The notes under the pieces are model-generated. The model was not told the origin of the DNA. It did no database searches and saw nothing but the letters and a program-made list of their open reading frames with translations. A stretch of 64,000 nt of DNA from Dokdonella sp. (lineage in GTDB: Bacteria > Pseudomonadota > Gammaproteobacteria > Xanthomonadales > Rhodanobacteraceae). Of the stretch, positions 1-64,000 are shown one piece after another. The translations under genes were made by a program, and so were the position numbers. How positions within the stretch are numbered: position 1 is the stretch's first letter; each line of letters begins with the position of its first letter. Location of the stretch: positions 1,793,387 through 1,857,386 of the forward strand of contig JANQAE010000001.1 in the NCBI GenBank assembly GCA_024707225.1. The letters run 5' to 3'.

Positions 1-749
1 CGCTCGCGCAGCTCGGCGGCGGCCGCCTCGACGCCGGCGAAACGCGCCGGCGCGGTGTCGGCGGCGTCGGGGAACGTCCAGTCCCAGTACTGCGTCAGCG
101 TCTGCCGGCCGTCGTCCTCGATCGCCAGCAGATGGCCGGGCGGCAGGCTCGCCACGCCGGCGTGCACGGTGTCCGGATCGAGCGGCGCCCAGAAGCTGAA
201 GGCCTGCACGAGGCCGGCCGGATCGAGCCGCGAGCGCTCCGGCAAGGCCGCGCGCAGCGCCTTGACCTCGGATGCGAACCAGAGCGCGCCACGCGCCTGC
301 GTGTAATACAGCGGGCGGATGCCGGCGCGGTCGCGCGCCAGCACCAGGCGGCGGCGCACCTGGTCCCACAGCGCGATCGCGAACTGGCCGTTCAGGTGAT
401 CGACGAAGGCGTCGCCGTAGCGGTCGTACAGATGCACGATCACTTCGGTGTCCGACTGCGTATAGAAGCGGTGGCCGCGCGCCTCCAGATCGGCGCGCAG
501 CTCGACGTAGTTGAAGATCTCGCCGTTGAACACGGTCCAGACCGTGCGCGCCGGATTGTGGATCGGCTGCCGGCCGCCGGCCAGGTCGATGATCGACAGC
601 CGCGCATGGGCCAGGCCGACGCCGTCGCCGACGTGGAAGCCGTAGCCGTCCGGACCGCGGTGATGCAGCGTATGGATCATCGCCTCCAGCGTCGCGCGCG
701 CCGGCTCGGCGCGTTGCGGGTTCCCCACGAATCCGGCGATTCCGCACAC
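1..749 (-). CDS. asnB: Asparagine synthase (glutamine-hydrolysing)-like amidotransferase, 3' end truncated by window edge
   Basis: Manual translation from GTG at 749 gives MCGIAGF...HRGPDG...LAHARLSIIDLAGGRQP...FNGEIFNY...ARDRAGIRPLYY...FASEVKAL. This is the N-terminal Cys nucleophile Ntn glutaminase domain. Not in the ORF track because the stop lies outside the window. Confidence 0.95.
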   Translation of the reverse strand, partial: MCGIAGFVGNPQRAEPARATLEAMIHTLHHRGPDGYGFHVGDGVGLAHARLSIIDLAGGRQPIHNPARTVWTVFNGEIFNYVELRADLEARGHRFYTQSDTEVIVHLYDRYGDAFVDHLNGQFAIALWDQVRRRLVLARDRAGIRPLYYTQARGALWFASEVKALRAALPERSRLDPAGLVQAFSFWAPLDPDTVHAGVASLPPGHLLAIEDDGRQTLTQYWDWTFPDAADTAPARFAGVEAAAAELRE

Positions 750-755
750 GGGCGC

Positions 756-1927
756 TTACTCCTTCGGTCGGGCGGCGGGGCCGCACGCGGCGAGCGCTTC
801 GCGGCAGACGGCAAACGTGTCGGCGGCGACCTCGTCCCAGCCGCGCGAAAACCGCTGCGACAAGGCGGCCTCGTCCCAGTCGCGGTCGAGCACGGCGGCG
901 AGCGCATCGGCCAGCGCCGCGCATCGCGCGGCGGCACCAGCACCGCGCAGCTCGCATCGACGACCTCGGGCACGCCGCCGACCGGTGTCGACACCACCGG
1001 GCGGCCGCAGGCCAGGGCCTCGACCAGCACGTTCGGATGGCCTTCCGAGTAGCTCGGCAGCGCGAGCAGGTCGCAGGCGGCCATCCATTCGGCGACCTGC
1101 GGCGCGGCCTGCACGCCGGCCAGGCGCAGGCCCGAGGACGGATCGGCCGCGAGCGCCGCGAACTCGGCCTGCAGCGGCCCGTCGCCGACCAGCACCCACT
1201 CGGCGCGCGGTCGCGTGCGACGCAGGCTGCGCATCGCCTCGGCCAGCTCGCGCAGGCCCTTCTCGGCGACCAGGCGGCCGACGTAGAGCACCAGCTCGGC
1301 ATCGGCGGCGACACCGAGCGCAGCGCGGGCCCGGGCGCGGTCGCGGCGGTGGAAGATCGCCGCGTCGCAGCCGTTGGCGATGACGCGGACACGGGCCGGG
1401 TCGGCGCCGTAGTCGGCGACCGCGAGGCGGCCCAGATCGGCGCTGACCACGAGCAGGCGGTCGGCGCCGCGCACGACCGGCACGGTCAGGCGGCGGCTGA
1501 TCGCGTCGCGCACGCGGATGTCCGAGCCGCGCGCGCCGGCGACGAACGGCACGCCGAGGCGGCGCGCGACGCGCTGCGCGCCGAACGCATCGGGATACAG
1601 CCAGTACGACAGGATCAGGTCCGGTGCGAACGCGCGCGCCTCGGCGGCGATCGCACGCGCACAGAGCCAGCCGTTGAACGGCCGCGTCAGCGCCGGCAGG
1701 GCCGGATAGGTCGGCCAGGCCGCGTCGAGCTCGGTGACCGGCTGGCGCGGATCCGGGGCGTGGTACAGATAGCTGGCCGGCTGCGCCCAGCGCGGATAGC
1801 GCGCGACCGGACTGAGCACGCGGACCGTCGCCAGCCGGGCCAGCTCGCGCAGGGTCTGGTGGATCGGCCGGCCGCGCGTGGGTTCGCCGGCCAGCGGAAA
1901 CTGCGAGGTCACGACGAGGAGGCGCAT
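756..1927 (-). CDS. GT4-family glycosyltransferase (apparent frameshift near 920)
   Basis: MRLLVVTSQFP...VGRLVAEKG...LPSYSEGHPNVLVEALACGRPVVSTPVGG is in ORF 677..2950. The C-terminus (ALADALAAVLDRDWD...) continues in ORF 756..2027. Confidence 0.9.
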
Positions 1928-2077
1928 GCGGTCGACGACGGCGGCAGGGGCACGGCCGGCGATTGTAGCGAGTGTGCCGCCCGGCCGGGCCGGCCGGCGC
2001 GCAGCGCCTCTGGCGCGGTACCGGCACGCGCGTATGATGCGCGCGAACCGCGCCCTCCGGGCGCCCGGAGTGGCACC

Positions 2078-3100
2078 GTGCCGACCGCTTCGCCGCCCGA
2101 ATCCCGCGTCGTCGAACTCGATGCGCTGCGCGGTCTGGCCGCGCTCGCGGTCGTCGCCTACCACTACACGACCCAGTACGGCGAGCTCTACGGCCATCTC
2201 GGCCCGCCGCCGCCGTCGTTCGCGTTCGGCAACTACGGCGTGCAGCTGTTCTTCCTGATCAGCGGCTTCGTGATCTTCATGACGCTGGAGCGCACGCGTT
2301 CGGCGATGGACTTCGTGGTCTCGCGCTTCTCGCGGCTGTTTCCGGCGTACTGGACCGCGATCGTGCTGAGTGCGATGGTCGTCTACACGATCGGCATGCC
2401 GTCGCAGCGGCTGCCGTGGCAGGACGTGGTGATCGACTTCACGATGATCCAGCAGGTGCTCGGCGCCGAGCATCTGGACGGCTCGTACTGGACGCTGGAA
2501 GTGGAGCTGTTCTTCTACGCGCAGATGCTCGGCTGGTTCATGCTCGGCCTGCTCGGGCGGATCCGCTGGATCATCGTCGGCTGGCTGATCCTGGCGGTCG
2601 CCTACGGGGTGGCCGAGCGGCGCGGCGTGCATCTGTCCTATACGCTGCGCGAACTGACGATCGCCCATCACATCCCGTTCTTCGCGATCGGCATCCTGTT
2701 CTACCGGCTGCGCACGCAGCCGGACCAGTGGCGCCTGGACGTCGCGCTGATCGCGCTGTGCCTGATCGCGATCGCGATCGCCTATCCGCCGGTGTTCGCG
2801 CTGACCGCCGTGGTCTGCACCGCGATCTTCACGCTGTTCGTGACCGGCCGCCTGCGCTGGCTGCGCGCGGCGCCGTTCGCGTTCTTCGGCACGATCTCCT
2901 ACTCGCTGTACCTGCTGCACCAGGCGATCGGCTTCAGCCTGATCTGGCATTTCGAACAGGCCGGCCTGCCGGCCGGCCGCGCCGCGCTGGTCGCTGCGGC
3001 CCTGGTCACGGTGCTGGCGACGGGTCTGACGTTCGCGGTCGAGCGGCCGGCGATGCGGCTGATCCGCCAGGCCTGGAAACGCCGCCGCGCGATCGCCTGA
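2078..3100 (+). CDS. Acyltransferase-3 (OafA-like) membrane O-acyltransferase
   Basis: LDALRGLAALAVVAYH, GVQLFFLISGFVI, SRFSRLFP, WTLEVELFFY and ISYSLYLLH motifs; many TM segments. The GTG start is approximate. Confidence 0.92.
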   Translation: MPTASPPESRVVELDALRGLAALAVVAYHYTTQYGELYGHLGPPPPSFAFGNYGVQLFFLISGFVIFMTLERTRSAMDFVVSRFSRLFPAYWTAIVLSAMVVYTIGMPSQRLPWQDVVIDFTMIQQVLGAEHLDGSYWTLEVELFFYAQMLGWFMLGLLGRIRWIIVGWLILAVAYGVAERRGVHLSYTLRELTIAHHIPFFAIGILFYRLRTQPDQWRLDVALIALCLIAIAIAYPPVFALTAVVCTAIFTLFVTGRLRWLRAAPFAFFGTISYSLYLLHQAIGFSLIWHFEQAGLPAGRAALVAAALVTVLATGLTFAVERPAMRLIRQAWKRRRAIA

Positions 3101-3213
3101 GGCGCACCGCGCGGACCGTGCCGCGGCGCCGGCCGCGACCGGGCCGCGGCCTCCTCGGCGCGTGCGCAGCCGATGCCGCGACGAGCGCGACCGGCGCGTA
3201 CCGATCGCGCTTT

Positions 3214-3240
3214 CGCCCGCAGCGCGGCCGGCTGCGGGCG
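3214..3240. terminator. GC-rich hairpin between convergent genes
   Basis: CGCCCGCAGC-N7-GCTGCGGGCG forms a 10-bp stem; no clear U-tract. Confidence 0.3.
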
Positions 3241-3295
3241 ATGCGGCCCGGATCGTGCGGCGCCGTGCCGGAACCGGCTCCGCCCTGCCCGTCCC

Positions 3296-5365
3296 TCAGC
3301 CCGCTCCGAACGTCTCGTCCAGGCGCGCGCGCACGCCCGTGCGCGGCGTCCAGCCGAGCCCGTCGCGCGCGGCGGCGGTGTCGAAGTTGGCCAGCGGCCG
3401 CAGCGAACGCACGCGATAGCGCGTCAGCGGCACGTCGCGGCGCAGCAGCTTGCCGAGCAGTTCCACGCCCCAGGCCAGGCCCATGAAGACCTTGACCGGC
3501 ACGCGCGTGACGCGCAGTCCGGTGCCGAGCTTGCGCTGCGCGCGCGCCAGATACGCCGCCTGCGTGACCGGCTCGGGATCGACGATGTTGAACGTGCGGC
3601 CGGCCGCCTCGGGCCGCTCGCCGGCCAGCAGCAGCGCGTCGACGACGTCGTCGACGTAGACCAGCGGAATCGTCTGCTCGCCCTCGCCGATCGCGAGCCA
3701 GCGGCCGGCCAGCGCGACGACCGCGTTCGGCGTGACGGTCTCGGCGCCGGGTCCGAAGATCTGGCCGGGCCGCACGATCACCGCCGGCAGGCCGCGGTGG
3801 TCGATCGCCTCGGCGACGTAGCGCTCGGCGTTGAGCTTGGTCTGCGTGTAGGCACCGCGCGCCTGCGGCGTCGGCTCCAGCGCGGAGGCCTCGGTCATCG
3901 GCATGGCCGGGTCGCGGCCGGCATGGTCGAACACGCTCATCGAACTGACGTAGACCAGCCGGCCGGTGCCGTGGCGCAGGCAGGCGTCGACGACGTTGCG
4001 CGTGCCCCAGACGGTGCCGGCCTCGAAGTCGCGCGCGCTGCCGCGCATCGCGGCGCCGACGTGATAGACCAGCGGCACGCCGCCGACCGCATGGTCGACG
4101 ATGCGCGGATCGCCGAGGTCGCCGACGATCTGCTCGATGCCGGCGTCGTCGCGGTAGGCGGCGACCGGACGGCGCACCAGCACGCGCACGCGCTGGCCGC
4201 GTGCGCGCAGCGCCTTGACCAGGGCGCGGCCGAGAAAGCCGGCGGCACCGGTCACCAGCGCGTCGGCCGGCGCCGGTGGCGTGTCCAGGCGCGCCTTGAG
4301 CTCGTCGCGGCGCAGGCGGTCGGGCTCGGCGCAGATCGGCTCGAGCAGGCGGATCACGCGCAGCGCGTCCTCGCCGGTGAACGGCGGCCGCGCGTTGTCG
4401 CGCGCGGCGTGCGCGAAATCGGCGGCGCCCTTCTGGATGCCCGGCGACGGCCGCAGCAGGCCGGTCGCGAAGCGGACCACGTTCCACGGCACGCGCACGA
4501 CGTCGGCGATCGCGCTGAGCCAGGTGTTGATGACGATGCCGATGAACTTGGGCCCCGGCAGCACGCGGTGGATGCGGCAGACCTGCAGGAAGCGGTCGGC
4601 CTCGATCGTGCCGCGCGTGCCGCGCACGACCAGACGGCTCTCCATCGGCCGCGCGTTCCACGACAGCAGCAGACGGCCAACCGCGCCGTCGCCGGCGGCG
4701 GCGAGCTGCCACTCGTCGAAGCGCAGGTTCGGATCGCGTCCGGAGGACTGGTAGCGCACGTCGATGTCGCGCAGCGGACCGAGGAACGCCTCGAGCGTGT
4801 ACAGCCCGTGCACGCCCAGATCGCGGAACGGATAGGAGCCCTGTGCGACCTGGCCCGGCAGCGGACCGCCGGCATAGGCCGGATATTCCGAACTGCGCAG
4901 CACGTCGACCGAGACGACCTCGCCGATCTTGCCGGCGCGCACGGCCTCCAGCGCCTTGACGACGACCGGATCGAGCAGGTCGGAATGGTTGACGCCGAGG
5001 ATCAGGCCCTTCTCCTCGGCCTTGGCGATCATCGCCTCGCATTCGGCGACGGTATCGGCCATCGGCTTCTCGACCAGCACGCCGCAGCCGAGCCGGTCCA
5101 TCGCGCGGATCGCCAGCGCCGCATGCGAGGCCGGCGGCGTCAGGATGTAGACGACCTGCGGCCGCGCCGGTGCGAGCTCGTCCAGATCGGCGACGACGCG
5201 CTCGATGCCGTAGCGCTGCGCCAGGGCATGCGCGGCTTCGAGGTTGGGATCGCACAGGCCGACGACGTCGACGAAGTCGAGCCGCTTGAGCGCGGCGAGA
5301 TGGTGGCTGGCGACGTAGCCGGCGCCGATCAGGGCGACGCGCAGCCGGGAGGCTTCCGCAGTCAT
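3296..5365 (-). CDS. Fusion of Gfo/Idh/MocA oxidoreductase and extended-SDR NAD-dependent epimerase/dehydratase
   Basis: N-half has VALIGAGYVA and VLVEKPMA. C-half has [20 protein letters not shown] (YxxxK) and VRPGQIFGPG. One continuous frame. Confidence 0.88.
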   Translation of the reverse strand: MTAEASRLRVALIGAGYVASHHLAALKRLDFVDVVGLCDPNLEAAHALAQRYGIERVVADLDELAPARPQVVYILTPPASHAALAIRAMDRLGCGVLVEKPMADTVAECEAMIAKAEEKGLILGVNHSDLLDPVVVKALEAVRAGKIGEVVSVDVLRSSEYPAYAGGPLPGQVAQGSYPFRDLGVHGLYTLEAFLGPLRDIDVRYQSSGRDPNLRFDEWQLAAAGDGAVGRLLLSWNARPMESRLVVRGTRGTIEADRFLQVCRIHRVLPGPKFIGIVINTWLSAIADVVRVPWNVVRFATGLLRPSPGIQKGAADFAHAARDNARPPFTGEDALRVIRLLEPICAEPDRLRRDELKARLDTPPAPADALVTGAAGFLGRALVKALRARGQRVRVLVRRPVAAYRDDAGIEQIVGDLGDPRIVDHAVGGVPLVYHVGAAMRGSARDFEAGTVWGTRNVVDACLRHGTGRLVYVSSMSVFDHAGRDPAMPMTEASALEPTPQARGAYTQTKLNAERYVAEAIDHRGLPAVIVRPGQIFGPGAETVTPNAVVALAGRWLAIGEGEQTIPLVYVDDVVDALLLAGERPEAAGRTFNIVDPEPVTQAAYLARAQRKLGTGLRVTRVPVKVFMGLAWGVELLGKLLRRDVPLTRYRVRSLRPLANFDTAAARDGLGWTPRTGVRARLDETFGAG

Positions 5366-5388
5366 CGGGCAAGTCCTTGGGTCATCGT

Positions 5389-6591
5389 CTAGGAACGGGG
5401 ATTGTCGGGCAGCGGCGAACGTGCCGCCAACGCGCCGGCGACCTCGGCCAGCACCGCCTCGACGCGGCGGTCCCAGGTCTGGTCGGCCACGGCCGCGCGG
5501 CGCTCGGCGGCGCCGGCCTCGGGGCCGTCGCGCACGACCGCATCGAGCGCGGCGAGGAAGCCGGCGCGATCGTCGGCCAGCCGCACGACGTCGGCGAACT
5601 TCTCGATCTCCGGATTGCGCACGCTGACGACCGGCTTGCCGGTGGCGAGGTACTCGCGCAGCTTGAGCGGATTGGCGTTGGCGACCTGGCGGTTCAGCCG
5701 GTACGGGATGATCGCCGCGTCGAAGGCCTTGGCCCACTGCGGCAGCGTCGCGTACGGCTGCGCGCCGGCCAGGCGCACGTTCGGCAGCGCGGCCAGCCGC
5801 GCGACGTCGACCGCGGTATGGCCGACCAGCAGGAACGTCCAGGCCGGCCGCTGCCGCGCCAGCCACTCGATCAGCTCCAGGTCGATCCACTCGTGGATCG
5901 AGCCGAAGTAGCCGATGACCGGATGGCTCAGGTCGCGCGCGCCCTCGGCCAGCGGCGTCGCCGGATCGGCGGCCTGGCCGAACAGGTCGACGTCGACGCC
6001 GTGCGGCGAGAACACCGTATGCGGGTTCTGCGCGGTCTTGATCGCGACCAGGGCCGGCGGCGCGACGAAGACGCGATCGGCCGCCCGCGTCAGCGCGAGG
6101 TCGCAGGCCGCGATGCGCTCGGCGTCGACGCCCGGATGCGCGGCGTAGTCGTCGATGCAGTAGTACACGCACAGGTCCTCGCCGAGCCGCCCGGCCAGGA
6201 AGCCCGGATGCGGCACGACGAACCAGGCGATGCGGCGGCCGATACCGGCCTTGGCCAGCGCGCGGCGCACGGCCCAGGCGCCGAATGCGCGATTGAACGC
6301 CTCCACGCCGGGGATGCGCCGGAACGGCAGCTGCGGGATCGTGCAATGCCAGAGCCGGTCGCCGATCCGCTCCGGCGGCCGCAGCGCGGCGGCGAGCTTG
6401 CGCAGCGCGCGGCGCAGGTCGCGGCCGCTGGCCTGCGGTGCGCGCATGCCCGGCGAGGACACGTACAGCACCGGCATCGTGCGCGCCAGGCGGCGCGCGA
6501 CGTGATGGCTGCTGGTGCGGTTCTCGGCGTGCCAGTCGTTGCCGAAATAGACCACGCCCAGGCCGGCCAGCGCGGCCGTGGGATCAGTCAT
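5389..6591 (-). CDS. Glycosyltransferase (GT-B, TuaH/GT4-like)
   Basis: VIGYFGSI...W.FLLVG...NPLKLREYLATGKPVVS. Confidence 0.88.
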   Translation of the reverse strand: MTDPTAALAGLGVVYFGNDWHAENRTSSHHVARRLARTMPVLYVSSPGMRAPQASGRDLRRALRKLAAALRPPERIGDRLWHCTIPQLPFRRIPGVEAFNRAFGAWAVRRALAKAGIGRRIAWFVVPHPGFLAGRLGEDLCVYYCIDDYAAHPGVDAERIAACDLALTRAADRVFVAPPALVAIKTAQNPHTVFSPHGVDVDLFGQAADPATPLAEGARDLSHPVIGYFGSIHEWIDLELIEWLARQRPAWTFLLVGHTAVDVARLAALPNVRLAGAQPYATLPQWAKAFDAAIIPYRLNRQVANANPLKLREYLATGKPVVSVRNPEIEKFADVVRLADDRAGFLAALDAVVRDGPEAGAAERRAAVADQTWDRRVEAVLAEVAGALAARSPLPDNPRS

Positions 6592-7194
6592 TGCGCCACC
6601 AGGCGACCAGCCAGACCGTCCCACCGTGCCAGATCCAGTCCTTGTGCAGGTTCGGCATGCGCGCCAGGTGCGGCCCGACGCGGCGCAGTGCCGGCGAGAA
6701 CACCGTGACCAGGCAGGCGCGGCCGAGGTGGCTCATGCGCTCGAGCGTGGCATCGATGTCGCGCACGTAGTAGAGCATCTCGCAGGCGGTGACGAGGTCG
6801 AAACGGCCTTGCCGTCGCCCCAGGGCTGGGTCGCGACATCGGCCACCGCGAACTGCGCCTGCGGCAGGCGCGATCGCGCGCGGGCGATCGCGTTGTCGCT
6901 GACGTCCAGGCCGTAGACCTGGTCGGCCAGCGCGGCGAAGTGCTCGGTCTGGTGCCCCTCGCCGCAGCCCAGCTCGAGAATCGAGCCGAGCCGGCCGAAC
7001 GCCGAGGCGACGATGCGGTCGGTCCCGTCGAAGCGCGCGCGCTCCATCGGCGAGTCGAGGTTCCACGGGTCGCTGACCGTGTAGGCGAGATCGAGCCGAT
7101 CGTAGTTGTCGGCGCCGCCGACGCCGCGCATCGCGTACTTCATCCACGAGCGCCGACTGATTTTCTGCAACAGCGCCTTGGCGCGGCCGATCAT
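6584..7194 (-). CDS. Class I SAM-dependent methyltransferase, NodS-like (apparent frameshift near 6810)
   Basis: YTVSDPWNL...ILELGCGEGH...GLDVSDNAIARAR in one frame; FDLVTACEMLYY continues in the next frame. Confidence 0.8.
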
Positions 7195-7274
7195 CGCTGG
7201 TGTCCTCCCGTTCTCGCCGCCGTCCGCACCGGCTCCGTGCCGCCGCGCGGCGCGGCCGGCGATCGACCGGTGGC

Positions 7275-7945
7275 TCAGCAGCGCGGAGGCGGCAGCGTGC
7301 TCTCCCCGGATGCGAACTGGACGTCCCCAGCGGCCGCAGGGGCGAACTGTACCAGCCATTGACGACTTCGCAGCGGAAGGTGATCCAGGACGGGCCGTAA
7401 TCCCAGCGGTTCTCGGTCTCGAGCAGCGGCGCACCCAGTACGGCGCGCACCACGGCCTTGGACGTGCCGAGCTCGATGCGGCGGTCCGCCGGCACCGGCG
7501 CGGCAGCCGCCCTGCGCGTCTGCGCCGGCGGCTGCGCGGCCGGCGCCGGCGTGTCGTCGAACGCGCCGAGCGCGATCGCCGCCAGCACGACGGCCAGGCC
7601 GATCGCGCCGAACAGCGCACCCGAGCGCGGCGCCACGGCGGGCGCAGGCGCGGCCGCGGCGGGCGGCGGCGCCGGCGTGGCGGTCTCGGTGGCAGCGTGC
7701 GTGCGTGCGAAGCCCGGCGTCGGCGCGCCCGGCAGGCGGCCGTGGCGGCGCTGGAAATCGAGCGCGCTGGCATAGGCTGCGTTGAGGCGCTGCAGACGCT
7801 CCAGATCGGATGCGCCGGCGTCGCTGCGGTCCGGATGCAGCTCGGCCACGCGCCGCCGGTAGGCCTGGCGAAACGCCTCGGGCGAGCAGTCCGGCGCCAC
7901 GCGCAGCGCCTCGTAGAGCTCGAGAAAGTCGGTGTCGCGCGCCAT
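7275..7945 (-). CDS. J-domain (DnaJ-like) membrane protein with small C-terminal extracytoplasmic domain (3' end uncertain)
   Basis: LYEALRV...FRQAYRRRVAELHPDR (HPD motif), Pro/Ala linker, TM (LFGAIGLAVVLAAIALG), then IELGTSKAVVRAVLGAP...WDYG. A one-base shift in the G run near 7305 gives a stop at 7275. Confidence 0.75.
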
Positions 7946-8180
7946 CGGCTGAGTATCCCCCTGCGCCGATTCTAGCGCGCCGCCGGCTGCTTCGCGGTGC
8001 GCGATGGACACGGCGGGCGGGCCGAGTGCATGCTTGCGCGCTCGTCCGCGCGGCACCGGGGGTGGATCGGCCAGCGGTCGTTCCAGCAGGCGGACGCGGC
8101 GATCGCGGCGCGGCGGAGTCGGCCGCCGCCGGACGCATTCCCGATCTCCCGGGCGACGGCCCACGCGCACGGAAACGGAC

Positions 8181-9254
8181 ATGGCAGCGACGGCGGCACT
8201 CGGCGACGGCGGCGGCAAGCGTCAGCGGCTCGCGCGCTGGTTTCACGCCGGCGGCGTCCTGCCGGGCCTGCAGCGCGTGCGCGGCCTGCTGCGCCGCGAC
8301 CTGCGCATCCTCGCCTACCACCGCGTGCTCGACCTGCCCGAGCCGGAGCGCTTCTCGTTCGACCTGGCCCTGGTCAGTGCCTCCTCGGCGCAGTTCCGCC
8401 GCCAGATGGAGCTGGTGCGCCGGCGTTTCAGCCCGGTGCGCCTGGAGGACGTCGCCGCCGCGCTCGACGGCGGTCCGCCGCTGCCGCGCGATCCGGTCGT
8501 CGTGACGTTCGACGACGGCTACGACGACAACTACCGCGTCGCGTTCCCGATCCTGCGCGAGCTCGGCGTGCCGGCGACGTTCTTCGTCTCGACCGGCCAC
8601 ATCGACGACGGCCGGCCGTACGCCTACGACTGGCTCGTCCACATGATCTGCAGCACGCCGGCGCAGCGGATCGCGCTGCCGGCGCTCGGCGTGGACCGGA
8701 CGCTGCCGCCCGGCCTGCCGCAGCGGCGTGAGCTCGCCGCCACCCTGCTCGACCGGATCAAGACGCTCGACGACGATGCGCAGGCCGCGCTGATCGCCGC
8801 ACTGGAGGCCGAGTGGGACCTGCCGCGCCGGCCGCATCCGGACTGCCGGCCGATGAGCTGGGACCAGCTGCGCCAGATGCAGGCCGAGGGCATGGAGATC
8901 GGCTCGCACGGCGTGCACCACCGGATGCTGGCCAAGCTGCCGCGGGCGGTGATGGAGCGCGAGGTCGCCGAGTCCAAGCAGGCGCTCGATCGCGAGCTGC
9001 CGCTGCCGGTCAGCGTGCTGTCCTACCCGGTCGGCGGCCCGGACGCCTACGACGCAGCCGTGATCGCCGCGGTCCGGCACAGCGGCTACCGCATCGCCTG
9101 CAGCTACGTCGCCGGCACCAATCCGCTGCCGGCGCCGCCGCGCCACGCGCTGCGCCGGCTGCCGGTCGAGCGCGAAATGGACGCGCCGTGGTTCTCGGCG
9201 ATGGTCACCTGGCCCGAGGTCTTCGGCTACCCTTCACGCCTACGCTCCGGCTGA
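8181..9254 (+). CDS. Polysaccharide deacetylase (CE4)
   Basis: ILAYHRV, VVVTFDDGYDD, ATFFVSTG, MEIGSHGVHH and SYPVG motifs. Confidence 0.92.
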   Translation: MAATAALGDGGGKRQRLARWFHAGGVLPGLQRVRGLLRRDLRILAYHRVLDLPEPERFSFDLALVSASSAQFRRQMELVRRRFSPVRLEDVAAALDGGPPLPRDPVVVTFDDGYDDNYRVAFPILRELGVPATFFVSTGHIDDGRPYAYDWLVHMICSTPAQRIALPALGVDRTLPPGLPQRRELAATLLDRIKTLDDDAQAALIAALEAEWDLPRRPHPDCRPMSWDQLRQMQAEGMEIGSHGVHHRMLAKLPRAVMEREVAESKQALDRELPLPVSVLSYPVGGPDAYDAAVIAAVRHSGYRIACSYVAGTNPLPAPPRHALRRLPVEREMDAPWFSAMVTWPEVFGYPSRLRSG

Positions 9255-9270
9255 CGCCCGCCCCGCCTTC

Positions 9271-10542
9271 ATGTTCTTCCTCATGATGCTGTACCTGGTG
9301 CTGGTGCTGATCCGGCCCCAGGACTATCCGGCGCTGGCCGATTCGCTCGGCGTGCCGATCCTGCAGCTCGTGCTGGGCCTGGCGCTGATCGGCTGGCTGG
9401 CCTCGCGCGCCAAGTCGTTCGCGGCGCCGCAGTACCTGCTGCTGGGCGTGTTCCTGCTGGTGCTGATGGTGTCCAAGGTCGTCAACGGCTGGCCCGGCGG
9501 CGCACTGGAGCAGTTGCTGAAGTTCGGTCCGATCGTCGCGGCGTTCACGATCCTCGCCAATGCGGCGACCACGCCGCGCCGCGTGCGCACGACGATGTGG
9601 GTGTTCGTGGTCTGCGCGAGCGTGCTGGCGATCCACGGCATCGAGCAGGCCCAGACCGGCATCGGCTGGACCGGCGAAGGCCTCTCGCAGGGTACGCGCA
9701 TCCAGTACGTGGGCATCTTCAACGATCCCAACGACCTCGGGCTGCTGTTCGTGATGTGCCTGCCGATGGCGCTGTACCTGTCCAGCCGCGGCGGCGCGCT
9801 CGGTCTGCGCCGGCTGTTCTGGTGGGCGGCGGCGGCGGTGCTGCTGTTCGGCATCTATCTGACCAATTCGCGCGGCGCGCTGCTCGCGCTGGTCGCGCTG
9901 GTCGGCATCCACGTCTGGCAGCGTCGCGGCCTGTTCAGCGCGCTGCTGTTCGGCGGCGCCGGCCTGGTCGGTCTGATGCTGATGCCCTCGCGCCTGTCCG
10001 AGCTCGACATCGACGAGTCCTCGGCGATGGGCCGCGTCGACTCCTGGTACGAAGGCATCCAGATGTTCCTGTCCAACCCGCTGTTCGGCATCGGCGCGGA
10101 CGGCTTCTCGGACCTGCACTATCTGACCGCGCACAACTCGTTCGTGCTGGTGCTGGCCGAGACCGGCATCATCGGCTTCACGATCTGGCTGGCCTTCGTC
10201 GGCTACTGCTTCCGGATGCCGCTGGCGGTGCTGAGGATGCGCCGCGCGCCGGTCGATCCGGCCGCCGACGCGGCCTGGGCCGCCGAGCGGCGCATGGCCT
10301 CGACGCTGTTCCTGAGCCTGTGCGGCTTCTTCGCGGCGGCGTTCTTCCTCAGTCGCAGCTACATCATCCTGCTCTACCTGCTGGCGGCCCTGGTCGTGGG
10401 CTACTACGCCGGCGCGCGGCAGCGCTATCCGGATCTGCCGGTGTTCGATCTGCGCAAGGACCTGATCCTGTGGCCCGTGCTGTCGGTGGCCTCGATCGTG
10501 TTCCTGTATGTGCTGGTCAAAGTGCTGCTGGCGACGGCATGA
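9271..10542 (+). CDS. wzy: Wzy polymerase / O-antigen ligase family membrane protein
   Basis: Multi-TM; GIFNDPNDLG, TNSRGALLA, PLFGIG...AHNSFVLVLAETGIIG. Confidence 0.8.
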   Translation: MFFLMMLYLVLVLIRPQDYPALADSLGVPILQLVLGLALIGWLASRAKSFAAPQYLLLGVFLLVLMVSKVVNGWPGGALEQLLKFGPIVAAFTILANAATTPRRVRTTMWVFVVCASVLAIHGIEQAQTGIGWTGEGLSQGTRIQYVGIFNDPNDLGLLFVMCLPMALYLSSRGGALGLRRLFWWAAAAVLLFGIYLTNSRGALLALVALVGIHVWQRRGLFSALLFGGAGLVGLMLMPSRLSELDIDESSAMGRVDSWYEGIQMFLSNPLFGIGADGFSDLHYLTAHNSFVLVLAETGIIGFTIWLAFVGYCFRMPLAVLRMRRAPVDPAADAAWAAERRMASTLFLSLCGFFAAAFFLSRSYIILLYLLAALVVGYYAGARQRYPDLPVFDLRKDLILWPVLSVASIVFLYVLVKVLLATA

Positions 10543-12073
10543 ACGCGCGATCGGGCACGCTGCGCAACACGCTGTTCTCGTCGGTGGGCATCTACACCGA
10601 GTACGTGCTCGGCATGCTGACCTCGATCGTCATCGCCCGCTATCTGGGGCCCGACGACTTCGGCGCGTACAGCATGGTGGTCTGGCTGGTCGCGATGGGC
10701 GTGGCGATCACCAACTCCGGCACCGCCAGCGCGGCGATCCGCTTCGTCGCGCAGATGCGCGGCGGCGGCCAGCCGGAGCTGATCGTGCCGGTACTGCGCT
10801 TCCTGCGCCGCGCGCAGCGCCTGTTCCTGCTGGTCGTGCTGCTGGCCGGCGCCGCGCTGTTCGCGTTCGCCGGCGGCAAGCTCGCGCCGGGCTTCAATCA
10901 CGCGATGCTGTTCGGCTTCCTCGTGCTGGCGGTGACGCTGCGCTCGCAGTACATGTTCAACATCGGCGTCTGCAAGGGCTTCGAGGACTTCCGCGCGACC
11001 GCCGTGGTCGCGCTGATCGCCACACCGGTCAATCTGGCCCTGGTCGTGGCGTGCTGGTGGTTCGACGCGCCGGTCGAGGCGCTGCTGGCGGTGTTCGTCG
11101 TCTCCAGCGCGGTGTTCTTCGCGGTCTCGCAGGTCAAGGCGCGCGCGCTGCTGCCGGCCGTGCCGCCGGTCCCGGCGCTGCCGGCCGACCTGCGCGCGCG
11201 GATCGGCCGGCACATGCGCATGACGGCGATGATCGTGACGGTCGGCTTCTTCGCGGCCAGCGAAGTGGAGGTATTGTTCCTGAACCTCTACGGCCAGGCC
11301 GCCGCGCCGGCCAGTTCAAGGTGGCCTATCAGCTCGCGTCGGGCGCGGCCCTGCTGGTGCCCGGCGTGTTCGGCGCGCTGCTGCTGCCGATGATGGCGCA
11401 TGCGCTGAGCCAGGGCCGCGAGGTGGCCGGTCGGCGCTTCGCGGCCTCGACCGTGTACCTGTCGCTGCTGGCGTTTCCGCTGATCGCCTACGGTTTCGTG
11501 TTCGGCGACTCGATCATCACGCTGCTGTTCGGCGAGGCCTATCGCGCGGCCGGTCCGGTGTTCGCGTGGTGCCTGTTCGGGGCTTCGATCGTCACGGTCT
11601 CGCAGGGCGGATCGAGCCTGCTGCTGAGCGCCGATCGCCAGCTCGTCGTGCTGGCCGTCGTGTTCGGCTGCGGCGTGCTGAAGATCGCGCTCGATGCGCT
11701 GCTGATCGCGCGCTACGGCCTCCACGGCGCCGCGGCGGCCTATGTCGCGGTCTCGCTGGTCTCGTCCTCGGCGATGATCGGCATGGGCATGCGCACCAGC
11801 GGCGTCGGCCTCGACGGCGCACGGCTGGCGCGCATCGGTGCCGCGGCGCTCGTCGCCGGACTCGCGCTCTGGCCGCTGCGCGGTCACTGGCCGGCACTGC
11901 CGACGCTGATCGCCGGCGGAGTGGTGCTGCTGCCGGTCTACGCACTGGCCACCGTGCTGCTACGCTGCTGGACCGCGGCCGACATCGGCCACCTGCGCCA
12001 GCTGCACGCGCGCCTCGGCAGGAGCCGGCCGCATGCGCTGGCGCGCCTGCTGGCCTGGGCCGAACGCCGCTGA
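10539..12073 (+). CDS. wzx: Wzx-type oligosaccharide flippase (apparent frameshift near 11300)
   Basis: IARYLGPDDFGAYS at the N-terminus; the C-half (GQFKVAYQLA...YGLHGAAAA) is in ORF 10508..12073; about 14 TM segments. Confidence 0.88.
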
Positions 12074-12087
12074 GGGGGAGAGAGCTG

Positions 12088-13455
12088 ATGGGGATCGGAT
12101 ACGAGCCGCTGTTCCGCCACGTCCTGCTGCCGTTCTACGACCAGACCCTGGCCGGACGCGGCACGCTGAGCTTCCTGGCCGAGTACGAGCGCAGCCAGTG
12201 GCTGCCGCCCGAGCAGCTCGAGGCGCTGCGCTGGACCAAGCTCAAGCGCCTGCTCGAGCACTGCTGGCGAGAGGTGCCGTACTACCGGCGGCAGTGGACT
12301 GCGCTCGGCATCACGCCCGAGGCGATCCGCACCCCGGCCGACTTCGCGCGCCTGCCGGTGCTGACCAAGCACGACATCCGCACCCATTTCGATTCGCTCA
12401 AGGCCGACTCGCTGCGCGACTCGCTGCTGTACAAGTCGACCAGCGGCTCGACCGGCGAGCCGTTCCGGTTCGGCTACACGCGCGAGAGCAACGACCGCCG
12501 CGCCGCGGTGATGTGGCGCAGCTACGGCTGGGCCGGTTCGCGGCCGGGCCGGCGCACGCTGTACCTGTGGGCGGTGCCGTCGGGCCTGAAGCCGCTGCAG
12601 GCGCTCAAGCAGCGCCTGTACAACCGCGCCTACAACCGGCTGATGCTCGACAGCTTCGCGATGCGCGAGGACACGATGGCCGAGTACGCCGACGCGATCG
12701 ACGCCTGGCGGCCGGAGATCGTCGTCGGCTACGTCGGGCCGCTGGTGCGGCTGTCGCAATGGCTGCTGGCCAGCGGCCGGCGCATCCACCGTCCCGCCGC
12801 CGTGCTCGGCGCGGCCGAGTCGCTGCACGACTTCCAGCGCGAGATCGTCGAGCAGGCGTTCGGCGCGCCGGCGTTCAACACCTACGGCTGCCGCGAGTTC
12901 ATGCTGATCGCCAGCGAGTGCGAGCGGCGCGAGGGCCTGCACGTCAGCGCCGATCACCTGTACGTCGAGATCGGCGCGCCGCTGCCGAGCGCGGCCGACC
13001 GCGCCGCCGGCGAGATCATCGTGACCGACCTGTCGAACTTCGGCATGCCGTTCATCCGCTACACGACCGGCGACCTGGCGACCCCGGCGGACGCGCCGTG
13101 CAGCTGCGGGCGCAGCCTGCCGCTGCTGGCCAAGGTGCAGGGCCGCAAGCTCGATGCGATCCGCACGATCGACGGCCGCTACCTGCCGGGCGAGTATTTC
13201 CCCTTCATCTTCAACGACGTCAAGTGGATCAAGCGGTTCCGCATCGTGCAGCGCCGGCTCGAGGCGATCGAGCTGCAGCTGGTCGTCGACGGCGAGGCCG
13301 ATGCGGCGCGGCTCGACGCCGCGCGCGCGCTGGTCACGCGCGCGCTCGGCGACGGCATCCAGATCGACATCCGCGTCGTCGACGATATTCCGGTCGCCGC
13401 CAACGGCAAGTTCCGCGTGACCATTTCCGAGCTGTCCGATCCGCCCGTGCCATGA
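12088..13455 (+). CDS. CapK-like / phenylacetate-CoA ligase family adenylate-forming enzyme
   Basis: KSTSGSTGEP loop, FNTYGCRE, GEIIVTDLSNFGMPFIRYTTGD, GRKLD, NGKFR. Confidence 0.88.
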   Translation: MGIGYEPLFRHVLLPFYDQTLAGRGTLSFLAEYERSQWLPPEQLEALRWTKLKRLLEHCWREVPYYRRQWTALGITPEAIRTPADFARLPVLTKHDIRTHFDSLKADSLRDSLLYKSTSGSTGEPFRFGYTRESNDRRAAVMWRSYGWAGSRPGRRTLYLWAVPSGLKPLQALKQRLYNRAYNRLMLDSFAMREDTMAEYADAIDAWRPEIVVGYVGPLVRLSQWLLASGRRIHRPAAVLGAAESLHDFQREIVEQAFGAPAFNTYGCREFMLIASECERREGLHVSADHLYVEIGAPLPSAADRAAGEIIVTDLSNFGMPFIRYTTGDLATPADAPCSCGRSLPLLAKVQGRKLDAIRTIDGRYLPGEYFPFIFNDVKWIKRFRIVQRRLEAIELQLVVDGEADAARLDAARALVTRALGDGIQIDIRVVDDIPVAANGKFRVTISELSDPPVP

Positions 13456-14582
13456 ACATCACCCACGTCGTCGAGAACTTGAACCGCGGTGGACTGGAGC
13501 GGGTCGTGATCGACCTGATCGCGGTCCAGCAGGCCGCCGGCCATCGCTGCCAGGTGGTCTGCCTGTTCGAGCGCGGCGCGCTGGCCGCCGAGCTCGACGC
13601 GCACGGCGTGCCGGTGATCGCCTGCGGCAAGCGCTCGGGCTTCGACCTCGCCGCGGTACGCCGGATGCGTGCGGCGATCCGTGCGCACGGCACCGAGGTG
13701 CTCAACACCCACAACTCGATGGCGCACTACTACGCGGCGATCGCCACGCTCGGCCTGCGGCTGCGGCGCATCAATACGCGGCACAGCATGGGCGTGAGCG
13801 CGCACCATCGGCGCCGCGACTGGCTGTATCGCGCCTCGATGCTCGGCACCGACGCGGTGATCGCGGTCTCGCGCGCCTCGTGCGAGGCCGCGCTCGCCCA
13901 GCACCTGGTGCCGGCCGACAAGGCGGTCGCGATCCCGAACGGCATTCCGATCGGCGCGTTCCGGCCGCGCTCGGCCGAGGCGCGGCAGCGTCTGGCCGAG
14001 TCGCTCGGGCTGCCGGCCGACGTCGCGCTGCTCGGCACGGTCGGCCGCCTGCATCCGGCCAAGGACCATGCGCTGCTGCTGCGCGCGTTCGCGCAACTGG
14101 TCGCCGGCCATCCGCACACCGCGCTGATCGTCGTCGGCGACGGTGCGCTGCGCGCCGATCTCGAACGCGAGGCGCAATCGCTCGGCATCGCCGGGCGCGT
14201 GCGCTTCCTCGGCGATCGCGGCGACGTCAAGGCGCTGCTGTGCGCGTTCGACCTGTTCGTGCTGTCCTCGCGTACCGAGGGCTATTCGATCGCGCTGGTC
14301 GAGGCCTGCGCGGCCGGGCTGCCGATCGTCGCGACCGCGGTCGGCGGCAATCCGGAAATCGTCCGGGACGGCCGCAACGGACGCATCGTGCCACCCGGCG
14401 ATGCGGACGCCCTGGTCGCGGCCATCGCCGGCCTGCTCGAGGACGTGCCGCGCCGCGAGTCGATGGGCGAAGCGGCGCGGGCCTGGGCGCTCGCGAACGG
14501 CTCGGTCGAGGCGATGGCCGAGCGCTACGAGGCGGTCTATCGCGGCGCACGCCTGCCGGACGCGGCGTCCGCCTCGCGTTGA
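13452..14582 (+). CDS. GT4-family glycosyltransferase
   Basis: LNRGGLERVV, GTVGRLHPAKDH, LSSRTEGYSIALVEACAAGLPIVATAVGG. Confidence 0.93.
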   Translation: MNITHVVENLNRGGLERVVIDLIAVQQAAGHRCQVVCLFERGALAAELDAHGVPVIACGKRSGFDLAAVRRMRAAIRAHGTEVLNTHNSMAHYYAAIATLGLRLRRINTRHSMGVSAHHRRRDWLYRASMLGTDAVIAVSRASCEAALAQHLVPADKAVAIPNGIPIGAFRPRSAEARQRLAESLGLPADVALLGTVGRLHPAKDHALLLRAFAQLVAGHPHTALIVVGDGALRADLEREAQSLGIAGRVRFLGDRGDVKALLCAFDLFVLSSRTEGYSIALVEACAAGLPIVATAVGGNPEIVRDGRNGRIVPPGDADALVAAIAGLLEDVPRRESMGEAARAWALANGSVEAMAERYEAVYRGARLPDAASASR

Positions 14583-14694
14583 CCTGACGCGCAGGGATGG
14601 GATACTGGCGCCCGCCGACGCCGGCCGGGTGCTCGGATCGCGGCGCCGCCGGAACGCGCCGGCCACCGGACGCACCGCACGACGCCGTCTCACG

Positions 14695-15334
14695 ATGAAG
14701 CTGCCGAACAAACAGACCTTGCTGGGGCTGCTGCCCGACGCGCTCGCGCTGACGCGCGGCGACCGGTCCGAACGCAGCGCCTACCTGACCTTCGACGACG
14801 GCCCCAACCCGACGTTCACGCCGCCGCTGCTGGACCTGCTGGCACGCTACGGCGCACGCGCCAGCTTCTTCCTGATCGGCGACCAGGTCGAACGCCATCC
14901 GGACATCGTCGAGCGGATCGTCGCCGAGGGCCATCTGATCGGCAACCATTCCTACGACCACCCGCATTTCGACCGCCTGCCGCTGAGCGAACAGATCGCC
15001 CAGGTCGAACGCACCGACGACCTGCTCGCGCGTTTCGACGGCCGGCCGCGGCATCGCTTCCGGACGCCGCGCGGCGCTGGTCCCGCTGCGCCTGCTGGCG
15101 CGCTTCGCGCGCCAGCGCCGCGGCATCACGTACTGGTCCTACGACAGCCTCGACTACGACGACCACCCGGTCGACCGGCTCGCCGGCGCGCTCGAGCGCC
15201 ACGGCCTGCGCAACGGCGAGATCGTGCTGATGCACGACGACAGCGCGCGCGCCGCCGGCATCCTCGAGCGGCTGCTGCCGCAGTGGCGCGACCAGGGCAT
15301 CGCGCTGCGCGCCCTGCCGGAGGAACCTGCCTGA
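14695..15334 (+). CDS. NodB-like polysaccharide deacetylase (apparent frameshift near 15072)
   Basis: YLTFDDGP, ASFFLIG, IGNHSYDH, FRTPRG; second frame gives YWSYDSLDY...GEIVLMHD, ending at TGA 15332-15334. Confidence 0.88.
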
Positions 15335-15546
15335 ACGCCGGCTGTGCGACGCGAAGGCACGGCGCGGCCGCGGGAACCTCGCGAACCGGCCGCCCTCAGA
15401 GCACGGCCGGGGTGTGAATCATTGTTCCATCGGCCCGCCGCCCGCTAGGCAGCGGACCGACCGACCTGGGAAAATCCACCGATGCCGACCGTTTCGCCGA
15501 CCGCGTCCCGCCCCGTCTCGCCCGCCCGCATCCCGCGCGCGCCGCG

Positions 15547-16746
15547 ATGAGCCTCGTCGCCGCGCTGCTGGTCGTCCTGATCGCCGGTCCGCTGCTGGCG
15601 GCCTACCTGGTCCATCGCGTGCTGCGCTCGCGCAACATGCAGATCTGGATCGGCAGCCATCTGCGCCGCAGGCCGCGTCCGCCGGTCGCCGGCCCGACCC
15701 ACGTCATGTTCTGCTTCGTCGACCACTTCGAGCCGATGTGGAAACAGGCCGATCTGGCGACCCAGCGCGTGCGCGTGGACCGCTGGTGCACCGACTACCG
15801 CGCGCTCGCCTCGCGTCATCGCGACGCCGACGGCCGACCGCCGCAGCACGGGTTCTTCTATCCCGAGGAGGAATACCTCGAGGAGCATCTGGCCAAGATC
15901 GAGGCGCTGTGCGCCGAGGGCTACGGCGAGATCGAGATCCACCTGCACCACGACAACGACACCGAGGACAACTTCCGCACGGTCATGCGGCGCTTCTGCG
16001 ATCTGCTGCACGAGCGCCACGGCGCGCTGTCGCGCCACCCCGAGACCGGCGAGCTGATGTTCGGCTTCATCCACGGCAACTGGAGCCTGGACAACTCGCG
16101 GCCCGACGGCCGCTGGTGCGGCCTGAACAACGAGCTGATCCTGCTGCGCGAGCTCGGCTGCTATGCCGACTTCACGCTGCCGTCGGCACCGAGCGACACG
16201 CAGACGCGCACGATCAACTCGATCTACTACGCGACCGACGATCCGACGGCGCCCAAGTCGCACGACGCCGGCGAGCCGGTCCGCGTCGGCGGCACGCCGA
16301 GCGGCGACCTGATGATCGTGCAGGGCCCGCTGGGCCTGAACTGGCGCGACCGCCGCTTCGGCGTGATGCCGCGCATCGAGAACGCCGACGTGCGCGCCGG
16401 CGTGCCGCCGAGCGCCGAGCGCGTCGACGCCTGGGTGCGCACCGGCATCCACGTCGAGGGCCGGCCCGAGTGGGTGTTCGTCAAGGTGCACACGCACGGC
16501 ACGCAGGAAGCCGATATCGACACCCTGCTCGGTCCCGCCGCCGACGCGATGCACACGCATCTGGAGACCGCCTACAACGACGGCGAGCGCTACGTGCTGC
16601 ATTACGTCAACGCGCGCGAGGTCTACAACATCATCAAGGCCGCCGAGGCCGGGCACCACGGCGATCCGAACGACTTCCGCGACTTCGTCCTGCCGCCGCC
16701 GCGCGCGTCCTGGGCCGGCAGCCGCCGCGCCGGAGCGGCGGCGTGA
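15547..16746 (+). CDS. Uncharacterised membrane-anchored His-rich protein, possibly a divergent deacetylase/hydrolase barrel
   Basis: Clean 399-aa ORF with typical codon use; N-terminal TM; FVDHFEP, EIHLHH, FIHGNW and VKVHTHG motifs. Confidence 0.75.
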   Translation: MSLVAALLVVLIAGPLLAAYLVHRVLRSRNMQIWIGSHLRRRPRPPVAGPTHVMFCFVDHFEPMWKQADLATQRVRVDRWCTDYRALASRHRDADGRPPQHGFFYPEEEYLEEHLAKIEALCAEGYGEIEIHLHHDNDTEDNFRTVMRRFCDLLHERHGALSRHPETGELMFGFIHGNWSLDNSRPDGRWCGLNNELILLRELGCYADFTLPSAPSDTQTRTINSIYYATDDPTAPKSHDAGEPVRVGGTPSGDLMIVQGPLGLNWRDRRFGVMPRIENADVRAGVPPSAERVDAWVRTGIHVEGRPEWVFVKVHTHGTQEADIDTLLGPAADAMHTHLETAYNDGERYVLHYVNAREVYNIIKAAEAGHHGDPNDFRDFVLPPPRASWAGSRRAGAAA

Positions 16747-17573
16747 ACGACACGCCTTCGGGCGGCCGCGCCGGCGACGGCGCCCGCGGCTCCGGTCCGT
16801 CCGGTGCCGACGGCAGTGGCGGCGCCGTGGTCAGCGTCATCATGCCGGTCTACAACGCCGAGTCGACGCTGCAGCGCTCGATCGACTCCGTGCTCGGCCA
16901 GACTCATCGTGCGCTCGAGCTGATCGCGGTCGACGACGGCTCGTCGGACGGCTCGGCCGCGCTGATCGAGGCGCAGGCTCGGCGCGACGCGCGCGTGCGG
17001 CTGATCCGCCAGGCCAATGCCGGCGTCGCCGCCGCGCGCAATGCCGGCATCGCCGCGGCCACCGGCAGCCACGTCGCGTTCCTCGACAGCGACGACTGGT
17101 GGCATCCGCGCAAGCTCGAGCTGCAGCTCGCGCAGATGCAGCGGCAGGGTGCCCAGGTCGCCTACAGCGGCTACCTGCGCGTGGCCGAATCGGGCCGCAC
17201 GCTGTCGCGCGTCGATCCGCCGGCCGAACTGGGCTACCGCGACCTGCTCAGGAGCAACCACATCGGCCATCTGACCGGTATCTACGACCGCCGCATCGGC
17301 GACGCGCCGTTCCTGAAGATCGGCCACGAGGACTATGCGTTCTGGCTCGATCGCCTGCGCCGCGCCGGCCGCGCCGTGCGCGCCGATCACGACGAGCCGC
17401 TGGCCTACTACCTGGTCCGCGCCGGCTCGCTGTCGTCGAACAAGCTGCGTGCAGCGCGCTGGCAGTGGCGCATCTATCGCGAGGTCGAGCGGCTGAGCCT
17501 GCCGCAGGCCGCCGCTTTCATGGCCAGCTACGTCATCCAGGCGCTGCGCAAGCGCCGGCCGGGACCCGTATGA
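16743..17573 (+). CDS. GT2-family glycosyltransferase (TuaG-like)
   Basis: VSVIMPVYNAE, VDDGSSDGS, GVAAARN, AFLDSDDWW, GHEDY. Confidence 0.93.
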   Translation: MNDTPSGGRAGDGARGSGPSGADGSGGAVVSVIMPVYNAESTLQRSIDSVLGQTHRALELIAVDDGSSDGSAALIEAQARRDARVRLIRQANAGVAAARNAGIAAATGSHVAFLDSDDWWHPRKLELQLAQMQRQGAQVAYSGYLRVAESGRTLSRVDPPAELGYRDLLRSNHIGHLTGIYDRRIGDAPFLKIGHEDYAFWLDRLRRAGRAVRADHDEPLAYYLVRAGSLSSNKLRAARWQWRIYREVERLSLPQAAAFMASYVIQALRKRRPGPV

Positions 17574-18481
17574 GCGCGAACACGGCAGCCGATGCCCTGG
17601 CCTACACGGTGATCATTCCGGCGTACAAGGCCGCCGCCACGCTCGGCACCGCGCTCGACAGCGTATTCGCGCAGCAGCGCCCGGCTGCCGCGGTGATCGT
17701 GATCGACGACGGCTCGCCCGACGGCGAGGCGATCGCCGCGGTCGTCGCCGGCTTCGACGGACGCGTGACGCTGATCCGGCAGCACAACCAGGGACCGGCC
17801 GCCGCGCGCAATCACGGCGTGCGCACGGCGACCACGCCGTGGATCGCGTTCCTCGACGCCGACGATTCGTGGCTGCCCGAGAAGATGGCACGCCAGCTCG
17901 CGCTGGCCGGCGAGGACCGCGTCGGCCTGATCCACGGCCAGGCCCGCGACGAACGCGAGCCGCTGCCGGCCGCGCTGGACCTGGACCGGCTGTGGACGCG
18001 CAACCGCATCTGCACGTCGATGGTGGTCGTGCGCAAGGCCGCGTTCGACGCGGCCGGCGGCTTCGACGAGGACCCGGCCCTGATCGGCGCGGAGGACTAC
18101 AACCTCTGGCTGCGCCTGGCCGCCGACGGCTGGGACGTGCGCGCGGCGCAGGGCCGGATCGGCAACTACACACCGGCCGCCGGCAGCATCACCAGCCAGA
18201 TCGAGCGCTGCGCGGCCGCCGAGATCTACAACGCGCGCAAGCTCGGCACGGCGCTCGGCTTCGAGCCGGCGCGCATCGAGGCCAAGGTGCTGGCGATCCG
18301 CACCGACTTCGGCCGCCACCTGCTGCACGCACGCGATCTGCCGGCCGCGCGGCGGATGCTGTGGGCGCCGCTGCGGCGACGGCCGCGACCGGCCGTCGTG
18401 CAGCTGTGGTGCGCGACCTTCGTGCCGCCGGCCCTGCTCGACCTGCGCCGCAAGCTGCGCTCGCGGCGGCCCGCCCGCTGA
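17570..18481 (+). CDS. GT2-family glycosyltransferase
   Basis: VIIPAYKA, IDDGSPD, GPAAARN, AFLDADD, AEDYNLWLR. Confidence 0.92.
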   Translation: MSANTAADALAYTVIIPAYKAAATLGTALDSVFAQQRPAAAVIVIDDGSPDGEAIAAVVAGFDGRVTLIRQHNQGPAAARNHGVRTATTPWIAFLDADDSWLPEKMARQLALAGEDRVGLIHGQARDEREPLPAALDLDRLWTRNRICTSMVVVRKAAFDAAGGFDEDPALIGAEDYNLWLRLAADGWDVRAAQGRIGNYTPAAGSITSQIERCAAAEIYNARKLGTALGFEPARIEAKVLAIRTDFGRHLLHARDLPAARRMLWAPLRRRPRPAVVQLWCATFVPPALLDLRRKLRSRRPAR

Positions 18482-18759
18482 CGGATCGACCGGCGGGTGT
18501 CCGCGACGGGCCGGCGCGTCGCGTAGGGCGCGCAACCCGACCGCGGCGATCCGCGGTGTCGCACACGCGATGCCGCGAGCACGACATCTCGCTCACCGCT
18601 CCGATCTCCGCAATGCCGGACCGGACCGCGGCGGCCGGCTTCGCGCCGCCGCGGCGTCGCCGCTCGACGATGTCGTCTGCGCAGCGGCGGGGCGGCCTGT
18701 CCGGGCGCACCGCCGCCGCGTCTTGGCTGGCCGCAGGCGGTCCTGGGTCGCGGCGCCGC

Positions 18760-18787
18760 GTCGGTCGGTCGGTCGGTCGGTCGGTCG
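18760..18787. repeat. Tetranucleotide simple repeat (GTCG)7
   Basis: Seven exact GTCG units counted in the intergenic region. Confidence 0.9.
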
Positions 18788-18869
18788 CCCAGAGCTTGGC
18801 GTCATGCCGCCGCCGATCCGTGTCGCTGCGGCGAGTTGCCGCAGCGCTTTCGCAGCGGCGCAAATTTTT

Positions 18870-18885
18870 AGTGATGGTCATCACA
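18870..18885. promoter_or_regulatory. CRP/Clp-type box upstream of lyase 1
   Basis: AGTGA-TGGTCA-TCACA (9/10 match to TGTGA-N6-TCACA) with AT-rich flanks in a ~70% GC background. Confidence 0.7.
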
Positions 18886-19077
18886 AATACGGAAGAAGCC
18901 CTCGAGGTTCTGATGACTTGCTCACAATCGCCGCGCGGCCGCACGGTAACGTCGCTTCCGTCGTAACCCGTTGCTACGCAGGACCGTTTTCCCCTGATCG
19001 GCATCGTGCGGCCCGGCCCTCCGGCCGGACGCAGCGGGCGCGGCATGCTCCCATCACGTCGAGAGGACGATCCACCC

Positions 19078-20790
19078 ATGGCATCGCGCAGTCCGTACCG
19101 TCGCGCCCTCGCAGCGCTGGCCGTCGTGTTGAGCCCGCTCGTGGCCGCTGCGCAAGGCATCACGATCGATCTGTCCTACGTCAACACGCAATCGGCGGCG
19201 TATACGCGCTTCAAGAACTACGTCGACGCCGCCGTCAACGGCAATCCCGCCTACGGCTTCAGTGCGACCGACGCGGTCTACATGCACCGCCTGACCGGCC
19301 AGCCGCAGTACTGCAACCTCGCCGTGCAGATGAGCCAGGCCCAGGTCGACGCCGCCAACAGCGCGATCGCCGGCGGCCAGCGCCCGGCCGTCGCCAGCGA
19401 CTCCTATCTGCAGGCCGGTCCGATGCTGATGGACCTGGCGATCACCTGGGACTGGTGCCGCAGCTTCGTCAGCGACGGCCAGCGCGCGCAATGGGGCGCC
19501 TACGCCGAACAGGCGGTCTGGAACATCTGGAACCCGAGCCAGGCGCAGTGGGGCGGCCGTCCGTTCGCGTGGTCCGGCTGGGGCACCAACGACCCGGCCA
19601 ACAACTATTTCTACAGTTTCCTGCAGGCCACGATGTACTGGGCGCTGGCCAGCGACAGCACGACCTGGAAGGCCTGGATCCAGAACAACAAGCTGCCGAC
19701 GCTCGAAGCCTATTTCGCGAACCTGCCCGGCGGCGGCAGCCAGGAAGGCACCGGCTACGGCCTGTCGCATCGCACCGTGTTCGCGCTGTACCGGCTCTGG
19801 CGTGACTCGACCGGCACCGACCCGGCCAATGCGAACAGCCACCTGTCCGACACGGTCGCCTACTGGACCCACGCCACGGTGCCCACGCGCGACCGCTACG
19901 CGCCGATCGGCGACCAGGCGCGCACCTCGCAGCCGGAGCTCTACGACTATCACCGCCAGCTGATGCTCGAGGCGCGCAGCAACACCGCCAATGCCGAGAT
20001 GCGCAGCCTCGCCTCGTGGTGGCTCAACGGCATCTCGGTCCAGCAGATGATCAACAGCTTCAATTACCGCCACGATCTGCTGCAGGCCGGTGCGACCACG
20101 GCGGCGCCGTCGAACCTGATCTACCACGCGACCGGCGTCGGCCAGATGTTCGCGCGGACCGGCTGGGACACCGGCGCGATGTGGATGTCGTTCGTCGCCG
20201 GCCCGTACGTGCAGAGCCACGCGCATCAGGACCAGGGCTCGTTCACGCTGTACGAGAACGGCTGGCTCGCGGTCACCGAGAACATCTGGACGTCCAGCGG
20301 CATCCAGCAGGGCACCGACGTGCACAACGTGCTGCGTTTCGTGCGCAACGGCACGACGATAGGCCAGCGCGAGCCGACGACCTCGCACATGACGGTGACG
20401 CCGACCGGCGGCAACGGCGCGTTCACCGCCAGCGCGGACCTGACGCCGGCCTACGGCGGCAATGCGGCGATCCAGTCCTGGCAGCGCAGCATCGAATTCG
20501 GAGGCCGCCGCCTGCTGGTGCAGGACAGCTATCAGGTCAGCGCCGACACGCAGGCGATCTTCCAGGTCAACGTGCCGGTGCAGCCGGTCATCAACGGCCG
20601 CAGCGTGACCGCCGGCCGGCTCACGATCAACGTGCTGCAGCCGGCCGACGCGACGATCAGCGCGATCGACTGGCGCAGCGCCGGCAGCGATTTCCGCTCC
20701 GGCTGGCGCATCGACGTGCGCGGCAGCGGCGGCAGCTACGTGGTCGAGTTCAAGACCAGCGAAGACCTGTTCAAGAACGGCTTCGACTGA
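19078..20790 (+). CDS. Secreted heparinase II/III-like polysaccharide lyase, paralogue 1, with C-terminal EDLFKNGFD tail
   Basis: Signal peptide; NNY, GGSQEGTGY, PIGD and SHAHQDQGSF motifs; GAGAGGA RBS before ATG 19078. Confidence 0.72.
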   Translation: MASRSPYRRALAALAVVLSPLVAAAQGITIDLSYVNTQSAAYTRFKNYVDAAVNGNPAYGFSATDAVYMHRLTGQPQYCNLAVQMSQAQVDAANSAIAGGQRPAVASDSYLQAGPMLMDLAITWDWCRSFVSDGQRAQWGAYAEQAVWNIWNPSQAQWGGRPFAWSGWGTNDPANNYFYSFLQATMYWALASDSTTWKAWIQNNKLPTLEAYFANLPGGGSQEGTGYGLSHRTVFALYRLWRDSTGTDPANANSHLSDTVAYWTHATVPTRDRYAPIGDQARTSQPELYDYHRQLMLEARSNTANAEMRSLASWWLNGISVQQMINSFNYRHDLLQAGATTAAPSNLIYHATGVGQMFARTGWDTGAMWMSFVAGPYVQSHAHQDQGSFTLYENGWLAVTENIWTSSGIQQGTDVHNVLRFVRNGTTIGQREPTTSHMTVTPTGGNGAFTASADLTPAYGGNAAIQSWQRSIEFGGRRLLVQDSYQVSADTQAIFQVNVPVQPVINGRSVTAGRLTINVLQPADATISAIDWRSAGSDFRSGWRIDVRGSGGSYVVEFKTSEDLFKNGFD

Positions 20791-21225
20791 GTCCTCGCCC
20801 GGCGCAGGCGCGGCGCGCGATGCGGCGCGTCCGTCTTGCCGAGCGTCGTCAGGCGCCCACCTCGCGCAGCGAAGATCCCCCTGACGGCCGTGCTCGCGGA
20901 CGCGAGCCGTCGGCGTTCGCGTCCGGCCAGCGAACCTGCAACGGGCCCGATGGGTCCGGCGGAGCATGCCGGCGCGCTCCGCAGCTGCGTCGATTTCGCC
21001 GATGGCCGTCGGCACCGGACCGGCGCCACAGGAAAATCCCCGCGACCCATTCGGACAGGCCAGCCGCAGCGTCTTCGTGCCTGGACATCCGCCCGCGCAG
21101 CGCTCCCGGTCCGCGAAAGCACCGCGCGGCACCCTCAGCGGCACGCAGCGCCCGCGAGCTGAGAGCTTCGGGCCGATCCGCGACGGTCCGGGCCGACCAT
21201 GCGGCGCCGGACGCGCGTCGATCCT

Positions 21226-22959
21226 TCAGCCGCCGCCGTCGATCTCGACACGGAACTCGCCCGATCCGGCCTCGGCGGCTCCCGTCTCGACGTCGATGCG
21301 CCAGCCGGAGCGGAACTCGCCTGCGTCGGTGCTGCGCCAGTCGTGCACGCCGAGCCGGGCCGATTCGGGTGACAGCACGCGCAGGCGCAGCGCACCGGCC
21401 CGTGCCTCGCGGCCGTCGACGACCGGCTGCTGCGGCACGTCGAGCTGGAATACCGCGCGCGTGCCGGCGGCCACCGCATAGCGGTCGACCACCTGCAGGC
21501 GGCCGTCCGCCGCGAAGCGCAGCTCGCGCGTCCAGGCCCGCACCGCGCTGCCGCCGCCGTAGGCCGGCGCCAGATCGGCGCGGACGATCAGCGCACCGTC
21601 GGGCGCATGCTCGACCTGCATCGTCGAGGTCGTGCCTTCGCGCTGCGGCAGCACCGCGCCGTCGCGCTCGAAGCGCAGCACGTTGTGCACGTCGGTGCCC
21701 TGCTGGATGCCGCTGCGCGTCCAGATGTTCTCGGTCACCGCGAGCCAGCCACCGCGGTACAGCATGAAACCGCCCTGGTCCTGATGCGCGTGGCTCTCGC
21801 TGTACGGCCCGGCCGTGAACGCGAGCCAGGTCGCGTCGCGGTTCCAGCCGGTCCGCGCGAACACGCGGCCGGTGCCGCTCGCGACGTAGTCGCGCTCGGC
21901 CGGCGCGTGGCCGCCGCTGCCGGCCGGCAGCAGGTCGTAGCGCGCATTGAAGCCGTGGGTCATGCGCTGCAGCGGAATCTTCGACAGCCACCAGCTCGCC
22001 AGATCGCGCACGGCGGCGTCGCGCGTCAGCGCACGCGCTTCGAGCATCAGCCGCCGCTGGTAGTCGTAGATCTCCGGCTGCGACACGCGCGCCTGGTCGC
22101 CGAGCGGCGCGAACTGCGTGAAGTCCGGCACCGTCGCATGCACCCAGAAGCGGATCGTGTCGTCGAGATGGCCGTTCGCGGCGGCCAGATCCTCGCCAGT
22201 CGAATCGCGCCAGAGCCGGTACAGCGCGAACAGCCGCATCTGCGCGGTGCCGTAGCCGGTGCCTTCGCGGCTGCCGCCGCCCGGCAGCGCCGCGACGTAG
22301 GCGGTCAGCGCCGGCAGCAGGCGTTCGCGCAGCCGCGCGAGCCAGGCCGCATCGTCGGCGGCCAGCGCCCAGCTCATCGTCGCCTCGAGAAAGCTGTAGT
22401 GGTAGTTGTTGCCGGGGTTGTCGGTGCCCCAGCCCGACCACGGATACGCGCGATCGCCCCAGCGCGCCGCCGGCGGATCCCAGATGTTGGCGAGCGTGCG
22501 CTCGGCATAGGCGCGCCAGCGCGCGCGCTGCGCCTCGCCGGTGAACGCCGCGCAGACCTCGTAGCCGAGCGCGAGCGCTCCGATCATCGGGCCGGCTTCG
22601 AGATACGAATCGCCGGCGACCGCCGGCCGCTCGCCGGCCGCGATCGCGGCTTCGGCGGCGGCGACCTGACGATCGATCTCGCCGACCGCGAACTCGCAGT
22701 AGTGCTGCTTCCCGCTGATGCGGTACAGATAGACCGCATCGGCCGGCGAGAAGCCGTAGCCGGGCCGGCCGGCGACCGCCGCGTCGACCCAGTCGCGAAA
22801 GCGCCTGTAGGCCGGCGAGCCGGTGTCGACGTAGCTCAGGTCCAGCTTGATCGCTGCGTTCGCCGGTGGCGGCGGCATCGCGAGCGACAGCAGCGCCGCC
22901 AGTGCGGCCGCGATCGTGCGCGCCCTGCCGCGGCTGCCGTCGCGGCTGCGCTCAGCCAT
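21226..22959 (-). CDS. Heparinase II/III-like polysaccharide lyase, paralogue 2 (no tail)
   Basis: Signal peptide; aligns end to end with paralogue 1 (NNY, GGSREGTGY, PLGD, SHAHQDQGGF); ends EFRVEIDGGG. Confidence 0.72.
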   Translation of the reverse strand: MAERSRDGSRGRARTIAAALAALLSLAMPPPPANAAIKLDLSYVDTGSPAYRRFRDWVDAAVAGRPGYGFSPADAVYLYRISGKQHYCEFAVGEIDRQVAAAEAAIAAGERPAVAGDSYLEAGPMIGALALGYEVCAAFTGEAQRARWRAYAERTLANIWDPPAARWGDRAYPWSGWGTDNPGNNYHYSFLEATMSWALAADDAAWLARLRERLLPALTAYVAALPGGGSREGTGYGTAQMRLFALYRLWRDSTGEDLAAANGHLDDTIRFWVHATVPDFTQFAPLGDQARVSQPEIYDYQRRLMLEARALTRDAAVRDLASWWLSKIPLQRMTHGFNARYDLLPAGSGGHAPAERDYVASGTGRVFARTGWNRDATWLAFTAGPYSESHAHQDQGGFMLYRGGWLAVTENIWTRSGIQQGTDVHNVLRFERDGAVLPQREGTTSTMQVEHAPDGALIVRADLAPAYGGGSAVRAWTRELRFAADGRLQVVDRYAVAAGTRAVFQLDVPQQPVVDGREARAGALRLRVLSPESARLGVHDWRSTDAGEFRSGWRIDVETGAAEAGSGEFRVEIDGGG

Positions 22960-23932
22960 AGCGCGGCGCGCGCTCCCAGGCCAGCGCGCTGTCCACGATC
23001 GCGTCGAGATCGTCGTGGCGCGGCTGCCAGCCGAACAGGCGCTTGAGCGCGTCGCTGCGCGCGATCAGCACCGGCGGATCGCCGGCGCGGCGCGGCTGGT
23101 CGACGATGTTCAGCCGATGCCCGGCCGCGCGCTCGACCGCGTCGATCACCTCGCGCACGCTGTAGCCGTGCCCGTAGCCGCAGTTGAGCGTGACCGAGTC
23201 GCCGCCGCCACGCAGATGGTCGAGCGCGCGGATGTGCGCATCGGCCAGATCCTCGACATGGATGTAGTCGCGGATGCAGGTGCCGTCCGGCGTCGCGTAG
23301 TCGGTGCCGAACACGGCCAGCTGGGCGCGCTTGCCGAGCGCCTGCTCACAGGCCACCTTGATCAGCAGCGTCGCCTTCGGCGTCGACTGGCCGACGCGGC
23401 CGAGCGGATCGCAGCCGGCGACGTTGAAGTAGCGCAGGATCACGTGACGCAGCGGCGTCGCGGCGCTGAGGTCGCGCAGCATCGTCTCGCTCATCAGCTT
23501 GGAGCTGCCGTACGGATTGATCGGCCGCGTCGGCGTGTCCTCGTCGGCCTCGCCCGAGGCCGGCATGCCGTAGACCGCCGCGGTCGACGAGAACACGAAG
23601 TGGCGCACGCCGGCCGCCTGGCAGCAGGCCAGCAGGCTGCGTGTCGCGCAGGTGTTGTTGCCGTAGTACTTGAGCGGATCGGCCACCGACTCGGGCACGA
23701 CCGTATGCGCGGCGAAGTGCATGACGGTGTCGATCGCGTGCTCGGCCAGCACCGCGGCGACGAGGTCGCGGTCGCCGACATCGCCGAGCACGAAGCTGCC
23801 GCCGGTCACCGCCTCGCGAAAGCCGCTGACCAGGTTGTCGAGCACGACGACGCGCTCGCCGCGTGCGAGCAGCTGCTGCACGACATGGCTGCCGATATAG
23901 CCGGCGCCGCCGGTGACCAGGATTGCACTCAT
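22952..23932 (-). CDS. galE: UDP-glucose 4-epimerase
   Basis: ILVTGGAGYIGSH, HFAAHTVVPES, FSSTAAVYG, PYGSSK, LRYFNVAG, DGTCIRDYIHVEDLA. Confidence 0.95.
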   Translation of the reverse strand: MSAILVTGGAGYIGSHVVQQLLARGERVVVLDNLVSGFREAVTGGSFVLGDVGDRDLVAAVLAEHAIDTVMHFAAHTVVPESVADPLKYYGNNTCATRSLLACCQAAGVRHFVFSSTAAVYGMPASGEADEDTPTRPINPYGSSKLMSETMLRDLSAATPLRHVILRYFNVAGCDPLGRVGQSTPKATLLIKVACEQALGKRAQLAVFGTDYATPDGTCIRDYIHVEDLADAHIRALDHLRGGGDSVTLNCGYGHGYSVREVIDAVERAAGHRLNIVDQPRRAGDPPVLIARSDALKRLFGWQPRHDDLDAIVDSALAWERAPRYG

Positions 23933-24169
23933 GTCCAGCTCCCAAGGAATCGTCGCGACCGCACGCGATCGCGCCGCGGCCGTCTCGTGTCGTATCGAGC
24001 GCATGGCCGGTCCGGCGCGGCGACGGCCGGGCCGCCCGCCCGGATGCGGCCGCCGTGTCGGGCGCGCGCGAGGTGCGTGCCGGGCGGTCGACGCACGACG
24101 TCCGCGCAGCAGGGCCGCTGCGGGAACTTGCGCGCACGATGCCGCGACACGGGACTTCGCATGACGGGC

Positions 24170-25456
24170 TCAGCGCGTGTACGAGACGCGCAGATAGGCT
24201 TGATTGTCGGTGAAATTGACGCCGTCGCCGGTGCTGTCACGCTCGCCGCGCAGCAGGTCCAGCCGCCACGCCCAGTGGCGCGTCCACTGCTGGGTCACGA
24301 AGACGCCGTAGCGGGTGTCGTCGTCGCGGCGGTCCAGACCGAGATAGTTGCGCCGTTCGGCCGACATCACGAAGCCACCGCGCAGCTGCGGCCGCAGCCG
24401 GTAGCTGATCTCGCCGTTGACGCCGCCGCCGCGCTGGTCGACGCCGCGCGTGTCCTGCCCGTAGTCGAGCTTGCGCCAGTACGGCACCACGTGCAGGCCG
24501 AGCCGCTCGCCGGTATAGGCGTAGCCGAGGTCGACGCGCTCCTCCAGATACACGCCCGAGTCGATCGAGACGTCGCCGATCACGATGCCGGTGCCGCCGG
24601 TGCCGATCGCGCCGGGGTCGGCCATCATGTCGGTCGCCGCGTCCGAATACTGGCGCATCAGCGTCAGATTGAACGTGCTGCGCGCGCTCGGCCGCCAGCC
24701 GAGCGTCGCGCGGGCGAGCAGGCCGGAGCGGTCGTCGCGGTTGCGATAGTCGAAGCGCGAGTAGCCGAGCACCGCGTCCAGATCGAGCACGGCCAGATGG
24801 CTGGTGTAGCGCGCGAACAGGTCGTAGCGCGTGTAGCGCTCGATGCCGTCCTCGTCGAAGTCGACGCGCTCGGTCTGCAGATTGGCCGAGACCTCGCTGG
24901 TGCTGCTGAGGTCGTGGAACACGCGCAGCGCGCCGAGCAGGCGCCGCGAGTTGAACTCGGCGGTCTCCTCGGCATAGCTGTCGACGTAGCGCAGTTCGGC
25001 CTGCCCGCGCAGCACCGGATTGAGCCGGAAGCGGAACGTCGGACCGGTCGCGAAGACGTTGGTCTGCTGCAGATTGGTCGGCGTGTCGGCCTGCAGCACG
25101 TTGATCGGTTGCAGGCCGAGCGCGTCCTGGAACGTCCAGGTCAGCCGCTCCGGCAGCAGCGTCCAGTTGACGATGCCGTCGAGCTGGCCGCGGAACTCGT
25201 CGTCGAACGCATTGCCGAGGTAGTTGCGGTACTCGGCGACGCCGCGCACCAGCGCCTGTACCGTCGCGCCCTGCTGCGACAGCGTGAAGTTGATGCCCGG
25301 AATCGCCACGTTCTGGCTGACCGGATCGTCCTGGCTCAGATTGATGTTGTCGCTGTGCAGCAGGCCCAGCTCGAGCGTGTAGTCCAGCTGCACCGCCCCG
25401 GCCGGCGCCGCCAGCACCGCCAGCATCCCGGCGGCCAATCGGTTCAGACGCATCAT
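24170..25456 (-). CDS. EPS-locus outer-membrane beta-barrel protein
   Basis: Signal peptide; alternating amphipathic beta-strand pattern throughout; ends YLRVSYTR; directly downstream of the OPX-Wzz-kinase genes. Confidence 0.78.
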   Translation of the reverse strand: MMRLNRLAAGMLAVLAAPAGAVQLDYTLELGLLHSDNINLSQDDPVSQNVAIPGINFTLSQQGATVQALVRGVAEYRNYLGNAFDDEFRGQLDGIVNWTLLPERLTWTFQDALGLQPINVLQADTPTNLQQTNVFATGPTFRFRLNPVLRGQAELRYVDSYAEETAEFNSRRLLGALRVFHDLSSTSEVSANLQTERVDFDEDGIERYTRYDLFARYTSHLAVLDLDAVLGYSRFDYRNRDDRSGLLARATLGWRPSARSTFNLTLMRQYSDAATDMMADPGAIGTGGTGIVIGDVSIDSGVYLEERVDLGYAYTGERLGLHVVPYWRKLDYGQDTRGVDQRGGGVNGEISYRLRPQLRGGFVMSAERRNYLGLDRRDDDTRYGVFVTQQWTRHWAWRLDLLRGERDSTGDGVNFTDNQAYLRVSYTR

Positions 25457-25556
25457 GTGATCGCTCCCTTGCCGCACCGCGCCGGTCGCGCCGAGCCGCG
25501 CTTCCGGCCGCCCGCACCGGCCGCGGCCGGTACGCCCCGCCCGCATCGCACGCCGC

Positions 25557-26333
25557 TCACGGCGGATGATTGAAGACGATGCCGGCCAGCTTGTTCGGAT
25601 CGAAGCCGGCCACCGCCTGTGCGATCGCCTTCGGCGACTCGCGGCCGTAGCCGACCACCAGCACGACGAAATCGGCCAGGTCCGCCAGGATGCGCGCATC
25701 CGGAGAACCCTTCACGGCCGGCCCGTCGAGGAACAGGTAGCGGTCCGGATAGCGGCTGCGCAGCGAATCGATCAGCGCGCGCATGCGGAACGATGAGAAG
25801 TACTCCGCGCCCATCTCGCGCGACTTGCCGGTCGGGATCAGACGCAGGCGCGGCACGCCGGTCGGATAGAACGCCTTCTCGATGCCCTGCGAGGGATGCT
25901 CGAGATAGTCGATCAGGCCGCCGTCCTTCGGATCGATGCCGAGCGTCTTGTGCTGGCTCGGATGGCGCAGGTTGCAGTCGATCAGCAGCGCGGTCTTGGC
26001 CTCGTCGAACGCGAACGCCGCGGCCAGGTTGCGTGCGACGAAACTGCCGCCCGAGCCCGGCCCGATCGGCGCGACCATCGTGACGAAGTTGTGCTCGCCG
26101 CCCATCGCGAGCAGCTTGGTGCGGATCTCGCGGAACGCGTCGGCCTGCTGGCGCGCGCCCTCGCGGTGGATCAGGCGCCGCTCCTCGAGCTGGCGCGGCG
26201 CGAGCAGCGCGGTCTCGCCCATGCGCGCGATCGAGCGGCTCGCCGAGGCACGCTGCGCGAGGCCGCCGGTGCCGGTCGGTGGCGCATCGCCGACGCGGTC
26301 GGGCAGCGACTTGTCCGGTTCGTTCTGAGTCAT
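25557..26333 (-). CDS. CpsD/CapB-type BY-kinase homologue with degenerate P-loop
   Basis: DAFREIRTKLL, P-loop region APIGPGSGGSF, LLIDCNLRHP, LFLDGP, VVLVV...LAGIVFN. Confidence 0.82.
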   Translation of the reverse strand: MTQNEPDKSLPDRVGDAPPTGTGGLAQRASASRSIARMGETALLAPRQLEERRLIHREGARQQADAFREIRTKLLAMGGEHNFVTMVAPIGPGSGGSFVARNLAAAFAFDEAKTALLIDCNLRHPSQHKTLGIDPKDGGLIDYLEHPSQGIEKAFYPTGVPRLRLIPTGKSREMGAEYFSSFRMRALIDSLRSRYPDRYLFLDGPAVKGSPDARILADLADFVVLVVGYGRESPKAIAQAVAGFDPNKLAGIVFNHPP

Positions 26334-27889
26334 ATCGCCTTCGCCAGTCGCAGCCAGAACAGCAGCGCGTATGCCGCGACCACGCCGAGCACGATCAGCA
26401 CCGTCAGCATCGTGCGGAAGCGGGCGCGCAGGCGGTCGCGCGAGGTGGTGTAGGTCGGCACGCTCGCCAGCACCGGCACGCCGGCGACCTGCTCGAGCCG
26501 CTCGGCGGTGCGGATGCGCGGATCGAACTGCGCGAGCAGGAACAGCAGCGCCAGCGGGACCACCAGACCCAGGCCGATGCCGGCCATGCCGAAATGCGCG
26601 AAGCGCAGGCCGATCGGCTGCACCGGCAGCAGCGCCGGCTCCTGGATCCGGAACGACAGGCCGCGCTTCTCGGCGTCGAGGTTCATCGACACGCGCGCGT
26701 TCTCGCGCCGGCGCAGCAGGTCCTGGTAGATGTCGCGGTTGACCTCGTAGTCGCGCGTCAGCTCGGCCAGCACGTTCTCGGAGTTGGCGATGCGGCGGCT
26801 GCGGTCGAGCTCGGCGGTCAGCATCGTGCTGCTGGCGTTGTAGCGCGACTCGATCGCGGCGATGTTGCGGCGCGTCTCGGCGAGGCGGCTCTTGAGCTCC
26901 TGGTAGAGCGGATTGAACTGCGCGTTCTCGTCGGTCGGCGCCATCGGGCTGCCGAGCGCGCGGCGCCGCTCGGACGCGGCCTGCTCGAGGCGGATCGCCT
27001 CCTGCAGGTCGGCCATCTGATGGCGCACGCGGACCACGTCCGGATGCTGGTCGGTGTAGTTCAGCAGCAGGCGGTCCAGCTGGGTCTGCAGCTCGACCAG
27101 TTGCAGGCGGTACTGCGACTCGCGCGTCTGCACCGCGCTGACGTCCGACTCGCCCGACAGCTGCGAGACCAGGGCCGACTCGCGCGAGCGCAGCTCCATG
27201 ATCTCCATGCTGGCGGTATCGGCCTGGCGGCGCAGCTCGCTGATGCGCGCGTTGACGTCGGTCTCGGTGCCGGGCCGCGCGTCGGGATTCTTGTTGCGAT
27301 ACTCCATCAGCTTGGCTTCGGCGTCGGTCAGCTTGGAGTGATACTCCTGCACCTGGCTGTCGACGAAGTTGTAGGCCTCGCGGCTCTCGCGCTCCTTGGC
27401 TTCCAGGCTCTCGTTGATGAAGAGCTCGCCCATGCTGCTGGCGACCTTGAACGCGCGCTCCGGATCCGAATCCATGTAGCTGATGCGGATCAGGTTCTCG
27501 CGCGGGCTGGCGATGCGGGTCGCGCTCTTGATCTCCTCGATGCGCCGCTCCTGCTCGATCGCGCTCGGATTGTCGGCCAGCCAGCCGCCGAGCTGCAGCA
27601 CCTCGTTCATGACCTTGCGGCCGAACACGACCTCGCGCGCGATCGCCGCGCGGTCGCCGACGCCGGTCGGCACCGCGCGGCCTTCCATCAGCGGCTGGAT
27701 GATGTTGGTTTCCTGGACCAGGATCGTCGAGGCGGACTCGTACTTCTTCTTCCACATCACGCCGAGCACGAGCGCGGCCAGCGCGATCACGGCGAAGGTC
27801 ACGGCCAGCGCGACGCGGCGGCGCCAGGCCTCGCGCCCCATGACCGGCAGCAGCGAGGCGAGCGACGGGATCTGATCGTTCATGGGCAT
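26330..27889 (-). CDS. Polysaccharide co-polymerase / chain-length determinant (XrtA-system Wzz/GumC type)
   Basis: Two TMs flank a long coiled-coil periplasmic region; YESASTILV, HPDV, LTRDYEVNRDIYQDLL, IQEPALLP. Confidence 0.9.
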   Translation of the reverse strand: MPMNDQIPSLASLLPVMGREAWRRRVALAVTFAVIALAALVLGVMWKKKYESASTILVQETNIIQPLMEGRAVPTGVGDRAAIAREVVFGRKVMNEVLQLGGWLADNPSAIEQERRIEEIKSATRIASPRENLIRISYMDSDPERAFKVASSMGELFINESLEAKERESREAYNFVDSQVQEYHSKLTDAEAKLMEYRNKNPDARPGTETDVNARISELRRQADTASMEIMELRSRESALVSQLSGESDVSAVQTRESQYRLQLVELQTQLDRLLLNYTDQHPDVVRVRHQMADLQEAIRLEQAASERRRALGSPMAPTDENAQFNPLYQELKSRLAETRRNIAAIESRYNASSTMLTAELDRSRRIANSENVLAELTRDYEVNRDIYQDLLRRRENARVSMNLDAEKRGLSFRIQEPALLPVQPIGLRFAHFGMAGIGLGLVVPLALLFLLAQFDPRIRTAERLEQVAGVPVLASVPTYTTSRDRLRARFRTMLTVLIVLGVVAAYALLFWLRLAKAI

Positions 27890-27898
27890 GGCGCCGCG

Positions 27899-28516
27899 TC
27901 AGAACGCCCGTTCGGGCACGGTGACGACGTCACCGGCCTGGACCGGCAGATTGGTCGACAGGTCGCCCTTCTTGAGGATGCGGTCGAGCTTGATCGGGAA
28001 GGTCTTCACGCTGTCGCCTTCCTTGCGGTACAGGCGCGTGTTGTCGGCCGACGCGAACTCGTTGGTGCCGCCGGCGGCCAGCACCGCGTCGAGCACGCTC
28101 ATGCCCTGCCGGTACGGCAGCGACACCGGCTGGCGCACCGCGCCGGTCACGCGCACGCGCGCCAGGTATTCGTGGCTGCGCAGCTCGGTCAGGATCACCG
28201 CCACCTGCGGATCGCGCACGTAGGTCGACAGCTTGCCCTTGATGTCCTCGGCCACGTCCTGCGGATGGCGGCCGCCGGCATCGACGTCGCCGATCAGCGG
28301 AACGGAGATCTTGCCGTCCGGCCGCACCGGCACCGAGACGCTGAGGTCCGGATTGCGCCACACCGATACCTGCACCACGTCGTCCACGCCGATCCGGTAG
28401 GTCTCCACCGGCGGCGGCACCGCCTGCACTTCCGGCAACGCGTCCTGGGCCATCGCAGGGAGCGCCGCGACCAGCAGCACGACGGCCATTCCAAGCCGAC
28501 TCATCCACGCTTTCAT
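27899..28516 (-). CDS. Short OPX/Wza-family polysaccharide export protein (PES + one SLBB domain)
   Basis: YRIGVDDVVQVSVWRNPDLS...VRPDGKISVPLIGD...VTGAV...GGTNEFA; only 205 aa; signal peptide has no lipobox Cys. Confidence 0.92.
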   Translation of the reverse strand: MKAWMSRLGMAVVLLVAALPAMAQDALPEVQAVPPPVETYRIGVDDVVQVSVWRNPDLSVSVPVRPDGKISVPLIGDVDAGGRHPQDVAEDIKGKLSTYVRDPQVAVILTELRSHEYLARVRVTGAVRQPVSLPYRQGMSVLDAVLAAGGTNEFASADNTRLYRKEGDSVKTFPIKLDRILKKGDLSTNLPVQAGDVVTVPERAF

Positions 28517-28566
28517 CGAACATCCCCTCTCGCGAGTGAAGAAGAGTAACCCAGCCGAGCCACAAC

Positions 28567-28582
28567 TGTGAACCAGTTCACA
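28567..28582. promoter_or_regulatory. Perfect CRP/Clp box upstream of the OPX-Wzz operon
   Basis: TGTGA-ACCAGT-TCACA followed by TTT, about 50 bp before the OPX start. Confidence 0.82.
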
Positions 28583-28683
28583 TTTCTATGCAGGATCGAC
28601 CGCATCGCGCCCGTCCCGTTTCCAACCTGTCCCCTCGCCCGGCAGGGTTCCGGGCGCCGGGACTGTGCCCGCGCCGGTGCCCG

Positions 28684-29691
<1,008 letters not shown>

Positions 29692-29702
29692 GGGTGGGGT
29701 CC

Positions 29703-30995
29703 TCAGAGCCGATCGTCGACGGCCGCGCGCGGCAGCGCGTGCTTGACGTCGAACAGCACGCAGTCGGCCTTGCCGAGCGCGCGGATCCGCTCGACGCCGA
29801 GTTCGGCGAACTGGCGGTGCGCGACCGCCAGGATGATCGCGTCGTAGCGGCCGTCGACCAGGTCGGGCACCAGATCCAGGCCGTACTCGTGGCGCGCCTC
29901 CTCGGCGCTGACCCACGGGTCGTACACCTCGACGTTGGCGTTGTAGCTCTGCAGCTCGGCGACCACGTCGATCACGCGCGTATTGCGCAGGTCCGGACAG
30001 TTCTCCTTGAACGCCAGGCCCAGCACCAGGATGTTGGACTGCGCCGCATGCACGCGGCGCTGCGTCATCAGCTTCACGACGCGCTGCGCGACGTGCTGGC
30101 CCATGCCGTCGTTGATGCGGCGGCCCGACAGGATCACCTCCGGGTGATAGCCGATCTGCTGCGCCTTGTGCGTGAGGTAGTACGGATCCACGCCGATGCA
30201 GTGGCCGCCGACCAGGCCCGGCCGGAACGGCAGGAAGTTCCACTTGGTACCGGCCGCGGCCAGCACTTCGCTGGTGTCGATGCCCAGACGATGGAAGATC
30301 AGCGAGAGCTCGTTGACGAGCGCGATGTTGAGGTCGCGCTGCGTGTTCTCGATGACCTTGGCCGCCTCGGCGACGCGGATGCTCGAGGCCTTGTGCGTGC
30401 CGGCCGTGATCACGCGCCGGTACAGCGCGTCGACGAAATCGGCCGCCGCCGGCGTCGAGCCGGACGTGACCTTCATGATGGTCTCGAGCCGGTGCTGCTT
30501 GTCGCCCGGGTTGATCCGCTCCGGGCTGTAGCCGGCATAGAAGTCCACGTTGAAGCGCAGGCCCGATTCGCGCTCGATGATCGGCACGCAGACCTCCTCC
30601 GTCGCGCCCGGATACACCGTCGATTCGAAGATCGCCACGCCGCCCGGCCGGATCGCCTTGCCGACCGTGCGGCTGGCCGATTCGAGCGGCGTCAGGTCCG
30701 GCCGCTTGGCGTCGTCGATCGGCGTCGGCACGGTCACGATGAAGACGTTGCACTCGGCCAGATCCGCCGGATCGGCGCTGAAGTGCAGCTGCGGCGTCGC
30801 CGCCAGCTCCTCGGGCGAGACTTCGAGCGTGTGGTCGCGGTGCTGCTTGAGCTCGTCGATGCGCGCGCGATTGATGTCGAAGCCCAGGGTCGGCAGGACG
30901 CGGCCGAATCCGACCGCCAGCGGCAGCCCGACGTAACCGAGACCGATCACCGCGACGCGGGTCGCGTCCTGACCGGGAAGGGCAGCAGCATCCAT
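29703..30995 (-). CDS. tviB: UDP-N-acetylhexosamine C-6 dehydrogenase (TviB/WbpO type)
   Basis: [75 protein letters not shown]. Confidence 0.92.
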
Positions 30996-31274
30996 CGGTG
31001 GCTCCACCACGAAAAGGGGCGGCAAGTCTAGCAGGATGTCCCGAAGCCCCCGTGGCGATCCGGCGCTGCCCGGGCGCCTCGCCGGAGCGCCGGCCGAGGC
31101 GACCGGGCCACCTCGCAAAAAGACCCGATCGGACCCGCCCCGGACGCCGGGCGGCGGCGGTCGCCAAGTACCGCCGCCGCGCCGGGGCGCGTCCCCGTGC
31201 CCCCGACCTTCCATGCCGGCGCGCCACTGTGCCCAATCGCCCCGCTCCGTCGCATCGGACGATTTGCTGAGAAT

Positions 31275-31296
31275 CGTGTAGGAAATTTCCTACACG
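31275..31296. promoter_or_regulatory. Perfect 22-bp palindrome, probable NarL/FixJ/RcsB/BvgA-family operator
   Basis: CGTGTAGGAAA|TTTCCTACACG lies between the divergent tviB and yedA-like genes. Confidence 0.65.
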
Positions 31297-31426
31297 CACC
31301 CGGACCTCGCATGGTCCGAGCGCGGCCGGCCGGCGATTGGCCCCATCCGTCCCCCTGCGCAATGGCGCTGGCCGCGGCGGCCGGTTGCGGGTAGGGTCGC
31401 GGGCCCGCCCCGTGCGCGTCCCCACC

Positions 31427-32323
31427 ATGAGTCCTGCCCCCTCTTCAACGCCCGCCGGCGCGCCCGACCGCCGCTGGCCGATCGCGCTGTCGCTGCTCGC
31501 GCTGTACCTGATCTGGGGCTCGACCTATCTGGCGATCCGCGTCGCGCTGGAGAGCTGGCCGCCGTTCCTGATGGCTGCGATCCGTTTCCTGGTCGCCGGC
31601 GGCCTGCTCTACGGCTTCCTGCGCTGGCGCGGCAGCGCCGCACCGACGCGCGCGCAGTGGGGCAATGCCGCGGTCACCGGCACCCTGCTGCTCGGCCTCG
31701 GCAACGGCCTGGTCTGCTATGCCGAGCAATCGGTCGCCTCCGGTCTGGCCGCCGTCGCGGTCGCCAGCATGCCGCTGTTCGCGGCGCTGTTCGGCACCGC
31801 CTACGGCCAGCGCCCGCGCCGCATCGAATGGATCGGACTGGGCATCGGTTTCCTCGGCGTCATCCTGCTGAACCTCGGCGGCGGCATGAACGGCGCCCCG
31901 GCCGGCGCCGCCGCCCTGGTCATCGCGGCGGCCGCCTGGGCGTTCGGATCGGTCTGGAGCCGCGGCCGCGACATGCCGCCGGCCGCGATGAACACCGCCG
32001 CGCAGATGCTCTGCGGCGGCGCGATCCTGAGCGTGGCCTCGCTGATCTTCGGCGAGCGCCTGCCGTCCGACCCGACGCTGCCGGCGACACTGGCGGTGAT
32101 CTACCTGATCGTGTTCGGCTCGCTGATCGCGTTCACCGCGTACCTGTACCTGCTCGCCAACGTGCGCCCGGTGCTGGCGACCAGCTACGCCTACGTCAAC
32201 CCGCCGGTCGCCGTGCTGATCGGCGCCGGCCTCGCCGGCGAAGCGGTGGGCCTGAGCGATCTGGTCGCGATGGCGGTGATTCTGGGCGGGGTGGCGTTGA
32301 TTACGTTGACGCGGGGGAAGTGA
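31427..32323 (+). CDS. yedA: EamA/DMT transporter, YedA-like
   Basis: [62 protein letters not shown]. Confidence 0.9.
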
Positions 32324-32513
32324 GGCGCAACACCTGCCTTAACCTGAATGTAGAAATGAGGTGTACGAACCTTACGAGTAGTAACTGCACACCGCCTGTG
32401 ACATTCCATCGAGCGAATATCAAAAAACTTCATCAAAACATCAAATTGGATCGGGCAGTCAACGCTTCAGAGCGGGACGACGGCAGAGATACACTGCGGT
32501 TTCTCTGCAACCC

Positions 32514-33017
32514 CTATTCTGCAAAAAGCCCAAGTTCGCCTGAAAGGTAGAATACCTCGCCTGAATTCTGTCTCTTCTGCGGAATCCCTATCGCGACCAC
32601 ACCTTTACGTTTTTCGTACCAGAATGATAAAACCAAATCACCTGACGCCTCATACACAGCAATTAAGTCGACCTCGCCCCAGGGGAAATAAGAAGGCGCG
32701 TTAACTTTACTTTTGGCATACTTTTTGCCATCAAAAAACCAAACTTTCTTATTTTGATAATCTTTTTTAGGTATTGAAATAGGCAGCATTACGCTCCCCG
32801 TGCATAAATAATCCTCAGAAATGCAATCTCTCTCCATAACCTCGCCATTGTCACCAATCATAATCTCCTTACTGGAGGGAGAGATAGAAAGATTGATGCA
32901 ATCAAACAGGGGTCCACCATGCCCCTGATCGGCGCAGTTTACGTAATAGAATTCAGCACCCCAACACGAACCTGCAGTCATTAAATACAGTAAAAGTGAC
33001 AAAATCACTTTATCCAT
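32514..33017 (-). CDS. Putative cognate immunity protein of the Rhs toxin (signal peptide, 4 Cys in mature part)
   Basis: Low-GC 167-aa ORF that overlaps the Rhs stop by 13 bp; N-terminus MDKVILSLLLYLMTAGSCWGA. Confidence 0.72.
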   Translation of the reverse strand: MDKVILSLLLYLMTAGSCWGAEFYYVNCADQGHGGPLFDCINLSISPSSKEIMIGDNGEVMERDCISEDYLCTGSVMLPISIPKKDYQNKKVWFFDGKKYAKSKVNAPSYFPWGEVDLIAVYEASGDLVLSFWYEKRKGVVAIGIPQKRQNSGEVFYLSGELGLFAE

Positions 33018-36000
33018 ATCTCACTCCTCAGTATATTACCCGGGTAAGCATTGATCAGTTTAATGCCAAATATATTTGCACCTAACTCAGACCTATCCGG
33101 CCAGAGTGTTGCATGCCCATACTCATGAGCGACCGCAAAAAACTGTAGATGAGCGCCACCAGTTCGGACATATGCCCCTTTGTAGTTCGTCCCCCAGAAG
33201 CCCTCAACTCCCAACTCGTAGAAACCAGGAAAGATAGTAATCTTGCTATTTACATAACGACCTTCTGACGAGTATCCCTGATGCCAGGCAGTATCACGCC
33301 CAGCATTTCTGGTCAGGTTGAATACGACAGTGGATCCGTTAAAACGATCAGCTGCATCTTGATCGCCAGTCGCATTTATTGCATCTCTCACCATATCCAG
33401 AGTCTTATTAATCTGACTTATCTCTTTACTCTGCTTTTCGCTCAATGGGCCTACAAAATTAGGGTCTACAACCACTGACTTGCTCTGCGCGGGCTTGAAA
33501 TTGGCAGTTTGCGCCATTGAAGCCACGCCGCCAGTTTCGCAAAGACTCTTAATATGAGTACCAGTACATTCGCGCCCATCGGGATCGATGTTGTTGTACG
33601 GACTGTTGTTGGCGTACCAGTAGCGATTGAAGCTGCCCGGGGTGGAGGCGATCGGATCGGTGCTAACGAAGCGGCTCTGCACCGGATCGTAGTAGCGGGC
33701 CTGCATGTAGACCAGCTTGGTCAGCTCATCGGATACGTGGCCGGTGAAGTCCGGACCGTCGAAGAACACCTTGTTCATCGGCTCGCCGTACGGTTCGAGC
33801 GGCCGGCGATTGATATCCAGCGGCGTGGTGCTGGCACTGGTGGTCTGGTACACCGGCGTGCCCAGCGCATCGGTGTGCTGATAGGTCACTCCCGCCGCAT
33901 CGATCTTCGCCAGCAGATGCCGGTTCAGGTACACGTGCTTGGTCACCGCCATGCCGCTGCGCTCGTACACCAGCTGACCGGCCTGCGTGTAAATCTGCAG
34001 CCGCGACGGCTCGCTGTCTTCGCTGATCCGGAACCGCCGTCCGTTGCCATCGTAGTCGTACTGCGCCAGCACCGTAGGGGTGCCCGTCTGCTTGACCTGG
34101 CTCATCCGGCTGCCTAGGTCATACACGTAGTCTTGCGCCACGGATAATGGGTAGGGCGCAATGCGCTGTGTCATCTCGCCTCGCGGATTGTAGGCATAGA
34201 ACATCGTCGAGACGTTGTGCGAGTCGTAAATCTGCACCAGACGATTCTTGTCGTAGGTGTAGTTGAAGATGCGCATGCTGCTGTAGTTGCGCCGAAAATT
34301 GTCCAGCGCGTCGTATGCGTAGGTCACACCGGCGGTCGTCGGCAGCGGACCGATCGCTACGTGGTTGAGACGGTCCAGATCGTCGTAGCTCATCTGTCGC
34401 GTGTTGCCCGGTGTCGCCAGGTCCTGAATCATCTTCACGTTGCCGTTCACGTCGTAGGTGTAGGCATCGATCAGGAAACTGCCGTTCTGCACCCCCGCCG
34501 GCAGGCCACGCAGGTTCTGGATCACCGTGTGACTGATCGAATTGCCATATGTGAACGAGCTCACGCCACCATTCGCGGCGTGCGCGATGTCCGAGGCATA
34601 GTTGATCCCGCCGCTGCTGAGGCGGCTCGGCTGCCCCAGTTGGTTGGGCGAGTAGTTCACCGTCGTGTTGTCCGGATAGGTCGTCGACGTCCGGCTGCCG
34701 TTGGCGTCGTAGCCGTAGCTCGTCAAAAACGTCCCTTCCGATACCGCCAGCGACTCGCTGCGCAGCAGGCGCCGCTTGTCGTAGGTGTAGGTCCATTGCG
34801 ACAGCAGACTCGTCGTGTTCCACGGCTCCGTGCGCACCGTCAGCGGCAGGTTGTCCGCAGTCCAGGTTCGCCGGATCTTCGGGCTGTTGTCGCCGAAGGT
34901 CGTCAGCTCCAGGCGGTTGCGACCGTCGTAGCTCATCGTCGCCTTCGCATTCGACGGCACCGAATCGCGCTGGCACAGCGCCGCATCGGTCAGGTCCTGC
35001 CCTTTGGCCTCCCAGGCCACATTGCCGGCTGCGTCGTAATCGATCACGGTCGCACCGTTCGGAGAACTCGGCCCACCGGTTTCCGGCTCGATGATCTTGC
35101 ACAGCCGGTGGTTGAGATCGTAGACGTATCGGCGCGTCGCCGAGATCGGCGTCGTCTCCCAGGTGCCGCTGCGCGTGACCGTTATCGGGCGGCCGTACAC
35201 GTCACGCGCTATCGTCGTCGAGCGCCGTTCGTCTGGATCGTCGTCGGTCACGTTCTCCGTGATCTGGATCGGCGCATCCTCGCTCGGCTCGTCGAACAGC
35301 TGATACCAGGTGTCGGTTACCGTGCCGCGCGGGTTTGTCACCCGCTTCTGGAAGCCGGTCAGGTACTCGATCTTCGTCGTGGCGTCCGCCGCCGCGCCGG
35401 TCAGCTCAGTCTTGGCAACCGTCTGACTCACCCGACCCAGCGCGTCGTAGCTCGTCGTCGTGCCTGGCGGCGACGAACCGATCGATGCGATCGTCCGTTG
35501 CGGATACGACTCGAACGTCGTCCGCCCCTGCCCGTCGAATCGCTTGAGCACCATCTGACGCGTCGCGGCCTCGGTCGTACCGCTGGTGCCGTCGTAGCGC
35601 TTGACCATCGCCGGGCGCAGCAGGGCATCCAGGTAGGTAATCGTGTAGCCGTCGCCGGTCTTTACCGTCTGGCGCCAGTGCGAGCCTCCCGGAATCTCCG
35701 AGGTCGTCTCGAACGTATAGGTCAGCGTCGTAGTGTTCCATGCCGTCAGATCGCCGGTCGGATAGGTGATCGACGCCAGTCGGCCCAGGCCGTCGTAGTC
35801 GTACCAGCGCTTCTCGCCGGCCTGCGTCACTTCCGTGATCTCGCCGGTGTCGTTCACGACCGCCCGCATCACGTCGCCATTTTGGTAGGTGATCCAGGTA
35901 GGGATACCGCGCTTGTACAACGCGTAGTTGGTCACCTTGCCCAACCCGTCCGTGCTCTTCCACAGCGTACCGTCGGCGTACCAGTCGTAACTACGCTGCA

Positions 36001-38128
36001 ACACGCCGTACTTCGTATGGCTCAGCAGGTTCGCCGTCGTCGAGTGATAGGTGTTGTACACCGGCGTGGTCACTGCAGACGGGCTGGCGCTCGGCCAGGC
36101 CTGGACCTGTGCCACCTGGCCTAGCACCCACTTGGCAGTGTTGTCGTGATAGGTCGTCGATTCGGTACGACTCGAGCCGATGCTGCCCACGCGCGAGCGG
36201 AGCACCTGCAGCGGTCGACCCCGCACGTCGTAGGTCTGCGCCTCCCAGCTCATTCCCACGTCATGTTGCAGCGTCAGCCGCCTCTTTTCCGCGATGATCC
36301 GTTCGGTCATGTACGGATCGCCGCGCTGCTGAATGCTCTTGCCGTACGGGTGCGGCCAAGGCGGTGCCGAGCCGAACCCACCGCTGCTCGTTGGAAAGTA
36401 GGTCGTCTCGACCGTCCGCATTGCCGTGCCGGAGCCGGTGCCGGTGTCGGGCGTCCAGCCGCTCTCGACCTTCAGCAACTGCCCCTCATTCACCTCGGCC
36501 CGGATGCCGAACGTGTAGCGCGTCTGCGATCCATCCGGATCCTTCACCCGCACCGTCTTGGTCGTCGGCGAACTGCTCGTGCAGAGCGGACCGGCATACA
36601 TCGGATCCGCACCTACCGGATCCCAGCAGTAAGCCACGGAAGGCGTTGTCTCGTTGTAGGCATACGTCCAGATGTAGCCTGGCAGTCCCGTCCCACTGAT
36701 CGCTTTGCTCGTCAGGGACAATTCGCCGAATTGCCGCGACTGCGTAGCCCAGCTCCCAGGCGACGACGGAGTGCCGCCCGCCTCAATGCAGTCCCACTTC
36801 ACCCAGGTACGCCCATGCTCCATGCGCGTCAGCTCGAATGTACCCGTCGCGCCACTGGGATGACGCATCGTGCCCGTGAACGTGTCGTAGTCGCCCGGAT
36901 AGTTATAGTTGCAATTGGAAGTCGGCGTTGCCGTAGGCGGCAGCGCATTGGACAGCTCAGCCAGATCCAGTTGCCAGTACGACACGCCATCGGGCTGGTG
37001 AACCCGCCATAGCCGACCACTGCTGTACTCATAGCTCCATGTCCGCGATGGCGAACCGCCCGACTGTGCGGTCACCTGAGAAATCACATTTGTGCCCGGC
37101 GTGACACCCGGAATGTAGGTAAAATTGAGCCTGCGTGTATCCGAGGGCGTACCCGTCACATTCGTAGACACGACGCTCGTCAACTGCGATCCACTCCAGG
37201 TGTAGGTCACCGTGTTGCCATAACGGTCGGTGACCAGCGTCGGGACGATCCACACCTCATTGCGATTAAGCTGCCCGTTCACCCCGGTGACCGTGACCGT
37301 CGGCTCCGTAGGCACTATTCCGTCACGCAGGACAACACCGCTGCCTCCCCGCAGCGGCCGCGTCTGCCGTGTAATGATGTGATTGAACCGATACAGGGTG
37401 CCGTCGGGCGTGAGCAGCTCGAAGCCTTCGTTGCTCGTATCCAGTCCGATCGCTACGCATCGGATCATGCCGCCCGACTTGGTGACCAATGGGTAGCTCG
37501 AACCATCGGTAGGCGCCTGCGTATTACCGGGTGCCCGAAGCAGAATCTCCTGATCGCCGCTGCCAGGCAAATAAATAAAGCTGCCTTGCCAATACGCCTC
37601 TGCCGAATAGAGTTCGCCGCCAGGCGATACGGTCACGCTCGGTGGAGCACTGAACTGACTGCATCGGCGATTCGTATTGAGCGTGGTCTTCCAGCCCGCA
37701 TCCATCGAGAACACGCCATGAGCGTGCGGAATGTCCAGGTCCCAGTCGCCGAAATGACGGTTGAACTCATCGCTCTGCGTCGGCCGGTAGCGACGTCCCA
37801 AGGCTACCGGCAGCGCGCTGTTGCCCGGGATGCTCACGTCCGTCTGCGTGAACTCCAGCGCACCGGTGTACAGGCTCACCTGGTCACCGAACAGGTCCGG
37901 ACCCAGCGCGCCCACCACGTCGCTGCCGCGCAGCAGCTTGCCCTGCTCGCCGTAGATCGACACCTCCTTCGGCTGCGCCTGCACCACGCCCGCGCTCAGC
38001 AGCACGGCGCTCAGCAGACCCAGCAGCGCGACACCGCCACGGCGCGCGCCCGGCGCTCCAGGATCGGCGGCACTCGACGGTGGGGAAGGATTGACCGATG
38101 CGCTCAGCGCGCGAAACGACGCGGGCAT
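33005..38128 (-). CDS. Rhs/YD-repeat polymorphic toxin with N-terminal signal peptide and C-terminal HExxH domain
   Basis: AAGGAG RBS before ATG 38128; YD repeats (YDGLGRL, YDALGRV, YDVNGNV); core end HTDALGT...YMQARYYDP...RFVSTDP...YANNSPYNNIDPDG; then a low-GC CT with AHEYGH. Confidence 0.95.
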   Translation of the reverse strand: MPASFRALSASVNPSPPSSAADPGAPGARRGGVALLGLLSAVLLSAGVVQAQPKEVSIYGEQGKLLRGSDVVGALGPDLFGDQVSLYTGALEFTQTDVSIPGNSALPVALGRRYRPTQSDEFNRHFGDWDLDIPHAHGVFSMDAGWKTTLNTNRRCSQFSAPPSVTVSPGGELYSAEAYWQGSFIYLPGSGDQEILLRAPGNTQAPTDGSSYPLVTKSGGMIRCVAIGLDTSNEGFELLTPDGTLYRFNHIITRQTRPLRGGSGVVLRDGIVPTEPTVTVTGVNGQLNRNEVWIVPTLVTDRYGNTVTYTWSGSQLTSVVSTNVTGTPSDTRRLNFTYIPGVTPGTNVISQVTAQSGGSPSRTWSYEYSSGRLWRVHQPDGVSYWQLDLAELSNALPPTATPTSNCNYNYPGDYDTFTGTMRHPSGATGTFELTRMEHGRTWVKWDCIEAGGTPSSPGSWATQSRQFGELSLTSKAISGTGLPGYIWTYAYNETTPSVAYCWDPVGADPMYAGPLCTSSSPTTKTVRVKDPDGSQTRYTFGIRAEVNEGQLLKVESGWTPDTGTGSGTAMRTVETTYFPTSSGGFGSAPPWPHPYGKSIQQRGDPYMTERIIAEKRRLTLQHDVGMSWEAQTYDVRGRPLQVLRSRVGSIGSSRTESTTYHDNTAKWVLGQVAQVQAWPSASPSAVTTPVYNTYHSTTANLLSHTKYGVLQRSYDWYADGTLWKSTDGLGKVTNYALYKRGIPTWITYQNGDVMRAVVNDTGEITEVTQAGEKRWYDYDGLGRLASITYPTGDLTAWNTTTLTYTFETTSEIPGGSHWRQTVKTGDGYTITYLDALLRPAMVKRYDGTSGTTEAATRQMVLKRFDGQGRTTFESYPQRTIASIGSSPPGTTTSYDALGRVSQTVAKTELTGAAADATTKIEYLTGFQKRVTNPRGTVTDTWYQLFDEPSEDAPIQITENVTDDDPDERRSTTIARDVYGRPITVTRSGTWETTPISATRRYVYDLNHRLCKIIEPETGGPSSPNGATVIDYDAAGNVAWEAKGQDLTDAALCQRDSVPSNAKATMSYDGRNRLELTTFGDNSPKIRRTWTADNLPLTVRTEPWNTTSLLSQWTYTYDKRRLLRSESLAVSEGTFLTSYGYDANGSRTSTTYPDNTTVNYSPNQLGQPSRLSSGGINYASDIAHAANGGVSSFTYGNSISHTVIQNLRGLPAGVQNGSFLIDAYTYDVNGNVKMIQDLATPGNTRQMSYDDLDRLNHVAIGPLPTTAGVTYAYDALDNFRRNYSSMRIFNYTYDKNRLVQIYDSHNVSTMFYAYNPRGEMTQRIAPYPLSVAQDYVYDLGSRMSQVKQTGTPTVLAQYDYDGNGRRFRISEDSEPSRLQIYTQAGQLVYERSGMAVTKHVYLNRHLLAKIDAAGVTYQHTDALGTPVYQTTSASTTPLDINRRPLEPYGEPMNKVFFDGPDFTGHVSDELTKLVYMQARYYDPVQSRFVSTDPIASTPGSFNRYWYANNSPYNNIDPDGRECTGTHIKSLCETGGVASMAQTANFKPAQSKSVVVDPNFVGPLSEKQSKEISQINKTLDMVRDAINATGDQDAADRFNGSTVVFNLTRNAGRDTAWHQGYSSEGRYVNSKITIFPGFYELGVEGFWGTNYKGAYVRTGGAHLQFFAVAHEYGHATLWPDRSELGANIFGIKLINAYPGNILRSEIWIK

Positions 38129-38546
38129 GCAAAACTCCTTTGCAGGCCCCGAACCAAAACCCTTCGGCGAAAAGAACCAGCGCCGCGCGCGCCGCCCCAA
38201 ACGTCTCAACGGAATCCGGTCCGATGCCCTGAATTGAAAACGTCGGGGCCACCCCCTGCGGGCTTCCCTGCGACGTGAATGAACCCTAACTCGGACCGGC
38301 GGTTTTGGAAAGCGTGACGATGTGACGGATTGTCACGACTCAGGTGACGGGCATCCCAAAAAAGAAAAGAGCGGCCGCGACGCAACTCGCCCTTACCGAT
38401 AAGCGCTTGTCTATCGGCAGGGCTTCGACACCGATCGTGACTACTCGCTTTTCCTACCGTCCAGATCGCGATCGGCAACATCTTCGAGCGGAGCGGCACA
38501 GACGATTGCACGGTGAAGGGCGCACGCGCCCTTCACCGGCATCCGG

Positions 38547-39854
38547 TCACGACTCGCGCAGCGCCGTCGTCACCGGCAGGCGCGCGGCGCGCAGTGCCGG
38601 CAGCAGGCCGCCGATGAAGCCGATCGCCAGCGCCCACTTGACGCCGGTCCACAGCAGCGCAGGCGACACGTTGAAGCGGAATACGACCTGGCTGAAGTTC
38701 GCGCCGAGCGTCGAGACCGTGTAGTTGTCGAAGATCGCCCAGGCGATGCCGGCGCCGAGCAGACCGCCGAGCAGGGCCAGCAGCATCGTCTCGAGCATCA
38801 CCGAGATCAGCACCGGCGGCGAGCCGAAGCCGATCGCGCGCAGCGTGGCGATCTCCCGCGCGCGCGTCGCGACCGCGGCGTACATCGTGTTGAGCGCGCC
38901 GAACATCGCGCCGATCGCCATGATCGCGGCGATCGCGATGCCGACGATGCGGATCGTCTTGGTCAGCTGCTCGGACTGCGCGGTGTAGTAGTCCAGCGTG
39001 GTCTTGGCGTCGACCTTGAGGCGCGGATCGGCCGCCAGCGCGGCCTTGAACGTGTCCAGCGCCTCGGGCGCGGTCAGCCGCACGGTCGCCGACTGGTAGC
39101 CGCCGCGCCGGTACGCCGAGGACACCGTATCGACGTCGCCGAGCAGCTCCGACTCGTGCGCATCGCCGGACTCGAACACGCCGACCACGCTCCACTGCTG
39201 GTTGTTGAGATTGATCGTCGCGCCGGGCTCCAGGCCCTCGAACTGCGCGCGCGCGCCGCGGCCGACGACCATCTCGCGCAGGCCCGGCGTGAACGCGCGG
39301 CCTTCGACGATCTTGACGTTGGGACGCAGTGCCCAGGCCTGCGGACCGATGCCGCGTACCTCGACGTTGGCGTCGGTGCCGGTCGACTTCTTCGGCAGGT
39401 TGGCGACGACGACCAGCTCCGGCGAGACGATCGGCTTGCCCTCGGCATCGCGCAGGATGCCCGGCATCTGCGCGATCAGCGTGGCGTCCTCGCGCGACAG
39501 TCCCGAGCTGAGCTCGGCGGTCGCGCCGCCGCGCAGGATGATCGCGGTCTCGGTGTCGCCGGTGCTGCGCAGCGTCTTCTGCAGACCGTCGCCCATCGCG
39601 AGCAGCGCGACCAGCACGCCGACGACGCCGGCGATGCCGACGACGATCACCGACGAGGCGCCGAGGCGCTGCGCCAGCGTCGAGACGCCGATCCAGGTCA
39701 CCGCCGCAGCCTGGCGGCCGCCGCGCGTCGTCGCCATCCACAGCAGCAGCACGACGAACAGTGCGCCGAGCAGCCAGCCCGGCAGCATGATCCACGCGAA
39801 CAGCGAGAGCAGCATCAGCGCGAGCGTGGCGAGTCCCCGCAAGATCGATTTCAT
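38547..39854 (-). CDS. ABC transporter permease (MacB/FtsX family)
   Basis: MacB-type periplasmic core; AIGAMFGALNTMYAAVATRAREIATLRAIGF. Confidence 0.92.
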   Translation of the reverse strand: MKSILRGLATLALMLLSLFAWIMLPGWLLGALFVVLLLWMATTRGGRQAAAVTWIGVSTLAQRLGASSVIVVGIAGVVGVLVALLAMGDGLQKTLRSTGDTETAIILRGGATAELSSGLSREDATLIAQMPGILRDAEGKPIVSPELVVVANLPKKSTGTDANVEVRGIGPQAWALRPNVKIVEGRAFTPGLREMVVGRGARAQFEGLEPGATINLNNQQWSVVGVFESGDAHESELLGDVDTVSSAYRRGGYQSATVRLTAPEALDTFKAALAADPRLKVDAKTTLDYYTAQSEQLTKTIRIVGIAIAAIMAIGAMFGALNTMYAAVATRAREIATLRAIGFGSPPVLISVMLETMLLALLGGLLGAGIAWAIFDNYTVSTLGANFSQVVFRFNVSPALLWTGVKWALAIGFIGGLLPALRAARLPVTTALRES

Positions 39855-39866
39855 GACGTCTTCTCC

Positions 39867-41030
39867 TCAGCGTCCGGCCAGCGCATCGACGATCTTCAGC
39901 CGCATCGCGCGCAATGCCGGCAAGGCGCCGACCAGCACGCCGATCAGCACCATCACGACCAGACCGATCGACCAGGTCGTCGCGCCGACCGCGGGCAGCT
40001 GCACCGCGCCGCCGCTGGCCGCACTGGCGATCGGCATCAATGCGGCGGCGATGCCGAGGCCGAGCACGCCGCCGAGCACGATCAGCAGCACGGCCTCGCC
40101 GAAGACCAGGCCGAGCACGGTGCGGTCCGAAAAGCCGATCGTCTTCAGCGTCGCCAGTTCCGGAATGCGTTCGCGTACGGCCTGCGCCATCGTGTTGCCG
40201 GTCAGCAGCAGCAGCGTGAAGAACACCGCGCCCATGATCGCGCTGACGATCAGGCCGATGTCGCCGAGCTGCTTGGCGAACGACAGGTTGAACGCCTGCT
40301 CGGTCTGCGTCTTGGTCTCGTGATCGGAGTTGGCCGAGATCGCGTCGACCGCGCGCGCGATCTCGCTGGACTGGTTCGGGTCGGTCACCTGGATCGTGAT
40401 CCAGCCGACCTCGTGCGCGTTGTAGGCGTTGGCCTCGTCGAAGTAGTCCCAGCGGAACAGCAGCTGCTGCTCGATGCCGCGCTGCTTGGGGTCGCGCGCC
40501 TCGTAGATGCCGACTACGTCGAAGGTCCAGCTGGTGTCGCCGGTCGCCTTGTTCGGGTAGATCGCGCCGGTGACCGGCACCTTGTCGCCGACCTTCCAGC
40601 CGAAGCGATTGGCCAGCGTGCGGCCGACCAGGGCGCCGGTCCTCGTGGACTCGAATGCCTGGCGCTGCTCGGGCGCGACCACGTAGTCGGAATAGACGTC
40701 GAAGAAGTTCGGGCCGATCGCGATGTTGAAGCCCTGGTTCTTCGGATCGGTGTAGTAGCCGCCGAACCAGTTGGCCCAGGTCAGATTCTTGACGCCGGGC
40801 GTGGCCTGGATGCGCGGAATCAGGCTCTGCGGCAGCCCCTGGATGATCGAGAAGCGCGAGGAGACGATCATGCGGTCGACGCCGGCCGCCTCGCCGCCGG
40901 CATTGAACGCGACGCGCACGCCGTCGAGCAGGCCGAACAGCAGAAACGCCGCGAGCACCGACAGCAGCGTCAGCACGGTGCGCGTCTTGCGGCGGAACAG
41001 CGCCGCCCAGATCAGATGCAGGTATTTCAT
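39867..41030 (-). CDS. ABC transporter permease (MacB/FtsX family)
   Basis: MKYLHLIWAALFRRKTRT..., GNTMAQAVRERIPELATLKTIGF. Confidence 0.92.
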   Translation of the reverse strand: MKYLHLIWAALFRRKTRTVLTLLSVLAAFLLFGLLDGVRVAFNAGGEAAGVDRMIVSSRFSIIQGLPQSLIPRIQATPGVKNLTWANWFGGYYTDPKNQGFNIAIGPNFFDVYSDYVVAPEQRQAFESTRTGALVGRTLANRFGWKVGDKVPVTGAIYPNKATGDTSWTFDVVGIYEARDPKQRGIEQQLLFRWDYFDEANAYNAHEVGWITIQVTDPNQSSEIARAVDAISANSDHETKTQTEQAFNLSFAKQLGDIGLIVSAIMGAVFFTLLLLTGNTMAQAVRERIPELATLKTIGFSDRTVLGLVFGEAVLLIVLGGVLGLGIAAALMPIASAASGGAVQLPAVGATTWSIGLVVMVLIGVLVGALPALRAMRLKIVDALAGR

Positions 41031-41110
41031 GGCAGGAAGTCCTCTACGAGGGACCGGGCAGGCGGAACGGGTGAGTCGCGGCCGCGCGGATGCGCGACGG
41101 GCCGCAGTGC

Positions 41111-41800
41111 TCAGGCCGCGACGCCGGTCCCGACCAGGGTGCCCTTGTCCAGATGCAGCGTGTGCGAGGCGTACTCGGCGGCCTTCGGATCGTGCGTGAC
41201 CATGATGATCGTCTTGCCGTGCTCGCGGTTGAGCGTCTGCAGCAGGCCGAGCACGTCCTCGGCGGACTGGCGGTCGAGGTCGCCGGTCGGCTCGTCGCAG
41301 ACCAGCAGCGTCGGATCGGACACGATCGCGCGCGCGATCGCGACGCGCTGCTGCTGGCCGCCCGACAGCTCGTTGGGCTTGTGGCCGGCGCGGTCGGCCA
41401 GGCCGACCAGCTGCAGCGCGATCGACGCGTTGCGGCGGCGCTCGGCGGCCGAGAGCTTGGTCAGCAGCAGCGGCACCTCGACGTTCTTCTGCGCGGTCAG
41501 CATCGGCAGCAGGTTGTAGAACTGGAAGATGAAGCCGACGTGGCCGGCACGCCACTTGGCCAGCGCGCCGCCGCCGAGCGTGTCGATGCGCTGTCCGCCG
41601 ACCGAGATGCTGCCGCCGCTCGGCGAGTCGAGCCCGCCGATCAGGTTCAGCAGCGTGGTCTTGCCGGAGCCGGACGGTCCCATCAGCGCGAGGAAGTCGC
41701 CGGCGGCGATGTCGAGGTCGACATGATGCAGCACCTCGACCTTCTGCTTGCCGCGCTCGTAGACCTTGCTGACGTCGCGGATTTCGACCAGTGTGCTCAT
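41111..41800 (-). CDS. ABC transporter ATP-binding protein (LolD/MacB type)
   Basis: GPSGSGKT, LSGGQQQRVAIAR, LLVCDEPTG, MVTHD. Confidence 0.96.
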   Translation of the reverse strand: MSTLVEIRDVSKVYERGKQKVEVLHHVDLDIAAGDFLALMGPSGSGKTTLLNLIGGLDSPSGGSISVGGQRIDTLGGGALAKWRAGHVGFIFQFYNLLPMLTAQKNVEVPLLLTKLSAAERRRNASIALQLVGLADRAGHKPNELSGGQQQRVAIARAIVSDPTLLVCDEPTGDLDRQSAEDVLGLLQTLNREHGKTIIMVTHDPKAAEYASHTLHLDKGTLVGTGVAA

Positions 41801-41895
41801 CGCTCGTACCTCGTCTCGAAACCGGCCGCTGCGGGCCGGAGGTGGTGTCGCATCCCAACGCCTTCGTCGCGAAGGCTCCGATTCGCCGCCCTGCC

Positions 41896-43130
41896 CTACT
41901 GCCGTGCCGCCGTGTCGACGCGTGCGCCGTCGATGAGAGCCGGCGGCGGCGCGCGGACCACGCGCGTGCCGACCGGCAGGCCCTCGACCAGGCGCAGCTC
42001 CGCATAGCTCTGGCCCGGCGTCACCGATTGTGCGCGCACGCGCTCGCCGTCGATCACGTAGACCTGGCTGCGGCCGTCGCGCTGGACGATCGCCGAGGCC
42101 GGCACCAGCACGCCCTTCGGCGGCTCGGCGCGGCGGCGGCCGGCTTGGCCTCCTCGAGGAACGATACGCGCGCGCCCATGTCCGGCAGGATCCGCGGATC
42201 CTTCTGGCGCAGGCCCACGCGCACCTTGACCGTGGCCTTGCCGCGGTCGGCGGTCGGGATGATCGCGATCACGTGGGCCGGGATCGTCCAGTCCTGGTAG
42301 GCGTCGAGCACGGCCTGGGCCGGCGCGCCGGCAACGACGCGGTTGATGTAGGACTCGTTGACGTCGACCTCGATCTCGAGCGAGTCCATGTCGACGATCG
42401 TGCCGATGCCGGTGCGCGTGAAGCCGCCGCCGGCCGACAGCGGCGAGACGATCTCGCCGACCTGGGCCGCCTTGGCGATCACGATGCCGCCGAACGGCGC
42501 GCGCACGGTCGTGTAGTCCAGCTGCACCTGCGCGCTGCGCAACTGCGCCTCGGCGAGCTCGGCGTAGCGCTGCTGCGCGAGCAGCTGCGCCTGCAGCGTC
42601 TCGGTGCGCGTGCGCGCGGTCTCCTCGGCCTGCTGCGAGACCAGCTTGCGGCCGACCAGCTCGCTCTGGCGCTGGAGGTCGCGCCGCGCCTGGGCGAGCT
42701 CGGCCTGGTACTGGCCGATCTGCGCGCGCGCCTGCGCGAGCTGCGCCCTGGCCTGGCCGAGTCCGGCCTGCTGTGCGGTGTCCTCGAGCCTTGCCAGCAC
42801 CTGGCCGGCCTCGACGCGCTCGCCTTCCTCGATCAGCACCTCGGTCAGCGTGCCGGTGATCTGCGCCGACACGGTCGCCTGGCGGCGCGCGGTCACATAG
42901 CCGGTGGCCTGCAGCACCGCGGTGGCGCCCTCGCCGCTGGCGACCGGCGCGACCGCGACGGCGACCTCGACCTCGACCGGCTGCGCGCGCCCGAACAGCC
43001 ACCATGCGCCGGCACCGGCCGCGGCCAGCAGCACGACCACGGCGGCGACGATCCACGGCGCCTTCGATGCCGGCTCGGGCGTGGTGCGATCGATGCGCAG
43101 CTGGTTCAGAAGATCGCTGGTATTGCTCAT
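41896..43130 (-). CDS. MacA/HlyD-type periplasmic adaptor (apparent frameshift near 42130)
   Basis: N-terminal TM, ATGYV, VSAQITG, VRAPFGG, EVDVNES, PGMGARV-like motif; the tail (KGVLVPASAIV...) is in ORF 41896..43200. Confidence 0.9.
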
Positions 43131-43230
43131 GTCCCTTTCCACGCGCCCCATTCGGTCGGCGAGTCTGCCATAGACTGTCGATGCGGCAGAGGTGCCGCAA
43201 GGCACGGCCTTCAGGCGGCCGAGGTGACGC

Positions 43231-43653
43231 ATGTCAGGTACCACCGCCGGCTATTCCGGCAAGCCGTTGTGGCAGAAGCTGGGCCTGACGCCGACGCTGC
43301 GCGTTCATCTTCGCGGCCTGCCGGCCGACGACTACCGCGCACTGACCGGCATGGCGCCCGGCACGCCCGACCTGGTCGGCCCGCGTGCGGCGTTCGACAT
43401 GGCCCACGTCTTCGCGACCACGGCCGCCAAGCTCGCGCGGGCGCTCGCCGCGCTCGATCCGCGCCTGCCGCCGGCCGGCGCGATCTGGGTGTCCTGGCCC
43501 AAGCGCAGCGCGCGCGTGCCGACCGACATCACCGAGGACACGATCCGTGCGCTGGCACTGCCGCTGGGCCTGGTCGACGTCAAGGTCTGCGCGGTCGACG
43601 CGATCTGGTCCGGGCTGAAGCTGGTCCGGCGCAAGGCGCTGCGGCCGGCCTGA
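43231..43653 (+). CDS. DUF3052-family protein
   Basis: AGYSGKPLWQKLG...IWVSWPKRS...TDITEDTIR...GLVDVKVCAVDAIWSGLKLV. Confidence 0.8.
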   Translation: MSGTTAGYSGKPLWQKLGLTPTLRVHLRGLPADDYRALTGMAPGTPDLVGPRAAFDMAHVFATTAAKLARALAALDPRLPPAGAIWVSWPKRSARVPTDITEDTIRALALPLGLVDVKVCAVDAIWSGLKLVRRKALRPA

Positions 43654-43766
43654 GCTCGAGGCTGCGACGTCGCGCCGCAAGCGCGCGGCATCGCCGATTG
43701 ACGCCGGTCAAACGGCGCCGGAGCCGCGATGCCTACGCTGCGCTTCCGCATCGCAGGAGGCCTTCC

Positions 43767-44243
43767 ATGCACGCGCTCGCGCAGACCAACGAGCTGATCC
43801 GCTGGGGTCCGGAGCTCAGCGTCGGCATCGAGGAGATCGACAACCAGCACCGCGTGCTGGTCGATCTGCTCAACGACCTCAACGCCGCTACGCTCGCCCA
43901 CCACGGCGCGCAGGAGGCGCCGCAGATCCTCGAGAAGCTGATCGACTACACGCGCATCCACTTCGCGGTCGAGGAGAGCCTGATGCGCCTGTTCGACTAT
44001 CCGGACTACGAGAGCCACAAGGACAGTCACGACAAGCTGGTCGAGGAGGTGCTGAGGCTGCGCCATCGCGTCGTCGTCGAGCGCAAGCCGATCACGTTCG
44101 AGCTGCTGCACTTCCTCAAGAAGTGGCTGACGATCCACATCATGGAGTCCGACGCGCACTACACGCCGTACTTCCTGAGCCGCGGCATCGCCGCGACCAA
44201 CCGCAAGCCGTCGTGGTGGGAGCGCCTGCGCGGCCGCGGCTGA
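43767..44243 (+). CDS. Single-domain bacteriohemerythrin
   Basis: W...LSVGIEEIDNQH, HFAVEE, HKDSH, W...HIMESD give the full di-iron ligand set; GGAGG RBS. Confidence 0.93.
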   Translation: MHALAQTNELIRWGPELSVGIEEIDNQHRVLVDLLNDLNAATLAHHGAQEAPQILEKLIDYTRIHFAVEESLMRLFDYPDYESHKDSHDKLVEEVLRLRHRVVVERKPITFELLHFLKKWLTIHIMESDAHYTPYFLSRGIAATNRKPSWWERLRGRG

Positions 44244-44653
44244 CGGCCGGACGCGCGGCGAGGCATTCGTCGCGCGAGGGCCGCGCAGGCATGACCGATG
44301 CCGGCGCGGCGCCTGCCGGCGCGTGCAGAGCGAACCGGTCTGCGCCCGGCGCCGCCGATTCGATCGAGCCGCAGCGGATCTGACCTCACCGCAGCGATAC
44401 CGGCGCGACACCGCGACCGCTTGGGCCGTGCCGGAGCGGACGCCGTTGCGGACGAAGCCGGCCCTGAACGATCCAAGCCCCCGCACGTGCCAGCGTAGCG
44501 GGACCGGCTGATCGTCCACAGGAGCCGGCGATCGGCAACGCGCCGACCGGAACTCGCCGCTCGCGTCGGCAGGCATGGACATTCCGCACCGCACAGGGAA
44601 AACTTCCCGAGCACGGCGACCGCCGTGCATCCGACGATCGGATCGGGGAGACC

Positions 44654-46144
44654 ATGATCTCCTCGGCCAACGGGGAGGGAGATCGCGTGGACCTCGCGGT
44701 TCGCACCGGTCGATGGCGGGCGCGTATCGTGCTGCTATGCAGCAAACGTACGTCGCGTCCGGCGACCGCCACGGCGGTGTGCCTCGCCGCGCTGGCCGGC
44801 GGCTGCGCGCATTACGCGCCGGCGCCATTGCCGCCGGCCCGGACCCTGGCCGCTTTCGAGGCACGCACGGCGGCTGATGCTGCGCTGCGCGAACGCGTCG
44901 CGGACCTGTTTCCGGCGCTTTCGGCCGGCTGGCCGCCGCCGCACTGGGATCGCGCATCGGTACTCGCGCTGGCGATCGCCGCCAACGACGCGCTCGGCGT
45001 CGCCCGCGCCGAATACACCGCCGCGCTCGGCCGCCGTGCCGTCGCCGGCGTGCCGGCCGATCCCGGTCTGTCGCTGCAGACCGAATACGCGCGCCGCGAG
45101 CAGGCGCCGTGGCTGTACGGGCTCGGCCTCGATTGGGCTCTGCCCTCGCCGTCCCGGCGCCGCCTCGACCAGGCGATCGCCGATGCCGAGGTGCAGGCCG
45201 CGCGGGCCGAGCTGCTCGCGCAGGTCTGGCAGCTGCGCCAGCGCGTCGCGACCGCGCTGTCGGCGCTCGAGGCCGGCCGGCGCCGCGCGTCGCAGCTGGA
45301 GCGGCTGGCCGCGCTGCAGCAGCGGCGCGCCGAACAGATGGACCGGCGCGTCGCCGCCGGCGAGGACGCGGCCGCCGATGCACTGCCGGCACGCGAGGCG
45401 GTCCTGCATGCGGCCGCCGCGCAGGCCGATGCGACGACCGCGCTGGCCGAGGCGCAGGCCGCATTCGCCGAAGCGCTCGGCCTGCCGGCCGCGGCGGCCG
45501 ACGCGCTGGCGGTCGACTGGCCCGACTGGGGACGGCCGCCGCCGCTCGCGCCGGAGCTGCTCGCGGCGCGGCGCGAGCAGGCGCTGCTGGCGCGCGCCGA
45601 TCTGGCCGCGCTGATCGCCGCCTACGACGCAGCCGAGCGGCGGCTGCAGCGCGCGATCGCGCGCCAGTATCCGCAGTGGGTGCTGTCGCCGGGTTACCAA
45701 TGGGACCACGGCATCGTCAAGCTGCCGCTCGCGCTCGGCCTGCAGATGCCGCTGTTCGACCGCAACCGCGGCGAGATCGCCGAGGCGACCGGCGCGCGCG
45801 ACGTCGCCGGCGCGCGCCTGGTCGCGTTGCAGGCCGGGATTCACGCGCGCATCGACGCGGCGCGGACCGCCGAAGCGCTGGCCGCCGAGGCGTCGGCCGC
45901 GGCCGAGCGGCGCGCCGCCGCGGCTGCCGACCGGCAGCGCCGCGCCGAGCGCGCGCTCGCGGCCGGCGCGATCGACCGCAGCGAAGCGCTGGCAGCCCAG
46001 ATCGAGGCCGCCGAGGCCGCACTGGCCGTGCTCGACCGGCAGACCGCCCGGCAGGCCGCGCGCCTCGCGCTCGAGGACGCGCTGCACGCGCCGCTGTCGG
46101 GTCCTGAAATCACCCTCTCCCTGCCTGCCGGAGCGTCCCGATGA
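44654..46144 (+). CDS. TolC-family outer-membrane efflux lipoprotein (start uncertain)
   Basis: Lipobox LAGGC; ARQYP...LQMPLFDRNRGEIA; Ala-rich helices. Confidence 0.85.
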   Translation: MISSANGEGDRVDLAVRTGRWRARIVLLCSKRTSRPATATAVCLAALAGGCAHYAPAPLPPARTLAAFEARTAADAALRERVADLFPALSAGWPPPHWDRASVLALAIAANDALGVARAEYTAALGRRAVAGVPADPGLSLQTEYARREQAPWLYGLGLDWALPSPSRRRLDQAIADAEVQAARAELLAQVWQLRQRVATALSALEAGRRRASQLERLAALQQRRAEQMDRRVAAGEDAAADALPAREAVLHAAAAQADATTALAEAQAAFAEALGLPAAAADALAVDWPDWGRPPPLAPELLAARREQALLARADLAALIAAYDAAERRLQRAIARQYPQWVLSPGYQWDHGIVKLPLALGLQMPLFDRNRGEIAEATGARDVAGARLVALQAGIHARIDAARTAEALAAEASAAAERRAAAAADRQRRAERALAAGAIDRSEALAAQIEAAEAALAVLDRQTARQAARLALEDALHAPLSGPEITLSLPAGASR

Positions 46145-47084
46145 GACCTGCACATGCGGCACGCACGACGCTCGCAGCCTGGCTGCTCGCGGCGGCGGCC
46201 TGCCTGGCCGCGACGCCGGACGCGGACGACGAGGACGCGGCGGCGACGCCCTGGTGCTGACGCCGGCCCAAGTCGAGGCGATCGGCCTGCGCGTCGCGGC
46301 GCCGGTCGCGGCCGCGCCGTCGCGGCGGATCGCGGCCTACGGACGCGTGCTCGATTCGTCGCAGCCGATCGCCGCGTTCGCGGCGGTCGACGGCCAGCGC
46401 GCGGCCGAGCGCGCGGCGCGGCTCGAACGCGACCGGCTGCGCGGCCTGCACGCCGACGGTGCAGCCGCCGCGCTGCGCCGCGTCGAGGCGGCCGATGCCG
46501 AACTTGCGGCCGCGCAGGCCGCGCTCGCGGCCGGACAGGCCGCACTCGCGGCGCAATGGACGCCGCTGGCCCGCCTCGACGAGGCTCCGCGGCAGGCGCT
46601 GCTGGCGCGCCTGCGCGACGGCCGCAGCGTGCTGATCCGCGCCGATCTGCCGGGCCGGCAGCGCCTGGCCGTCCTGCCCGAGCGCGCGCAGGTGCGCGTC
46701 GACGGTGTCGAACACGCCGCCCAGGTGCTCGGCGCGCTGCGCAGCGGCCAGGCCGCGCTGCCGGCGCTGCTGCTGGAGCTCGCGCTCGACGGGCTCGGCG
46801 CCGGCGTTGCGCTGGCGGTCACGCTCGACGGCGAGCCGCTCGCCGGATTCCTGCTGCCGCAGGCGGCGCTGCTGTACGACGAGCACGGTGCGCACGTCTA
46901 CTGCGAGGACGCCGCCGCGACCGGCGCGACCGAACGGCGCTACCGGCGGCGCGCGGTCGAACCGCTGATGCCGGCCGGCGCGGCCTATCTGGTGCGCGGC
47001 GTCGACGGCGACGATCGCGTCGTCGTGCACGGACTGGGCCTGCTCTGGTCGATGCAGGGCGGTCCGGTCACCGACGACGACTGA
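46141..47084 (+). CDS. RND periplasmic adaptor subunit (apparent frameshift near 46245)
   Basis: ATG 46141 overlaps the TolC stop and encodes a signal-like N-terminus. Main body is in ORF 46254..47084 (GRVLD, LLPQAALLYDEHGAHVY, VVVHG). Confidence 0.75.
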
Positions 47085-47087
47085 CGC

Positions 47088-50000
47088 ATGCTCGCCGCCC
47101 TCGTCCGCGCCTCGCTGGCCCATCCGCGCATCGTCGCGGCGCTGGCGCTGCTGGTCACGCTGGCCGGCGCGTTCGCGCTGGCGCGCGCACGCTTCGACGT
47201 TTTCCCGGATTTCGCGCCGCCGTTCGTGCTGGTGCAGATCGAGGCGCCGGGCCTGTCGGCGCCGCAGGTCGAGGCGCAGGTGACGCGGCCGGTCGAGTCG
47301 CTGCTGGCCGGCACCGAGAACGTCGCGACGATCCGCTCCAGTTCGGCGCAGGGCCTGGCCGCGATCCGCGTGATCTTCCATCGCGGCAGCGATCCGCATC
47401 GCCAGCGCCAGGCCGTGATCGAGCGGCTGGCCGAGGCCGGCGGCCTGCTGCCCGACGGCGTGCGCGCGCCGCAGCTCTCACCGCTGTCCTCGTCGATGGA
47501 GTACCTGCTGCACTTCGGCTACACCAGCGACACCCTCGATCCGCTCGCACTGCGCGATCTCGTGCAATGGTCGGTCCAGCCGCAGATCCTCGCGGTGCCG
47601 GGCGTCGCGCACGTGCAGCTGTTCGGCGGCCAGGCGCGCGAGCGTCGCGTCGAGATCGACCCGCTGCGCCTGGCCGCGGCCGGGCTCGGACTCGACGCGG
47701 TCGTCGAGGCGATCGCGGCGGCCACCGCGCCGGCCGGCGCCGGCTACGTCGAGACCGCGGTGCAGCGGCTGGTGGTCCAGGTCGAGCCGACCGCGACCGA
47801 TGCCGCCGCGCTGGCCGCGGCCGTCGTCGATCTCGCCGATGGCGTGCCACGCCGGCTCGGCGACGTGGCGACCGTCGTCGACGGCGCGCAGCCGCTGTTC
47901 GGCGACGCGACGATCGCCGGCAAGCCGGGCATCCTCGTCGAGACCTCCTCGCAGTACGGCGCCAACACGCTGGAGGCCACGCGCGCGCTCGAGGCGCGGC
48001 TCGACGCGCTGGCGCCGGCGCTGGCGGCGCAGGGCGTCACCTACCATCCGGCGCTGCTGCGGCCGGCCAGCTTCGTCGAGCACGCGATCGAGAAGATGCG
48101 CCGCTCGCTGGTGATCGGCGCGGCCCTGGTCGTCGCGCTGCTGCTGGTGATGCTGCGCGACTGGCGCGGCGCGCTGATCTCGTTCAGCGCGATTCCGCTG
48201 GCGCTGCTGGCGGCGGTCTGGCTGCTGTCGGCCTGGGGCTTCAGCCTCAACACGATGACGCTCGGCGGCCTGGTCGTCGCGCTCGGCGTCGTCGTCGACG
48301 ATGCGGTGATCGACGTGGAGAACATCCTGCGCCGGCGCCGCGAGGCGGCCGCCGGTGCCGACGTCGACGCCCTGTTCGCCGCGGCCTCGCTCGAGGTGCG
48401 CCGGCCGGTGTTCTACGCGACCGCCGCGGTCGCGGTCGCGTTCGTGCCGATCCTGTCGATGAGCGGCCTGCAGGGCGCGTTCTTCGGTCCGCTGTCGATC
48501 GCGTTCCTGCTCGCGGTCGGACTGTCGCTGATCGTCGCGCTGGCGGTCACGCCGGCGCTGTGCATGCTGTTCATGCGCGACCACGCGCCGGCGCCGGAGG
48601 CGCGCTTCCTCGACCGCTGCAAGACCGTGCAGCGCGGCATCGTCGCGCGCGCGCGCGCGCGCGCCCGCTGCTGCCGGCCGTGCTGCTGATCGCGACCGGC
48701 GTGGCCGGCGTCGCGCTGCTGCCGCTGTTCGGCGCGCGGCTGCTGCCGGACTTCCGCGAGACCTATCTGATCGCGCACAGCGGCCTGCGGCCCGGCGTCG
48801 CGATCGCCGAGACCGCACGCGTCGGCCGCGAGGTGTCCGCGCGCCTGCTCGAGATCGACGGGGTGCGCAGCGTCGCCCAGCAGATCGGCCGCGCCGAGAA
48901 CGGCCAGGACACCGACACGCCGAACGAGAGCGAGTTCGAGATCCGCATCGAGCCGACCGCCGCCCGCCCGCTCGAGGCGATCGAGGCCGACATCCGTGCG
49001 GTGTTCGAGCGCTATCCGAACCAGCAGGCCGAGGTCTATTCGGTGCTGGCCGAGCGCATCGGCGAGACGCTGACCGGCGAGAGCGCGCCGTTCTCGGTCG
49101 GCGTGTTCGGCAGCGATCTGGACGAGAACGACCGCGTCGCCGCGGCGATCGCCGAGGTGATCGACGATCTGCCCGATGCGGCCGGCGTGCGCCTGGTCGT
49201 GCCGCCGCGCGAGCCGCAGCTGCGCGTGCAGCTCGACGGCGAGGCCCTGGCGCTGCACGGCCTGGCCGCCGGCGAGGTGCTGCGCACGATCCAGGCCGCA
49301 TTCCACGGCACCGTCGCGGCCGAGATGACGCTGCCGGACCGCAGTCTGCCGGTGGTCGTGCGCATCGCCGGCGGCGACGGCGGACCGGACGCGCTGCGGC
49401 GCCTGCCGCTGCGCGGACGCGACGGCGCGACCGTCACGCTCGGCGAGCTCGCGTCGATCGATCTGGTCAGCGCGCGCAGCGTGCTCGACCACGAAGATGG
49501 ATTGCGCCGCCAGGTCGTCGTCGCGCGGCCCGAAGGCGGCGACCACGTCGGCTTCGCGGCGCGCGCGCGAGGCGATCGCGGCGCAGGTGACGTTGCCGCC
49601 CGGCGTCTACCTGCGCTACGGCGGCAGCGCCGAAGCGCAGCGCGCGGCCGCGCGCGAGCTGATCGTGCACTCGGGATTCGCCGCCGTCGTGATCGTGCTG
49701 CTGCTGGCGCTCGCGTTCGGGCGCGCGCGCCACGTCGCGCTGACGCTGGCCGCGCTGCCGAGCACGCTGATCGGCGGCGTCGCCGCGCTGTGGCTCAGCG
49801 GGGGCACGCTGAACCTCGGTGCGATGGTCGGCTTCGTCGCGCTGTTCGGCATGGCCGCGCGCAATACGATCCTGCTGATCTCGCACTACGACCATCTGGT
49901 GCACGCCGAGGGCGCGCCGTGGACACTGGAAACCGCCCTGCGCGGTGCGACCGAGCGCCTTACGCCGGTGCTGCTGACCGCGCTGCTGACCGCGCTGGCG

Positions 50001-50159
50001 CTGTTGCCGGTCGCGCTGCAGAGCCGCGAGGCCGGCCACGAGATCGAAGGCCCGATGGCGATCGTGCTGCTCGGCGGCCTGGTCTCCTCGACCCTGGTCA
50101 GCCTGCTGCTGATTCCGCCGCTGGCGGTGCGCTGGCTGCGCATGGCGCCGGCGCGCTGA
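47088..50159 (+). CDS. HME-type (CusA/CzcA-like) RND transporter (two apparent frameshifts near 48655 and 49560)
   Basis: FDVFPDFAPP.V.VQIEAPGL, NTMTLGGL...VVDDAVIDVENI, EAGHEIEGPMAIVLLGGL. Confidence 0.88.
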
Positions 50160-50226
50160 CCGCGCCGAAACCGCGGCGCGCGGACGTCCGCTGTCCGCAC
50201 GCCGCATCCACCACCACGGGGGAACC

Positions 50227-51881
50227 TCAGTCGAAACCTTCGGCCAGCAGCGATTCGGGCACGCCGGCCGATCCGCGCAGGTACAGCTGGGCCAGGCTGC
50301 TGATGCCCTGCACGTTGACGCGCACCAGCACACGGCCGTTGCTGCTGGCCCAGCCGTCCTCGCCGAGATAGTTCTGATCGATCAGGCCGGACGTGGTGAC
50401 CGAGGTCACCACACGGTCCTCCGGGCCGGTCGCGGTCGGCACCTTGACCAGGTCGCCCGGTCCGAGCTCGCGCACCGGCGCCGCGCCGGGGCGCAGCCGC
50501 CAGATGCCGCGCTCGTTCGGGTTGCCGACCTCGCCGAAGATCAGCACCTCGCCGCTGTCGAGCACCTGCGTGCGGTGGAACTCGCGCCACGGCCGGCCCG
50601 GCGCGGCGGCGTAGCTGCCGGTGTCGCCGACGATCGCGATCGGCTCCGGCGGCAGGCCCGGCACCAGGCGCCAGACGCCGGCGGTCGAACTGGTGCCGGC
50701 GATCGGCTTGATCGTCGTGCGCAGCAGGCCGTAGCGCCCGGCGCGGCCAGCTCGGTCGGTGCGCCGGTCGCGTTGAACACATAGCCGCTGTAGCCCGGGC
50801 CGAGGCTGCCCTCCACGTTGTACAGATAGACCGGCGCGTTCTGTCCGTCGGCGTGCAGGAAGCCGCCGTTGCTCGAGCCGTTCGGCGAGCTCACGCGCGC
50901 CCAGAAGTAGAACGCGTCGCGATGCGCCGGGCGGATCGCGCCGAACTCGCTGAACGTGTAGGAGGTGTCGTTCATCCCCGGCCCGAGGCTGCCGGTCACC
51001 GCCGCACGCGCCTGCACTTGCGGCGCGCCGCGGCACAGCGAGAAAATCCCGCGGCCGTTGGTCCCGCTTTCGCGGAACGCGGCGGCGACGTAGACCTCGC
51101 CACGGCTACCGACCACCGGCATGTCGATCGTGTAGCTGCCGCTGTCGTAGAACACCGCCGAGCCGATGCCGGGCGCATAGGCGGGTTCGTTCGATCCCTC
51201 CAGCAAGCAGGCGCGATTGCCGACCCCTCCCTGATGCAGGATCACCGCGTGCAGCGAGCCGGTCACGGTCGCATCGATCAGGACCCGCTGTCCCGGCAGT
51301 GCGCGTGCGCGCGGGTAGCCGGTGCTGGTGGTCGTGCCGAGATTCGTGAACACGACGCCGGCACCGAGGCCGGGGCCGAGCGCCCCTTCGGTATTGAGCC
51401 GCGCGATCTCGGCATTGGCCGAGCCGTTCCACATCCATACGCCGTAGGTCGCCGCATCGGCCGGCTGGGTCGGCTCGCCGGCGCGCGCGCCGAAGACGCG
51501 ATGGGCCTGGCCGCTCGAATCCTGCTTCTGGAACAGCGTGCGGAACACGTGGCCGGCCTCGCCGCCGCTGCGGCCCGGCCCGGTCGCGCCGGTGGCCATG
51601 TTCTCGGCGATCGGCGTCAACGTGCCGTTGCGCTCGGCCCACAGCGAGAACGGGCCGGCGCTGCCGGCGTTGCGCGCGAAGCCGAGGGCGCCGTTGCCAC
51701 CGCTGGCCAGCGAGGCCCATTCCAGATCGAAACCGGTCGCCGAAGGCAGCAGCGGCGGGATGGCCAGGCCCGAGTCGGTGTCGGCGGCGACGACGCGCCA
51801 GTCGGGGGCGGCCTGAGCGGCCGGTCCGCCGAGCGCGAGCGCGCAGGCGACGGCCAGGCCGGCGGGAAGGGTGCGGGACAT
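50227..51881 (-). CDS. Secreted tandem-repeat (beta-propeller-like) protein with C-terminal ESLLAEGFD tail (apparent frameshift near 50745)
   Basis: Signal peptide MSRTLPAGLAVACALALGGPAAQA; a [GA]PG-x4-6-F unit recurs about six times at roughly 60-aa spacing; C-terminal part is in ORF 50227..51036. Confidence 0.72.
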
Positions 51882-52026
51882 CAGGGGTTCTCCATGTCGA
51901 TCGATCGGGTGCTGCCCGCCGCGCGGCCGCACCGGCGACGGGATACCGGTGGCGGCCGCTGCGGCGAGCAGGGCGGCGGCAGTCTAGGCAGCGCGCCGGT
52001 CCGGGTCGGCACGGATCGGCACCGGC

Positions 52027-52046
52027 GCGGTAACGAAGCGGTAACG
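52027..52046. promoter_or_regulatory. Tandem direct repeat, 11-bp period (OmpR/CadC wHTH-type site)
   Basis: GCGGTAACG-AA-GCGGTAACG in the divergent intergenic region. Confidence 0.6.
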
Positions 52047-52161
52047 GCATCGATCCGGCATGCCGCTGCGATGACGGATCGATGATTCAACTGAGACAGT
52101 GCGCCGCGCGACGCAGACAGGGGTGGCTGCGCGCGCGGCTCGGACATGAGGCGGAAGAACG

Positions 52162-54945
52162 ATGAAAGACACCCCATTCCCGCGTGAGCAGACCTGCTAT
52201 CGCTACCGGTTCGGCACGGCGGAATTCGACGAGGCGACCTACGAGCTGCGCGTGGCCGGACTGCGCGTGGAGGTCGAGCGGCGCGCGCTGGAGGTGCTGG
52301 CCTGCCTGCTGCGCCACGCCGGCGAGGTGGTCACCAAGGAAGAACTGTTCGCCGAGGTCTGGGCCGGCCGCGTCACCGTCGACAAGGTGCTGCCGAACGC
52401 GATCGCCAAGCTGCGCCGCGCGCTCGGCGAAGCCAATGCCGAGCTGCTGACGACGCAGGCCCGGATCGGCTACCGCCTGAGCGGCCTGATCGAGCGCGTC
52501 GCGATCGGCCGCACCCTGCCCAATCCGCTCGCGCTGCGCGCCGGCCAGCCGGTGCCGGGCCGCGAGAACTTCATCCTGCGCCGTCAGCTCGGCGGCCATC
52601 ACGACAGCGAGGTCTGGCTGGCCGAGCACGCCAAGACGCACGAGAAGCGCGTCTACAAGTTCGCGGTCGGCGACGACCGGCTCAAGGCGCTCAAGCGCGA
52701 GGCGACACTGGCGCGCGTGCTGCAGGAGAGCCTGGAAGGGCCGCGCCCGTTCGTCGACCTGATCGACTGGAACTTCGAGAGCGCGCCGTTCTTCCTCGAA
52801 TGCGGCTACGGCGGCCAGAGCCTGCAGGCCTGGGCCGAGCACGCGCTGGCGGCGCTGCCGACGGACGAGCGGCTCGCGCTGTTTCTCGACGTCGCCGACG
52901 CGGTCGCGGCCGCGCACGCGGTCGGCGTGCTGCACAAGGACCTCAAACCCGCCAACGTGCTGGTCGAGACCGACGGCGACCGGCGCCGCGTGCGCCTGAC
53001 CGACTTCGGCAGCGGCCGCATGCTCGATCCGGACCGCATCGAGGAGCTCGGCATCACGCGTTTCGGCCTGTCGGCGACCCAGCACCTGGCCGCCGACTCC
53101 TCGTCCGGCACGCCGCTGTACCTGGCGCCGGAGGTGTTCGCCGGATACGCCTCGACCGTGCGCAGCGACGTCTACGCGCTCGGCGTGATGCTCTACCAGC
53201 TGGTCGCCGGCCAGATCGCCAAGCCGATGGCGTCGGGCTGGGAGCAGGACGTCGACGACCCGCTGCTGCGCGAGGACATCGCGCAGGCCACGCACGGCGA
53301 CCCGGCGCAGCGCCTGGGCAGTGCCGCGGAACTGGCCGCTCGCCTGCGCGCATTGCCGGCCCGGCATGCCGCGAACCGGCGCGCGCGCGAGGCCGCGGCG
53401 CAGGCCGCGCGCGAGCACGAGTCGCTGGCACGCAGCCGCGCGCGGCGTCCGTATCTGGTCGCACTCGTCGCGGTGCTGGTCGCCGGCGTGGTCAGCGCGC
53501 TGGCGCTGTACCGCGCCGCCGTACAGGCGCGTGACCAGGCCGAGCGCGAGCTGGCCTCGGCGGTCGCGATCAACCGCTTCCTCAACGAGGACCTGATCAG
53601 CCGCGCCAATCCGCTGGTCGTCGCCAAGGGCCAGGGCGCGACGCTGCAGGACGTTCTGGTCGGCGCGCGCGAGCGCATCGCCGGCCGCTTCGCCGGGCAG
53701 CCGCTGGTCGAGGCCTCGATCCGCAGCAGCCTGAGCGCCCTGTTCAACACGATCGAGCGCCTGCCCGACGCCGAGGACGAGGCGCGCCGCGCGCTGGCGC
53801 TGTACGAGCGCGAGGAAGGCCCGTCCAGCCTCGACGCGCTGAAGGCGCGCGGCGTGCTGATCCGCCTGCTGACGCGCACCGCCAAGTTCGACGAATGCCT
53901 GCGCGAGCTGCAGACCTTCGATCGTTTGTTGGAAAGCTCGACCGAGCCGTATGCGGCGTACCTGCAAGCCTACGCCTGGGGCATCTACCACATGAACCGC
54001 GGCGACTACGCCAAGGCCCTGCCCGAATACCGCAAGGCGATCCCGGAGCTGGCCGAACTCGAACCGCGCAACCGCATCCTGCGCGATTCGCTGCGCATGG
54101 ACCTGATCGGCGCGCTGACCCAGACCGGCCAGCTCGACGAAGCGCGCCGCGAGGGCGAGGCGCTGATCGCCGAGATGCGCGGACGCGGCGACGAGAACGG
54201 TCTGACGATCGCGTTCGCGCGCGCGGCGGTCGCGCGCACCTGGACGCTCGAGGGCGACTACGAAACCGCGCAGACCCAGCTGCTCGACGCGCAGAAGACG
54301 ATCGTCGCGCTGCTCGGACCGGAGCACACGCGCAATCTGATGGTGCTGAGCGATCTGTTCGACATCGCGATGCGCCGCCAGGACTGGCCGGCCGCGCTCG
54401 GCTACGCGCAGCGCGTGCACGAAGGCTTCCGCGCCAAGCTCGGCGAGGGCCACAACGTCAGCGACGCGACGCTGGCCAACTGGGGTCAGGCGCTGTACGA
54501 GAGCGGCGACGCGGCCGGCGCCTATGCGCGCCTGGCGCCGGCTCAGCAGCGCCTGGCCGAGCGGCTATCGGCCGACAATCCGCAGACCCAGCTCGCCGGC
54601 TTCTGGACCGCAGCGGCCGCCGTCGAGACCGGCCGGCTCGACGCGGCCGAGGCGATCATGGCGACGTTGAAGGCCGACACGCTCGAGGCCGGTGCAGGCG
54701 ATGGCTTGTGGACCTACCGCCTCGACGCGCTGCGAGGCCTGCTCGCGGCCGCGCGCGGCGGCCGCGATGAGGCCGGCATCGCGCTGCGCAGCGCATTGGC
54801 CGGCATCGAGAACCACGACGGCCCGCCGAGCCGCGTGTTCGACGCCGCACGCCGCGCACTGGCCGGCGGTGACGCGGCCAACGGCGCTTCCGTGCCAGCG
54901 GCGCGCGCCGCACAATCGCCGCTTTCCCGCGAGAGCCTGCCATGA
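52162..54945 (+). CDS. CadC/OmpR-type wHTH - Ser/Thr kinase - TM - TPR fusion protein
   Basis: Trans_reg_C (VVTKEELFAEVW...AIAKLRRALG...GYRL); kinase VYK, HKDLKPANVL, TDFGSG, GTPLYLAPE, SDVYALG; TM YLVALVAVLVAGVVSALAL; helical repeats. Confidence 0.92.
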   Translation: MKDTPFPREQTCYRYRFGTAEFDEATYELRVAGLRVEVERRALEVLACLLRHAGEVVTKEELFAEVWAGRVTVDKVLPNAIAKLRRALGEANAELLTTQARIGYRLSGLIERVAIGRTLPNPLALRAGQPVPGRENFILRRQLGGHHDSEVWLAEHAKTHEKRVYKFAVGDDRLKALKREATLARVLQESLEGPRPFVDLIDWNFESAPFFLECGYGGQSLQAWAEHALAALPTDERLALFLDVADAVAAAHAVGVLHKDLKPANVLVETDGDRRRVRLTDFGSGRMLDPDRIEELGITRFGLSATQHLAADSSSGTPLYLAPEVFAGYASTVRSDVYALGVMLYQLVAGQIAKPMASGWEQDVDDPLLREDIAQATHGDPAQRLGSAAELAARLRALPARHAANRRAREAAAQAAREHESLARSRARRPYLVALVAVLVAGVVSALALYRAAVQARDQAERELASAVAINRFLNEDLISRANPLVVAKGQGATLQDVLVGARERIAGRFAGQPLVEASIRSSLSALFNTIERLPDAEDEARRALALYEREEGPSSLDALKARGVLIRLLTRTAKFDECLRELQTFDRLLESSTEPYAAYLQAYAWGIYHMNRGDYAKALPEYRKAIPELAELEPRNRILRDSLRMDLIGALTQTGQLDEARREGEALIAEMRGRGDENGLTIAFARAAVARTWTLEGDYETAQTQLLDAQKTIVALLGPEHTRNLMVLSDLFDIAMRRQDWPAALGYAQRVHEGFRAKLGEGHNVSDATLANWGQALYESGDAAGAYARLAPAQQRLAERLSADNPQTQLAGFWTAAAAVETGRLDAAEAIMATLKADTLEAGAGDGLWTYRLDALRGLLAAARGGRDEAGIALRSALAGIENHDGPPSRVFDAARRALAGGDAANGASVPAARAAQSPLSRESLP

Positions 54946-55629
54946 CCTACGCCTTCCCCGCACCGCCGATCGCCAGCGTGCCGATCGCCGGCGAAGCCGA
55001 GCGCTTCCCGGTGCACCGGATCTACTGCATCGGCCGCAACTACGCCGATCATGCGCGCGAGATGGGCGCAACCGCCGGACCGCTCGCAGCCGGTGTTCTT
55101 CATGAAGCCGGCCGACGCGATCGTGACCGACGGGGCCGACGTGCCGTATCCGCAGGCGACCGGGGATCTGCATCACGAGGTCGAGATGGTTGTCGCGCTC
55201 GGCGCCGGCGGTCGCGACATCGCGGCCGCCGACGCGCTCGGCTGCGTGTTCGGCTACGGCGTCGGCCTGGACCTGACGCGACGCGATCTGCAGGCGCGCG
55301 CGAAGGCCGGGGGCCTGCCGTGGGACGTCGCCAAGGGCTTCGACCATTCCGCGCCGGTCTCGGCGCTGCATCGTGCGGCAGCGATCGGCCATCCGGCACG
55401 CGGCGCGCTGACGCTGCACGTCGGCGGTGCGCTGCGCCAGAACGGCGACGTCGCCGACATGGTGTTCAGCGTCGCCGAGGTCATCCACGAGCTATCGCGG
55501 CTGTACGAATTGCGCGCCGGCGATCTGATCTTCACCGGCACGCCGGCCGGCGTCGCGGCGTTGCAACGCGGCGACGTCTTCGTCGCGGCGCTGGACGGCG
55601 TCGCGACGCTCGAGGGCCGCGTCGTCTGA
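54942..55629 (+). CDS. Fumarylacetoacetate hydrolase family protein (apparent frameshift near 55072)
   Basis: RIYCIGRNYADHARE, FFMKP, LHHEVE, GLDLTRRDLQ, AKGFD, GDLIFTGTPAGV. Confidence 0.92.
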
Positions 55630-55651
55630 GGCCGCCCCGCTTTGAGTGCAC

Positions 55652-55680
55652 GCAGCCGGTACCGGCGAGGTACCGGCTGC
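55652..55680. terminator. Hairpin between convergent FAH and czcA genes
   Basis: GCAGCCGGTACC-GGCGA-GGTACCGGCTGC forms a 12-bp stem; no U-tract. Confidence 0.4.
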
Positions 55681-55859
55681 GGATCACGCATCGAACCGGC
55701 AGCGTCCCGTCGGCGCATCACGCCGCCGCGCATCCGGTACGGCGCCGCCAGCACGAGCGGCCGGACAGCCCTCGCCGCGTTCGAGCGCCACATCGTCCGA
55801 CGCCCCGGCCCTGACGACACGCAGCCGGCACCGGCGAGGCACCGGCCGCGTGCGATGCC

Positions 55860-59056
<3,197 letters not shown>

Positions 59057-59067
<11 letters not shown>

Positions 59068-60322
59068 GGGCGGCCCCCGATTTCTCGAGGTCGGCCTTGA
59101 CCAGATAGCTCTGTTCGACGACGACGATGTCGCCGGTCGCGACGCCGGCGCGGATCTCGACCTGGCGGTCGTCGCGCTTGCCGAGCTCGACCGGACGCAC
59201 CTCGTAGGTATCGCCGACGCGCACGAACACCACGTCCCAGTCGCGGAAGGTCTGCAGCGCCGACAGCGGCACGACGCGCTCGGCCGGCTGCTGCTCGACG
59301 GTGATGCGCGCGCGCACGGCCGAGCCGGGCCGCCACAGGCCGTCGGCGTTGTCGAGGCTGGCGCGCGCGACCGTGCTCTGGCTCGCGGTCGCGGTGCCGG
59401 GCAGGATCCGGTCGAGCACGGTCTGCGCGGCGACGCCGTCGCTCATCCGCGTGACCGTGACCGGCACGCCGGGGCGCAGATGCTGCGCGTCGGCGCCGAA
59501 CACGTGCAGGTCGACCCAGATCGTCGACAGGTCCGCGATCTCGAACAGCGCCATGCCTTCGCTGGCGACGCCGCCGACGGTCGCCTGGCGCGACAGCACG
59601 GTGCCGGCGATCGGCGTGGTCACCGCATAGTCGGTCAGGCTGAGATTGCTCTCGATCGTCGCCAGCCGCTGGCCGGCCCGGACGCGGTCGCCGACCTGCG
59701 CGTCGAGCCGGCGGATCGGACCCGGGAACCGCGCCATGACGGTCGCGGTGCGTCCCTCCACCGGCGTCAGCAGGCCCTGCATCTCGTGCTCGTCGGCGAT
59801 GACGCCGGGACCGACCGCCGCGACGCGGATACCGGCTTCCTCGGCGATCGCCGGCTCGATCCGCGTGCGGCCCTCGTAGCTCTCGTAGGCGAAGCGCAGC
59901 GGCTCGCCGTCGATCGTCGCCTCGACCAGGACGTCGAACGAATGCGGCTCGGCGACGACGTCGGCGCCGCCGAGACTGCCGTCGGCCTGCGCGCTCAGCA
60001 GATGACGTTCGACCGCGCCGCCCAGCCGGGTCAGCGTGACCTCGACGCGGCCGGCGCCCGGCGGCAGCGGCTTGCCGTCGCGATACAGCCAGGCCCGGAA
60101 GCGCGGTGGCGCGCCGTCCTCGGCGATCGCCAGCTCGACCGCGCGGCCGTGCGTCTCGAGCAGTCTGCCGCCGTGCGTGCCTTCGGCAGCGTCGTCGTGT
60201 CCGGCCTCGGCATGGCCATCGCCGTGCGCATGGCCATGTGCGTCGGCCGGTCCGCCGGCGCGGCCGCAGCCGGCCAGCAGCAGCACGGCCGCGCAGATCA
60301 GCATCGAAGGAAACGATTTCAT
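59057..60322 (-). CDS. czcB: CzcB-type periplasmic adaptor with His-rich linker
   Basis: Lipobox LLAGC, HGHAHGDGHAEAGHDD, EGTHGGRLL, GLWRPGSAV, VVEQSYLVKADLEKS. Confidence 0.9.
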
Positions 60323-61596
60323 GGCGTGGCTCCTGCAACGGTGGACGCGGCGAGCACGGATTGCCCGGTCAGGCGCTGGATCTCGATCAGGGCCTGCTGC
60401 GCCGCGAGCGCGGCCTGCAGGCGCTGCATCAGTGCGCGGGTGTGCTCGGACTGGATCTGCGCGAGCTCCAGATAGCTCGCGGCGCCGCCGGCATAGGCGC
60501 GCTCGGCCGCGGCGACGCCGCGGACCAGCAGCGGCACCACGTCGCGCTGCAACCGCTCGACCTCCAGCTGCGCGACCCGGTAGCGGCCGTGCGCGTCGGC
60601 CAGCGTCGCGTACAACGAGAGCGCGCGCGACTCGCGCTCGATCTCCAGCGCGCCGAGCTCGGCCTCGGCCGCACGGATGCCCGGCGCGGCGCGACGCGCG
60701 GCACCGAGCGGAATCGACACACCGCCGACCAGGGCCACGTCGCCGTCGGCCTGCAGCCGGCGCACGCCGATCTGCCAGCTCGCATCGGGCCGCTCTTCGG
60801 TGCGCGCCAGCCGCAGCCGCGCCTCGCCGATGCGCCGCTCGTCGGCGAAGCGCGCGATCTCCGGCGTGCGTTCGATCAGCTCGGCGAGCCGGTCGAACCC
60901 CGCGATCGCCGGCAGCGCCAGCGGATCGGCCGGCGCCAGCTCGAAGCGCGGCGCGCGCTCGCCCCACAGCGCGGCCAGTGCCTGCCGCGCGGCCAGGCCG
61001 TGCTGCTCGGCACGCGCCGCGCCGAGCTCGGCCTGGGCGAGGGCCGCGCGCGCGGCCAGCACGACCGCCTCCGGCGAGGCACCGGCGCGCAGGCGCCGCT
61101 CGGCGGCGGCCAGCGCCTGCGTGCGCTGCGCGATGTCGGTCTGCGCGATCGCGGCCTCGCCCTGCGCGCCGACCGCGGCCAGATAGCGCCGCGCGACCTC
61201 GGCGAGCAGGTCGAGGCGGCGGCCTTCGCGCTCGACCGCGAGCGCGTCGATGCGGCTCTGCGCGAGCACGCGGCGCGCATCGAGCTTGCCGCCGCGTTCG
61301 AACACGGCGGCCAGCGTCAGCGTGAGTTCGGCACCGGACAGGCCGCGGGTCTGGCCGCTGCCGAAGGCGTTTTCGAGCGTCGCGCCGGCGGTCGGCGCCG
61401 GCGCCAGCGCGGCCTGATCGCGCTCGGCCTCGCGCTGCGCCTGCAGCGCGCCGAACAGGCGCAGATCCGGGTGCAGCGCATCGACGCGCGCGATCGCATC
61501 GTCGAGGCCGAGCCGCTCGGCGGCACGGGCGGGAGGAGACGCGGCCGCGCACGCGACCGCCATACACGCGGCAAGCGCCGCGATTCGCACAGACAT
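60319..61596 (-). CDS. czcC: CzcC/TolC-family outer-membrane factor
   Basis: Signal peptide; FERGGKLDAR, RPDASWQIGVRRL, VSIPL; first large gene of the czc-like operon. Confidence 0.88.
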   Translation of the reverse strand: MSVRIAALAACMAVACAAASPPARAAERLGLDDAIARVDALHPDLRLFGALQAQREAERDQAALAPAPTAGATLENAFGSGQTRGLSGAELTLTLAAVFERGGKLDARRVLAQSRIDALAVEREGRRLDLLAEVARRYLAAVGAQGEAAIAQTDIAQRTQALAAAERRLRAGASPEAVVLAARAALAQAELGAARAEQHGLAARQALAALWGERAPRFELAPADPLALPAIAGFDRLAELIERTPEIARFADERRIGEARLRLARTEERPDASWQIGVRRLQADGDVALVGGVSIPLGAARRAAPGIRAAEAELGALEIERESRALSLYATLADAHGRYRVAQLEVERLQRDVVPLLVRGVAAAERAYAGGAASYLELAQIQSEHTRALMQRLQAALAAQQALIEIQRLTGQSVLAASTVAGATP

Positions 61597-61653
61597 GGGA
61601 ACACTCCGTCGTGAAGAGAACGCGTGAACGCCGGCACTGGCCGGCAGGCGGCT

Positions 61654-62049
61654 CTAGACGAGGATCGGAGGTCGGTACGGAGCGCCGCGGCCGGCGTCGC
61701 GGCGCAGCGCATCGGGCGCACGCGACGGCGCGGCGGCAGCCGGCATCGCGGCCGGCAGGACGATCACGGCGGCGCTCGGCACGCTGGCCTGCCCGCAGCA
61801 GTGCGCCAGATGCAGCACGTCGTGCAGGATCGAGGGCAGGTCCGGCTCATCGGCGACGGCCGGCAGCGGCGCGTCGTACGCGGCGTGATCGTGGCCGTGG
61901 CCGACCTGGCTGGCGGCCACGTCGTGCACGGCGTGATGGATGTCGGCCAGCCGCGCCAGCAGCGGCTGCGCGGCCACGCACAGCACGAGCCAGGCCAGCG
62001 CGAGCACGCGCAGGCGACCGGGCAGTCCGTGGAGGCGTCGGATCGACAT
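61654..62049 (-). CDS. Small His/Cys-rich exported protein upstream of czcCBA (CzcI-like)
   Basis: Hydrophobic N-terminus, HHAVH, GHGHDH, HLAHCCG, C-terminal PYRPPI. Confidence 0.7.
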   Translation of the reverse strand: MSIRRLHGLPGRLRVLALAWLVLCVAAQPLLARLADIHHAVHDVAASQVGHGHDHAAYDAPLPAVADEPDLPSILHDVLHLAHCCGQASVPSAAVIVLPAAMPAAAAPSRAPDALRRDAGRGAPYRPPILV

Positions 62050-62213
62050 CGGCCGGCACGGTAGCCGATCGGGCCGAAGCTACACAATCACGCAGCGGCC
62101 GGCCGGGAGCGGCACGACGACGCAGCGGCGTACGGGTGTGCGCATCGCCGTGACGGCGTTAGAGTAGCCACCGCCGCCGAGCGCGGCCCCATTCACCGAC
62201 CGAGAGGGATGCC

Positions 62214-62633
62214 ATGAGCTTCTTCAGTGAATTCAAGACATTCGCGATGCGCGGCAACGTGATCGATCTCGCCGTCGGCGTCGTCATCGGCGGCGCGTTC
62301 GGCAAGATCGTCTCGTCCCTGGTCGATCAGGTCATCATGCCGCCGATCGGCTACCTGATCGGCGGCATCGACTTCTCGGCCTACAAGCTGGTCCTGGTGC
62401 AGGCCGGCGCCGACGGCAAGGGCGAGGTCGCGATCCAGTACGGCGCGTTCTTCAATACGATGATCCAGTTCATCATCATCGCGTTCGCGATCTTCCTGGT
62501 CATCAAGGCGATCAACCGCCTCAACCGCAAGGAAGAGGCCGCGCCAGCGGCGCCGCCGGCCGACGTCGTGCTGCTGACCGAGATCCGCGATCTGCTCAAG
62601 GCCGGCCAGCCGATCGGCAAACCGCCGCTCTGA
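62214..62633 (+). CDS. mscL: Large-conductance mechanosensitive channel
   Basis: [32 protein letters not shown]...YGAF...[10 protein letters not shown]. Confidence 0.97.
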
Positions 62634-62698
62634 AGCCGCGGCGATCGCCGCGCGAGCACTCGCTTTGCTTGGCAACCGGCCGAGCGCTCGCCAAAAGC

Positions 62699-62729
62699 GG
62701 CGGGACGCGCGCCGGGCGCGCGTCCCGCC
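62699..62729 (-). terminator. Probable intrinsic terminator between mscL and the BNR protein gene
   Basis: GGCGGGACGCGCGC-CGG-GCGCGCGTCCCGCC forms a 14-bp stem, followed on the minus strand by GCTTTT. Confidence 0.55.
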
Positions 62730-62759
62730 CCCTCCTCCCCAACGTGATGCGGCGCGCCG

Positions 62760-64000
62760 TCAATCGAAACCGTTCGCGAAAATCGCTTCGGCGCGCGCCG
62801 GGCCGCCGATGAACAGGATCGAGCCGGTGCTGGCCGGGCGGTAGCTGCCGAAGCCGCCGGCCGCGAATGCGAGCCTCCAGCGGTTGGCGCTCTGCGCGAT
62901 CACGACCGCGCCCGCGTCGTGCCAGCCGATCGTCGCCGCGTCACCGGGCGTCGACGGTCCGTACAGCCGCCACGACCAGCCGCCGCCGAACGTGACGCCG
63001 TGATAGGTCACCTCGATCGTCGCGCCCGGGCAGCGCGGCGCCTCGAAGCGCAGCAGGCCGAGCGGATGCGCGTGACCGGCGTCGGTCGGCAGCGCGGCGG
63101 CGTCGACCGGCGCGACGTCGACCAGCTGCGGGCAGTCGCCGTCGATCAGCTTGACGGTGAACCAGCCGCCATCGGCGCCGAGCGGCGCCGGTGCCGATGC
63201 TTCGCCTTGCGGCCGCCAGGCCGCCATCGCCGCACCCGCTGCGGTCGCGCCGACGGTGGCCTGCAGCGCGTCGCGAATGCCGTCGCCGTCGCTGTCGCCG
63301 CCGTTCGGACCGGCGTCCTCGACCGCGTCGGGAATGCCGTCGCCGTCGGCGTCCGGCAGCTGCTCGAGCGTGAATACGCCGCCGCCGGTGCCGGCGTGCA
63401 GGATCGCCGGATCGGCCGGATCGAGCGCCAGCGCGGTCGCCGAGGAGGCCGGCAGGCCGAGGCTGATCGAGCGCCAGCTCGCACCGCCGTCGACGCTCTT
63501 GAACACGCCGCCCGGATTGGCCGCGTCCAGGCCGCCGCTGGCTGCGTACAGCGTGCCCGGCGTCGCCGCGTCGACCAATAGCGCGCGCGTATCCGGCGCG
63601 GTGATGCCGGCATTGGCGAGCGCCCAATTCGCGCCGCCGTCGATGGTCTTGTAGAGACTGCCCGGGCCGGTCCAGTTGTTGGTGTCGATCGTGCTGGCCC
63701 ATAGCGTCTGCGGGTTGGCCGGGTCGATCGCCAGCGCGAGCACGTCGAGCGCGGCATCGGCCGAGCCCGGATAGCGCGGCAGACCGTGGCTGCGGTGCAC
63801 CCAGCTGGCGCCGCCGTCGGTGCTGCGGAACACGCCGCTGGCGATCTGCGGCGCGTCGTAGCTGCCGCTGACCGGATCGTAGTGATTGTTCTGCGCGAAC
63901 GTGCCGACGTAGAGCGTGGCGGGGTTGGCCGGATCGATCACCAGCGGCACGGCGCCGCTGATCGTGCTGTAGCTGCTGTCCGGCCCCGCAACGTCGTGCG
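62760..64000 (-). CDS. Secreted-type BNR/Asp-box propeller protein with DxDGDG Ca-binding repeats, a choice-of-anchor-U-like domain and an EAIFANGFD tail (5' end outside window)
   Basis: RSTDGGASW, KTIDGGANW and KSVDGGASW Asp-boxes; DADGDGIPD...DSDGDGIRDALQ; C-terminal beta domain. Confidence 0.8.
   Translation of the reverse strand, partial: HDVAGPDSSYSTISGAVPLVIDPANPATLYVGTFAQNNHYDPVSGSYDAPQIASGVFRSTDGGASWVHRSHGLPRYPGSADAALDVLALAIDPANPQTLWASTIDTNNWTGPGSLYKTIDGGANWALANAGITAPDTRALLVDAATPGTLYAASGGLDAANPGGVFKSVDGGASWRSISLGLPASSATALALDPADPAILHAGTGGGVFTLEQLPDADGDGIPDAVEDAGPNGGDSDGDGIRDALQATVGATAAGAAMAAWRPQGEASAPAPLGADGGWFTVKLIDGDCPQLVDVAPVDAAALPTDAGHAHPLGLLRFEAPRCPGATIEVTYHGVTFGGGWSWRLYGPSTPGDAATIGWHDAGAVVIAQSANRWRLAFAAGGFGSYRPASTGSILFIGGPARAEAIFANGFD

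What the first reader, a model, noticed from the sequence alone, without database searches (positions are those of the whole stretch)
20761..20790. Shared 9-residue C-terminal tail on three unrelated exported proteins: candidate sorting signal
Seen: three non-homologous proteins end identically: EDLFKNGFD (20761-20790), ESLLAEGFD (50227-50256) and EAIFANGFD (62760-62789). Consensus is E-x-[LI]-[FL]-x-[NE]-G-F-D-COOH, with E at -9 in all three. Two have clear Sec signal peptides; the third is 5'-truncated. Established: beta-propeller and choice-of-anchor domains are usually followed by a sorting signal (PEP-CTERM, GlyGly-CTERM, T9SS CTD), and those CTERM tags need a TM helix plus basic tail. 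This tail has neither and ends in an acidic residue. Inference: it is a TM-less export or surface-docking tag, possibly read by T2SS or an outer-membrane receptor. I recall similar tails in this lineage but know of no established mechanism.
Basis: partly seen in the sequence, partly recalled or inferred. Interest (0 to 1): 0.85.

Follow-up and report, generated by a model that had tools for sequence, protein, structure and literature searches.

The report
Short shared tail on exported proteins
About 80 unrelated exported proteins of this Dokdonella bacterium carry the same nine-residue, floppy peptide (D/E-x-I/L-F-x-D/N-G-F-D/E), nearly always at their very end; it is in no catalogue, changes in step across a whole genus, and tracks a second type II secretion system, so it looks like an undescribed address tag whose reader is still unknown.

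Summary
All three window proteins end in the motif and share nothing else. Genome-wide, the strict 9-mer [DE]-x-[ILV]-F-x-[DNS]-G-F-[DE] occurs 82 times: 70 within 18 residues of a stop, 3 just after a signal peptide, 9 at domain borders. There is never more than one per protein, and shuffles give 0-1 at C-termini. Carriers are enriched for signal peptides and belong to many unrelated families. Orthologues keep the tail while the linker before it varies. AlphaFold leaves it unstructured in two proteins. No Pfam or NCBIfam model, and none of the papers found, describes it.

Two results are new here. One genus uses an Arg "dialect" (F-x-D-R-F-E) in 14-92 proteins per genome, a concerted shift that argues for one common reader. 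Across 151 genomes of the order, tails track a second T2SS with a PDZ-bearing GspC (OR 38). One family, however, keeps 10-27 tails without that system.

My best reading is a trans-read address tag for secreted or surface proteins, probably coupled to type II secretion. One window gene is frameshifted only in this assembly.

The parts
19075..20790 (+). Gene 1: exported heparinase II/III-like polysaccharide lyase (571 aa) carrying the tail
   Evidence: ORF and signal peptide. Pfam PF07940. 120 homologues at 57-97% identity, 86 with a strict tail. AlphaFold mean pLDDT 89.
20761..20787 (+). Tail 1: EDLFKNGFD (stop codon at 20788-20790)
   Evidence: Residues 565-571 have pLDDT <50 and no secondary structure. 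In orthologues the linker between the last strand (YVVEL) and the tail varies from 2 to 12 residues.
21226..22959 (-). Adjacent paralogous lyase with a signal peptide but NO tail (ends FRVEIDGGG): a natural tail-plus/tail-minus pair
   Evidence: About 17 of the 120 homologues belong to this tail-less subfamily. The orthologue in tail-negative genome G439 also ends without a tail.
50227..51881 (-). Gene 2: exported protein of unknown fold (551 aa once the frames are joined), carrying a degenerate tail; frameshifted in this assembly
   Evidence: Frames. Read-through ORF. Homologues at 29-94% identity, all but one partial record being single ~550-aa ORFs; 12 of the 13 read end in tail variants and one in LFAHAFEP.
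50230..50256 (-). Tail 2: ESLLAEGFD (degenerate: L in place of F, E in place of D/N/S)
50741..50741 (.). Site of the 1-nt difference: four public assemblies have an extra C behind this base, which restores a single frame
   Evidence: table 4 (X1, X3, X4, X5, all contigs)..
62760..63998 (-). Gene 3 (5' end outside the window; 945 aa in the genome): exported BNR/sortilin-type propeller with TSP3 repeats and a C-terminal beta domain, carrying the tail
   Evidence: Pfam, all three hits below the gathering cut-offs; precomputed Pfam PF02012/PF15902 on homologues. About 100 full-length homologues, 69 of 120 hits with a G-type tail and many more with K/R/T variants.
62763..62789 (-). Tail 3: EAIFANGFD
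   Evidence: In the AlphaFold model the last strand ends at residue 403, the tail (404-412) is coil, and 409-412 have pLDDT <50.

Best explanation
The peptide [DE]-x-[ILV]-F-x-[DNS]-G-F-[DE] is a free-standing short linear motif. It is joined by a variable linker to about 80 unrelated, Sec-exported, mostly non-lipoprotein enzymes and adhesins of this Dokdonella. It stays flexible and exposed, and I propose that one common envelope component reads it in trans as an address tag. The tag would mark proteins destined to leave the periplasm, either secreted or kept on the cell surface. The most likely route is type II secretion, in particular the second T2SS ('T2SS-A': a gspC-D-E locus with a PDZ-bearing GspC, other genes scattered), with which large tail repertoires co-occur.

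Shown: the motif, its position bias, its export context, its conservation, its lack of predicted structure, the genus-wide Gly-to-Arg shift, and the co-distribution with T2SS-A.

For: 1. Recurrence and position. There are 82 strict hits: 70 C-terminal, 3 directly after a signal peptide, 9 at domain borders. No protein has more than one. Shuffles give 0-1 at C-termini.
2. Export context. A crude signal-peptide test gives 37/64 for tail proteins against 500/3336 for others (OR 7.8, p=9e-15), and many of the 'misses' are visibly signal peptides. Only 2 of 64 carry a lipobox. Carrier families are typical exoproteins: S8 subtilase, metalloprotease with FTP/PepSY propeptide domains, CotH+LTD, GSDH+PKD, FG-GAP, DUF11/fn3, lyase and BNR.
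3. Selection on the tag itself. The tail is kept in 86 of 120 lyase homologues and in about 100 BNR homologues down to 41% identity, while the linker varies. A tail-plus and a tail-minus paralogue sit side by side.
4. It is not part of a fold. AlphaFold gives coil with low pLDDT for the tail in two unrelated proteins. Internal and N-terminal copies are followed by Pro-rich linkers, and DUF7933 starts 16 residues after the motif.
5. Concerted dialect. Genus g7 has 14-92 F-x-D-R-F-E tails per genome (control 0-2) and almost no G-form. Dozens of unrelated proteins changing the same position together points to a shared reader.
6. Phylogenetic profile. The motif is at background in about 400 other Gammaproteobacteria. 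Within the order (151 genomes), comparing T2SS-A GspD orthologues with tails gives 87/14/7/43 (OR 38, p=3e-18) and, by genus, 31/3/5/22. After adding the Arg dialect, 9 of the 14 'A without tails' genomes, all g7, turn positive for the R-form (14-92 hits; the two f6 genomes also gain 8-9 variant hits).
7. Fine contrasts. G506 (A present, 33 tails) and G490 (A absent, 1 tail) belong to the same genus. G542 is the only f2 genome with A and the only one with tails (65).
8. GspC-A carries T2SSC and PDZ domains, whereas the Xps-like system's GspC has no PDZ. A GspC PDZ domain is known to be needed for only a subset of cargo (PMC12369372).
9. In tail-negative relatives, the genes for five tail proteins are absent altogether.
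Against: - Family f8 (19 genomes) has only the Xps-like T2SS (checked in G025; no GspD-A hit). It still keeps 10-27 genuine C-terminal tails, including one orthologue family conserved in three genera. The tail therefore works without T2SS-A.
- Co-loss of tails and T2SS-A could reflect lifestyle or secretome size rather than direct coupling. The statistics are not phylogenetically corrected.
- No g7-specific compensatory change was found in GspC, GspD or GspE. Counts were 0/27, 2/171 (the conservative changes T62A and I66M) and 0/239.
- The GspC PDZ is present both in G-form and in Arg-dialect genera.
- Tail genes are not linked to T2SS loci.
- Trailing residues (0-18) and N-terminal copies do not fit a canonical carboxylate-anchored PDZ ligand.
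- No localisation, cleavage or binding data exist.
Confidence: 0.45

Rival explanations
1. Post-export docking tag that does not depend on which secretion system is used. After crossing the outer membrane by any route, the exposed peptide binds a surface receptor (an outer-membrane protein, LPS or exopolysaccharide, or vesicles) and keeps the enzyme on the cell. T2SS-A only correlates with tails because it exports most of these proteins.
For: - f8 keeps conserved tails without T2SS-A.
- The motif works at the N-terminus, between domains and at the C-terminus. That fits a peptide ligand bound by strand addition better than a signal tied to one end.
- The genus-wide Gly-to-Arg shift fits any single receptor.
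- The carriers are degradative enzymes and adhesins, for which cell retention is useful.
- One BNR homologue carries an IPTL-CTERM-like anchor (VPTLS, then a TM helix, then RKATA) at the same position (P0184).
Against: No candidate receptor was found. There is no evidence that these proteins are cell-bound. Genomes with large repertoires almost always have T2SS-A, which this model explains only indirectly.
Confidence: 0.25
2. Processing or modification site. The motif is recognised by an extracytoplasmic protease or modifying enzyme. The enzyme would cut at the linker, removing the tag, freeing domains or trimming pro-pieces, or it would modify the D/N-G position.
For: - The motif sits at linkers and domain borders and just after signal peptides.
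- The trailing residues are not conserved.
- Known CTERM tags are removed after use (own knowledge).
- D-G and N-G are chemically labile pairs (own knowledge).
Against: About a third of tails end exactly at GF[DE], so there is nothing downstream to release. The Arg dialect removes the D/N-G pair while the rest of the motif is kept. No dedicated enzyme gene lies next to tail genes; the only enriched neighbours are regulators.
Confidence: 0.1
3. The motif has no trans reader. It is an inherited linker or first-strand remnant of a jelly-roll (LamG-like) module, spread by domain shuffling and kept for local folding, solubility or protease resistance.
For:
- Several tails follow an 'IDDIRL'-type last strand.
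- Internal copies precede 130-540-residue C-terminal regions, several of them 160-205 residues long.
Against: - AlphaFold does not pack the tail in two proteins.
- The motif is followed by Pro-rich linkers, not by the body of a domain.
- The preceding folds are unrelated.
- F/F/acid is strongly conserved across orthologues although the tail makes no contacts.
- A whole genus switched Gly to Arg in all of its tails, which independent local roles would not produce.
Confidence: 0.07
4. Chance, or a composition artefact of a 70% G+C genome.
For: None beyond the high G+C content.
Against: Shuffles give 0-1 against 66 observed. Reverse-pattern controls give 0-3 against 44-163. A relative whose matched codons are almost all A/T-rich (G027) has 76, as do the 43-44% G+C f10 genomes G437 and G546, so selection acts at protein level.
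Confidence: 0.01

Closest known systems
Tripartite C-terminal sorting signals and their enzymes (PEP-CTERM/exosortase, GlyGly-CTERM/rhombosortase, IPTL-CTERM, MYXO-CTERM/myxosortase, LPXTG/sortase)
   Same: A short signature motif is appended to many unrelated exported proteins in one genome. It occurs once per protein, has a patchy lineage distribution, and sits where homologues elsewhere carry such signals (P0184). GlyGly-CTERM proteins such as VesB are also T2SS cargo (PMC13393428 abstract).
   Different: There is no transmembrane helix and no basic cluster. Only 0-5 residues usually follow the motif, and the end is acidic. The motif also occurs at the N-terminus and between domains. No sorting enzyme is known. 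A mechanism based on a membrane-embedded protease is therefore implausible.
GspC-PDZ-dependent cargo selection in type II secretion (EpsC PDZ and VesB in Vibrio cholerae, PMC12369372; OutC PDZ in Dickeya, own knowledge)
   Same: [quoted passage not shown] Here tails co-occur with the T2SS whose GspC has a PDZ.
   Different: In VesB the PDZ-dependent information lies in a folded Ig domain, not in a linear peptide. No linear T2SS signal is known. Here the link is only correlative, and it is broken by family f8.
T9SS C-terminal domain (type A, TIGR04183/PF18962) of Bacteroidota
   Same: A C-terminal tag on dozens of unrelated secreted or surface enzymes.
   Different: The T9SS CTD is a folded beta-sandwich of 70-100 residues, recognised by a dedicated translocon and removed by PorU (own knowledge). 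The tail here is 9 residues long, unstructured, and found in Gammaproteobacteria without a T9SS.
TonB box / TolB box type short strand-addition motifs (own knowledge)
   Same: A short peptide, tolerant of position, flexible, and able to be bound by strand addition to a periplasmic domain.
   Different: Those motifs sit on outer-membrane receptors and colicins, and their sequences are different. This is offered only as a mechanistic analogy.

Membership tests
Tripartite CTERM sorting signals (PEP-CTERM, GlyGly-CTERM, IPTL-CTERM, MYXO-CTERM, LPXTG) | The signature motif is followed by a hydrophobic transmembrane helix | tested here: not met
   25 of 80 tails end at the motif, and most of the rest have 1-5 trailing residues.
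Tripartite CTERM sorting signals (PEP-CTERM, GlyGly-CTERM, IPTL-CTERM, MYXO-CTERM, LPXTG) | A cluster of basic residues at the extreme C-terminus | tested here: not met
   The last motif residue is D (56%) or E (44%), and the trailing residues are mostly P, A or G.
Tripartite CTERM sorting signals (PEP-CTERM, GlyGly-CTERM, IPTL-CTERM, MYXO-CTERM, LPXTG) | Match to a curated sorting-domain model | tested here: not met
   NCBIfam release 20 gave no family at E<=1 for six tail peptides of 25-30 residues and none covering the tail in the window proteins and fragments scanned alongside them.
Tripartite CTERM sorting signals (PEP-CTERM, GlyGly-CTERM, IPTL-CTERM, MYXO-CTERM, LPXTG) | A co-occurring dedicated sorting enzyme (sortase, exosortase, rhombosortase or myxosortase) | not tested
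   No search for these enzymes was run. The only family enriched next to tail genes is a regulator family.
T9SS C-terminal domain | A folded C-terminal beta-sandwich of 70-100 residues matching TIGR04183/PF18962 | tested here: not met
   The tag is 9 residues long and coil in two AlphaFold models. No Pfam or NCBIfam hit was found.
T1SS C-terminal secretion signal | Substrates lack an N-terminal Sec signal peptide | tested here: not met
   Tail proteins are strongly enriched for signal peptides.
Outer-membrane protein beta-signal | A terminal aromatic residue (usually Phe) as the last residue of a beta-barrel | tested here: not met
   The motif's last residue is D or E and is followed by the stop or mostly by P, A or G. 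The two modelled carriers show a helical domain plus beta-sandwich, and a propeller plus beta domain.
Canonical PDZ C-terminal ligand | A free carboxylate at a fixed distance from the motif, with a hydrophobic last residue | tested here: not met
   There are 0-18 variable trailing residues, and N-terminal and internal copies exist.
T2SS cargo of the PDZ-GspC system (T2SS-A) | Tails occur only where the system is present | tested here: inconclusive
   The association is strong (OR 38; g7 resolved). Family f8, however, keeps 10-27 tails without the system.
T2SS cargo of the PDZ-GspC system (T2SS-A) | Secretion depends on the system | not testable with these tools
   This needs gspD-A, gspC-A and PDZ-deletion mutants with cell fractionation.
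First strand of a LamG/jelly-roll domain (structural element) | The motif is continuous with, and packed in, a following or preceding jelly-roll domain | tested here: not met
   For C-terminal copies nothing follows the motif. AlphaFold gives coil. Internal copies are followed by P-rich linkers, and DUF7933 starts 16 residues later.

The most novel reading that the evidence does not exclude
The tail is the first linear, portable cargo tag of a type II secretion pathway, or of a surface-display step directly coupled to it. The long-standing question of how T2SS cargo is chosen would then become testable with peptides and reporter fusions.
Probability: 0.3. Interest if true: 0.95.

Novelty: new variant of a known kind. 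Interest (0 to 1): 0.8.

Why it matters
How folded proteins are chosen for type II secretion, or for retention on the surface of diderm bacteria, is still unsolved, and no linear signal is known. Here a nine-residue tag marks an estimated 2-3% of a genome's proteins (a rough figure, not computed here), is under strong selection, and shifts in step across a genus. It also follows a particular T2SS. That makes it a tractable entry point using peptide pull-downs, reporter fusions and dialect swaps. It would improve annotation of exoproteomes in Dokdonella-type bacteria, which are common in soil and wastewater. It could also serve as a small secretion or display tag. Even if the T2SS link fails, a trans-read short linear motif in the bacterial envelope would be unusual.

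Tried and rejected
- Catalogues and literature. Pfam and NCBIfam scans of tails and whole proteins found no model for the tail. Full-text searches for the motif letters, for ultrashort sorting signals, and for Lysobacter/Xanthomonadales T2SS motifs found nothing relevant.
Tail genes are spread over all four contigs. The only enriched neighbour family is Ser/Thr-kinase-TPR and winged-helix-TPR regulators, which are not readers.
- Linkage to the gspCDE-A locus. Only 1 of 20 genomes has tail genes beside it.
- Number of T2SS systems as the predictor. This was rejected, because f2 genomes with Xps plus Xcs-like secretins have no tails.
- 'g7 has T2SS-A but no tails'. This was rejected once the Arg dialect was found.
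- Loss or change of the GspC PDZ in g7. Not seen.
- g7-specific compensatory substitutions in GspC, GspD or GspE. None convincing.
- Other dialects hiding in the 'negative' lineages. None: the any-residue exact-end pattern gave 0-1.
- The jelly-roll first-strand idea. Not supported in this genome.
It was rerun at 2922 aa.
Full report
**1. What is in the window**

Three ORFs end in the reported peptides at exactly the stated coordinates.

- Gene 1 (19075-20790, +) is a signal-peptide-bearing heparinase II/III-like lyase (Pfam PF07940).
- Gene 3 (62760-63998, -, 5' end cut by the window) is the C-terminal part of a 945-aa exported BNR/sortilin-type propeller with TSP3 repeats. The Pfam hits on the fragment itself are all below the gathering cut-offs; domains precomputed on its homologues support the assignment.
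- Gene 2 (50227-51881, -) matches no family.

Pairwise BLASTP finds nothing shared except the tail itself.

In this assembly gene 2 is split between two frames. Contigs from four independent public runs all carry one more C behind 50741. With that base the gene is a single 551-aa ORF with signal peptide and tail, and its full-length homologues are single ORFs. The same runs differ from the window by small indels in the neighbouring CzcA-like gene. This assembly therefore probably carries indel errors.

**2. The motif is genome-wide and position-specific**

The window lies in a 4.37-Mb, 70% G+C genome. The closest named relative is Dokdonella koreensis, with 87% identity for the lyase.

The strict 9-mer [DE]-x-[ILV]-F-x-[DNS]-G-F-[DE] occurs 82 times in six-frame ORFs:

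| Position | Count |
|---|---|
| Within 18 residues of a stop | 70 (19 exactly at the end) |
| Directly after a signal peptide | 3 |
| Internal, at domain borders of large secreted proteins | 9 |

No ORF has two copies. With a looser pattern, 66 hits fall in C-terminal windows of 3400 gene-like ORFs, against 0-1 in shuffles (p=4e-57). The acidic residue at position -2 was not searched for, yet it is D or E in 89% of tails. After the motif comes a stop (31%) or mostly P, A or G.

**3. Who carries it**

Tail proteins are enriched for signal peptides. A deliberately crude predictor gives 37/64 against 500/3336 (OR 7.8, p=9e-15), and many of its misses are obvious signal peptides by eye. Only 2 of 64 have a lipobox.

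Ten proteins scanned with Pfam gave CotH+LTD, DUF11/fn3/He_PIG, GSDH+PKD, a metalloprotease with FTP/PepSY propeptide domains, FG-GAP repeats, S8+PA+fn3_6, or no family at all. The carriers are thus unrelated and typical of exoproteins. The refutation criterion 'equally common on cytoplasmic proteins' is not met.

**4. It is a tag, not part of a fold**

- In 120 lyase homologues (57-97% identity), 86 keep a strict tail. The linker between the last strand (YVVEL) and the tail ranges from 2 to 12 residues. A tail-less subfamily also exists.
- One member of that tail-less subfamily (21226-22959) lies next to gene 1, giving a natural plus/minus pair.
- In the BNR family the tail is kept down to about 41% identity, with variants such as IFNDKFE, IFSDRFE and IFKDGFQ.
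- Gene 2's odd ESLLAEGFD descends from DRLF-x-x-x-F-D-type tails.
- AlphaFold2 with alignments gave confident models (mean pLDDT 89.2 and 88.8). In both the tail is coil; pLDDT is below 50 across residues 565-571 of the lyase and at the last four residues (409-412) of the propeller protein, with the 401-410 block averaging 68.
- Internal and N-terminal copies are followed by Pro-rich linkers (GFDPPRP, GFEPPSI). One downstream domain (DUF7933) starts 16 residues after the motif.

The criterion 'a structural strand of a shared domain' is therefore not met.

**5. Distribution**

A DNA pattern for F-x-x-G-F-[DE]-stop gave 25 hits in this genome against 0 for the reversed control. It gave 7-71 hits in all 18 congeners. 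It gave 52 in G027, a relative whose matched codons are almost all A/T-rich; other members of that family (G437, G546) are 43-44% G+C, so selection acts on the protein. About 400 Gammaproteobacteria outside the order are at background.

A more specific pattern (hydrophobic-F-x-[DN]-G-F-[DE], controls 0-3) was run over 151 genomes of the order and gave a rich presence/absence matrix:

| Lineage | Motif count per genome |
|---|---|
| Dokdonella (g1) | 44-81 |
| Other f1 genera | g320 33; g323 163; g324 one genome 33 (G506), one 1 (G490); the other nine genera 0-4 |
| Family f2 | 0-4, except one genome (G542) with 65 |
| Family f8 | 0-23 |
| Families f3, f4, f5, f9, f12 and most of f10 | positive |

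**6. A genus-wide dialect**

Genus g7 looked tail-less (0-3 hits). A 415-kb sample of one of its genomes, however, showed a protein ending IIFDDRFES.

A pattern allowing K/R/S/N/H/Q in place of Gly gave 14-92 hits per g7 genome (controls 0-2) and background in the truly negative lineages. Nearly all g7 hits read GAY-CGN-TTC-GA, that is F-x-D-R-F-E. In 30 loci I read, 25 of 31 copies were C-terminal, and others lay just after a signal peptide. Codon choices differ between copies, so this is not recent copying.

Dozens of unrelated proteins in one genus thus share a Gly-to-Arg change at the same tag position. The simplest explanation is a single reader whose specificity changed. Minor S-forms occur in other families. 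The negative lineages have no form at all with any residue at that position.

**7. Link to a second T2SS**

This genome has two T2SS.

- Locus B (C2:105554-117463) has the Xps-like order E-F-G-H-I-J-K-L-M-C/N-D. It has a lipoprotein secretin and a GspC-like protein without a PDZ domain.
- System A has gspC-D-E together (C2:333446-338071). Its gspG-K (C4:108040-111046) and gspF (C4:437800-439245) lie elsewhere. Its GspC carries T2SSC plus PDZ domains.

Orthologues of GspD-A (44-91% identity; the B-type is only 25-29% identical) were mapped on the same 151 genomes.

| | Tails >=10 | Tails <10 |
|---|---|---|
| GspD-A present | 87 | 14 |
| GspD-A absent | 7 | 43 |

This gives OR 38 (p=3e-18). By genus the counts are 31/3/5/22. 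Nine of the fourteen 'A present, few tails' genomes are g7, and the dialect result resolves them.

The sharpest contrasts are two. G506 and G490 belong to one genus, and one has both A and tails while the other has neither. G542 is the only f2 genome with A and also the only one with tails.

Simply counting T2SS systems does not predict tails, because f2 genomes with two secretins of other types have none. In tail-negative f1 genomes the genes for five tail proteins are absent. The exception is one lyase orthologue, which ends without a tail.

**8. Limits of the T2SS link**

- Family f8 has only the B-type system: no GspD-A hit in any f8 genome listed or absent from its match list, and the B-type locus was read directly in G025. 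It still keeps 10-27 true C-terminal tails. These include an orthologue family (ETWDCVR...LF-x-DGFE) conserved in three genera and in this genome. The tag must therefore function without T2SS-A.
- Genome G556 (43 tails, no GspD-A hit) is only 90% complete.
- The PDZ domain of GspC-A is present in both dialect groups.
- A scan for g7-fixed changes at conserved columns found none in GspC (0/27) or GspE (0/239). In the GspD N0 domain it found only T62A and I66M.
- The statistics ignore shared ancestry. Only three or four independent co-transitions are evident.

**9. Interpretation**

The data fit a short linear motif read in trans by one envelope component. It would mark proteins that leave the periplasm. 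I give this reading 0.45, with type II secretion as the most likely route and T2SS-A as the main but not the only one.

A surface-docking tag independent of the export route explains f8 and the positional freedom equally well, and I give it 0.25. A processing or modification site (0.1) and a reader-less linker or strand remnant (0.07) fit less well.

A canonical PDZ ligand is unlikely, because the distance from the motif to the carboxyl end varies and N-terminal copies exist. PDZ-dependent selection of a cargo subset has precedent, but there the information lies in a folded domain (PMC12369372).

**10. Novelty**

No Pfam or NCBIfam model and no paper in the searchable library describes the motif. 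It fails the defining features of tripartite CTERM signals, the T9SS CTD, T1SS signals and the OMP beta-signal.

Earlier notes from this scan reported the same tail in other genomes, together with a T2SS correlation. I treated these as leads. I re-derived the correlation independently, found its exceptions, and added the dialect result.

Noticed in passing
window 50741; window 48653, 48658, 49558: This assembly differs from 3-4 independent public assemblies by small indels. These break gene 2 and split a CzcA-like RND pump gene (about 47088-50159) over three frames. They are probably assembly errors rather than real pseudogenes.
   Followed up: partly
genome C2:114956-116832 (outside the window): gspE of the Xps-like T2SS-B also reads in two frames (the N-terminal 241 aa are in one frame, the rest in another). 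This may be another indel error, or a real inactivation of system B.
   Followed up: no
genome-wide (e.g. C2:759122-762480, C2:776621-778204, C4:426754-429279): A family of 55 paralogous regulators (Ser/Thr kinase-TPR paired with ECF sigma factors, and winged-helix-TPR) is enriched next to tail genes. 20 of 55 lie within two genes of a tail gene, against 214 of 2314 for all genes (OR 6.1, p=2e-8). Many tail genes may therefore have their own dedicated regulator.
   Followed up: partly
genome C2:331830-333523 and C2:338408-340211 (flanks of gspCDE-A): Both flanks of the gspC-D-E locus encode exported repeat or beta-helix-type proteins ending in degenerate tail-like peptides (..DIIFRYGHE, ..EFIFRDGFGG). 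This adjacency is not conserved in 19 other genomes.
   Followed up: partly
genome C2:103344-104813: A 486-aa exported protein (N-terminus ..VDLNPDGLGQVLLYPYYT) lies next to the lipoprotein secretin of T2SS-B and has no Pfam family. It may be a cargo or accessory protein of that system.
   Followed up: no
loci L001-L003 (g7 gspC-A) versus L004-L020: GspC-A of the Arg-dialect genus has a short, partly acidic C-terminal extension after the PDZ domain (..PDLEDILQSLE). Most G-dialect lineages lack it, although g333 has a short extension too. Its meaning is unclear.
   Followed up: no
window 62214-62633 (+): An ordinary mscL (large-conductance mechanosensitive channel) gene lies just downstream of gene 3.
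   Followed up: no
run X11: A metatranscriptome of a mixed culture holds 76% of the sampled words of window 50300-51300, so gene 2 appears to be transcribed in that community.
   Followed up: no

What the first reader, a model, noticed from the sequence alone, without database searches (positions are those of the whole stretch)
52027..52046. 11-bp-period direct repeat in the promoter shared by the wHTH-kinase and the secreted repeat protein
Seen: GCGGTAACG-AA-GCGGTAACG, an exact 9-mer repeated one helical turn apart, about 145 bp upstream of the secreted gene and 115 bp upstream of the kinase gene. Established: OmpR/PhoB wHTH domains bind head-to-tail repeats with a 10-11 bp period. Inference: this is the operator of the adjacent wHTH-kinase, making a compact sensor-to-secreted-effector module.
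Basis: partly seen in the sequence, partly recalled or inferred. Interest (0 to 1): 0.65.

Follow-up and report, generated by a model that had tools for sequence, protein, structure and literature searches.

The report
Conserved operator of a kinase-fused regulator
The repeated 9-mer is real and belongs to a four-unit array of DNA repeats spaced one helical turn apart; the array is kept beside the same membrane-bound DNA-binding kinase gene across many bacterial genera, so it is very probably that protein's own docking site for switching on the neighbouring exported-protein gene.

Summary
In detail: GCGGTAACG occurs at 52027-52035 and 52038-52046, with the stated distances to both genes. As an exact 9-mer repeat it is near chance for 64 kb.

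It is, however, the best-kept half of a four-unit head-to-tail array: CGGCAC, CGGCACC, CGGTAAC, CGGTAAC at 52007-52046, spaced 10, 11 and 11 bp. The pair GGTAAC-N5-GGTAAC occurs once in the 4.37-Mb Dokdonella genome.

The array lies upstream of 31 of 33 related wHTH-kinase genes with the same recognition helix (TV[DE]KVLPNA), across Dokdonella, Tahibacter, Chiayiivirga, Rudaea and more distant families. Identity between lineages is 0.83 in the core units. It is 0.28-0.32 in the flanks, which is random level.

A TAnnnT element that looks like a -10 box sits on the secreted-gene strand, a fixed 20-21 nt from the first unit in 18 of 22 aligned loci. That would place the array at about -33 to -71 of that promoter.

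Paralogous wHTH-kinases with other recognition helices carry other repeats with a 10-11 bp period, for example CTTCAAG. Copies of the secreted gene that lie away from a kinase lack the array.

Binding, the transcription start and the role of the kinase domain remain untested. I found no literature on this family.

The parts
52007..52046 (+). The whole operator array: four head-to-tail units, with start-to-start spacing of 10, 11 and 11 bp.
   Evidence: Sequence reading. Gapless alignment of 22 orthologous loci. Pairwise identity is 0.66 over the array against 0.28-0.32 in the flanks.
52007..52012 (+). Unit 1, CGGCAC(G). This is the unit nearest the secreted-gene promoter, at a predicted -38 to -33.
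   Evidence: In 22 aligned loci, C/G/G/C/A/C/G are kept in 14, 19, 15, 18, 18, 20 and 19 loci respectively.
52017..52023 (+). Unit 2, CGGCACC(G). This is the most degenerate unit, with pattern CGnnAnCG.
52028..52034 (+). Unit 3, CGGTAAC(G).
   Evidence: Each position is kept in 20-22 of 22 loci.
52039..52045 (+). Unit 4, CGGTAAC(G).
   Evidence: The GGTAACG positions are kept in 17-21 of 22 loci.
51981..51986 (-). Predicted -10 hexamer, TAGACT, of the secreted-gene promoter. It lies 20 nt from unit 1.
   Evidence: TAnnnT (TAGCAT, TAGACT, TAGTAT, TACGCT, TAGGCT) lies 20-21 nt from unit 1 in 18 of 22 loci, although the spacer sequence is random. The same geometry holds in L085, L086, L090 and L092. 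The transcription start is not mapped. The strict consensus scan finds no sigma-70 promoter in the spacer.
52162..54945 (+). Gene for the wHTH - Hanks Ser/Thr kinase - TM - TPR-like protein (927 aa), the presumed binder of the array.
   Evidence: Pfam Trans_reg_C at residues 35-106 and Pkinase at 142-353. A single hydrophobic helix at 431-450. The C-terminal region matches a TPR model.
52375..52425 (+). Codons for the presumed recognition helix, TVDKVLPNAIAKLRRAL (residues 72-88).
   Evidence: Alignment with PDB OmpR-family domains and CadC. The helix is invariant in all loci that carry the CGGTAAC array and differs in paralogues with other repeats.
50227..51882 (-). Divergent gene for an exported protein of about 550 aa. 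It has a signal peptide, repeated LGPG motifs and a GFD tail, and is the presumed regulated target. The window copy has a one-base gap near 50742.
   Evidence: Homologues lie divergent to the kinase in 21 of 23 loci.

Best explanation
The 40-bp array at 52007-52046 is the operator of the adjacent 927-residue protein, which reads N-terminal OmpR/PhoB-type winged helix, Hanks-type Ser/Thr kinase, one transmembrane helix, periplasmic TPR-like domain.

Proposed mechanism. Up to four wHTH domains bind head to tail on one face of the DNA, one per 10-11 bp unit. The two invariant distal units (CGGTAAC) would be the high-affinity anchor. The two weaker proximal units (CGGCAC) would be filled cooperatively. 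The proximal unit abuts the -35 position of the secreted-gene promoter, which has a -10-like TAGACT but no recognisable -35 box. The array would span about -33 to -71, so the bound protein could recruit RNA polymerase and switch on the exported-protein gene.

Because the regulator is held in the membrane, having its only strong site in the genome next to its own gene would keep the search for that site short. The kinase and periplasmic domains presumably decide when the wHTH domains can oligomerise on the array.

Shown here: the array itself, its conservation, its fixed geometry, its linkage to the kinase gene, and the pairing of helix sequence with repeat sequence.

Inferred: binding, activation rather than repression, the transcription start, and any role of phosphorylation.
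For: - Array and spacing.
- The pair GGTAAC-N5-GGTAAC is unique in the 4.37-Mb genome.
- In the genus, 7 of 10 exact pattern matches across 37 genomes are the site upstream of the kinase orthologue, on the kinase strand.
- GGTAA[AC] occurs at 5.65 per kb in the 300 nt upstream, against 0.066 per kb elsewhere in the same loci, and is present in 23 of 23 loci.
- Core identity is 0.83 against 0.28-0.32 in the flanks among 18 lineages whose kinases are 51-77% identical to the window's (best aligned segment).
- The -10-like TAnnnT keeps a 20-21 nt distance while the spacer sequence is random.
- The recognition helix TV[DE]KVLPNA goes with CGGTAAC. TVDHVL[AS]TA goes with CTTCAAG in nine loci from several genera. 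VSEN[ST]L.KA goes with TTCTGAA or ATCCTGA.
- The array persists where the divergent neighbour is different (L015, L059). It is absent upstream of secreted-gene homologues not next to a kinase (L111, L118; L112 has no GGTAAC-type hit, only a possible degenerate remnant).
- The wHTH is a genuine OmpR/PhoB-type domain (Pfam E = 7e-13). Its best solved relatives are GlnR and CadC.
- GlnR is known to load four protomers head to tail around a -35 element (PMC10235972).
Against: - No binding, expression or transcription-start data exist.
- Within the single locus the statistics are modest.
- The -10 assignment rests on a 4-of-6 match, and the strict promoter scan finds nothing.
- Two loci of the group (L040, L043) have CAGACT or GAGCAT instead of TAnnnT.
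- Some relatives lack any array: L083, L089, L016/L094, L102, and the VTEGVL-helix group.
- The genome encodes dozens of other OmpR-type wHTH proteins that could in principle use the site.
- The target gene carries a frameshift in this assembly.
Confidence: 0.68

Rival explanations
1. The array is bound by the adjacent wHTH-kinase, but its main job is autoregulation of the kinase gene, as activator or roadblock. Control of the secreted gene would be secondary or absent.
For: The array follows the kinase gene even where the divergent neighbour changes (L015, L059). All units read on the kinase-sense strand. In the CTTCAAG paralogue group a -10-like TAAGAT or CAGAAT lies 14 nt downstream of the last unit, pointing into the kinase gene.
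Against: In the CGGTAAC group nothing conserved lies on the kinase side of the array, and the distance to the kinase ATG varies from 63 to 190 nt. The only fixed partner element is the -10-like hexamer on the secreted-gene side.
Confidence: 0.17
2. The array is an OmpR/PhoB-type operator, but for a different regulator: a classical response regulator or one of the many other N-terminal wHTH proteins of this genome. It would merely be linked to the locus.
For: The genome has dozens of Trans_reg_C-like matches. The array architecture is generic for the family.
Against: The site is unique in the genome. It travels with the kinase gene across families. Its sequence changes together with the recognition helix of the adjacent protein in paralogous groups. 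An unlinked regulator would not be expected to show this.
Confidence: 0.1
3. The repeat has no protein-binding function. It would be a chance repeat, a remnant of a repeated or mobile element, tandem ECF-sigma -35-like boxes (GGAAC/GTAAC), or an RNA element in a 5' UTR.
For: Exact 9-mer repeats at offset 11 occur about 4 times per window by chance. GGTAAC resembles ECF -35 motifs (from general knowledge).
Against: Conservation of the cores at 0.83 against random flanks. The site occurs once in the genome, so it is not a repeated element. There is no Rfam match. No conserved -10 partner lies downstream of any unit on the plus strand. Four copies with strict helical phasing are not what a promoter box or an RNA motif looks like.
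Confidence: 0.03

Closest known systems
PhoB pho boxes and OmpR F/C sites (operators of OmpR/PhoB response regulators)
   Same: Head-to-tail direct repeats with a conserved core of about 7 bp plus a variable spacer of about 4 bp and a 10-11 bp period. Several adjacent sites of graded quality lie at or upstream of a promoter that lacks a good -35 box. The binding domain belongs to the same Pfam family (Trans_reg_C).
   Different: The presumed binder has no receiver domain and no partner histidine kinase. Its wHTH is N-terminal and fused to a Hanks-type kinase and a membrane anchor. The proximal unit lies 20-21 nt from the -10 element, further than a pho box (about 10 bp, from general knowledge).
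GlnR transcription activation complex of actinobacteria (PDB 8HIH; PMC10235972)
   Same: GlnR is the best solved-structure match to this wHTH. Four protomers bind four tandem sites head to tail around the -35 element. That is the stoichiometry and position proposed here.
   Different: GlnR is a soluble orphan response regulator whose receiver domains bridge to RNA polymerase. Here the domain that follows the wHTH is a kinase, and the protein is membrane-bound.
SARP operators (ActII-ORF4, AfsR, PimR; PMC10936776, PMC5930380)
   Same: Heptameric direct repeats with 4-nt spacers, giving an 11-bp period, in 2-3 copies. They are bound by an OmpR-type wHTH that is fused to large extra domains including TPR. 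PimR's heptamer CGGCAAG even resembles CGGTAAC.
   Different: SARPs have a BTAD domain, and the 3' repeat lies 8 bp from the -10 element. No BTAD domain is detected here, the distance is 20-21 nt, the protein is membrane-anchored, and the host is a gammaproteobacterium.
ToxR / CadC / TcpP-type membrane-integrated one-component regulators
   Same: N-terminal cytoplasmic wHTH, a single transmembrane helix and a periplasmic sensor. CadC is among the best PDB and NCBIfam matches to the wHTH. The operator lies close to a local target.
   Different: A complete Hanks-type kinase domain (HKD, DFG and APE motifs present) lies between the wHTH and the membrane. No ToxR-like protein described in the papers I found has one.

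Membership tests
OmpR/PhoB-type tandem direct-repeat operator | Half-sites arranged as head-to-tail direct repeats, not palindromes | tested here: met
   Four units lie on the same strand. There are 39 same-strand against 3 opposite-strand GGTAA[AC] hits in 23 upstream regions.
OmpR/PhoB-type tandem direct-repeat operator | Centre-to-centre spacing of about one helical turn (10-11 bp) | tested here: met
   Spacing is 10, 11 and 11 bp in the window, and the same register holds in 22 aligned loci without gaps.
OmpR/PhoB-type tandem direct-repeat operator | Conserved 6-7 bp core followed by a less conserved spacer of about 4 bp | tested here: met
   Column counts: the core CGGTAACG is kept in 20-22 of 22 loci in unit 3, and the spacer positions vary.
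OmpR/PhoB-type tandem direct-repeat operator | Lies at or just upstream of the -35 region of the regulated promoter | tested here: inconclusive
   A -10-like TAnnnT lies a fixed 20-21 nt from unit 1 in 18 of 22 loci. No transcription start is mapped, and the strict promoter scan is negative.
OmpR/PhoB-type tandem direct-repeat operator | Bound specifically by a wHTH effector domain | not testable with these tools
   Only indirect evidence is available: linkage to the kinase gene and matching changes in helix and repeat.
ToxR/CadC-like membrane one-component regulator (the presumed binder) | N-terminal cytoplasmic OmpR-type wHTH, one transmembrane helix and a periplasmic C-terminal domain | tested here: met
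   Trans_reg_C at residues 35-106. The only strongly hydrophobic 19-mer windows start at 427-438, with a Kyte-Doolittle peak of 2.67 at 431-450. The C-terminal region matches a TPR model. The topology itself is inferred.
ToxR/CadC-like membrane one-component regulator (the presumed binder) | Cytoplasmic part consists of the wHTH and a linker only, with no enzymatic signalling domain | tested here: not met
   Pkinase domain at residues 142-353, E = 1.8e-21.
SARP (Streptomyces antibiotic regulatory protein) and its operator | wHTH followed by a bacterial transcriptional activation domain (BTAD) | tested here: not met
   No BTAD hit in Pfam at E <= 0.01.
SARP (Streptomyces antibiotic regulatory protein) and its operator | Heptamer repeats with an 11-bp period, the 3' repeat lying 8 bp from the -10 element | tested here: not met
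   The period is met. The distance to the -10-like element is 20-21 nt, against 8 bp for SARPs (PMC10936776).
Classical two-component response regulator | N-terminal receiver domain with a phospho-acceptor Asp | tested here: not met
   No Response_reg hit. The wHTH starts at about residue 13 of the protein.

The most novel reading that the evidence does not exclude
The wHTH-Hanks-kinase-TM-TPR proteins of Xanthomonadales and relatives would be a so far undescribed class of one-protein signalling route, running from a periplasmic signal through a eukaryote-type kinase to a promoter. Each subfamily would carry its own operator of 10-11 bp repeats next to its gene. A small set of recognition-helix residues (K75/P78/N79 here, against H/A/T in the CTTCAAG group) would set the heptamer read, giving a natural, readable specificity code. 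Kinase autophosphorylation, rather than a receiver domain, would gate cooperative loading of four DNA-binding domains.
Probability: 0.35. Interest if true: 0.75.

Novelty: new variant of a known kind. Interest (0 to 1): 0.58.

Why it matters
As DNA, the element is an ordinary OmpR-family operator. Its presumed reader is not ordinary. It is a membrane-anchored transcription factor with a built-in eukaryote-type Ser/Thr kinase, and I found no published study of this family.

Bacterial Hanks kinases are usually linked to transcription only indirectly, by phosphorylating separate regulators. Here sensor, kinase, DNA-binding domain, operator and a single local target gene lie within 5 kb, and the site is unique in the genome. 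The whole path from signal to gene can therefore be tested with one protein, one 40-bp DNA fragment and one reporter.

The paralogous pairs of helix and repeat offer ready-made specificity swaps. The graded four-site layout allows a direct comparison with the GlnR, OmpR and PhoB loading models.

Tried and rejected
- Consensus promoter and terminator scan of 51800-52250: nothing found. This fits an activator-dependent promoter but proves nothing.
- Rfam search of 51700-52300 at E <= 1: no match. An RNA-element reading was dropped.
- The repeat finder on the spacer did not list the 9-mer pair at all. I relied on direct reading and my own scripts.
- The inverted repeat it did list at 52048-52084 is kept only in the closest relatives and was not pursued.
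- A periodicity test on single loci is only moderately significant for the window (3 of 200 shuffles). It fails for several orthologues with degenerate units, so it is not a good detector. It found no direct-repeat array for L016, L018, L048, L049 and L064.
- ECF-sigma promoter reading of GGTAAC: rejected, because no conserved -10 partner exists on the plus strand and there are four phased copies.
- Repeated or mobile element: rejected, because the site is unique in the genome.
- Extra pattern matches in the genus: two in G023 are inside coding sequence and look like chance.
- Family assignment of the secreted protein: no Pfam or NCBIfam hit above noise.
- Literature searches for Trans_reg_C + Pkinase fusions, OmpR-type wHTH with Ser/Thr kinase, and Dokdonella kinases returned nothing relevant.

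Full report
**1. The observation**

Window 52027-52046 reads GCGGTAACG-AA-GCGGTAACG. These are the only two exact copies of the 9-mer in the window.

The element lies in a 279-bp spacer between two divergent genes.
- One is a minus-strand gene whose ATG is at 51882, preceded by GGAGAA. It encodes a protein with a signal peptide.
- The other is a plus-strand 927-codon gene at 52162-54945.

An exact repeat of 9 or more bases at offset 11 occurs four times in this 70.7% G+C window.

Two things change that within this genome.
- The pair is the well-kept half of a four-unit array: CGGCAC (52007), CGGCACC (52017), CGGTAAC (52028) and CGGTAAC (52039), with start-to-start spacing of 10, 11 and 11 bp.
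- GGTAAC is a rare word: 175 copies on both strands of 4.37 Mb, against 301 expected from dinucleotide frequencies. GGTAAC-N5-GGTAAC occurs exactly once in the genome.

A three-unit periodicity score for the 300 nt upstream of the kinase is reached by 3 of 200 dinucleotide shuffles.

**2. The neighbours**

The plus-strand protein has these parts:
- an OmpR/PhoB-type winged helix (Pfam Trans_reg_C, residues 35-106, E = 7e-13);
- a Hanks-type protein kinase domain (residues 142-353, E = 1.8e-21; HKD, DFG and APE motifs present);
- one strongly hydrophobic helix at 431-450;
- a C-terminal region that matches a TPR model.

It has no receiver domain and no BTAD domain. Its closest solved relatives by sequence are GlnR (8hih, 8hml), CadC (5ju7) and other OmpR-family DNA-binding domains.

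The minus-strand gene encodes an exported protein of about 550 residues with repeated LGPG motifs and a GFD tail. It has no Pfam or NCBIfam family.

Record titles of near-identical and related contigs place the organism in Dokdonella.

**3. Conservation beside orthologues**

Whole-genome searches found orthologues of the kinase in 11 of the 36 other genomes of the genus, at 53-95% identity. A scan of public genomes added Dokdonella fugitiva, Tahibacter, Chiayiivirga, Rudaea and unnamed lineages. An order-wide search added members from four further GTDB families.

After orienting all loci on the kinase gene, every upstream region of this group shows the same array.

I aligned 22 loci without gaps, anchored on unit 3.
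- Unit 3 is CGGTAACG, with each position kept in 20-22 of 22 loci.
- Unit 4 is GGTAACG, kept in 17-21 of 22.
- Units 1 and 2 keep the skeleton CGG.A.CG.
- Information content is near zero outside the array.

Among 18 distinct lineages the pairwise identity is as follows.

| Region | Pairwise identity |
|---|---|
| Cores of units 3 and 4 | 0.83 |
| Whole 40-nt array | 0.66 |
| Spacer and flanks | 0.28-0.32 (random level for this base composition) |

GGTAA[AC] occurs at 5.65 per kb on the kinase-sense strand of the 300 nt upstream. Elsewhere in the same loci it occurs at 0.066 per kb.

Across the 37 genomes of the genus, 7 of the 10 exact GGTAAC-N5-GGTAAC matches are this site.

Counting all loci whose recognition helix reads TV[DE]KVLPNA, 31 of 33 have the array. 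The exceptions are the second gene of a tandem pair (L083) and one locus with a co-oriented upstream gene (L089).

**4. Geometry**

To the left of unit 1, on the strand of the secreted gene, a hexamer of the form TAnnnT lies at a fixed distance of 20-21 nt in 18 of 22 aligned loci. In the window it is TAGACT, the complement of 51981-51986. Elsewhere it is mostly TAGCAT or TAGTAT. The same holds in L085, L086, L090 and L092. The sequence between the hexamer and unit 1 is random.

If this is the -10 element, transcription would start near 51974. The four units would then lie at about -33/-38, -43/-49, -54/-60 and -65/-71. The proximal unit would replace a -35 box; the bases at that position read CCGACC.

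No consensus sigma-70 promoter exists anywhere in the spacer. That is what an activator-dependent promoter looks like.

On the kinase side of the array nothing is conserved. The distance from unit 3 to the start of the kinase match varies from 63 to 190 nt.

**5. Whose site is it?**

Three lines of evidence tie the array to the adjacent wHTH-kinase rather than to the secreted gene or to an unlinked regulator.

- **The array follows the kinase gene.** It is kept in L015, where the divergent neighbour is a LytTR protein followed by FG-GAP-like and BNR-like exported proteins. It is also kept in L059, where the neighbour looks like an ECF sigma factor. Homologues of the secreted protein that are not next to a kinase (L111, L112, L118) have no CGGTAAC array. 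L112 shows at most a possible degenerate remnant.
- **The recognition helix is invariant (TVDKVLPNA) wherever the array is CGGTAAC**.
- **Paralogues with other helices have other repeats.** The table lists them.

| Recognition helix | Repeat upstream | Loci |
|---|---|---|
| TVDHVL[AS]TA | GTCCTCACG-N4-[CT]TTCAAG-N4-CTTCAAG | L002, L045, L046, L017/L082, L078-L081, L088 (this genome and several other genera) |
| VSEN[ST]L.KA | TTCTGAA or ATCCTGA, period 10 | L071, L101, L106 |
| Single divergent helices | TCGCACGGAAT, CCTCACGAAAC, TTCTCACAGAG | L066, L067, L068 |

This is the pattern expected if each wHTH reads the repeat next to its own gene. It is not universal. Loci of the VTEGVL-helix group show no direct-repeat array, and two of them share a near-palindrome instead.

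**6. Mechanism proposed**

Shown: a conserved, phased, four-unit direct-repeat array that is unique in the genome. It is linked to the gene of an OmpR-type wHTH protein and sits in fixed register with a -10-like element of the divergent gene.

From established knowledge: OmpR/PhoB-family domains bind such repeats head to tail, one protomer per turn. The solved GlnR activation complex has four protomers on four tandem sites around the -35 element (PMC10235972). SARPs read heptamers with 4-nt spacers (PMC5930380, PMC10936776).

Inferred:
- Up to four wHTH domains of the membrane-anchored kinase load on the array.
- The invariant distal units act as the anchor, and the weaker proximal units are filled cooperatively.
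- The bound protein recruits RNA polymerase to the secreted-gene promoter.
- The periplasmic TPR-like domain and the kinase control oligomerisation, and hence loading.
- Placing the site next to the regulator's own gene eases the search problem of a membrane-bound factor, as discussed for CadC (PMC7888679, title and abstract only).

Autoregulation of the kinase gene is a live alternative or an additional function.

**7. Comparison and novelty**

The DNA element meets the tested defining features of an OmpR/PhoB-type tandem operator: direct orientation, 10-11 bp period, and a core plus spacer. Its position at a promoter is likely but not mapped, and binding is untested.

The presumed binder is not a response regulator, since it has no receiver domain. 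It is not a SARP, since it has no BTAD domain and the distance to the -10 element is different. It is not a canonical ToxR/CadC protein, since it contains a kinase.

Full-text searches found no paper on Trans_reg_C-Pkinase fusions. I therefore rate the element as a new variant of a known kind. It is an ordinary-looking operator that serves an unstudied class of regulator.

**8. Caveats**

No experimental or expression data were available.

The window copy of the secreted gene lacks one base near 50742 relative to two close relatives, and so reads as two frames. The FAH-family gene just downstream of the kinase is also frameshifted in the window but intact in the same relatives. Two indels within 5 kb suggest assembly errors rather than decay, but this could not be checked.

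Noticed in passing
window 50227-51882 (-), near 50742: The exported-protein gene reads in two frames. The window lacks one base in a GCCGC(G/C)GCCGG stretch relative to two close relatives (L050, L056), whose copies are intact at 551 aa.
   Followed up: yes
window 54942-55630 (+), near 55077: The gene overlapping the kinase stop codon encodes a fumarylacetoacetate-hydrolase-family protein. It is frameshifted after about residue 45 in the window but intact (228 aa) in L050 and L056. Two indels within 5 kb suggest assembly errors. The odd AcrB-like ORFs at 46154-50371 and 55684-59067, with only partial Pfam coverage, may have the same cause.
   Followed up: partly
G000:C3:242186-244849 (L002/L077), same genome, outside the window: A paralogous wHTH-kinase (44% identical) has its own three-unit array, CCTCACG-N4-CTTCAAG-N4-CTTCAAG, about 100 nt upstream, followed 14 nt later by TAAGAT. 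It lies divergent to an exported protein that looks RCC1-like by eye. The array is kept in nine loci of several genera.
   Followed up: yes
G013:C1:1483613-1483629 (L076 3014-3030): A relative has a second exact CGGTAAC-N4-CGGTAAC pair in a long intergenic region, about 240 nt upstream of an unrelated exported protein with the same GFD tail. It may be a second target of that genome's regulator. It has only two units and no -10-like element at the usual distance.
   Followed up: partly
G104:C4:76676-82182 (L103, L083): Two wHTH-kinase genes with the same recognition helix lie in tandem. Only the upstream one has the CGGTAAC array.
   Followed up: no
L097 and L105 (G205, G116), about 100-150 nt upstream of the kinase genes: wHTH-kinases with the helix VVTEGVLAKC or IVTDASLSKA share a near-palindromic GAAGGATTTATTCC instead of direct repeats. 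Other members of that helix group show no detectable array.
   Followed up: no
window 52048-52084: An inverted repeat with 14-nt arms (CATCGATCCGGCAT / ATGACGGATCGATG) lies directly after unit 4, between the array and the kinase gene. It is kept only in the closest relatives (L040, L041).
   Followed up: partly
L073 242-3612 (G004:C51, upstream of L015): In this orthologous locus the divergent operon starts with a LytTR-domain protein, followed by an FG-GAP-like and a BNR/Ycf48-like exported protein. Both exported proteins end in GFE-type tails. The neighbour has been exchanged, but it is again an exported repeat protein.
   Followed up: partly
whole genome G000: The genome has about 60 matches to the kinase or wHTH of this protein. 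Many are large ORFs that begin with an OmpR-type wHTH, which suggests a very large set of N-terminal-wHTH membrane regulators.
   Followed up: no

What the first reader, a model, noticed from the sequence alone, without database searches (positions are those of the whole stretch)
52162..54945. One-component wHTH - Ser/Thr kinase - TM - TPR regulator
Seen: a CadC/OmpR DNA-binding domain is fused directly to a Hanks kinase with intact catalytic motifs (VYK, HKDLKPAN, DFG, APE) but a degenerate Gly loop (GGHHDS). A TM helix and about 480 aa of helical repeats follow. Established: related kinase-TM-TPR proteins (PknS/PknT) activate separate ECF43 sigma factors, while CadC/ToxR regulators lack kinases. 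Inference: this is a hybrid transmembrane transcription factor in which periplasmic sensing is relayed by cis or trans phosphorylation of its own wHTH. To my knowledge this logic is little characterised.
Basis: partly seen in the sequence, partly recalled or inferred. Interest (0 to 1): 0.72.

Follow-up and report, generated by a model that had tools for sequence, protein, structure and literature searches.

The report
Membrane transcription factor with built-in kinase
One 927-residue membrane protein of a Dokdonella bacterium joins a DNA-binding domain, a eukaryote-type protein kinase and a periplasmic repeat sensor. It belongs to a large unstudied family that always sits beside its own conserved DNA site and an exported-protein gene, so the whole sensor-to-gene route can be tested directly.

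Summary
ORF 52162-54945(+) encodes wHTH (Trans_reg_C), a Hanks kinase, one TM helix and a ~450-aa TPR solenoid.

In 77 homologues (40-95% identity) every catalytic residue is invariant. These include K166, E180, H-K-D260, N265, DFG and APE. The Gly loop is never canonical, so GGHHDS is a family trait.

New evidence for the transcription-factor role:
- Four phased 11-bp direct repeats (52005-52046, ending GGTAACG-N4-GGTAACG) lie in the divergent intergenic region. The perfect pair is unique in the 4.37-Mb genome.
- The pair recurs at 13-14 of 14 positions upstream of 44 related loci.
- Half-site sequence co-varies with the recognition helix in three classes, including the genome's own paralogue.
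- A -10-like TAGCAT lies a fixed 18 nt from repeat 1 on the strand of the divergent gene.

This geometry fits a PhoB-like activator of that gene. In close orthologues the gene encodes a signal-peptide beta-propeller protein with the GFD-type C-terminal tail.

No sigma factor, phosphatase or FHA gene is conserved nearby.

Whether the kinase phosphorylates its own wHTH is untested, and no family-specific Ser/Thr marks the wHTH.

I found no published characterisation; one census counts 27 such proteins in a supplementary table. I class it as a new variant of ToxR/CadC-type regulators and PknS-type receptor kinases.

The parts
52162..54945 (+). Whole gene: 927-aa wHTH - Hanks kinase - TM - TPR protein
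   Evidence: ORF. (domains). (more than 4600 homologues, the top 120 all with the same architecture). (the independent contigs covering the ORF show no indel; X12 is collinear throughout).
52207..52479 (+). OmpR/PhoB/CadC-type winged helix-turn-helix, residues 16-106. The recognition helix reads TVDKVLPNAIAKLRRALGE.
   Evidence: Pfam Trans_reg_C at 35-106. Nearly invariant in 17 orthologues. Helix residues 75, 78 and 79 co-vary with the operator half-site.
52480..52566 (+). Conserved linker of about 30 residues between the wHTH and the kinase (G108, R112, G116, V131, R134, N136, F137 invariant)
52567..53346 (+). Hanks-type kinase domain, residues 136-395. It is non-RD (H-K-D), has a degenerate Gly loop, and has a 38-residue activation loop rich in Ser/Thr.
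   Evidence: Pfam Pkinase at 142-353. In 77 sequences K166, E180, H258, K259, D260, K262, N265, DFG, T317, APE, D336 and R384 are 100% invariant. Among about 35 kinases in the genome it has one of the two lowest full-domain Pkinase scores.
53347..53451 (+). Arg-rich juxtamembrane segment, residues 396-430; helical by composition, not modelled
   Evidence: invariant R396, R401, R424, R429, P430. (positive-inside charge).
53452..53520 (+). Single transmembrane helix, residues 431-453
   Evidence: the only segment with Kyte-Doolittle above 2
53530..54882 (+). Periplasmic TPR-like superhelix, residues 457-907. It begins with the conserved motif AINRFLNEDLIxRxNP.
   Evidence: AF2 pLDDT 90.8, pTM 0.88. 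Foldseek matches to peptide-binding TPR proteins. It evolves faster than the cytoplasmic half: 22-28% identity where the whole protein is 40-44%.
54883..54942 (+). Lineage-specific disordered C-terminal tail, residues 908-927
   Evidence: pLDDT below 50. Absent from orthologues other than P0001 and L028. Three runs carry about 2.46 kb in place of window 54744-54938.
52005..52046 (+). Predicted operator: four direct repeats in 11-bp phase. R1 GTCGGCACG, R2 CGGCACCG, R3 GCGGTAACG, R4 GCGGTAACG.
   Evidence: sequence. (14/14 match to GGTAACG-N4-GGTAACG in 26 related loci, 13/14 in 18 more). (the perfect pair is unique in the 4.37-Mb genome). (anchored information profile shows all four repeats).
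51981..51986 (-). -10-like hexamer TAGACT (family consensus TAGCAT) on the strand of the divergent gene, 18 nt from repeat R1
   Evidence: TAnnnT at this fixed offset in 29 of 42 loci, plus 4 where the anchor shifts by one repeat. Nothing comparable is conserved on the kinase side. The paralogue class shows the same spacing.
50227..51881 (-). Divergent partner gene, the probable target. It encodes a signal-peptide protein of about 550 aa with a beta-propeller-like fold, ending in ESLLAEGFD. In this assembly it is split by a missing C after position 50741.
   Evidence: homologous divergent gene in 30 or more loci. (no Pfam family). (AF2 of the L044 orthologue: pLDDT 81.8, all-beta, generic propeller matches). 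(all four runs carry the extra C, so the gene is intact elsewhere).
52048..52084 (.). 14-nt inverted repeat CATCGATCCGGCAT / ATGACGGATCGATG directly after R4. It is present only in the closest relatives.
   Evidence: It appears only in WIN, L028 and L044. Function unknown.

Best explanation
This is a membrane-anchored one-component transcription regulator with an embedded Hanks kinase.

Topology. The N-terminal wHTH and the kinase face the cytoplasm. One helix crosses the membrane. A TPR superhelix of about 450 residues faces the periplasm.

DNA binding. Several molecules bind head-to-tail to four 11-bp-phased direct repeats at 52005-52046. Repeat R1 sits where the -35 element of the divergent promoter would be, 18 nt from a -10-like TAGACT.

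Output. The bound array therefore most likely activates the divergent gene for an exported beta-propeller protein with a GFD-type tail, as PhoB, OmpR and ToxR do at their promoters.

Signal relay. The periplasmic TPR domain is the input and probably binds a peptide or protein ligand. The kinase lies between input and output. It most likely converts ligand-driven oligomerisation into activation-loop autophosphorylation, which stabilises or licenses the DNA-bound oligomer.

Shown here: the architecture, the topology signals, catalytic-residue invariance, the operator with its uniqueness and its covariation with the recognition helix, the fixed promoter geometry and the conserved gene pairing.

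Inferred: DNA binding itself, activation rather than repression, the nature of the ligand, kinase activity and its substrate.
For: Architecture and topology.

Family size. More than 4600 homologues were found, and the top 120 share the architecture. At least 563 genomic matches were confirmed in Lysobacterales, Steroidobacteraceae, Nevskiaceae, Thioalkalivibrio, Burkholderiales, Hyphomonas and others.

Operator.
- The tandem GGTAACG-N4-GGTAACG always has the orientation of the kinase gene. It matches 14/14 in 26 related loci and 13/14 in 18 more.
- The perfect pair occurs once in the 4.37-Mb genome, where the heptamer occurs only 88 times on both strands.
- An anchored profile shows four phased repeats.

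Specificity covariation.
- Helix VDKVLPNA goes with GGTAACG.
- Helix VDHVLATA goes with CTTCAAG. This class includes the genome's own paralogue at C3:242186-244825.
- Helix VENVLANA goes with CTAACG.

Promoter geometry. TAnnnT lies on the partner strand at a fixed 18-nt spacer from R1 in 29 of 42 loci, plus 4 with a shifted anchor. Nothing is conserved on the kinase side. The CTTCAAG class has the same spacing.

Gene pairing. The only conserved neighbour is the divergent exported-protein gene. No sigma factor, phosphatase or FHA gene is conserved.

Kinase competence. K166, E180, HKD, N265, DFG, T317, APE, D336 and R384 are invariant in 77 sequences down to 40% identity. A conserved Ser/Thr cluster (GITRxGLTxTQ...DSSSGT) sits in the activation loop.

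Input domain. The model is a high-confidence TPR solenoid whose nearest solved folds bind peptides: APPBP2, Rap, KLC and LGN.
Against: - Nothing was measured. DNA binding, activation and phosphotransfer all rest on comparative inference.
- The Gly-rich loop is non-canonical in every member.
- The domain scores far below the genome's other full-length kinase domains against Pkinase (79.6 bits against 117-196). Nucleotide binding could therefore be weak or altered.
- No family-specific Ser/Thr is invariant in the wHTH, the linker or the juxtamembrane region, so the substrate is unknown.
- The sigma-70 consensus scan found no promoter in the intergenic region.
- The -10-like box is weak here (TAGACT, 4 of 6) and is absent from about a fifth of loci.
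- The distance from the operator to either start codon varies by more than 100 bp among orthologues.
- The metatranscriptome contig that spans the locus may be carried-over DNA, so expression is not shown.
Confidence: 0.6

Rival explanations
1. The kinase is a structural module, in effect a pseudokinase. It serves only as a dimerisation or spacer element. Signalling would then work as in ToxR or CadC, by ligand-controlled oligomerisation or proteolysis, without phosphotransfer.
For: The Gly loop is never canonical in 77 members, and this copy keeps only the first Gly. Its Pkinase score is among the two lowest of the genome's full-length kinase domains. No conserved phosphatase gene and no family-specific phospho-acceptor lie outside the activation loop.
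Against: Every residue needed for catalysis is 100% invariant over 40-95% identity: K166, E180, D260, N265, D281, and also T317 and APE. From general knowledge, pseudokinases usually lose one or more of these. The activation loop keeps a conserved Ser/Thr cluster.
Confidence: 0.2
2. The kinase's main substrate is a separate protein, for example another regulator, an envelope or secretion component, or RNA polymerase. The wHTH would mainly tether and cluster the kinase on DNA. That would give DNA-dependent trans-autophosphorylation, as described for YabT, or simple autoregulation.
For: The related receptor kinase PknS, which is kinase-TM-TPR, acts on a separate protein, the sigma factor EcfK (PMC13147305). 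YabT is a Hanks kinase activated by DNA binding (abstract of PMC6333020). Four phased sites would bring several kinase domains side by side. The genome holds about 35 Hanks kinases, so a dense phospho-network is plausible.
Against: No candidate substrate gene is conserved next to the family. The operator is unique in the genome and sits at a fixed distance from the partner promoter. That points to a dedicated transcriptional output rather than mere tethering.
Confidence: 0.12
3. The repeat array is a repressor or autoregulatory site. The protein would shut off its own gene, or the partner gene, rather than activating the partner.
For: The array lies between two divergent genes, 116 bp upstream of the kinase start codon. 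No sigma-70 consensus promoter was detected. The distance to the kinase start is variable but always short.
Against: The conserved -10-like box is on the partner strand, with R1 in the -35 position and the other repeats further upstream. From general knowledge this is activator geometry for OmpR/PhoB-type proteins. Nothing is conserved at a fixed offset on the kinase side.
Confidence: 0.08

Closest known systems
ToxR / CadC / TcpP / PsaE-type transmembrane transcription regulators (membrane-integrated one-component systems)
   Same: An N-terminal cytoplasmic OmpR-type wHTH without a receiver domain, a single N-in TM helix and a periplasmic sensor domain. The predicted binding site is a set of direct repeats next to the target promoter. 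The regulator gene lies adjacent to its target.
   Different: A complete Hanks kinase domain of about 300 residues is inserted between the wHTH and the membrane. The periplasmic domain is a TPR solenoid, not a ToxR- or CadC-type sensor fold. The exported partner is transcribed divergently rather than co-transcribed like ToxS, TcpH or PsaF. In the census of such regulators, Pkinase occurs in 27 proteins (0.05%) and is not discussed (PMC10269533).
PknS (Xanthomonas citri) and PknT (Vibrio parahaemolyticus) receptor kinases that phosphorylate ECF43 sigma factors
   Same: Hanks kinase, single TM helix and periplasmic TPR-rich domain (PMC13147305). A kinase-TM-TPR protein in the same genome (C2:534571) aligns with residues 230-905 of this protein and follows a weak ECF sigma hit.
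   Different: Here the transcriptional output is fused to the kinase as a wHTH, instead of being a separate sigma factor. No sigma gene is conserved nearby. The kinase is non-RD (HKD) and has a degenerate Gly loop.
Separate Ser/Thr kinase and OmpR-type or SARP regulator pairs (PknH-EmbR, AfsK-AfsR; Stk1 or PrkC acting on response regulators)
   Same: A Hanks kinase is coupled to an OmpR-family DNA-binding domain. This is from general knowledge of those systems and the review PMC4601284.
   Different: In those systems kinase and regulator are separate proteins, and recognition often uses FHA or receiver domains. Here they form one polypeptide with no FHA, BTAD or receiver domain.
Hybrid DNA-binding sensor kinases (Bacteroides hybrid two-component systems, ChiS of Vibrio cholerae)
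   Same: One membrane protein holds sensor, kinase and DNA-binding output (PMC10269533; bioRxiv 10.1101/2020.01.10.902320).
   Different: Those use histidine-kinase and receiver chemistry. This protein uses a Hanks Ser/Thr kinase fold.

Membership tests
ToxR/CadC-like transmembrane transcription regulators | Cytoplasmic N-terminal OmpR-type wHTH without a receiver domain | tested here: met
   Trans_reg_C at 35-106 with no Response_reg hit
ToxR/CadC-like transmembrane transcription regulators | Single TM helix with N-in, C-out orientation and a periplasmic sensor domain | tested here: met
   One hydrophobic segment at 431-450 with positive-inside charge. A folded domain of about 450 aa follows it.
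ToxR/CadC-like transmembrane transcription regulators | wHTH joined to the membrane by a short, non-enzymatic linker | tested here: not met
   A full Hanks kinase domain, residues 136-395, lies in between
ToxR/CadC-like transmembrane transcription regulators | Binds repeats at the promoter of an adjacent target gene | tested here: inconclusive
   Comparative support is strong: a conserved, unique operator that co-varies with the recognition helix at a fixed offset from a -10-like box. No binding assay is possible with these tools.
Hanks-type (eukaryote-like) Ser/Thr protein kinases | Catalytic Lys (subdomain II), alphaC Glu, catalytic loop D-x-K-x-x-N, DFG, APE, subdomain IX Asp and subdomain XI Arg | tested here: met
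   All are present and 100% invariant in 77 homologues
Hanks-type (eukaryote-like) Ser/Thr protein kinases | Gly-rich loop GxGxxG | tested here: not met
   The window reads GGHHDS. The family pattern is [GSA]-x-x-x-G-S-E-V-W and the canonical second Gly is never present.
Hanks-type (eukaryote-like) Ser/Thr protein kinases | Phosphotransfer activity | not testable with these tools
   Needs an autophosphorylation assay
PknS/PknT-type ECF43-coupled receptor kinases | Kinase - TM - periplasmic TPR architecture | tested here: met
   PknS architecture from PMC13147305.
PknS/PknT-type ECF43-coupled receptor kinases | Adjacent ECF43 sigma factor gene as substrate | tested here: not met
   No sigma gene appears among the conserved neighbours in about 75 loci. 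No Sigma70_r2 hit lies near C1:1845548 in the own genome.
OmpR/PhoB response regulators | N-terminal receiver domain with a phospho-acceptor Asp | tested here: not met
   No Response_reg match. NCBIfam hits cover only the C-terminal DNA-binding part of the PhoB models.
SARP / AfsR / EmbR regulators | BTAD domain after the wHTH (plus FHA or NB-ARC in the large forms) | tested here: not met
   No BTAD, FHA or NB-ARC hit in Pfam or NCBIfam

The most novel reading that the evidence does not exclude
The module may be an export-monitoring loop. The periplasmic TPR solenoid would bind the exported partner protein itself, perhaps through its floppy C-terminal GFD-type tail or as a secretion intermediate. 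The kinase would then report periplasmic load of that cargo back to the cargo's own promoter.

In favour:
- The regulator and its paralogue in this genome are each paired with unrelated exported proteins (a propeller and an RCC1-repeat protein) that both end in the same tail.
- The nearest solved folds of the sensor are peptide and C-terminal-degron receptors.

Against:
- Homologues with the same operator are paired with lipoproteins that lack this tail.
- Divergence of the TPR domain tracks overall divergence, with no jump where the partner family changes.
Probability: 0.12. Interest if true: 0.8.

Novelty: new variant of a known kind. Interest (0 to 1): 0.62.

Why it matters
Bacterial Hanks kinases are abundant, and this 4.4-Mb genome alone has about 35. 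For very few of them is the path from signal to gene known, because substrates are usually separate and promiscuous.

Here sensor, kinase and DNA-binding output lie in one polypeptide. The predicted operator is unique in the genome and there is a single adjacent target gene. One reporter construct and a few point mutants (K166A, D260A, activation-loop Ser/Thr, operator half-sites) could therefore show what a Hanks kinase contributes to a ToxR-like membrane regulator.

The three natural helix/half-site classes give a ready-made specificity code for OmpR-type domains. They could also serve as orthogonal parts for synthetic sensors.

The link to exported proteins bearing the GFD-type tail gives a possible regulatory handle on that uncharacterised export tag.

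Tried and rejected
- Sigma-70 promoter and terminator scan of the intergenic region: nothing found. The -10-like box emerged only from the anchored multi-genome profile.
- Pfam and NCBIfam on the partner protein: no family. The fold search gave only generic beta-propeller matches with TM about 0.3, so no function is assigned.
- Fold search of the TPR domain: only generic peptide-binding TPR proteins at E about 1e-6. No specific ligand can be inferred.
- Genome-wide operator scan for a regulon: only the local site is perfect. The single 13/14 site, at C2:102560, has no clear promoter context, so I treat the regulator as local.
- Operator distance to the start codons, to decide which gene is controlled: too variable on both sides, with SD 40 and 50 bp.
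- Metatranscriptome run X12: a 6.2-kb contig spans both genes, but the run also holds a 57-kb contig, so DNA carry-over is likely. I do not count it as evidence of expression.
- Eight literature searches for the fused architecture found no characterised member.
- Pseudogene reading of the partner gene: rejected. All four independent runs carry the extra C after 50741.
- Membership of the ECF43-coupled kinase class: rejected, because no sigma gene is conserved nearby.
Full report
**Observation**

- Pfam finds Trans_reg_C at residues 35-106 and Pkinase at 142-353, with weak TPR hits further on.
- NCBIfam adds PhoB/CadC-type hits over the wHTH and a long TPR stretch at 533-834.
- There is one strongly hydrophobic segment, 431-450, with more basic residues before it than after it. 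This puts the wHTH and kinase in the cytoplasm and the C-terminal half in the periplasm.
- AlphaFold2 models residues 457-927 with pLDDT 90.8 and pTM 0.88 as about 21 paired helices. The last 20 residues are disordered.
- Contigs from four independent public runs show no indel in the ORF where they cover it, and one contig (X12) is collinear across all of it.

**The family**

The protein is not a one-off.
- The protein search returned more than 4600 homologues. The top 120 are all about 900 aa with the same domain set and carry only generic names.
They lie in Dokdonella, Tahibacter, Rudaea, Chiayiivirga, Aquimonas, Luteimonas, Pseudoxanthomonas and Stenotrophomonas. They also lie in Steroidobacteraceae, Nevskiaceae, Thioalkalivibrio, Woeseiaceae, Mitsuaria, Methylibium, Hyphomonas and one Acidobacteriota MAG.
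- The distribution is patchy. Ten of 61 genomes and 7 of 30 genera of the host's family have a copy. So do 4 of 401 evenly drawn genomes of the phylum, including the window's own.
- The window's genome is a 4.37-Mb Dokdonella, judging by the closest hits. It has one paralogue at 44% identity, at C3:242186-244825.

**The kinase**

I aligned 77 sequences spanning 40-95% identity.
- K166, E180, H258-K259-D260, K262, N265, D281-F-G, T317, A322-P-E, D336 and R384 are invariant.
- HKD in place of HRD is a family signature.
- The Gly loop follows [GSA]-x-x-x-G-S-E-V-W and never has the canonical second Gly. The window's GGHHDS is one variant of a family-wide trait.
- The 38-residue activation loop holds a conserved Ser/Thr cluster (GITRxGLTxTQ...DSSSGT).
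- Against the Pkinase model, the two wHTH-fused kinases score 79.6 and 73.2 bits. The genome's other full-length kinase domains (about 30 of its ~35 kinases) score 117-196.

I read this as a divergent kinase that is probably still active. Activity itself is not shown.

**The DNA site**

The 280-bp region between this gene and the divergent gene contains GCGGTAACG twice, 11 bp apart. Four lines of evidence tie it to the wHTH.

- *Conservation.* The same tandem pair, always in the orientation of the kinase gene, matches 14 of 14 specified positions upstream of 26 related loci and 13 of 14 in 18 more.
- *Uniqueness.* In the window's own genome the perfect pair occurs once, at this locus. The heptamer occurs only 88 times on both strands.
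- *Extent.* Anchoring 41 non-redundant loci on the pair shows four repeats in exact 11-bp phase. In the window they are GTCGGCACG, CGGCACCG, GCGGTAACG and GCGGTAACG, at 52005-52046.
- *Covariation.* The half-site changes together with the recognition helix:

| Recognition helix | Half-site | Where |
|---|---|---|
| VDKVLPNA | GGTAACG | this gene and its orthologues |
| VDHVLATA | CTTCAAG | includes the genome's own paralogue |
| VENVLANA | CTAACG | Thioalkalivibrio and other distant homologues |

This covariation is the strongest comparative evidence available without an experiment that the wHTH binds these repeats.

**Which gene is controlled**

- The same anchored profile shows a conserved ATGCTAG 18 nt beyond repeat R1, on the side of the divergent gene. 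Read on that gene's strand it is TAGCAT, a -10-like TAnnnT.
- It sits at that fixed offset in 29 of 42 loci, and in 4 more where the anchor slips by one repeat. No element is conserved at a fixed offset on the kinase side.
- The window has TAGACT at 51986-51981.
- R1 therefore occupies the -35 position of the divergent promoter, with R2-R4 upstream of it. From general knowledge, this is the layout used by PhoB and OmpR as activators.
- The CTTCAAG class keeps the same 18-nt spacing.
- The consensus promoter scan found nothing here. That is expected for an activator-dependent promoter in a 73% G+C genome, but it means the promoter is inferred.

**The partner gene**

- In about 58 of 72 loci with enough upstream DNA, the adjacent gene is divergent. 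It usually starts with a signal peptide or lipoprotein signal.
- In 30 or more loci it belongs to one family of about 550 aa with no Pfam match.
- AlphaFold2 models the orthologue from L044 as an all-beta, propeller-like protein with pLDDT 81.8. Only generic propeller matches were found.
- These proteins end in a GFD-type tail such as ESLLAEGFD or DLIFRNGFDG.
- The paralogue is paired with an unrelated RCC1-repeat protein that carries the same tail.
- More distant homologues, some with the same operator, are paired with other exported proteins. One is a 350-400-aa lipoprotein family, one is a CsgG-like lipoprotein with a PG_binding_1 domain, and one is an InlB-B-repeat lipoprotein.
- No sigma factor, phosphatase or FHA gene is conserved nearby.

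So the regulator and its operator form a stable module whose cargo gene has been exchanged.

**Assembly quality**

- The window's partner gene is split into two frames. All four runs carry an extra C after 50741, so the gene is intact in nature.
- All four runs also lack one base at 55075. That joins the two pieces of the downstream FAA-hydrolase gene.
- Three runs carry about 2.46 kb in place of window 54744-54938. The window-type arrangement gives the protein its non-homologous, disordered last 20 or so residues. It also gives an ATGA overlap with the hydrolase gene.

**Mechanism**

The best-supported reading is a ToxR/CadC-like membrane regulator. It binds a phased repeat array and activates the divergent exported-protein gene, with a Hanks kinase placed between the periplasmic TPR input and the wHTH output.
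- The TPR domain resembles peptide-binding solenoids.
- It evolves faster than the cytoplasmic half, as sensor domains commonly do.

The kinase's role is the weakest link.
- Invariance of the catalytic residues argues for activity.
- No family-specific Ser/Thr marks the wHTH. T58, T72 and T98 sit at positions that, as I recall, are commonly Ser/Thr in OmpR-family domains (from general knowledge; not checked here).
- None marks the linker or the juxtamembrane segment either.

I therefore favour activation-loop autophosphorylation that controls oligomerisation on the array, over direct phosphorylation of the wHTH.

The rivals are a pseudokinase scaffold, a separate trans substrate with DNA-tethered activation, and repression or autoregulation.

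**Comparison with the known**

- PknS is a kinase-TM-TPR protein that phosphorylates the ECF43 sigma factor EcfK (PMC13147305). PknT/EcfP is the Vibrio counterpart (PMC8999054).
- The same genome holds such a pair at C2:533908/534571. Its kinase aligns with residues 230-905 of this protein.
- The present family looks like that receptor kinase with the transcription output fused on. It fails the defining feature of an adjacent sigma gene.
- It meets the topology features of ToxR/CadC-type regulators but fails the 'no enzymatic domain' feature.
- Eight literature searches found no characterised member. The census of transmembrane regulators lists Pkinase in 27 proteins in a supplementary table and does not discuss it (PMC10269533).
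- Earlier notes of this scan reached a similar reading for relatives in other genomes. These are not independent evidence. Here I re-derived the operator and the gene pairing from the sequences.

**Verdict**

The transcription-factor logic has strong comparative support. Phosphorylation of the protein's own wHTH is untested and has no specific sequence support.
- It is a new variant of known kinds, in a large and essentially unstudied family, with an unusually complete and testable predicted circuit.

Noticed in passing
window 50741 and 55075: This assembly has two single-base indels relative to contigs of four independent runs. A C is missing after 50741, which splits the partner gene. An extra base at 55075 splits the FAA-hydrolase gene 54942-55629. 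This suggests homopolymer-type errors.
   Followed up: yes
window 47088-50159 (+) and 55684-59067 (-): Two CzcA-like RND transporter genes flank the locus. Each reads in two or three frames, which suggests further frameshifts of the same kind, either assembly indels or pseudogenes.
   Followed up: no
window 54744-54938: Three runs (X1, X3, X7) carry about 2.46 kb of other sequence in place of this stretch, so the 3' end of the kinase gene is structurally polymorphic. The window-type arrangement has the non-homologous, disordered last 20 or so residues and an ATGA stop/start overlap with the FAA-hydrolase gene.
   Followed up: partly
G000:C3:242186-244825 (L022) and its upstream gene: The own-genome paralogue (44% identity) has its own operator, GTCCTCACG-GTCTTCAAG-ACCTTCAAG. 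It is paired divergently with a 760-aa RCC1-repeat exported protein ending DRIFAYGFEP. This is the same GFD-type tail as on the window's partner.
   Followed up: partly
whole genome G000: This 4.37-Mb genome has about 35 Hanks-type kinase genes and about 25 further long ORFs that begin with an OmpR-type wHTH (CadC-like). That is a large signalling repertoire for a genome of this size.
   Followed up: partly
G000:C2:533908-536850: A weak ECF sigma hit (Sigma70_r2, below the cut-off) lies directly upstream of a kinase-TM-TPR gene homologous to residues 230-905 of the finding. It is probably a PknS/EcfK-type pair.
   Followed up: no
window 52048-52084: A 14-nt inverted repeat (93% complementary, 9-nt loop) lies directly after operator repeat R4. 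It is present only in the closest relatives (L028, L044). Function unknown.
   Followed up: no
G000:C2:102560: This is the only other near-match (13 of 14) to the tandem operator in the genome. It lies in a stretch with no clear coding signal within about 600 bp and no obvious promoter context.
   Followed up: partly
L039, L048, L049 (Rudaea) upstream genes: Here the same regulator and operator are paired with a lipoprotein that has CsgG-like and PG_binding_1 domains, instead of the propeller protein. In Rudaea sp. 3F27F6 (the L039/L019 locus) a protein with an IPTL-CTERM-like end follows; this was not checked in L048 or L049.
   Followed up: no
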